Shown: one piece after another, positions 1 to 10,819 of the stretch
How the letters are laid out: the number at the start of each line of letters is the position of its first letter
Position numbering within the stretch: position 1 is the first letter of the stretch
Assembly (NCBI GenBank): GCA_019057635.1
Contig: DXJL01000106.1
Span: forward strand, 1 to 10,819
Direction of reading: 5' to 3'
Source of the DNA: Candidatus Heimdallarchaeota archaeon
GTDB lineage: Archaea; Asgardarchaeota; Heimdallarchaeia; Hodarchaeales; Hodarchaeaceae
DNA length: 10,819 nucleotides
Notes under the pieces: generated by a model
What the model was told of the DNA's origin: nothing
The model's input: the letters and a program-made list of their open reading frames with translations, nothing else
Database searches by the model: none
Made by a program: the position numbers and the translations under genes

Positions 1-54
1 ATCTTGGAAAAACAAGATGAACTATCGAGAATTCCAAAAAAGGTGTTTTACTAA
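1..54 (+). CDS. Possible 3' end of an upstream gene (ILEKQDELSRIPKKVFY*), partial
   Basis: Frame +1 is open from base 1 to TAA at 52-54, and that stop overlaps the ATG at 54 (TAATG), a typical coupling arrangement. Only 17 codons are visible, so chance cannot be excluded. Confidence 0.3.
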   Translation: MLEKQDELSRIPKKVFY

Positions 55-1844
55 TGAAAAAGAAAATTATTATGGGAATATCGGTAATATTCTTACTGAG
101 ACTTCTAACATTTACGACTCCCGCTCAAGCCACGGATTATGCAGGGCATGATTTTAGTGAGGATCATTTTGCAGTTGAAATTGATCTTTACCCAAATGCA
201 GCTAACCCTGATGTAATTTACGATCTTGTATCTGGAGTAGAAGGTACAGATTCAGTCCCTGATACTGATTTACAATTCTTTATGAGCTATATGAATCAGT
301 CTGGGATTGAAGTAGCATATTCAGCTTTAGAAAAAATGGAACACTGGATAAAATTCCGTGATTTGTTGCCTAGTGATGTCGGTGATCTTATCGATACCCT
401 TGATACTTTAGGAACTGCTCCTCCTGGTGCTGTAGAAGCCCTTGACACAAACCTTGTTCATGTCAATGCAACCGCTCCATTCCAACAACTGGTTCAACAC
501 TTCAATACTCCTTGGGGTACTGATGCTTTTGTTACGAATAATTTCATGACATTAATGGCTTATTCAACTGGTACTGGATCGGACGAATTACTCATGGATA
601 GTGAAGATCGTCTCTATATGGGTTACACATTTGCAATTCAAGAGATAGCAGAGGCTCTCAACACTAATTTAGCTCCTCATACAAATTATTCCATTCAACC
701 TTATGATTATGAAGCTAGTTTTGAACAAACCACAGATGGATACACCTTCGGTATCAATTACACCAATATGTTTGTCTTATGGCAGGAAATTAATGTGACC
801 CTTAGAGGCCCAGACTATTTAACTGCTACTGGTTTACAATTACCAGACACTAAAGGAATTGTCTATGGACAAGATATTGTAGCAGCCTCCGTTCTTGATC
901 ATCTGGCTTTTGAATACATATTCAAGGTAGAAGAAATTGATTTAGGGACTACTCCCTCAATTAAAGTCAACCTAGGAACAGTAGAGACAAGATATCACAT
1001 CGGTGAAACTAACTTCCTTGTTACAATGGATGATGATGCTTTTATCACAGCTAATGCAGCAGAATGGATTGGTCAACCTTTCACTGAGTCACCCAGTTAT
1101 ACTTTAGACGTTCCACCTGCTCTACAAGATCAAACTGTTGGTTCATGGACTTTTCCAGGTAGTATAACCATAACATTACCAGAAATGGCATTCTATGTTG
1201 AAGATGATGCTAAGATTCGAATGCACATGTCTGATGCTTTTGGTTTGACTGTTGTTACTGCAACAAACTGGTTTGATGTAATGACTGTTGATGATCCTCA
1301 ATATGCTACTCACTTAAATGAACCAGAGGATCCAAAGATTGAAATCGAAAAAGATGGAAATGTATTCTTCTGGACCAGTTTCAAGGATAAGATGACCTAC
1401 AAACTTAAAGAGTTAGATTTTGCACCCTTCAACATTGATCCTACCACGGATCGTGATGTCTATGTCACTTTATTCGATCCAAGTGGCTGGGTATTCACTG
1501 ATATGGCAAAAGCATACTTTATCGTAGAGTTTTCACTCGCCTGGGCATTCACAGTATTTATGGCATCAAAAATAGCCCCAGATATCGTACACCCAGCTGC
1601 AGGAGAACACATTGAAGTGGTAAACCAATTGCTTTATATGACATTTACCGAATTTCCAGCCTGGTACGGTGGAGAAATCTATCATGATCCCTCCTACTCT
1701 GCTGTGGCTGCGGTAGCTGCTCAGCCAGATACAACGGATGATTCACCAGGTACCAGTACTACAGGAAATATCCCAGGATTCGGATTACTTTCGGCATTAA
1801 TTGCAATTCCACCACTTTACGCATCTTATCGTAAGAGACGATAG
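54..1844 (+). CDS. Secreted cell-surface (glyco)protein with C-terminal PGF-CTERM-like sorting signal, 596 aa
   Basis: N-terminal signal peptide (MKKK, hydrophobic core, AQA cleavage motif); acidic Thr/Asp-rich, Cys-free body; five N-x-S/T sequons (NQS, NAT, NYS, NYT, NVT); Thr/Ser/Asp linker then IPGF (PGF at 1773-1781), hydrophobic stretch and RKRR tail. AGGTG at 41-45 is an SD-like site. Confidence 0.85.
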   Translation: MKKKIIMGISVIFLLRLLTFTTPAQATDYAGHDFSEDHFAVEIDLYPNAANPDVIYDLVSGVEGTDSVPDTDLQFFMSYMNQSGIEVAYSALEKMEHWIKFRDLLPSDVGDLIDTLDTLGTAPPGAVEALDTNLVHVNATAPFQQLVQHFNTPWGTDAFVTNNFMTLMAYSTGTGSDELLMDSEDRLYMGYTFAIQEIAEALNTNLAPHTNYSIQPYDYEASFEQTTDGYTFGINYTNMFVLWQEINVTLRGPDYLTATGLQLPDTKGIVYGQDIVAASVLDHLAFEYIFKVEEIDLGTTPSIKVNLGTVETRYHIGETNFLVTMDDDAFITANAAEWIGQPFTESPSYTLDVPPALQDQTVGSWTFPGSITITLPEMAFYVEDDAKIRMHMSDAFGLTVVTATNWFDVMTVDDPQYATHLNEPEDPKIEIEKDGNVFFWTSFKDKMTYKLKELDFAPFNIDPTTDRDVYVTLFDPSGWVFTDMAKAYFIVEFSLAWAFTVFMASKIAPDIVHPAAGEHIEVVNQLLYMTFTEFPAWYGGEIYHDPSYSAVAAVAAQPDTTDDSPGTSTTGNIPGFGLLSALIAIPPLYASYRKRR

Positions 1845-1891
1845 TTTTCGTCTCTCATTTTTCTTCTTTTTTTTATGTTCCTTTTATTTTT
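1845..1891 (+). terminator. Archaeal oligo-T / pyrimidine-rich terminator
   Basis: Several T runs (ttttcg tctctcatttttcttcttttttttatgttccttttatttttg) start immediately after the TAG of the surface protein gene. Confidence 0.6.
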
Positions 1892-1942
1892 GAATTGTCT
1901 ATATTTTTAGTTTATTAATTAGATCGGCTGATATTGTGTGAT

Positions 1943-1974
1943 TGGATATTTCCCTATCCAGTATCCTTTTATAT
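1943..1974 (+). promoter_or_regulatory. Candidate operator palindrome TGGATA-N6-TATCCA next to a TATA-like box
   Basis: Perfect 6-bp arms at 1943-1948 and 1955-1960, followed by TTTTATAT at 1967-1974, about 90 nt upstream of the radical SAM ATG. Confidence 0.3.
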
Positions 1975-2066
1975 TCGTTTTTTCCGATGTTAGTAGGTTT
2001 TTCTGTCTTTCTCTTAAAAATAGCAAAATTTCATTACTTCAGAAAATAAGGAAGTTATCGTAAAGA

Positions 2067-3470
2067 ATGTCCGTAGAATCAGTCTTACTTGTCTTTCCTC
2101 CTGACAAATGGGGAAACGTGGAGCGATTTTGTCAACCTCTAGGTATTCTAACATTAGCAACTATTCTAAAAAGAGAAGGTATTAAGGTAACTGTCATTGA
2201 TCTTTCTGCAGAGGGCTTTTCACCTCTAAGAATGATGAAACTCATTGCTAACGGGGATTTTACTCATATAGGTGTCACAGTTATGACACCATTCCGTAGA
2301 ATCGCCTACTCTATTTTACAAATTGCTAAAAGAGTAAACTCCAATATCACAACCTTAGCAGGAGGGCCTCATGTCACCTACATTAAAGAAAAAGTCCTTC
2401 TAGAATGTTCATATATTGATATTGCGGTAGCAGGAGAAGCAGAACAAAGGATAGTGGATATTATCCGCAATCCTGAAAAAAAGTTTTATGATTTAGGCTA
2501 TATAAAAGATATTGATGCTTTACCTTTTCCTGATCGTAGTTTTGTCAGGCATATTGAATACAACAGAATGACAAATATTTGGATAGGCGATTCAGCAAGT
2601 ATGAAGTGGGTACGGGGCTGTTCATGGCGGAAATGTCGTTTTTGTAGTAGATCCGTCTTGACAATGGCTCATCGCCAAAGATCTCCAGAAAAAATTGTTG
2701 AAGAAATTGCGATAATTCAAAACGAATTGAAGTACAAAAATATCGTCGTAATCGATGACAGCCTCCGGGTGAATTCTAAGCACACCAAAGAAGTCCTGAG
2801 ATTAAAAATTAAAGAAGGACTTGATATACCGTTCTGGTCGTTGGCCCGTGCAGATCATATTGACGAAGAGGGAGCCCGTTTGATGAGACAAGCAGGAGCT
2901 ACAGGGCTCCTAGTTGGATTAGAATCAGTTGTTCCACGTATGATTGATATGTACAAAAAGATTAGTGGAAATCCTCGTAATTGGTCGCATACACTTTCTA
3001 GGGCGTTCGACTTGGCTGATGAATATCAGTTGATTATTATTGCTACATTTATTGTTGGTGGGCCATACGAATCAGTTGAGGAAATACAAAAGACAATTGA
3101 CTTCTGCCGTACCGCAAAAATTGATATTTCTCAACCGTTTCCTTTTTTGTATTTAATAGGGTCTGATTTTTGGCAGCAGGCAGTATCGAATGGAAATATA
3201 AAACCCGATCAGTATTATTCCTATAATGATAGAAGTTTTGGTACGACTGAGCTTACTACAGAGGAAATTTTCGATCTTGTCTTAAAAGCTGAATTTATCA
3301 CAAATTCCCCCCTAATAAATCCATCACGTTATGTTAGATTAATTCGTAAATTGGTTAAACAGAAGAATTGGTCACTGATAGGACAGAATATTTTACGATT
3401 ACCTCTAATCATCAAGGATGTCTGGGGACAACATACATATGAGATAGTGCCAGAGGAACTCCATGAATAA
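2067..3470 (+). CDS. Cobalamin (B12)-binding domain radical SAM protein, probable class B methyltransferase-like enzyme, 467 aa
   Basis: N-terminal B12-binding domain motifs (QPLGILTLATILKREGIKVTVID, GGPHVT, GEAE, LPFPDR); RGCSWRKCRFC cluster motif at 2619-2645; RSPEKIVEEI, IDD, VGLES, FIVGGPYES radical SAM core motifs. Confidence 0.92.
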   Translation: MSVESVLLVFPPDKWGNVERFCQPLGILTLATILKREGIKVTVIDLSAEGFSPLRMMKLIANGDFTHIGVTVMTPFRRIAYSILQIAKRVNSNITTLAGGPHVTYIKEKVLLECSYIDIAVAGEAEQRIVDIIRNPEKKFYDLGYIKDIDALPFPDRSFVRHIEYNRMTNIWIGDSASMKWVRGCSWRKCRFCSRSVLTMAHRQRSPEKIVEEIAIIQNELKYKNIVVIDDSLRVNSKHTKEVLRLKIKEGLDIPFWSLARADHIDEEGARLMRQAGATGLLVGLESVVPRMIDMYKKISGNPRNWSHTLSRAFDLADEYQLIIIATFIVGGPYESVEEIQKTIDFCRTAKIDISQPFPFLYLIGSDFWQQAVSNGNIKPDQYYSYNDRSFGTTELTTEEIFDLVLKAEFITNSPLINPSRYVRLIRKLVKQKNWSLIGQNILRLPLIIKDVWGQHTYEIVPEELHE

Positions 3471-3500
3471 ATTTATTAGATAAATCCTTTCAATAAAGAT

Positions 3501-3611
3501 TTGACCGAGGGAGATTCTTGTCAGACAATTAAGGCATTAAAAGAAACCTTTTTTATGGTCACTGATCTTCTGAAAAAAGTAAATGATGATGAAAAATCAT
3601 TTGAGAATTAA
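3501..3611 (+). CDS. Candidate 36-aa small protein or gene remnant (MTEGDSCQTIKALKETFFMVTDLLKKVNDDEKSFEN)
   Basis: TTG start at 3501, TAA at 3609-3611, protein-like amphipathic composition, stop codon directly followed by a T16 run. No clear SD and too short to be certain. Confidence 0.25.
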   Translation: MTEGDSCQTIKALKETFFMVTDLLKKVNDDEKSFEN

Positions 3612-3627
3612 TTTTTTTTTTTTTTTT
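3612..3627 (+). terminator. T16 homopolymer, likely transcription terminator of the radical SAM unit
   Basis: 16 consecutive T on the sense strand between two co-oriented genes. Confidence 0.6.
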
Positions 3628-3711
3628 CAATATACTAGTGATTTCATGAAATTAAGGATAATTAATAGCTTACTAATCTATCCACCATGATTATTTCTCC
3701 TGTGATCCTTT

Positions 3712-3729
3712 GAAAAGGGATTTTAAATA
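3712..3729 (+). promoter_or_regulatory. Putative BRE + TATA promoter of the membrane-longin gene
   Basis: Purine-rich gaaaaggga followed by TTTAAATA (3722-3729), about 70 nt upstream of ATG 3800; an SD-like AAGTGA precedes the ATG. Confidence 0.5.
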
Positions 3730-3799
3730 GTAAAATTTAAACCAAATGATATATAGTAGGCACAATTAATAGTGAAGTAATTTTAATTGAAGTGATGAA

Positions 3800-6370
3800 A
3801 TGACGAGTATTGATCTCCTAACAAACCCGATGAACTTTCTTGTCTCAATCGTATTAACTTTAACTCCACTAATAGTTCTATTTATTCCGTACTTATATAC
3901 AAGGCGAAAATCAGAAAATTTCTTAGCAATAATTTATAATCGTGCTTATATCGGCTTTGTTGTTTTCTATATCGCTTATTTCATATTTCCAAGTATCTTG
4001 AATTCGTTTGTACCAGATCCGAATCAATTCATTGATCAAGAATACTATCCCATAGCTGGAACATCAGGCTGGACCACTTTATGGGATTCAGAATCGGTAA
4101 TTACTCAAGGAGCAATATCTGCGCCTATACCACTTCTTATCAAGTATTTATTTGGACATATTGCCAATTCAATAGTTATCTACCTTAGTTATCCTATAGT
4201 AATTCTTGCTTTTGTCTTTGGGATCTCACCTATATTATCCATGACAATTCTTTTTTACCAAACTTGGACTGAGAAGCGGAATGAGATATCTCCTATAAAG
4301 AAACTGATAAAACGCAATAAAAATGAGATTTCACTACTTCGAAAGCAACTGAAGAAAGCTAGCGAATTAGAGGCATATGAAAAGAACGCTGCTCTTACCG
4401 AATTTGAAACTGAAAATAAAGATTTAGAAAACCAACTCTCGGAAGTAAGATCTATTTCTCAGAGACTTCAGGAGATACAATTTGAGCTCGAGACTTCTCC
4501 CTTTCGTGAGGTAATGAAACGGGTAAAAGAAAAGAATTGGGAAAATGAAAAAGAATTATTGAAGGTACTAATTGCGATATTACCCATAACTCTGTTTCTT
4601 CTGATGACAATTTTACAACTCCTCGGGGAGACTGAAAATCCAAGTTTACTCCAAGGAACATCGATGGGGTGGTTTTTAGAAATATATTTTGCCTATATAG
4701 CAACTTTAGTATTCAGTATATATCTAATAAAGGCCAGCCATTTGTCAAGGAAGGGTAAATTTTTAGGTAACCAATTATATGTAACAATGGTTCAAAGTTT
4801 ATCTACTGTTGGAGCTTTTATGTCAGGTTTGGCTGTCATTTTGTTCCTCGTACAATATTTCGATCAGATATTTGTGGTGTCGTACTTTATTGTCTATTTC
4901 ATTATGGTATCATTGTTTTTCGTTCTCTTTTTAGATATATTCGAACCATTTTCAATTTATCTATTGCTTAAACTTATAGAAAGCTTTAAATCTATTAAAA
5001 TTTCAACAGCTCGTTTCAACAGGATAAATATAGCTAAAGGAACGGTTTCTGGTATTTTGGTTGGTTTTCTCCTCTCTGTTGGTTTTTTAACATATTTAGT
5101 TATTGTTAAAAATATTTTCACGAATTTTGATACCGTTCAGTACGCGACCTTCTTTTGGTTAACTCAAAATTATGCAAGTTTTCTGTTAAGTGCTACATTA
5201 GTCTTAGTCATTCGTAGATGGAATTGGAGCGTCATTGGGACAAGCATCGTCACCTACCTTTCAATCTTATTTGTGAGCCTTTTTTTGTTTGGTTGGTACA
5301 ACGAGGGTTGGTATACTATACTAGGTTTCTCTGCAGGCGATGCATATCCTAATTATCAGAATGAGATACTGGTGTATCCTTTTCTACAGGCAACATCCGT
5401 TTTGGGGTACATTGATTTGAATTGGTTAACCGCAGTCTGGAAAGGTGGGACATTCGGGGGGTATCAATTCATTCTACCTGAACTTCGACAAATACCTGTG
5501 ATTTGGCAAGGATCGGGAGGGCAGTTTCTCCAAATTCTCTCTATCCCCTTTAATCTCTTTCATCCGTTGGCCGTCATCCTCGTTTACGGGGGAATTTTAT
5601 TCCTTGCAGGAAAACAATTCCACGTACGAACACAAAAAGGTGAGGAAAAAACTCAGTATAAATCAATTTTTTCCGATGTTACACGATTACCGAGTGTGGG
5701 TGAGCTAGAAAAGAAAGCTGACATATTGTTGATTGCCGCTACTCCCTCTAAAGATGAAGATACTGAGAAATTAGTTTCAAAAGCATGGATGAATTCAGAG
5801 AAAGGTGAAGTGATCCGAAATGCAATCACAGGTCATATGCTAACTATTTCTCAGTTAACAGAGAATATTGGGATCTCTATCAGTGAGGTCCATTCGATTC
5901 TCGATGAGGTTACCTATGATGCTGAAGTATCCTTTAGTCAAATCATAACCCTCTGGCATCGTGAATTCTCTTATTCTTTCGAAGAAGCAACCATCGATTC
6001 ACTCCACGTAATGATGTTGGATGGACGTGCTGTTCTTTCGCATACTTTCGCAGAAGAATCGCAAGTGGAACCAGCACTGGTGGCTGGGTTGTTCTCTGCT
6101 ATTACTTCTTTCGCAAAAGAAGCTGTTCGGAGTGAACAACTCCTCAAGACTATTGATCACGGTGATGTTGTTCTAACAATCGAATATGCGAACTGGGTAT
6201 TTGCTGCAATATTTGCAGACAGTACCTCAACCGAATTACGTAAAAAATTAGGCGAATTTTTGAACGACTTTGAAACGAGGCATAAGAAGACGCTTCCCAA
6301 GTGGTTAGGAGACTTAGATGCGTTTGCAGGAGAAACAAATACAATACAAGATCTTTTCCCAGGAGCATGA
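3800..6370 (+). CDS. Polytopic membrane protein with cytoplasmic coiled coil, HTH-like segment and C-terminal Asgard-type longin domain, 856 aa
   Basis: Roughly 11-13 hydrophobic segments by eye; K/E-rich heptad region at about aa 155-250; LTISQLTENIGISISEVHSILDEV resembles an HTH; aa ~732-856 (5993-6370) shows the longin pattern IDSLHVMMLDGRAVLSHTF...EPALVAGLFSAITSFAKE...LRKKLGEFLNDFETRH...WLGDLDAF. Confidence 0.85.
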   Translation: MTSIDLLTNPMNFLVSIVLTLTPLIVLFIPYLYTRRKSENFLAIIYNRAYIGFVVFYIAYFIFPSILNSFVPDPNQFIDQEYYPIAGTSGWTTLWDSESVITQGAISAPIPLLIKYLFGHIANSIVIYLSYPIVILAFVFGISPILSMTILFYQTWTEKRNEISPIKKLIKRNKNEISLLRKQLKKASELEAYEKNAALTEFETENKDLENQLSEVRSISQRLQEIQFELETSPFREVMKRVKEKNWENEKELLKVLIAILPITLFLLMTILQLLGETENPSLLQGTSMGWFLEIYFAYIATLVFSIYLIKASHLSRKGKFLGNQLYVTMVQSLSTVGAFMSGLAVILFLVQYFDQIFVVSYFIVYFIMVSLFFVLFLDIFEPFSIYLLLKLIESFKSIKISTARFNRINIAKGTVSGILVGFLLSVGFLTYLVIVKNIFTNFDTVQYATFFWLTQNYASFLLSATLVLVIRRWNWSVIGTSIVTYLSILFVSLFLFGWYNEGWYTILGFSAGDAYPNYQNEILVYPFLQATSVLGYIDLNWLTAVWKGGTFGGYQFILPELRQIPVIWQGSGGQFLQILSIPFNLFHPLAVILVYGGILFLAGKQFHVRTQKGEEKTQYKSIFSDVTRLPSVGELEKKADILLIAATPSKDEDTEKLVSKAWMNSEKGEVIRNAITGHMLTISQLTENIGISISEVHSILDEVTYDAEVSFSQIITLWHREFSYSFEEATIDSLHVMMLDGRAVLSHTFAEESQVEPALVAGLFSAITSFAKEAVRSEQLLKTIDHGDVVLTIEYANWVFAAIFADSTSTELRKKLGEFLNDFETRHKKTLPKWLGDLDAFAGETNTIQDLFPGA
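4280..4363 (+). repeat. Degenerate 42-bp (14-aa) tandem unit inside the coiled coil
   Basis: NEISPIKKLIKRNK (4280-4321) followed by NEISLLRKQLKKAS (4322-4363); both begin aatgagat. Confidence 0.4.
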
Positions 6371-6390
6371 CTTTTAGGTCTCAGAAAAGC

Positions 6391-6417
6391 CCTCTTCTCA
6401 TTTTTTTTCTTCCTTTC
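6391..6417 (+). terminator. Pyrimidine/T-rich terminator in the convergent intergenic gap
   Basis: tctcttctcattttttttcttcctttc begins 20 nt after the TGA of the membrane protein gene. Confidence 0.55.
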
Positions 6418-6459
6418 ATGTTTAAAAAGGTAACACACACTTCAAGTGAGGTTTATCGT

Positions 6460-9093
6460 TTAGTCTAGCTGTGCAATGACGCAGAGATATTTATGTGAAT
6501 TATACAATGATATCGATACGACTAATTCGGCACTTCCTGATGAAATAATAAATTTAGGTCCTTTCAAAGGATTGGTAGCTTTTGTAATTGTTTTGAAACC
6601 AGCCTTGGACAATAAATTTAAGCTTTTAACTAGTTCTGGTTCAGAATAAACACTTGTATTAGGTGTATTGTCTTTTAGTTTAATATTTGACTCAAAGATG
6701 ATATCTCGGATTAATATATCCTCTTTGAGCTGATCTGGTAAACTGCTCTCATGGATTTCTGCTACTATTTGTGTTACCCATTCAGAAGTTGTATCGTCCG
6801 CTTGGCTAGAAAGAGATTCAGTGGGGAGTTCATCTTCCTGGAGGGATTGTAAGCTCGATTTTTTGTATTCAGTAACAATTGCACTTTCATCAGATACATC
6901 GTTGGCATCAAAATTAGGTAATCTTCGGTTTGGATCTAGTGGAACTAATAAATCCCCTCTGAATAGGTTTAGAAGATTTTTAAAAATTTCTATGTACTTG
7001 AATTTAGAACTCAAAAGGCCGTGATTTACTATTTCTTTTAAAAATAATCCTTCTGAACTTGCTAATTTATTGCTCTGTTCCTGAATAACTTGGACAAGCT
7101 GGTTGTCAGTCATTCCATTTTCTCTAGCTGTCTTAAGCTTGAGTGGGCCTAATATTGATAAACCTAGAAATTGATCTAAATCATCAATGACTGCTTCAAA
7201 TGGATCAAGTTCTCCCAAAAAGTCCGTGAGGAGCTTATGAAATTTTTTTTCAAATGAATATACAAATTCTCGACCTCGTTTTCTCAAACGTTTACCGAAT
7301 TTTGGAGGACGTTCTAATATTAAAGAGGTTACAGAGTAGTTTCCTTCAATAGTTATTATTTTAAAAGTCCGATCACCGATTTCCTCGGAAAAATCCCTAA
7401 TTATAGTGCGATCTTTAATTTCTTCGTCCTTCAATTCTGTAAAAAGACTTGAAATTGCGGTTAAAAATCCAGAAACTAATTGTGGATCAACTTTCAGCAT
7501 TGAAGTACCAAATTTATATAAACAAAGACCTGTGAGCTTGTGTGTAATCATTATATGCTCACAATAAAGAAGATTTACTAAATCCTTGTAATCTATTGGT
7601 TTCATGGTGATTTGTGATAGAGCTAAATCTAATTCAAAGCTATCCTCATCTTTTGGGGGATCCTGTTTTGATAATTGCCTCTCCCCAATAGGATGAGAAG
7701 AATCGAATCGGGGTATTGAATCAGGCATGGAATCCTCTTGAGGATCAACATGTTTGGTTAACCGTGCCCGAATTTGAATTTTAATAGGACTTGAGATGCC
7801 ATCTTGAAGGCCCACTATAAGAGCTTCTCCCTTTGTGAGATGAGGGAGAACTGAGACAGTATCTGTATTTATACCTTCCATTAAACGTATTTTTGTAATA
7901 TCCTTCTCAGATTTAATCCGAAGAGCCACTAAGGTATTCATATTCGCAATTATATTATCTGGCAAATCTCCTGGTCTTTGAGAAATTAATATTTCGTATA
8001 TTCCAAATTTCCTACCCTCACGTGCTATTCTAGCAAGTATGTCACTTTTTTGGGCAAATCTATGTGCTTCTTCTATAATAATAAGAATCTCTTGTTCTTT
8101 TGGTATCTTTCCATGAACCTTCATCATAAAAATTTGCGTAAGCAGCTCGTTTACTAGCATATTACGTTTTTTTTCATCAGTATATTGATCTAATCGAATG
8201 ATTGACACTTGATTTGACTGTACGAGAGAGGATACACCTAAATCCTTCGTATACACAGATTGTTTTTGAAGAATGTTAATTTTCGAAATTAAATTCTCAC
8301 GAGTTCCTGTATGGATATCTGCATCTTTAACTTTTCTTAAAATGTCCTCGAGTTTCTCAGGTTCTTGTATCAGATTTGTGAGAACATTTTCTTGAGCTGA
8401 TGATATTTCCAATAGTCTTCTTATCTTTGGTAGATCAAAATGAGTACCTAATCCAATCGAATCTTTATCAAAGACCATTAATTTTTCAGTGAAACCTTGT
8501 GGGGTATATCCTGCTCGATCGAGGTTTTTTATTTCTTTTCCTGTATTTTCTAATCCTAACCCCCAATACTCATTATGAACATCAAACAGTAGGACTGAGG
8601 CGTTATTGAATTTCAGAAGAATTTCTTCTAATAACACCCCAATGCTGTATGACTTACCAGCTCCAGTACTGGCTACACAGAGAACATGTCGTTCTAAAAA
8701 TTGGGGTGATATTAAGAATGGATCAGTTGTAGAGGGAGAAGTAATAATATCGCCTAAATATATACCATCTTCTCCATCATAGGAAATAATCCTTGAAACC
8801 AATCCTTTAGGAGGAATAGATATCTCAGAATCCATTGAAACAGGAATTCGACATGTAGATAAGCGAAATTCATCCATTTCAAACTCCCCAAGAATAATTG
8901 CAATCCCTTTCATCTCATTCGCTTTTTCTTGAGATAATCTACTAACTTGTGCTAATAAATGTTTATTAGTTGATCTATTTTTATCAAAAAGGATGATATA
9001 ATCTCGCTCATGAATTTTATTCTTGGTAACATCTGAAATAAAAGTGATTTGTGAAGTAGTGGTTTTTAAAATCTTCATTGGTAAATCAACCAA
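6460..9093 (-). CDS. HerA/DUF87-family P-loop ATPase fused to longin domain, winged-helix-like segment and additional C-terminal domain (877 aa from TTG 9093; 872 aa if ATG 9078)
   Basis: HAS-barrel-like N-terminus; RHVLCVASTGAGKSY Walker A (8650-8673); LLFDVHNEY; LIIIEEAHRF Walker B (8062-8085); IAREGRKFG arginine-finger motif; ISQRPGDL; GEALIVG. Longin pattern at aa ~511-643 (7165-7563): HIMITHKLTGLCLY...DPQLVSGFLTAISSLFTE...FVYSFEKKF...FLGELDPF. Confidence 0.9.
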   Translation of the reverse strand: MVDLPMKILKTTTSQITFISDVTKNKIHERDYIILFDKNRSTNKHLLAQVSRLSQEKANEMKGIAIILGEFEMDEFRLSTCRIPVSMDSEISIPPKGLVSRIISYDGEDGIYLGDIITSPSTTDPFLISPQFLERHVLCVASTGAGKSYSIGVLLEEILLKFNNASVLLFDVHNEYWGLGLENTGKEIKNLDRAGYTPQGFTEKLMVFDKDSIGLGTHFDLPKIRRLLEISSAQENVLTNLIQEPEKLEDILRKVKDADIHTGTRENLISKINILQKQSVYTKDLGVSSLVQSNQVSIIRLDQYTDEKKRNMLVNELLTQIFMMKVHGKIPKEQEILIIIEEAHRFAQKSDILARIAREGRKFGIYEILISQRPGDLPDNIIANMNTLVALRIKSEKDITKIRLMEGINTDTVSVLPHLTKGEALIVGLQDGISSPIKIQIRARLTKHVDPQEDSMPDSIPRFDSSHPIGERQLSKQDPPKDEDSFELDLALSQITMKPIDYKDLVNLLYCEHIMITHKLTGLCLYKFGTSMLKVDPQLVSGFLTAISSLFTELKDEEIKDRTIIRDFSEEIGDRTFKIITIEGNYSVTSLILERPPKFGKRLRKRGREFVYSFEKKFHKLLTDFLGELDPFEAVIDDLDQFLGLSILGPLKLKTARENGMTDNQLVQVIQEQSNKLASSEGLFLKEIVNHGLLSSKFKYIEIFKNLLNLFRGDLLVPLDPNRRLPNFDANDVSDESAIVTEYKKSSLQSLQEDELPTESLSSQADDTTSEWVTQIVAEIHESSLPDQLKEDILIRDIIFESNIKLKDNTPNTSVYSEPELVKSLNLLSKAGFKTITKATNPLKGPKFIISSGSAELVVSISLYNSHKYLCVIAQLD

Positions 9094-9105
9094 CTTTTTT
9101 TCCTA

Positions 9106-9120
9106 ATTATAATTTTTCGG
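9106..9120 (-). promoter_or_regulatory. Putative BRE + TATA promoter of the HerA-longin gene
   Basis: Minus strand reads CCGAAAA-ATTATAAT; the spacing places the transcription start near 9083-9085. Confidence 0.5.
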
Positions 9121-9493
9121 GAGGAAATAATTAGTTTTTTTCTCTTACTTTGAGTTATGGGCATTCTTACAGAGGGCAATTATTCTACTGGGTACTTCAT
9201 TTATTAGAGTTAAGATTGCGATCAATTTAGTAAGATATTTCTGTTTCTGTAAGGCATTGAACTGTTTTTAGAATTCGTTTGATTGAGTTCTTATAATGTC
9301 TTCACTATTTTACCAAGTAAAATGAAATGGGTCTGTATTTCACTTCATAACCATTTGAATTCAAAGTGGATTATCAAATCTAGTCATAGAATTAACATCA
9401 ACTTAGTGATGCAAATCTTAATTAATTGATAATTCTCAAAAATCTCCGTTGCTATATTAATAGAAAATCAAAGAAAAAGTATTTTTGTAATCA

Positions 9494-9508
9494 CGAAAGA
9501 TTAATAAT
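9494..9508 (+). promoter_or_regulatory. Putative BRE + TATA promoter of trxB
   Basis: CGAAAG followed by ATTAATAAT; SD-like GGAGTG at 9556-9561 lies 9 nt before the GTG start. Confidence 0.45.
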
Positions 9509-9570
9509 AATTCATTTATCCATATAATATAATGTCAATTATCTGTTACTAAATTGGAGTGTAGCAAAGA

Positions 9571-10524
9571 GTGGGCACAGATTCTTCGAAATATGATATG
9601 ATAATCGTTGGTGCAGGGCCTGCAGGTATGGCCACAGCAATTTATGCTTCGAGAATGGGCTGGAACACGATTGTATTAGATAAGGGAGCAGTTGGTGGAT
9701 TAGCGGCAACTACGCCTATTATTGAGAATTATCCTGGTTTTAGCGAAATTTCGGGTATGGAATTTGCAGAGAGGCTTAGAAAACAGGCTGAAAAATTCGG
9801 TGCTGTTATAAAAGAACTAATTGAGGTTACTGATATTACTGTGGGAGAATCTAAAGTCGAAGTTCATACTCCTTCAGAAAAATATACTGCAAAGGTTATT
9901 GTTCTAGCTACTGGTACTGCTCACCGTCATCTTGGTGTTCCCGGGGAAGAAGAATTAGAGGGAAAAGGAGTTTCTTATTGTGCAACATGTGATGGTCCCT
10001 TATATGGATCGAGAAAAGTGATAGTTGTCGGCGGGGGTAATTCTGCGGTCACAGAAGCCCTTTATCTTGACAAAGTTGTTCGAGAAGTTTCGCTAATTCA
10101 TCGTCGGGATCAATTACGAGCAGAGGAATCCCTCCAGAAGCAAATATTAGAAAATTCTAACGTAAAAATGATCTGGGATTCAGTAGTAATAGAAATTAGT
10201 GGGGATGAGATGGCAGGAGTAAAGAAAGTTACAATAAAGAATGTGAAAACTGGGGAAGAGCAACAATTACGAATCAAAGCTGTATTTGTAGCTATTGGAA
10301 TTTTACCAAATAATGAGTTAGCAAAAAAGATCGGAGTAAAATTAACCGTTGATGGATTAATAGAGGTGGATTCGAACCAACGTACAAATATTCCACGAGT
10401 TTACGCTTGTGGTGATATTACTCCAGGCCAGGGGCAGATTTCGGTGGCGGTTGGAGAAGGAACCACTGCAGCTATCTCCGCATTCCTAGATATGCGTGGT
10501 GGAGACTGGTACGGGAACGAATAA
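9571..10524 (+). CDS. trxB: Thioredoxin-disulfide reductase (low molecular weight, NADPH-type), 317 aa
   Basis: GAGPAG FAD-binding motif, IENYPGF, GVSYCATCDG redox CxxC (9979-9990), GGGNSA nucleotide-binding motif, HRRD 2'-phosphate motif, TNIPRVYACGD, AVGEG. Confidence 0.96.
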   Translation: MGTDSSKYDMIIVGAGPAGMATAIYASRMGWNTIVLDKGAVGGLAATTPIIENYPGFSEISGMEFAERLRKQAEKFGAVIKELIEVTDITVGESKVEVHTPSEKYTAKVIVLATGTAHRHLGVPGEEELEGKGVSYCATCDGPLYGSRKVIVVGGGNSAVTEALYLDKVVREVSLIHRRDQLRAEESLQKQILENSNVKMIWDSVVIEISGDEMAGVKKVTIKNVKTGEEQQLRIKAVFVAIGILPNNELAKKIGVKLTVDGLIEVDSNQRTNIPRVYACGDITPGQGQISVAVGEGTTAAISAFLDMRGGDWYGNE

Positions 10525-10542
10525 TCAAAATAGACGCGATGA

Positions 10543-10819
10543 TTGTTGCCGTCTGAACTAAATAAAACATCAATAGGATTGCATAAATTTTCCCATCATT
10601 TTTCGGCTTCTCACTTATTGTTGACCGAGGATTTTACCGAAGGATTACATGGTCATAATTATTATGTTGAAATAGAACTAATTGGGAATGTAAATGATGA
10701 TGGGATGGTATTTAATTTTCTTTCATTAGATGAATCTCTTAGTAATATTATTTCTACATGGGATCATTATACACTACTTCCTAGCATGAATAAAGACCTT
10801 AAAATTAAAGAAAACGGAA
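10543..10819 (+). CDS. 6-pyruvoyl-tetrahydropterin synthase/QueD family protein, PTPS-III type motif, 3'-truncated by window end
   Basis: Not in the ORF track. My translation: (M)LPSELNKTSIGLHKFSHHFSASHLLLTEDFTEGLHGHNYYVEIELIGNVNDDGMVFNFLSLDESLSNIISTWDHYTLLPSMNKDLKIKENG. FSASH, LHGHNY, GMVxxF and WDHxxL are family motifs. Start is TTG at 10543 or 10546 (in-frame TGA at 10540-10542). Confidence 0.9.
   Translation, partial: MLPSELNKTSIGLHKFSHHFSASHLLLTEDFTEGLHGHNYYVEIELIGNVNDDGMVFNFLSLDESLSNIISTWDHYTLLPSMNKDLKIKENG

Follow-up and report, generated by a model that had tools for sequence, protein, structure and literature searches.

Longins of solved structure include synbindin/TRAPPC4, Sec22b, VAMP7, sedlin, the SRX domain of the SRP receptor and the N-terminal domains of AP sigma and mu, together with the Roadblock-Longin protein 8yqg of the Lokiarchaeota. 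In GATOR1, with its subunits NPRL2/NPRL3, and in the tri-longin RabGEFs (Mon1-Ccz1, Fuzzy-Inturned), paired longin subunits act on small GTPases. The HerA-clade ATPases include the archaeal HerA of the HerA-NurA end-resection machine (PDB 4d2i, 9x1l), and in crenarchaeal Ced DNA import the membrane protein CedA is found with a HerA-like ATPase. Unlike the known longins, the two in the locus described here are fused to a HerA ATPase in one protein and to a polytopic membrane protein in its neighbor. No description of the HerA-longin fusion or of the membrane-longin family was found in the literature searched, as far as its text was accessible.

A convergent gene pair and its common domain

The window, meaning the whole stretch of DNA that was analysed (10,819 nucleotides of a Candidatus Heimdallarchaeota genome), carries the two genes tail to tail:

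3800..6370, + strand: gene for the polytopic membrane protein with C-terminal longin; open ORF, 856 aa
6371..6459, no strand: 89-bp spacer separating the stop codons, containing oligo-T runs (T8 on the + strand, T5 on the - strand)
6460..9093, - strand: gene for the HerA-type ATPase with longin tail; open ORF, 877 aa from a TTG or 872 aa from an ATG at 9078

The ATG at 9078 is the likely start of the ATPase, and the database copy of this protein has 872 aa. Near-identical database proteins carry Asgard source names, in agreement with an Asgard origin of the DNA. The oligo-T runs of the spacer are putative archaeal terminators.

The domain common to the two proteins covers around 120-130 aa. 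A direct BLASTP comparison aligns aa 755-844 of the membrane protein with aa 534-634 of the ATPase (E 1e-6, 28% identity, 102 columns), and a profile-profile comparison of the ortholog alignments with hhalign extends the match to 117 columns (aa 736-853 against aa 513-643; probability 94%, E 1.4e-7). A helix-1 signature is also common to both copies. An earlier note on this DNA had described convergent neighbors sharing a homologous domain, with the caveat that they do not form an operon; the gap and both comparisons agree with the description, and the genes are indeed separate convergent transcription units. The Pfam longin-type families (Longin, Sybindin, Sedlin_N, Clat_adaptor_s and SRX) match neither the whole proteins nor the isolated domains at E<=10.

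The HerA-type ATPase and its longin tail

The following features are found in the ATPase:

7759..8763, - strand: HerA/FtsK-type RecA-like ATPase core (aa 111-445), from Pfam DUF87, PDB HerA chains and motifs
7144..7596, - strand: longin domain (aa 500-650), from AF2 topology, VIA and Foldseek
6937..7143, - strand: winged-helix-like domain of three helices and a strand (aa 651-719), from the secondary structure of the model, pLDDT about 75-87
6463..6783, - strand: C-terminal alpha/beta domain (aa 771-877), model residues 317-423, pLDDT about 66-88

The assignment to the HerA type, already made in the earlier note, is supported. The core matches the Pfam DUF87/HerA central domain over aa 113-274 at 1.4e-16 (61.7 bits against a cut-off of 23.2), with weaker matches to AAA_10, HerA_C and FtsK_SpoIIIE, and it matches solved HerA chains in the PDB at 8.4e-26 to 1.3e-21. 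The Walker A, Walker B (EE) and QRPGD motifs are invariant among the orthologs that cover each of them; the roles of these motifs, including that of the arginine-finger region, we take to be those known for the family. The core (72%) and the longin (69%) are the most conserved regions of the protein. Judged by its conserved motifs, the ATPase is a catalytically intact, NurA-less member of the HerA clade. With the HerA of the end-resection machine it has in common the DUF87/HerA core, Walker A, Walker B and the QRP motif, but it has no adjacent NurA, scores far below the equivalog cut-offs and carries an extension of some 430 aa past the HerA core, made up of the longin, the winged-helix-like domain and the C-terminal domain. 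A canonical NurA-HerA pair, in which NurA accompanies another DUF87 gene, is found on a different contig of the same genome.

The ATPase might also be viewed as a defence-type or DNA-repair HerA, in which the tail would be only regulatory and unrelated to membranes. PADLOC HerA models match it down to 3.1e-36, in a table that gives no curated cut-off, and the HerA proteins of the Sir2-HerA and DUF4297-HerA systems are among its nearest solved chains. The NCBIfam anti-phage HerA models also reach 66-79 bits, but their cut-offs are widely missed (79 against 850, 66 against 800), as are those of the DNA-repair equivalogs NF040819 and NF040937 (100 against 970 and 80.5 against 800 bits). Genes for Sir2, DUF4297, NurA or other nucleases are absent next to the ATPase gene, both in the window and in the conserved block around it, and we consider this view very unlikely. 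With the Ced system the pair has in common the idea of a polytopic membrane protein and a HerA-clade ATPase that work together, and CedD matches the ATPase core weakly. However, CedD reaches 63 bits where the cut-off is 600, the membrane protein matches no NCBIfam family, and no evidence of coupling was found.

In the AF2 model the ATPase longin has the topology b-b-a-b-b-b-a-a, with a five-stranded antiparallel sheet (b1-b2-a1-b3-b4-b5-a2-a3). VIA matches it to synbindin (Z 12.2, rmsd 2.7, 119 aligned), Sec22 (Z 10.9), VAMP7 (Z 10.5) and the Lokiarchaeota longin 8yqg_B (Z 10.1), with roadblock chains below the longins at Z 7.2-7.9, and Foldseek gives a probability of 1.00 to Sec22b and AP sigma. 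The solved longins as a group have the same topology and match the whole domain at Z 9-12, aligning about 115-133 residues, although their identity to it is just 8-16% and no Pfam family matches either copy. A sequence profile search of the PDB with the ATPase-tail alignment gave no matches at E<=10. In the ESM Atlas, a stored identical homolog falls in an unnamed archaeal cluster at 0.85.

The winged-helix-like domain that follows is common to longin-winged-helix proteins of other lineages (query aa 507-721), and the search for shorter, stand-alone forms of the tail gave only three contig-end fragments. The C-terminal domain (aa 771-877) was barely covered by the VIA fold searches. For the tail as a whole, the top Foldseek rows are GATOR1 and the tri-longin RabGEFs (E 7e-4 to 2e-3), which likewise have a longin followed by small domains. 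The likeness is limited, however, by whole-tail TM-scores of about 0.2, by the lack of an NPR2/NPR3 Pfam match, by the presence of one confident longin per protein and by the absence of a neighboring GTPase.

The membrane protein

Hydropathy predicts about 11-13 TM segments followed by a 249-aa soluble tail, as expected from the earlier description of a polytopic membrane protein. Its further features are:

4253..4564, + strand: K/R- and D/E-rich loop of 104 aa (aa 152-255), with 22 K/R and 20 D/E, between TM segments
5750..5968, + strand: winged-HTH-like domain of the tail (aa 651-723), from AF2 and VIA
5972..6367, + strand: longin-type domain (aa 725-856), from homology to the ATPase longin

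The charged loop is probably a cytoplasmic coiled coil, and hydropathy and charge place the tail, with its winged-HTH-like and longin domains, in the cytoplasm. An AF2 model of the tail, built from 17 near-identical sequences, is well defined over residues 1-80 (pLDDT 71-91), which correspond to the winged-HTH-like domain. The best VIA matches of this domain are weak (Z<8): CzrA at Z 6.5 (rmsd 3.3, 63 aligned), then ArsR/PagR/HlyU at Z 5.5-5.7. The longin part of the same model appears as low-confidence helices (pLDDT<50). The earlier claim of two longin folds therefore stands for the ATPase copy, on the VIA and Foldseek comparisons of its model, and reaches the membrane-protein copy, which we infer to have the same fold, through homology only.

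No family was found for the membrane protein in Pfam, NCBIfam or PADLOC; a Pfam scan of 16 diverse relatives gave nothing above noise, and a sequence profile search of the PDB with the family alignment returned insignificant matches only (best E 0.44). The protein database assigns PF28006 to three of the relatives. A role resembling that of an archaeosortase, beside the neighboring gene for a Heimdall-CTERM surface protein, was considered and rejected: there is no Cys or His among the invariant alignment columns, and in the one sister-family relative with enough contig on that side, no surface-protein gene lies upstream.

The longin is the best-conserved part of this family, with a mean pairwise identity of 83% against 65% within the genus and 66% against 51% outside it. 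Since this holds both inside and outside the genus, the constraint on the domain is independent of the ATPase.

Distribution of the pair and its interpretation

All 22 genomes of this Hodarchaeales genus carry the HerA-longin gene, at identities as low as 45%, and have the membrane-longin gene convergent with it on the same contig. The two are immediately adjacent in 20 of these genomes and one gene apart in the remaining 2, where a radical-SAM gene separates them. The membrane gene is interrupted by a 100-N scaffold gap in one genome of the genus and by a contig end in another. A five-gene block (surface protein, membrane-longin, HerA-longin, TrxR-like, PTPS-like) is collinear wherever the contig reaches, in 20 related loci, 2 of which have the radical-SAM gene within the pair, and the thioredoxin-reductase-like, PTPS-like and Heimdall-CTERM surface-protein neighbors are as conserved within the genus as the pair itself. 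The locus is a stable core-genome block and not a variable island, which also speaks against a defence-type or repair HerA.

Full-length relatives of the membrane protein are found at 65 loci across Asgard MAGs, 43 of them outside the genus, and we take it to be an old family of the Asgard lineages. A HerA-longin gene, another longin ORF or a homolog of any window gene within 6 kb is found at none of these 43 loci. MoaE or methyltransferase genes come after the membrane-protein relatives of the sister family, where a 501-aa longin-winged-helix protein without HerA is encoded on a separate contig. In another family of the class the longin-winged-helix tail is carried by FG-GAP beta-propeller proteins, and the query used here detected no full-length relative of the membrane protein in those genomes. 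The neighbors of the Lokiarchaeia-type relatives (deacetylase-family, profilin, ABC/FtsX and cyclase genes) look like block synteny and gave no functional lead.

The longin type itself is very common. There are 21 such ORFs in this 3.19-Mb genome, including fusions to an Arf-family GTPase, an MFS transporter and TPR repeats, and the family comprises 6,995 representative clusters at E<=1e-3 (1,443 at E<=1e-10), with lengths of 118-2171 aa. The earlier warning that longins are frequent in Asgard genomes is thereby borne out, and with a domain so common, its possession by both proteins is not evidence for pairing. Only one pair of longin genes is adjacent in this genome; about 0.15 would be expected by chance for 21 ORFs, with around 3,000 genes assumed, so that a lone pair is not strongly surprising.

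The most direct way to join the two proteins would be for a HerA-type ring to dock on the membrane protein by longin heterodimerisation, giving a genus-specific, membrane-anchored translocase for DNA or protein, or a remodelling machine. The conserved convergent linkage within the genus is consistent with this, as is the predicted cytoplasmic position of the membrane-protein tail, which would make it reachable. Pairing or dimerising longins (Mon1-Ccz1, Fuzzy-Inturned and the dimeric Lokiarchaeota longin 8yqg) are also among the structural matches. An HMM of the ATPase copy ranks the membrane copy first among the paralogs of the genome (2.8e-7, the next at 6.8e-4); with an HMM of the membrane copy, four other paralogs outscore that of the ATPase. 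Against direct docking, unrelated housekeeping neighbors are equally conserved and the junction is broken in two genomes, all 43 loci of the membrane family beyond the genus do without the ATPase, the tail is present in another family of the class where the membrane-protein family is not detected, the genes are transcribed separately, and the genome offers 21 paralogous candidate partners. An uncontrolled complex prediction of the two domains (membrane protein 725-856, ATPase alignment 45-200) gave scores of 0.10 and 0.02, where the mark is 0.32, and weighs on neither side. We regard direct docking as unlikely.

The link could alternatively be indirect, with both tails binding the same third component encoded elsewhere, for example a small GTPase or a longin/roadblock adaptor, such that a particular nucleotide or signal state would be needed to bring the motor to the membrane protein. 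The helix-1 signature of the two copies and the fusion of this longin type to an Arf-family GTPase fit such an arrangement. So does the description by Liu et al. (2020, bioRxiv 10.1101/2020.10.19.343400) of extensive domain shuffling in Asgard genomes, where longin/roadblock proteins and small GTPases rank as the two largest families of the trafficking type. Conversely, no GTPase or roadblock gene is present in the window (by Pfam) or in the conserved block, and apart from adjacency nothing marks out these 2 of the 21 paralogs. We regard the indirect link as unlikely too. That in this genus a HerA-type ring motor has been captured by a longin-winged-helix adaptor and docks on the Asgard-wide membrane longin protein, either by itself or by way of a GTPase or longin partner that both bind, as a regulated membrane-bound translocase or remodelling machine, can be put forward only as an improbable proposal.

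We favor, at a probability of roughly one half, the reading that the two proteins are independent users of a very common Asgard longin-type docking domain, with no demonstrated two-gene machine. The points against independence rest on a single evolutionary event and are therefore weak, though they do point towards a link. The linkage sought by synteny and co-occurrence is present in every genome of the genus and missing at all 43 loci beyond it. The longin-coupled two-gene system of the earlier note is not supported, given an adjacency confined to the genus and a tail that occurs elsewhere without HerA; its own caveat, of a possibly coincidental adjacency, is the more convincing reading.

As independent users, the two proteins would have separate roles. 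The winged-HTH-like and longin tail of the membrane protein most likely acts on the inner membrane face as a platform for docking or regulation, and its partner would have to be present in lineages without the ATPase, for instance a small GTPase or another longin/roadblock protein. The ATPase would be a genus-restricted fusion of a HerA-clade ring ATPase to an older longin and winged-helix adaptor tail, which in other lineages is found on beta-propeller proteins or without HerA. If the ring is a hexamer, as by analogy it may be, several tails would be displayed, and whatever binds them would place or regulate the motor.

Longins belong to the eukaryote-signature modules that have expanded in the Asgard archaea. 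A HerA-clade motor with intact motifs, permanently fused to a longin-winged-helix tail, offers an expressible handle on the binding partners of archaeal longins, and an Asgard-wide membrane protein with a cytoplasmic longin as its most conserved part offers a second. Longin-longin pairing of the two is an idea, possible but with the odds well against it, for which genome comparison gave no specific sign; if true, it would show in simple archaeal form how longins can bring an ATPase to a membrane, as they do by the same logic in eukaryotic trafficking.

Gene content and the shared domain

The window contains six gene-like open reading frames of at least 80 amino acids:

54-1844, + strand: protein of 596 aa ending in a Heimdall-CTERM sorting signal, just over the cut-off of NCBIfam NF045529 (24.4 against 24 bits)
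2067-3470, + strand: B12-binding radical-SAM protein
3800-6370, + strand: P0001, an 856-aa membrane protein
6460-9093, - strand: P0002, an 877-aa ATPase (872 aa in the database copy, from the ATG at 9078)
9571-10524, + strand: thioredoxin-reductase-like flavoprotein
10543-10818, + strand: PTPS-like gene, start only

The genes for P0001 and P0002 are convergent, with their stop codons 89 bp apart, and the oligo-T runs found on both strands of this spacer may serve as separate terminators. The homologous domain that the earlier note saw in both proteins is real, and is recovered both by BLASTP (E 1e-6, 28% identity, 102 columns) and by hhalign of the two ortholog alignments (94% probability, E 1.4e-7, 117 columns). 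Within the window's genome, an HMM of the membrane copy scores four paralogs above the ATPase copy, and an HMM of the ATPase copy has the membrane copy as its top paralog.

The AF2 model of the ATPase tail, made from ortholog alignment A2 (21 sequences; mean pLDDT 68), is divided as follows:

aa ~502-643: a helix, then b-b-a-b-b-b-a-a
aa 651-719: three helices and a strand
aa 732-768: disordered linker
aa 771-877: alpha/beta domain

Comparison of this model with 48,161 chains by VIA-align places longins on top, with synbindin at Z 12.2, Sec22 at 10.9, VAMP7 at 10.5 and the Lokiarchaeota longin 8yqg_B at 10.1, followed by SRX, sedlin and AP sigma/mu, and ranks roadblock chains below the longins (Z 7.2-7.9). 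Foldseek concurs, giving Sec22b and AP sigma at a probability of 1.00, and its top rows at low TM are Mon1/Ccz1, a GATOR1 chain and Fuzzy-Inturned. The longin fold claimed for both copies is thereby upheld for the ATPase. In the AF2 model of P0001 the longin part has a pLDDT below 50, the underlying alignment is nearly invariant in that stretch, and the fold of this copy is therefore assigned by homology alone. The preceding stretch of P0001 (aa 651-723) is modeled confidently and bears a weak likeness to ArsR-type winged HTH domains (Z 5.5-6.5).

The domain is abundant. A profile built from 12 copies of the window's genome finds it in 21 ORFs of that genome and, at E<=1e-3, in 6,995 representative clusters among 1.84 billion proteins, with protein lengths of 118-2171 aa. 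The representative protein P0109, of 2,171 aa, has three matched stretches of the same longin type. In the window's genome (G000), an Arf-family GTPase (C67:19712-20689, L044; Pfam Arf 4.8e-33) carries a C-terminal longin-type domain at aa 183-318. An MFS transporter-like protein (C205:5277-6857, L036) and a TPR protein (C19:3029-5296, L043) both end in the same longin type. P0001 is thus not alone in having a membrane-anchored longin.

The membrane protein and the ATPase

Hydropathy suggests 11-13 transmembrane segments in P0001, in agreement with its description as a polytopic membrane protein, together with a charged loop of 104 aa and, behind a K/R-rich exit, a tail of 249 aa. Because of this exit, the positive-inside rule would place the tail in the cytoplasm. 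P0001 and 16 diverse relatives gave no family match in the libraries searched. Conservation within this family peaks in the longin (83% vs 65% inside the genus, 66% vs 51% outside).

P0002 was rightly called a HerA-like ATPase. DUF87 and solved HerA chains are among its matches, and its Walker A, Walker B (EE) and QRPGD stretch are identical across every ortholog covering each motif. Conservation is highest in the ATPase (72%) and longin (69%) regions and lowest in the linkers (12-33%). The HerA Walker B usually carries a D-E pair; that of P0002 reads hhhhEEAH in 21/21 sequences covering it (window 8062-8079, aa 339-344). That this ATPase serves in defence or repair, with no relation to membranes, appears very unlikely: its HerA matches stand beside scores far under every NCBIfam equivalog cut-off (repair HerA, 100 vs 970 bits; anti-phage HerA, 79 vs 850), and the NurA gene of the genome, on contig C212, is adjoined by another DUF87 gene, making P0002 an extra, NurA-less paralog. 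It also differs from the Ced system, with 63 bits against the CedD equivalog cut-off of 600 (NCBIfam).

Linkage inside and beyond the genus

A survey of 83 genomes from the class finds the ATPase in its full-length architecture in the window's genus alone, where it is present in 22/22 genomes (window counted; 45-96% identity). In each of the 22, the membrane gene shares a contig with the ATPase gene and is convergent with it; a 100-N scaffold gap interrupts one copy and a contig end cuts another. The weight of this linkage is changed by a control, namely that in 20 related loci the surface-protein, membrane-longin, HerA-longin, TrxR-like and PTPS-like genes all keep their collinearity, as one block, as far as the contigs reach. 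The adjacency of P0001 and P0002 traces to a single event within this block.

Throughout the genus the Heimdall-CTERM gene (54-1844) lies ahead of the membrane-longin gene, and it is not ahead of the membrane-protein relative in the sole sister-family locus whose contig extends upstream. The radical-SAM gene (2067-3470) is the sole mobile element of the block: the window and one relative have it upstream of the membrane gene, in two genomes (L053 4343-5740; L057 9791-11188) it separates the two longin genes, and the other loci lack it.

A scan with one genome per species gave 65 membrane-family loci. The 43 outside the genus, mostly with Promethearchaeota/Promethearchaeia labels and some with other Asgard labels, match at 27-34% identity across almost full length, and within 6 kb of these loci there is no HerA-longin, no further longin ORF and no window-gene homolog. 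The synteny check suggested across Asgard genomes thus finds the pair linked only within the genus. Direct longin-longin docking of P0002 on P0001 is unlikely when the 22/22 linkage is set beside these 43 loci, and a link made indirectly, by way of a partner common to both, is similarly improbable.

Upstream of the membrane-longin relatives outside the genus (L105-L145) lie a divergently transcribed histone-deacetylase-family gene at ~105 bp (34/43 loci) and a profilin-like gene at ~1.2 kb (28/43), probably as block synteny.

Relatives and the reading of the pair

In the sister family, MoaE or methyltransferase genes come after the membrane-protein relatives, and a 501-aa protein with the longin and winged-helix-like tail (longin-wH) of the ATPase, without HerA, is encoded on a different contig. 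In another family of the class this tail is fused to FG-GAP beta-propeller proteins, and a P0001 query found no full-length relative in those genomes. A zinc ribbon is a further fusion partner of the tail there (L070 4728-6473, L071 5508-7571, L072 6277-8043). Giant ORFs of 1,790-2,046 aa adjoin the propeller genes (e.g. L070 6613-12000); a scan of one of them gave matches to TPR and a SNAP-like family (PF14938). This combination of propeller, solenoid and longin recalls coat/adaptor parts.

Roadblock/longin asCOGs number 130 according to Liu et al. (2020, bioRxiv 10.1101/2020.10.19.343400), who also describe domain shuffling restricted to lineages and NPRL2-like longin fusions; 'HerA' is absent from the main text. 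Loki longins have neither a SNARE nor a coiled-coil domain according to Dey et al. (2016, PMC4917890), and a 2026 preprint (10.64898/2026.10.28.762692) lists longin proteins among structural clusters common to Asgard archaea and eukaryotes. The HerA-longin and membrane-longin architectures were not found described in the portions of the Asgard longin literature covered.

For both P0001 and P0002 there are close relatives that do without the other protein. Together with the single-event adjacency, this fails to bear out the longin-coupled two-gene translocase of the earlier note and therefore favors, with a probability of roughly one half, the reading that the two proteins are independent users of a common longin docking module.

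Follow-up and report, generated by a model that had tools for sequence, protein, structure and literature searches.

A HerA-type ATPase carrying a conserved three-part tail headed by a longin-like domain appears, from its sequence, to be a combination without prior description, and its role is one that we infer. The gene lies in the window, i.e., the whole stretch of 10,819 nucleotides that was analysed, which comes from a Candidatus Heimdallarchaeota archaeon of the Hodarchaeales. That the fusion was not recognised from characterised proteins had been remarked on in an earlier, sequence-only reading of this DNA, and a literature search likewise found no description of a HerA-longin/roadblock fusion. 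Few 'eukaryotic signature' domains have expanded as much in Asgard archaea as longin and roadblock and, to our knowledge, almost nothing is known of their role there. Why should one further protein with such a domain merit attention? The ATPase family gives these domains a measurable output, with activity, oligomeric state, substrate and localisation all being assayable.

The true start of the protein is probably the ATG at 9078 (M6), giving a product of 872 aa, because homologs align from residue 4-6 and its own database entry is also of 872 aa (features are collected in Table 1, numbered from the upstream TTG). Judged by profile matches and motifs, it is a member of the HerA/FtsK superfamily with its catalytic core intact. 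Pfam DUF87 (PF01935) matches aa 113-274 (E 1.4e-16, 61.7 bits with a gathering cut-off of 23.2), HerA chains in the PDB match the core at E 8e-26 to 1e-21, the best rows being 'DNA helicase' and Sulfolobus HerA, and Walker A, Walker B, REGRKFG (by analogy with HerA/FtsK motifs, presumably the arginine finger region) and SQRP are invariant columns in 48 of 48 aligned full-length homologs. The intact HerA-type core that had been proposed is thereby upheld. The domain ahead of it, aa 1-110, seems to occupy the position of the HerA barrel domain, a likeness by position alone. No TM segment is predicted in the ATPase itself. The other open reading frames of the window encode a Heimdall-CTERM surface protein, a B12/radical-SAM (rSAM) enzyme, a polytopic membrane protein, a thioredoxin reductase and QueD, and the ATPase gene has a convergent neighbour at 3800-6370(+) and a divergent one at 9571-10524(+). 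Among these frames Pfam and NCBIfam revealed no gene for NurA, Mre11, Rad50, Sir2 or a nuclease, and none for a small GTPase; both the lack of the former set and the convergent and divergent flanking genes are as had been stated.

Table 1. Features of the ATPase gene and of its convergent neighbour, in window coordinates
Feature	Coordinates	Strand	Basis or remark
Whole ATPase ORF	6460..9093	(-)	Open frame, 877 aa from TTG
N-terminal domain, aa 1-110, ahead of ATPase core	8764..9093	(-)	Conserved alignment columns
HerA/DUF87 P-loop ATPase core, aa 111-450	7744..8763	(-)	Pfam, NCBIfam, PDB matches
Walker A ASTGAGKS, aa 141-148	8650..8673	(-)	Alignment, motif positions
Walker B with acidic pair IIIEEAH, aa 338-344	8062..8082	(-)	Alignment, motif positions
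REGRKFG, aa 358-364	8002..8022	(-)	R358, E359, G360, R361, K362, G364 invariant
SQRP motif, aa 371-374	7972..7983	(-)	Q372, R373, P374 invariant
Acidic/Pro-rich linker, aa 451-496, poorly conserved	7606..7743	(-)	Sequence, homolog alignment
Longin/roadblock-fold domain (predicted), aa ~502-648	7150..7590	(-)	AlphaFold2 model and structure matches
Winged-helix-like segment, aa ~665-729	6907..7101	(-)	DSSP order a1-b1-a2-a3-b2-b3 in model
Disordered acidic linker, aa ~733-768	6790..6897	(-)	pLDDT <50
C-terminal alpha+beta domain (CTD), aa ~771-877	6463..6783	(-)	Separate model, pLDDT 87.3, pTM 0.80
Membrane protein, 856 aa, ~10 TM segments, coiled-coil insert, cytoplasmic tail (aa ~610-856)	3800..6370	(+)	Candidate partner
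Longin-like domain at C-terminus of membrane protein, aa ~741-856	6020..6367	(+)	BLASTP, genus alignment

Beyond the core, the succession of a linker, a longin domain, a helical segment and a further domain that had been claimed can all be seen, with the helical segment being winged-helix-like, and in homolog alignments each of the three tail domains has invariant positions. The tail (aa 490-877) was modelled with AlphaFold2 from a 29-row alignment (pLDDT 76.1, pTM 0.64). In DSSP order its first domain is alpha-beta-beta-alpha-beta-beta-beta-alpha-alpha, a five-stranded antiparallel sheet with flanking helices, for which VIA-align gives 9jue_D at Z 11.2 (104 residues), 8yah_C at 11.1 (135), 8yqg_B at 10.9 (137), 4afi_B at 10.7 and MglB at 10.0-10.2, and Foldseek matches, at E ~1e-3, are to MglB and to AP-2 sigma. 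Asgard Roadblock (9jue/7yh1), the Lokiarchaeota Roadblock-Longin protein 8yqg, VAMP7 and AP sigma thus share the predicted fold (Z 9.2-11.2, rmsd 2.1-3.4 Å over 96-137 residues), the match being to a predicted model with pLDDT of 62-93 in that part. Unlike these solved structures, the window domain is without a sequence-family match, combines the roadblock N-terminal helix with the longin C-terminal helices, and is fused to an ATPase before it, with a winged helix and then a new domain after it. With the 29 tail sequences Pfam yielded no Longin or Robl_LC7 at E<=1 and only chance-level rows, no NCBIfam family matched the tail, and a PDB profile search with it gave nothing below E 0.6. As modelled, therefore, the domain is of longin/roadblock fold at fold level only, and the earlier longin call stands in that sense (Z 9-11 to Roadblock/longin structures) and not as membership of a Pfam family. 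Roadblock/MglB and longin domains are dimeric platforms for small GTPases. For the winged-helix segment there is a weak Atlas lead, one cluster with 52% of its members carrying TrmB (score 0.81). The CTD has the invariant motifs DIL-R--FES and NP--G-K, and its fold search brought no clear match, the best Z being only 5.2 (2zfd_B), that of KA1 and of the C-terminal domains of AMPK 3.8-4.5, and the best Foldseek E 0.03; all of these are below the level for claiming a shared fold, here the KA1-like/CIPK regulatory-domain one.

Is the tail peculiar to this one kind of motor? Comparison of the proteins that have it indicates that it is a portable three-domain cassette, borne by two phylogenetically separate HerA-superfamily cores and also encoded by a free-standing gene. 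A second type of tail-bearing protein (P0207, P0216, P0217, P0219, P0220 and P0223) has a core of the DUF853/HerA_C (YjgR-like) kind, which belongs to the same superfamily, whereas the window core falls in another clade (SH-aLRT 98 and 99 for the two); forcing both types of core into one clade costs 137.5 lnL and is rejected by the AU test (p-AU 5e-28). The part corresponding to aa 1-110 of the window protein is absent from these type-2 fusions and, when P0207 is set against P0062/63, its tail is nearer to the window tail and its core farther from the window core. DUF853-type proteins elsewhere carry other C-terminal additions, being labelled in precomputed Pfam annotation with TrmB-type winged helices and ubiquitin-like domains. 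In a sister family (f2) ATPase (580 aa) and tail protein (501 aa) are encoded as separate genes. The CTD profile had 20 matches among 1.84 billion representative proteins, the credible ones being ATPase fusions or their fragments together with one ATPase-less tail protein, so that on these matches the CTD is known only together with the cassette. The longin plus winged-helix part is of a different order of abundance, with a match in 342 of 400 Asgard genomes and many proteins per genome, the host genome having standalone module proteins of ~230 aa as well. Across Asgard archaea, receptor-like membrane proteins often have it as their cytoplasmic tail; six of nine large proteins examined have a signal peptide, an ectodomain and a TM helix, followed by this module. 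Metagenome scans for the DNA context of type-2 fusions gave no tail-bearing locus, P0207-like proteins as such were not found in 400 reference genomes, and a Pfam scan of the neighbours of standalone longin-like genes at three of six loci gave no small GTPase. One assembly contig of 13,022 nt appears to carry P0207 together with P0173, a homolog of the membrane protein of the window. The presence of the tail on two unrelated cores and as a separate gene, and of its first two domains on receptor-like proteins, suggests real functional coupling of tail and motor rather than random fusion.

The description 'without its usual partners' given to the gene in the sequence-only reading is true, but it missed a candidate partner, the syntenic convergent neighbour, whose C-terminal longin-like domain and aa 534-634 of the ATPase tail are homologs (BLASTP 28% identity, E 1e-6); the portability of the tail between two ATPase cores escaped that reading too. 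The longin-like domain of the neighbour is nearly invariant across the genus, and the neighbour's tail has a mean column identity of 79% vs 47% for the ATPase tail, the latter figure being from an alignment that also takes in 8 rows from outside the genus and the former from the genus only. In 22 of 22 genus loci (two truncated) a membrane-protein ortholog, convergently oriented, lies next to the ATPase gene or has the rSAM gene alone between. However, the whole five-gene block, including the thioredoxin reductase and surface protein genes, is collinear in the genus, and so the adjacency may be simple collinearity. The membrane-protein family is Asgard-wide, and a HerA gene was alongside in none of 12 loci examined outside the genus. 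As the two genes are convergent they are not co-transcribed, and as each genome has many proteins with the longin plus winged-helix module, sharing it is non-specific. Complex prediction between the neighbour's tail and the longin plus winged-helix part of the ATPase (ipSAE 0.01 and 0.00, with a mark of 0.32) counts neither way.

What might a ring motor do with such a tail? The explanation that we tentatively favour, though it stops somewhat short of being probable, is that this is a third, non-repair HerA/FtsK-superfamily paralog, a translocase docked by its tail to a partner. The ATPase would form a hexamer as other HerA proteins do and so would display six tails. The CTD, seen only with these ATPases, would be the motor's own part of the tail, and the longin/roadblock and winged-helix domains would dock the motor to a partner carrying or recognising the same module. 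The adjacent polytopic membrane protein is the most accessible candidate for that partner, with a small GTPase as the alternative, and the outcome may be that DNA or protein is translocated or remodelled, driven by ATP, at a defined site that is probably close to the membrane. There is a wider reading, which we think improbable, in which the longin/roadblock plus winged-helix module would be a common docking currency of Asgard archaea, present on the tails of surface receptors, on the polytopic membrane protein and on the HerA-superfamily ring motors of Hodarchaeales. Pairing of module with module, or of module with GTPase, would then recruit the translocase to membrane sites, and the CTD would bind the motor, in the fusions in cis and, where the genes are split, in trans. 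If true, it would be a prokaryotic forerunner of the way in which eukaryotes bring machines to membranes under GTPase/longin control.

As had been proposed earlier, the window ATPase is a paralog; it is not the genome's only repair HerA. A separate canonical herA-nurA locus, which was to be looked for as a check, is present on another contig of the host genome (C212) in the order NurA (340 aa), HerA (528 aa) and Mre11/SbcD (327 aa), and each of the four further genomes of the genus that were checked has a pair of NurA loci, of which one adjoins a HerA of ~495 aa. A rival reading is a role in DNA metabolism (repair, replication restart or chromosome handling), in which the winged helix would bind DNA and the longin/roadblock domain would dimerise or regulate the hexamer, with neither membrane nor GTPase coupling; we regard this as possible, if on the unlikely side. 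In the tree the core falls among ordinary HerA-like proteins, and the company that its relatives keep is suggestive. The closest tail-less ones, Njord proteins of 640-679 aa, form its sister clade (SH-aLRT 98) and at the one locus examined have a FEN1/XPG nuclease gene directly upstream, and another near tail-less relative sits in a Rad50-NurA-HerA context, both of which point to DNA metabolism and away from membranes. Like the best PDB rows, those of NCBIfam are of this kind, being repair HerA models, though scored below their cut-offs (NF040819, 100.1 vs 970 bits; NF040937, 80.5 vs 800 bits). However, no nuclease or repair gene adjoins the ATPase gene in the window or in six syntenic loci, and genomes that already own one or two NurA-HerA pairs are its hosts. 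Nor would a DNA-binding accessory be expected to recur on a DUF853-type core, or its longin plus winged-helix part to be found mostly on the tails of membrane proteins. Compared with archaeal repair HerA as known from Sulfolobus (4d2i, which matches at E 1.3e-21 over aa 130-441), the DUF87 core, the Walker A and B, arginine-rich and SQRP motifs and an N-terminal domain ahead of the core are shared; the window ATPase differs in lacking a NurA, Mre11 or Rad50 neighbour, in its ~430-aa tail, in falling far under the equivalog cut-offs and in having separate NurA-linked HerA genes in the same genome.

A place in anti-virus defence, with the ATPase belonging to a HerA-type system and the tail serving as sensor or effector platform, we consider very improbable. 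PADLOC HerA models do match (best 123 bits), and several solved defence HerAs, of Sir2-HerA and DUF4297-HerA systems (8xau, 8wiv, 9c1m and others), are among the PDB rows by virtue of the shared core (E 5e-21 to 2.5e-16). The same PADLOC models match the genome's NurA-linked HerA, however, and so are generic here, and the antiphage HerA models of NCBIfam, matching at 66-79 bits, are far from reached (NF042943, 65.8 vs 800 bits; NF042944, 79.2 vs 850 bits). Unlike the defence HerAs, the ATPase has no effector gene alongside, with no Sir2, DUF4297 or nuclease gene adjoining, and PADLOC effector models gave none among the window neighbours, the rSAM gene being a candidate row only (PDC-M51A, E 1.8e-13). 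Its gene is single-copy and has the same housekeeping-like chromosomal surroundings in all 22 genomes of the genus, unlike a mobile defence island.

Returning to the docked translocase, FtsK, the Ced DNA-import ATPase and VirB4/VirD4 provide a works-like analogy only, that of a superfamily ring ATPase at a polytopic membrane protein; unlike them, the window ATPase has no fused TM domain, its coupling to a membrane protein is a candidate one, and the Ced-type DNA-import model NF053655 CedD is not reached (63.1 vs 600 bits). Lineage-restricted Asgard proteins in which longin/roadblock is joined to unrelated domains have been described (Liu et al., preprint 10.1101/2020.10.19.343400; Makarova et al., PMC10936438), and their shuffled architecture is of the same kind as that of the window ATPase. 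HerA, FtsK and DUF87 have no mention in the text of either, though their supplementary tables could list the architecture. Confirmation of coupling between tail and motor would tell how molecular motors are recruited via longin/roadblock platforms in archaea of a lineage close to eukaryotes; if it is not confirmed, the fusion would be a further case of the lineage-specific shuffling of domains for which the phylum is known.

All of this presupposes that the fusion is genuine and not a chimeric join, which the sequence-only reading had wished to see excluded, and the uninterrupted frame across the GTDB genus confirms it. Each of its 22 genomes, of which three are single-contig assemblies, has the full tail inside a frame of ~880 aa, and the frame is likewise unbroken in ~60 database clusters, which are of ~870 aa and come from several sources. 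That assembly or gene calling merged two genes, one for an ATPase and one for a longin protein, is in effect refuted by this cross-genome conservation, and by a linker that is in frame and alignable, even though the tail gene does stand alone in a sister family and the Logan contigs (4 runs) are short pieces of which none bridges 7643-7671 or 7600-7692. One ortholog, in G073, seemed to be shortened by a deletion of ~70 aa, and was rejected as such because a 100-N gap explains the missing residues.

The three-domain tail of the fusion ATPase is a conserved, portable cassette, and the protein that carries it is an intact HerA-superfamily ATPase. Its match to the Pfam family DUF87 ('Helicase HerA, central domain') covers aa 113-274 (E 1.4e-16; 61.7 bits, cut-off 23.2), and the Walker A, Walker B, REGRKFG and SQRP motifs, from which the sequence-only reading had deduced an intact HerA-type core, are in place and invariant among 48 aligned full-length homologs. 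C-terminal of aa ~450 not one Pfam or NCBIfam model matches, and the database names are only 'ATP-binding protein' or 'HerA-like ATPase'. The window corresponds to the complete contig C74 (10,819 nt) of an Asgard archaeon's genome. As the homologs' alignments begin at residue 4-6 and the identical database entry has 872 aa, the true start is probably the ATG at 9078 (numbering here is from the TTG). The spacer 9079-9570 to the divergent thioredoxin reductase gene, ~490 nt and AT-rich (~31% G+C in the bin 8501-9500), is presumably the site of both promoters.

Features of the window, of the fusion ATPase and of membrane proteins carrying its longin/winged-helix module (aa, residues of the fusion ATPase; L116-L121, fetched loci)
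Feature	Position	Strand	Remarks
Surface or secreted protein, 596 aa	54-1844	+	Heimdall-CTERM sorting signal, NCBIfam 24.4 bits vs cut-off 24
B12-binding radical-SAM enzyme gene	2067-3470	+	
Polytopic membrane protein gene, 856 aa	3800-6370	+	convergent to ATPase gene
Fusion ATPase ORF	6460-9093	-	open 877 codons from TTG
Thioredoxin reductase gene	beyond 9570		divergent from ATPase gene
QueD gene			only its start in the window
Walker A	aa 141-148		ASTGAGKS
Walker B	aa 338-344		IIIEEAH
REGRKFG motif	aa 358-364		
SQRP motif	aa 371-374		
Longin/roadblock-fold domain	aa ~502-648		alpha-beta-beta-alpha-beta-beta-beta-alpha-alpha, AlphaFold2 model
Putative winged helix	aa ~665-729		topology only, AlphaFold2 model
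Disordered acidic stretch	between winged helix and CTD		AlphaFold2 model
C-terminal domain (CTD), alpha+beta	aa ~771-877		AlphaFold2 model
Membrane carrier	L116:7082-10435		
Membrane carrier	L116:3273-6767		
Membrane carrier	L120:4032-6251		
Membrane carrier	L117:3322-8409		
Membrane carrier	L121:1799-7201		
Membrane carrier	L118:2198-8956		

The AlphaFold2 model of the tail (aa 490-877, 29 aligned sequences; pLDDT 76.1, pTM 0.64) has four parts, a longin/roadblock-fold domain, a winged-helix topology, a disordered acidic stretch and an alpha+beta CTD. In an exhaustive comparison with 48,161 PDB representatives 52 chains match the first domain at a Z of at least 8, among them Roadblock3 of Prometheoarchaeum (9jue_D; Z 11.2, 2.1 A, 104 residues), AP-5 sigma (8yah_C; Z 11.1, 135 residues), the longin domain of a Lokiarchaeota Roadblock-Longin protein (8yqg_B; Z 10.9, 137 residues), the VAMP7 longin (Z 10.7) and MglB (Z 10.0-10.2), and Foldseek is in accord (E ~1e-3 for MglB and for AP-2 sigma). 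Longin or roadblock? Because it combines the N-terminal helix typical of roadblocks with the C-terminal helices typical of longins, the domain is labelled 'longin/roadblock-fold' and neither type is chosen; at the level of that predicted fold the longin domain proposed from sequence is borne out. The winged-helix-like segment proposed beside it has the topology in the model, and topology alone. As for the remaining domain, which had been called unknown, a confident model of the CTD alone from 21 orthologs (pLDDT 87.3, pTM 0.80) found no clear relative among the PDB representatives (best Z 5.2, CIPK regulatory domain and SciW; KA1-type domains Z 3.8-4.5) or with Foldseek (best E only 0.03), and the description holds.

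How is the cassette distributed? The CTD profile has only 20 matches among 1.84 billion representative proteins, including fragments and four or five partial repeat matches, two of which, when scanned, were invasin-type Ig-repeat proteins; the remainder are the window's family and the database proteins P0063 and its fragment-like relative P0212, P0207, P0216 and P0217, and P0215, a 482-aa tail without any ATPase. P0062 and P0063 (913-915 aa) resemble the fusion ATPase over its full length at 32% identity. P0207, P0216 and P0217 (870-964 aa) possess all three tail domains and lack the N-terminal domain, their core being of the DUF853/HerA_C kind and their overall identity to the fusion ATPase only 27%; just ~six clusters of the P0207 type occur in a 5.8-billion-protein set. 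In a tree of the ATPases (43 sequences, 595 columns, IQ-TREE quick search) the window's family, P0062/63 and tail-less Njordarchaeia proteins form one clade (SH-aLRT 98), placed among ordinary HerA-like proteins, one of them from a Rad50-NurA-HerA locus, and the P0207 group falls in another (SH-aLRT 99) with the tail-less 580-aa proteins of f2, a sister family, and other Asgard DUF853-type ATPases. A constraint that unites every tail-bearer and the f2 proteins in a single clade, a group chosen after the tree had been seen, costs 137.5 log-likelihood units (p-AU 5e-28), and the tail-bearers separate although the 126 kept columns beyond aa 455 of the query should favour their grouping. Against profiles of the window's tail, the P0207 tail scores 169 bits in the longin part and 89 in the CTD, that of P0062/63 104 and 39; as P0207 is closer in its tail and more distant in its core, it follows that core and tail differ in their history. 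In f2, which belongs to the same order as the window's genome, ATPase (580 aa) and tail protein (501 aa) are encoded apart, each on its own short contig. Precomputed Pfam labels describe the archaeal proteins P0245, P0248-P0250, P0240 and P0243 as DUF853/HerA_C-type ATPases fused to ubiquitin-like domains (PF00240) or to TrmB/MarR winged helices, and, to go by such labels, these fusions are another sign that ATPases of this family gather adaptor tails.

Over its first ~220 residues, the longin/roadblock and winged-helix module, the tail query has matches in 342 of the 400 Asgard genomes, as a rule several in each. In six of nine carriers examined, large proteins of 740-2253 aa, the module is C-terminal, 20-50 residues past a TM helix; a signal-peptide-like N-terminus, an ectodomain (weak, sub-cut-off Ig-like domain matches in three) and that one TM helix precede it as cytoplasmic tail, an arrangement suggestive of receptor-like type-I membrane proteins. 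Three carriers are soluble, namely the f2 tail protein, a protein with FG-GAP repeats and another with HEAT repeats, and the nearest clusters in a protein-language-model atlas are standalone Asgard proteins of ~220-236 aa (score 0.90). Liu et al. (preprint 10.1101/2020.10.19.343400) and Makarova et al. (PMC10936438) describe how longin/roadblock domains have been shuffled extensively in Asgard archaea; HerA is unmentioned in their main texts.

The convergent neighbour has ~10 TM segments by TM scan, an inserted coiled coil and a cytoplasmic tail in which the last ~115 residues share homology with the ATPase's longin-like domain (28% identity, E 1e-6). It matches no family in the Pfam set searched, and some orthologs bear the precomputed label PF28006, which that set lacks. 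Of the 22 genus loci, 20 (two of them truncated or partial) have an ortholog directly after the ATPase gene and convergent to it, and in the other two just a radical-SAM gene separates the pair. The cytoplasmic tail, longin-like domain included, is nearly invariant in the genus at 79% mean column identity; the ATPase-tail alignment is at 47%, but 8 of its rows are not from genus members. Does this amount to a specific link? Against one are the commonness of the module and the collinearity in the genus of the whole block, thioredoxin reductase and surface protein included; at 12 loci outside the genus a HerA gene never adjoins the membrane-protein gene. Members of the neighbour's family occur throughout Asgard archaea, in 45 of 151 sampled genomes at E<=1e-15, with proteins of ~720-770 aa outside Hodarchaeales. 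In five Lokiarchaeia-type genomes (L146-L150) the ortholog lies in a conserved block with six unannotated families (clusters c1-c6), none HerA, and one source lists a 13,022-nt contig for both P0207 and P0173, a 50%-identical homolog of the membrane protein, which makes their co-location putative. The surface-protein gene is syntenic with the membrane-protein and ATPase genes in the genus loci examined; the radical-SAM gene, upstream of the membrane-protein gene in the window, is between the two in two genus genomes (L130:7291-8694, L131:4343-5746) and missing from this block at four more loci.

What might the fusion protein do? Tentatively, it would act as a hexameric translocase or remodeller, its tail an adaptor docking to a membrane protein or small GTPase. 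The CTD would most likely belong to the motor, as it is confined to these ATPases in fused or split form, and the longin/roadblock and winged-helix part would most likely mediate docking, as it occurs on many membrane-protein tails; the partner could be the membrane protein encoded next to it or else a small GTPase, for which MglB, Ragulator and longin GEF/GAP complexes offer an analogy. The main alternative, rather doubtful, is a DNA-metabolism paralog whose tail regulates or binds DNA, and the core's place among ordinary HerA proteins speaks for it, as does the FEN1/XPG-type nuclease gene directly upstream, on the same strand, of the 640-aa closest tail-less core relative in Njordarchaeota (L014:5808-8908). 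The parts are of known kinds: HerA superfamily, longin/roadblock fold, Asgard domain shuffling. A literature search found no published description of a HerA-type ATPase with a longin/roadblock tail, in keeping with the fusion not having been recognised among characterised proteins, nor of the tail on two different cores or a cassette-specific CTD.

The fusion ATPase is independent of the NurA-linked HerAs, and its earlier interpretation as a repurposed paralog, not the only repair HerA of the genome (3.19 Mb, 214 contigs), agrees with the consecutive NurA (340 aa), HerA (528 aa) and Mre11/SbcD (327 aa) genes on contig C212. In that operon (L001:19-3661) HerA is very divergent (end branch 3.74 in the ATPase tree). 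In each of four further genomes of the genus that were checked there are two NurA loci, one directly upstream of a ~495-aa HerA, a second pair not found in the window's genome, whose assembly is 91.6% complete. The fusion ATPase misses the NCBIfam equivalog cut-offs by a wide margin, be it for repair HerA (100 bits, cut-off 970), Thermoproteota HerA (80, cut-off 800), CedD (63, cut-off 600) or antiphage HerA (79 against 850, 66 against 800). A role in defence is quite improbable: PADLOC HerA models match the fusion ATPase and equally the genome's NurA-linked HerA, and no neighbour gene matches an effector model. On contig C10 of the same genome a 712-aa DUF87 protein (L003:580-2715), its top matches CedD and VirB4/TraD-type transfer ATPases far below cut-offs, may belong to a mobile element or DNA-transfer system.

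That the fusion is an artefact is next to inconceivable, an assembly chimera being excluded for practical purposes by full frames throughout the genus and by invariant residues in each of the three tail domains. Among 400 Asgard genomes searched with aa 490-877, the complete tail is in the window's genome and all 21 others of the GTDB genus, always in a frame of ~880 aa, and the sole short ortholog (810 aa, genome G073) is explained by a 100-N gap. Among the public contigs of four sequencing runs, all fragmentary, none spans the domain junction. Searching 5.8 billion proteins by word index gave ~60 clusters of ~860-890 aa (45-84% identity, 97-100% coverage), labelled Hodarchaeales or Heimdallarchaeota, from NCBI, JGI, ENA and Logan assemblies, including contigs of 3.2 and 4.9 Mb.
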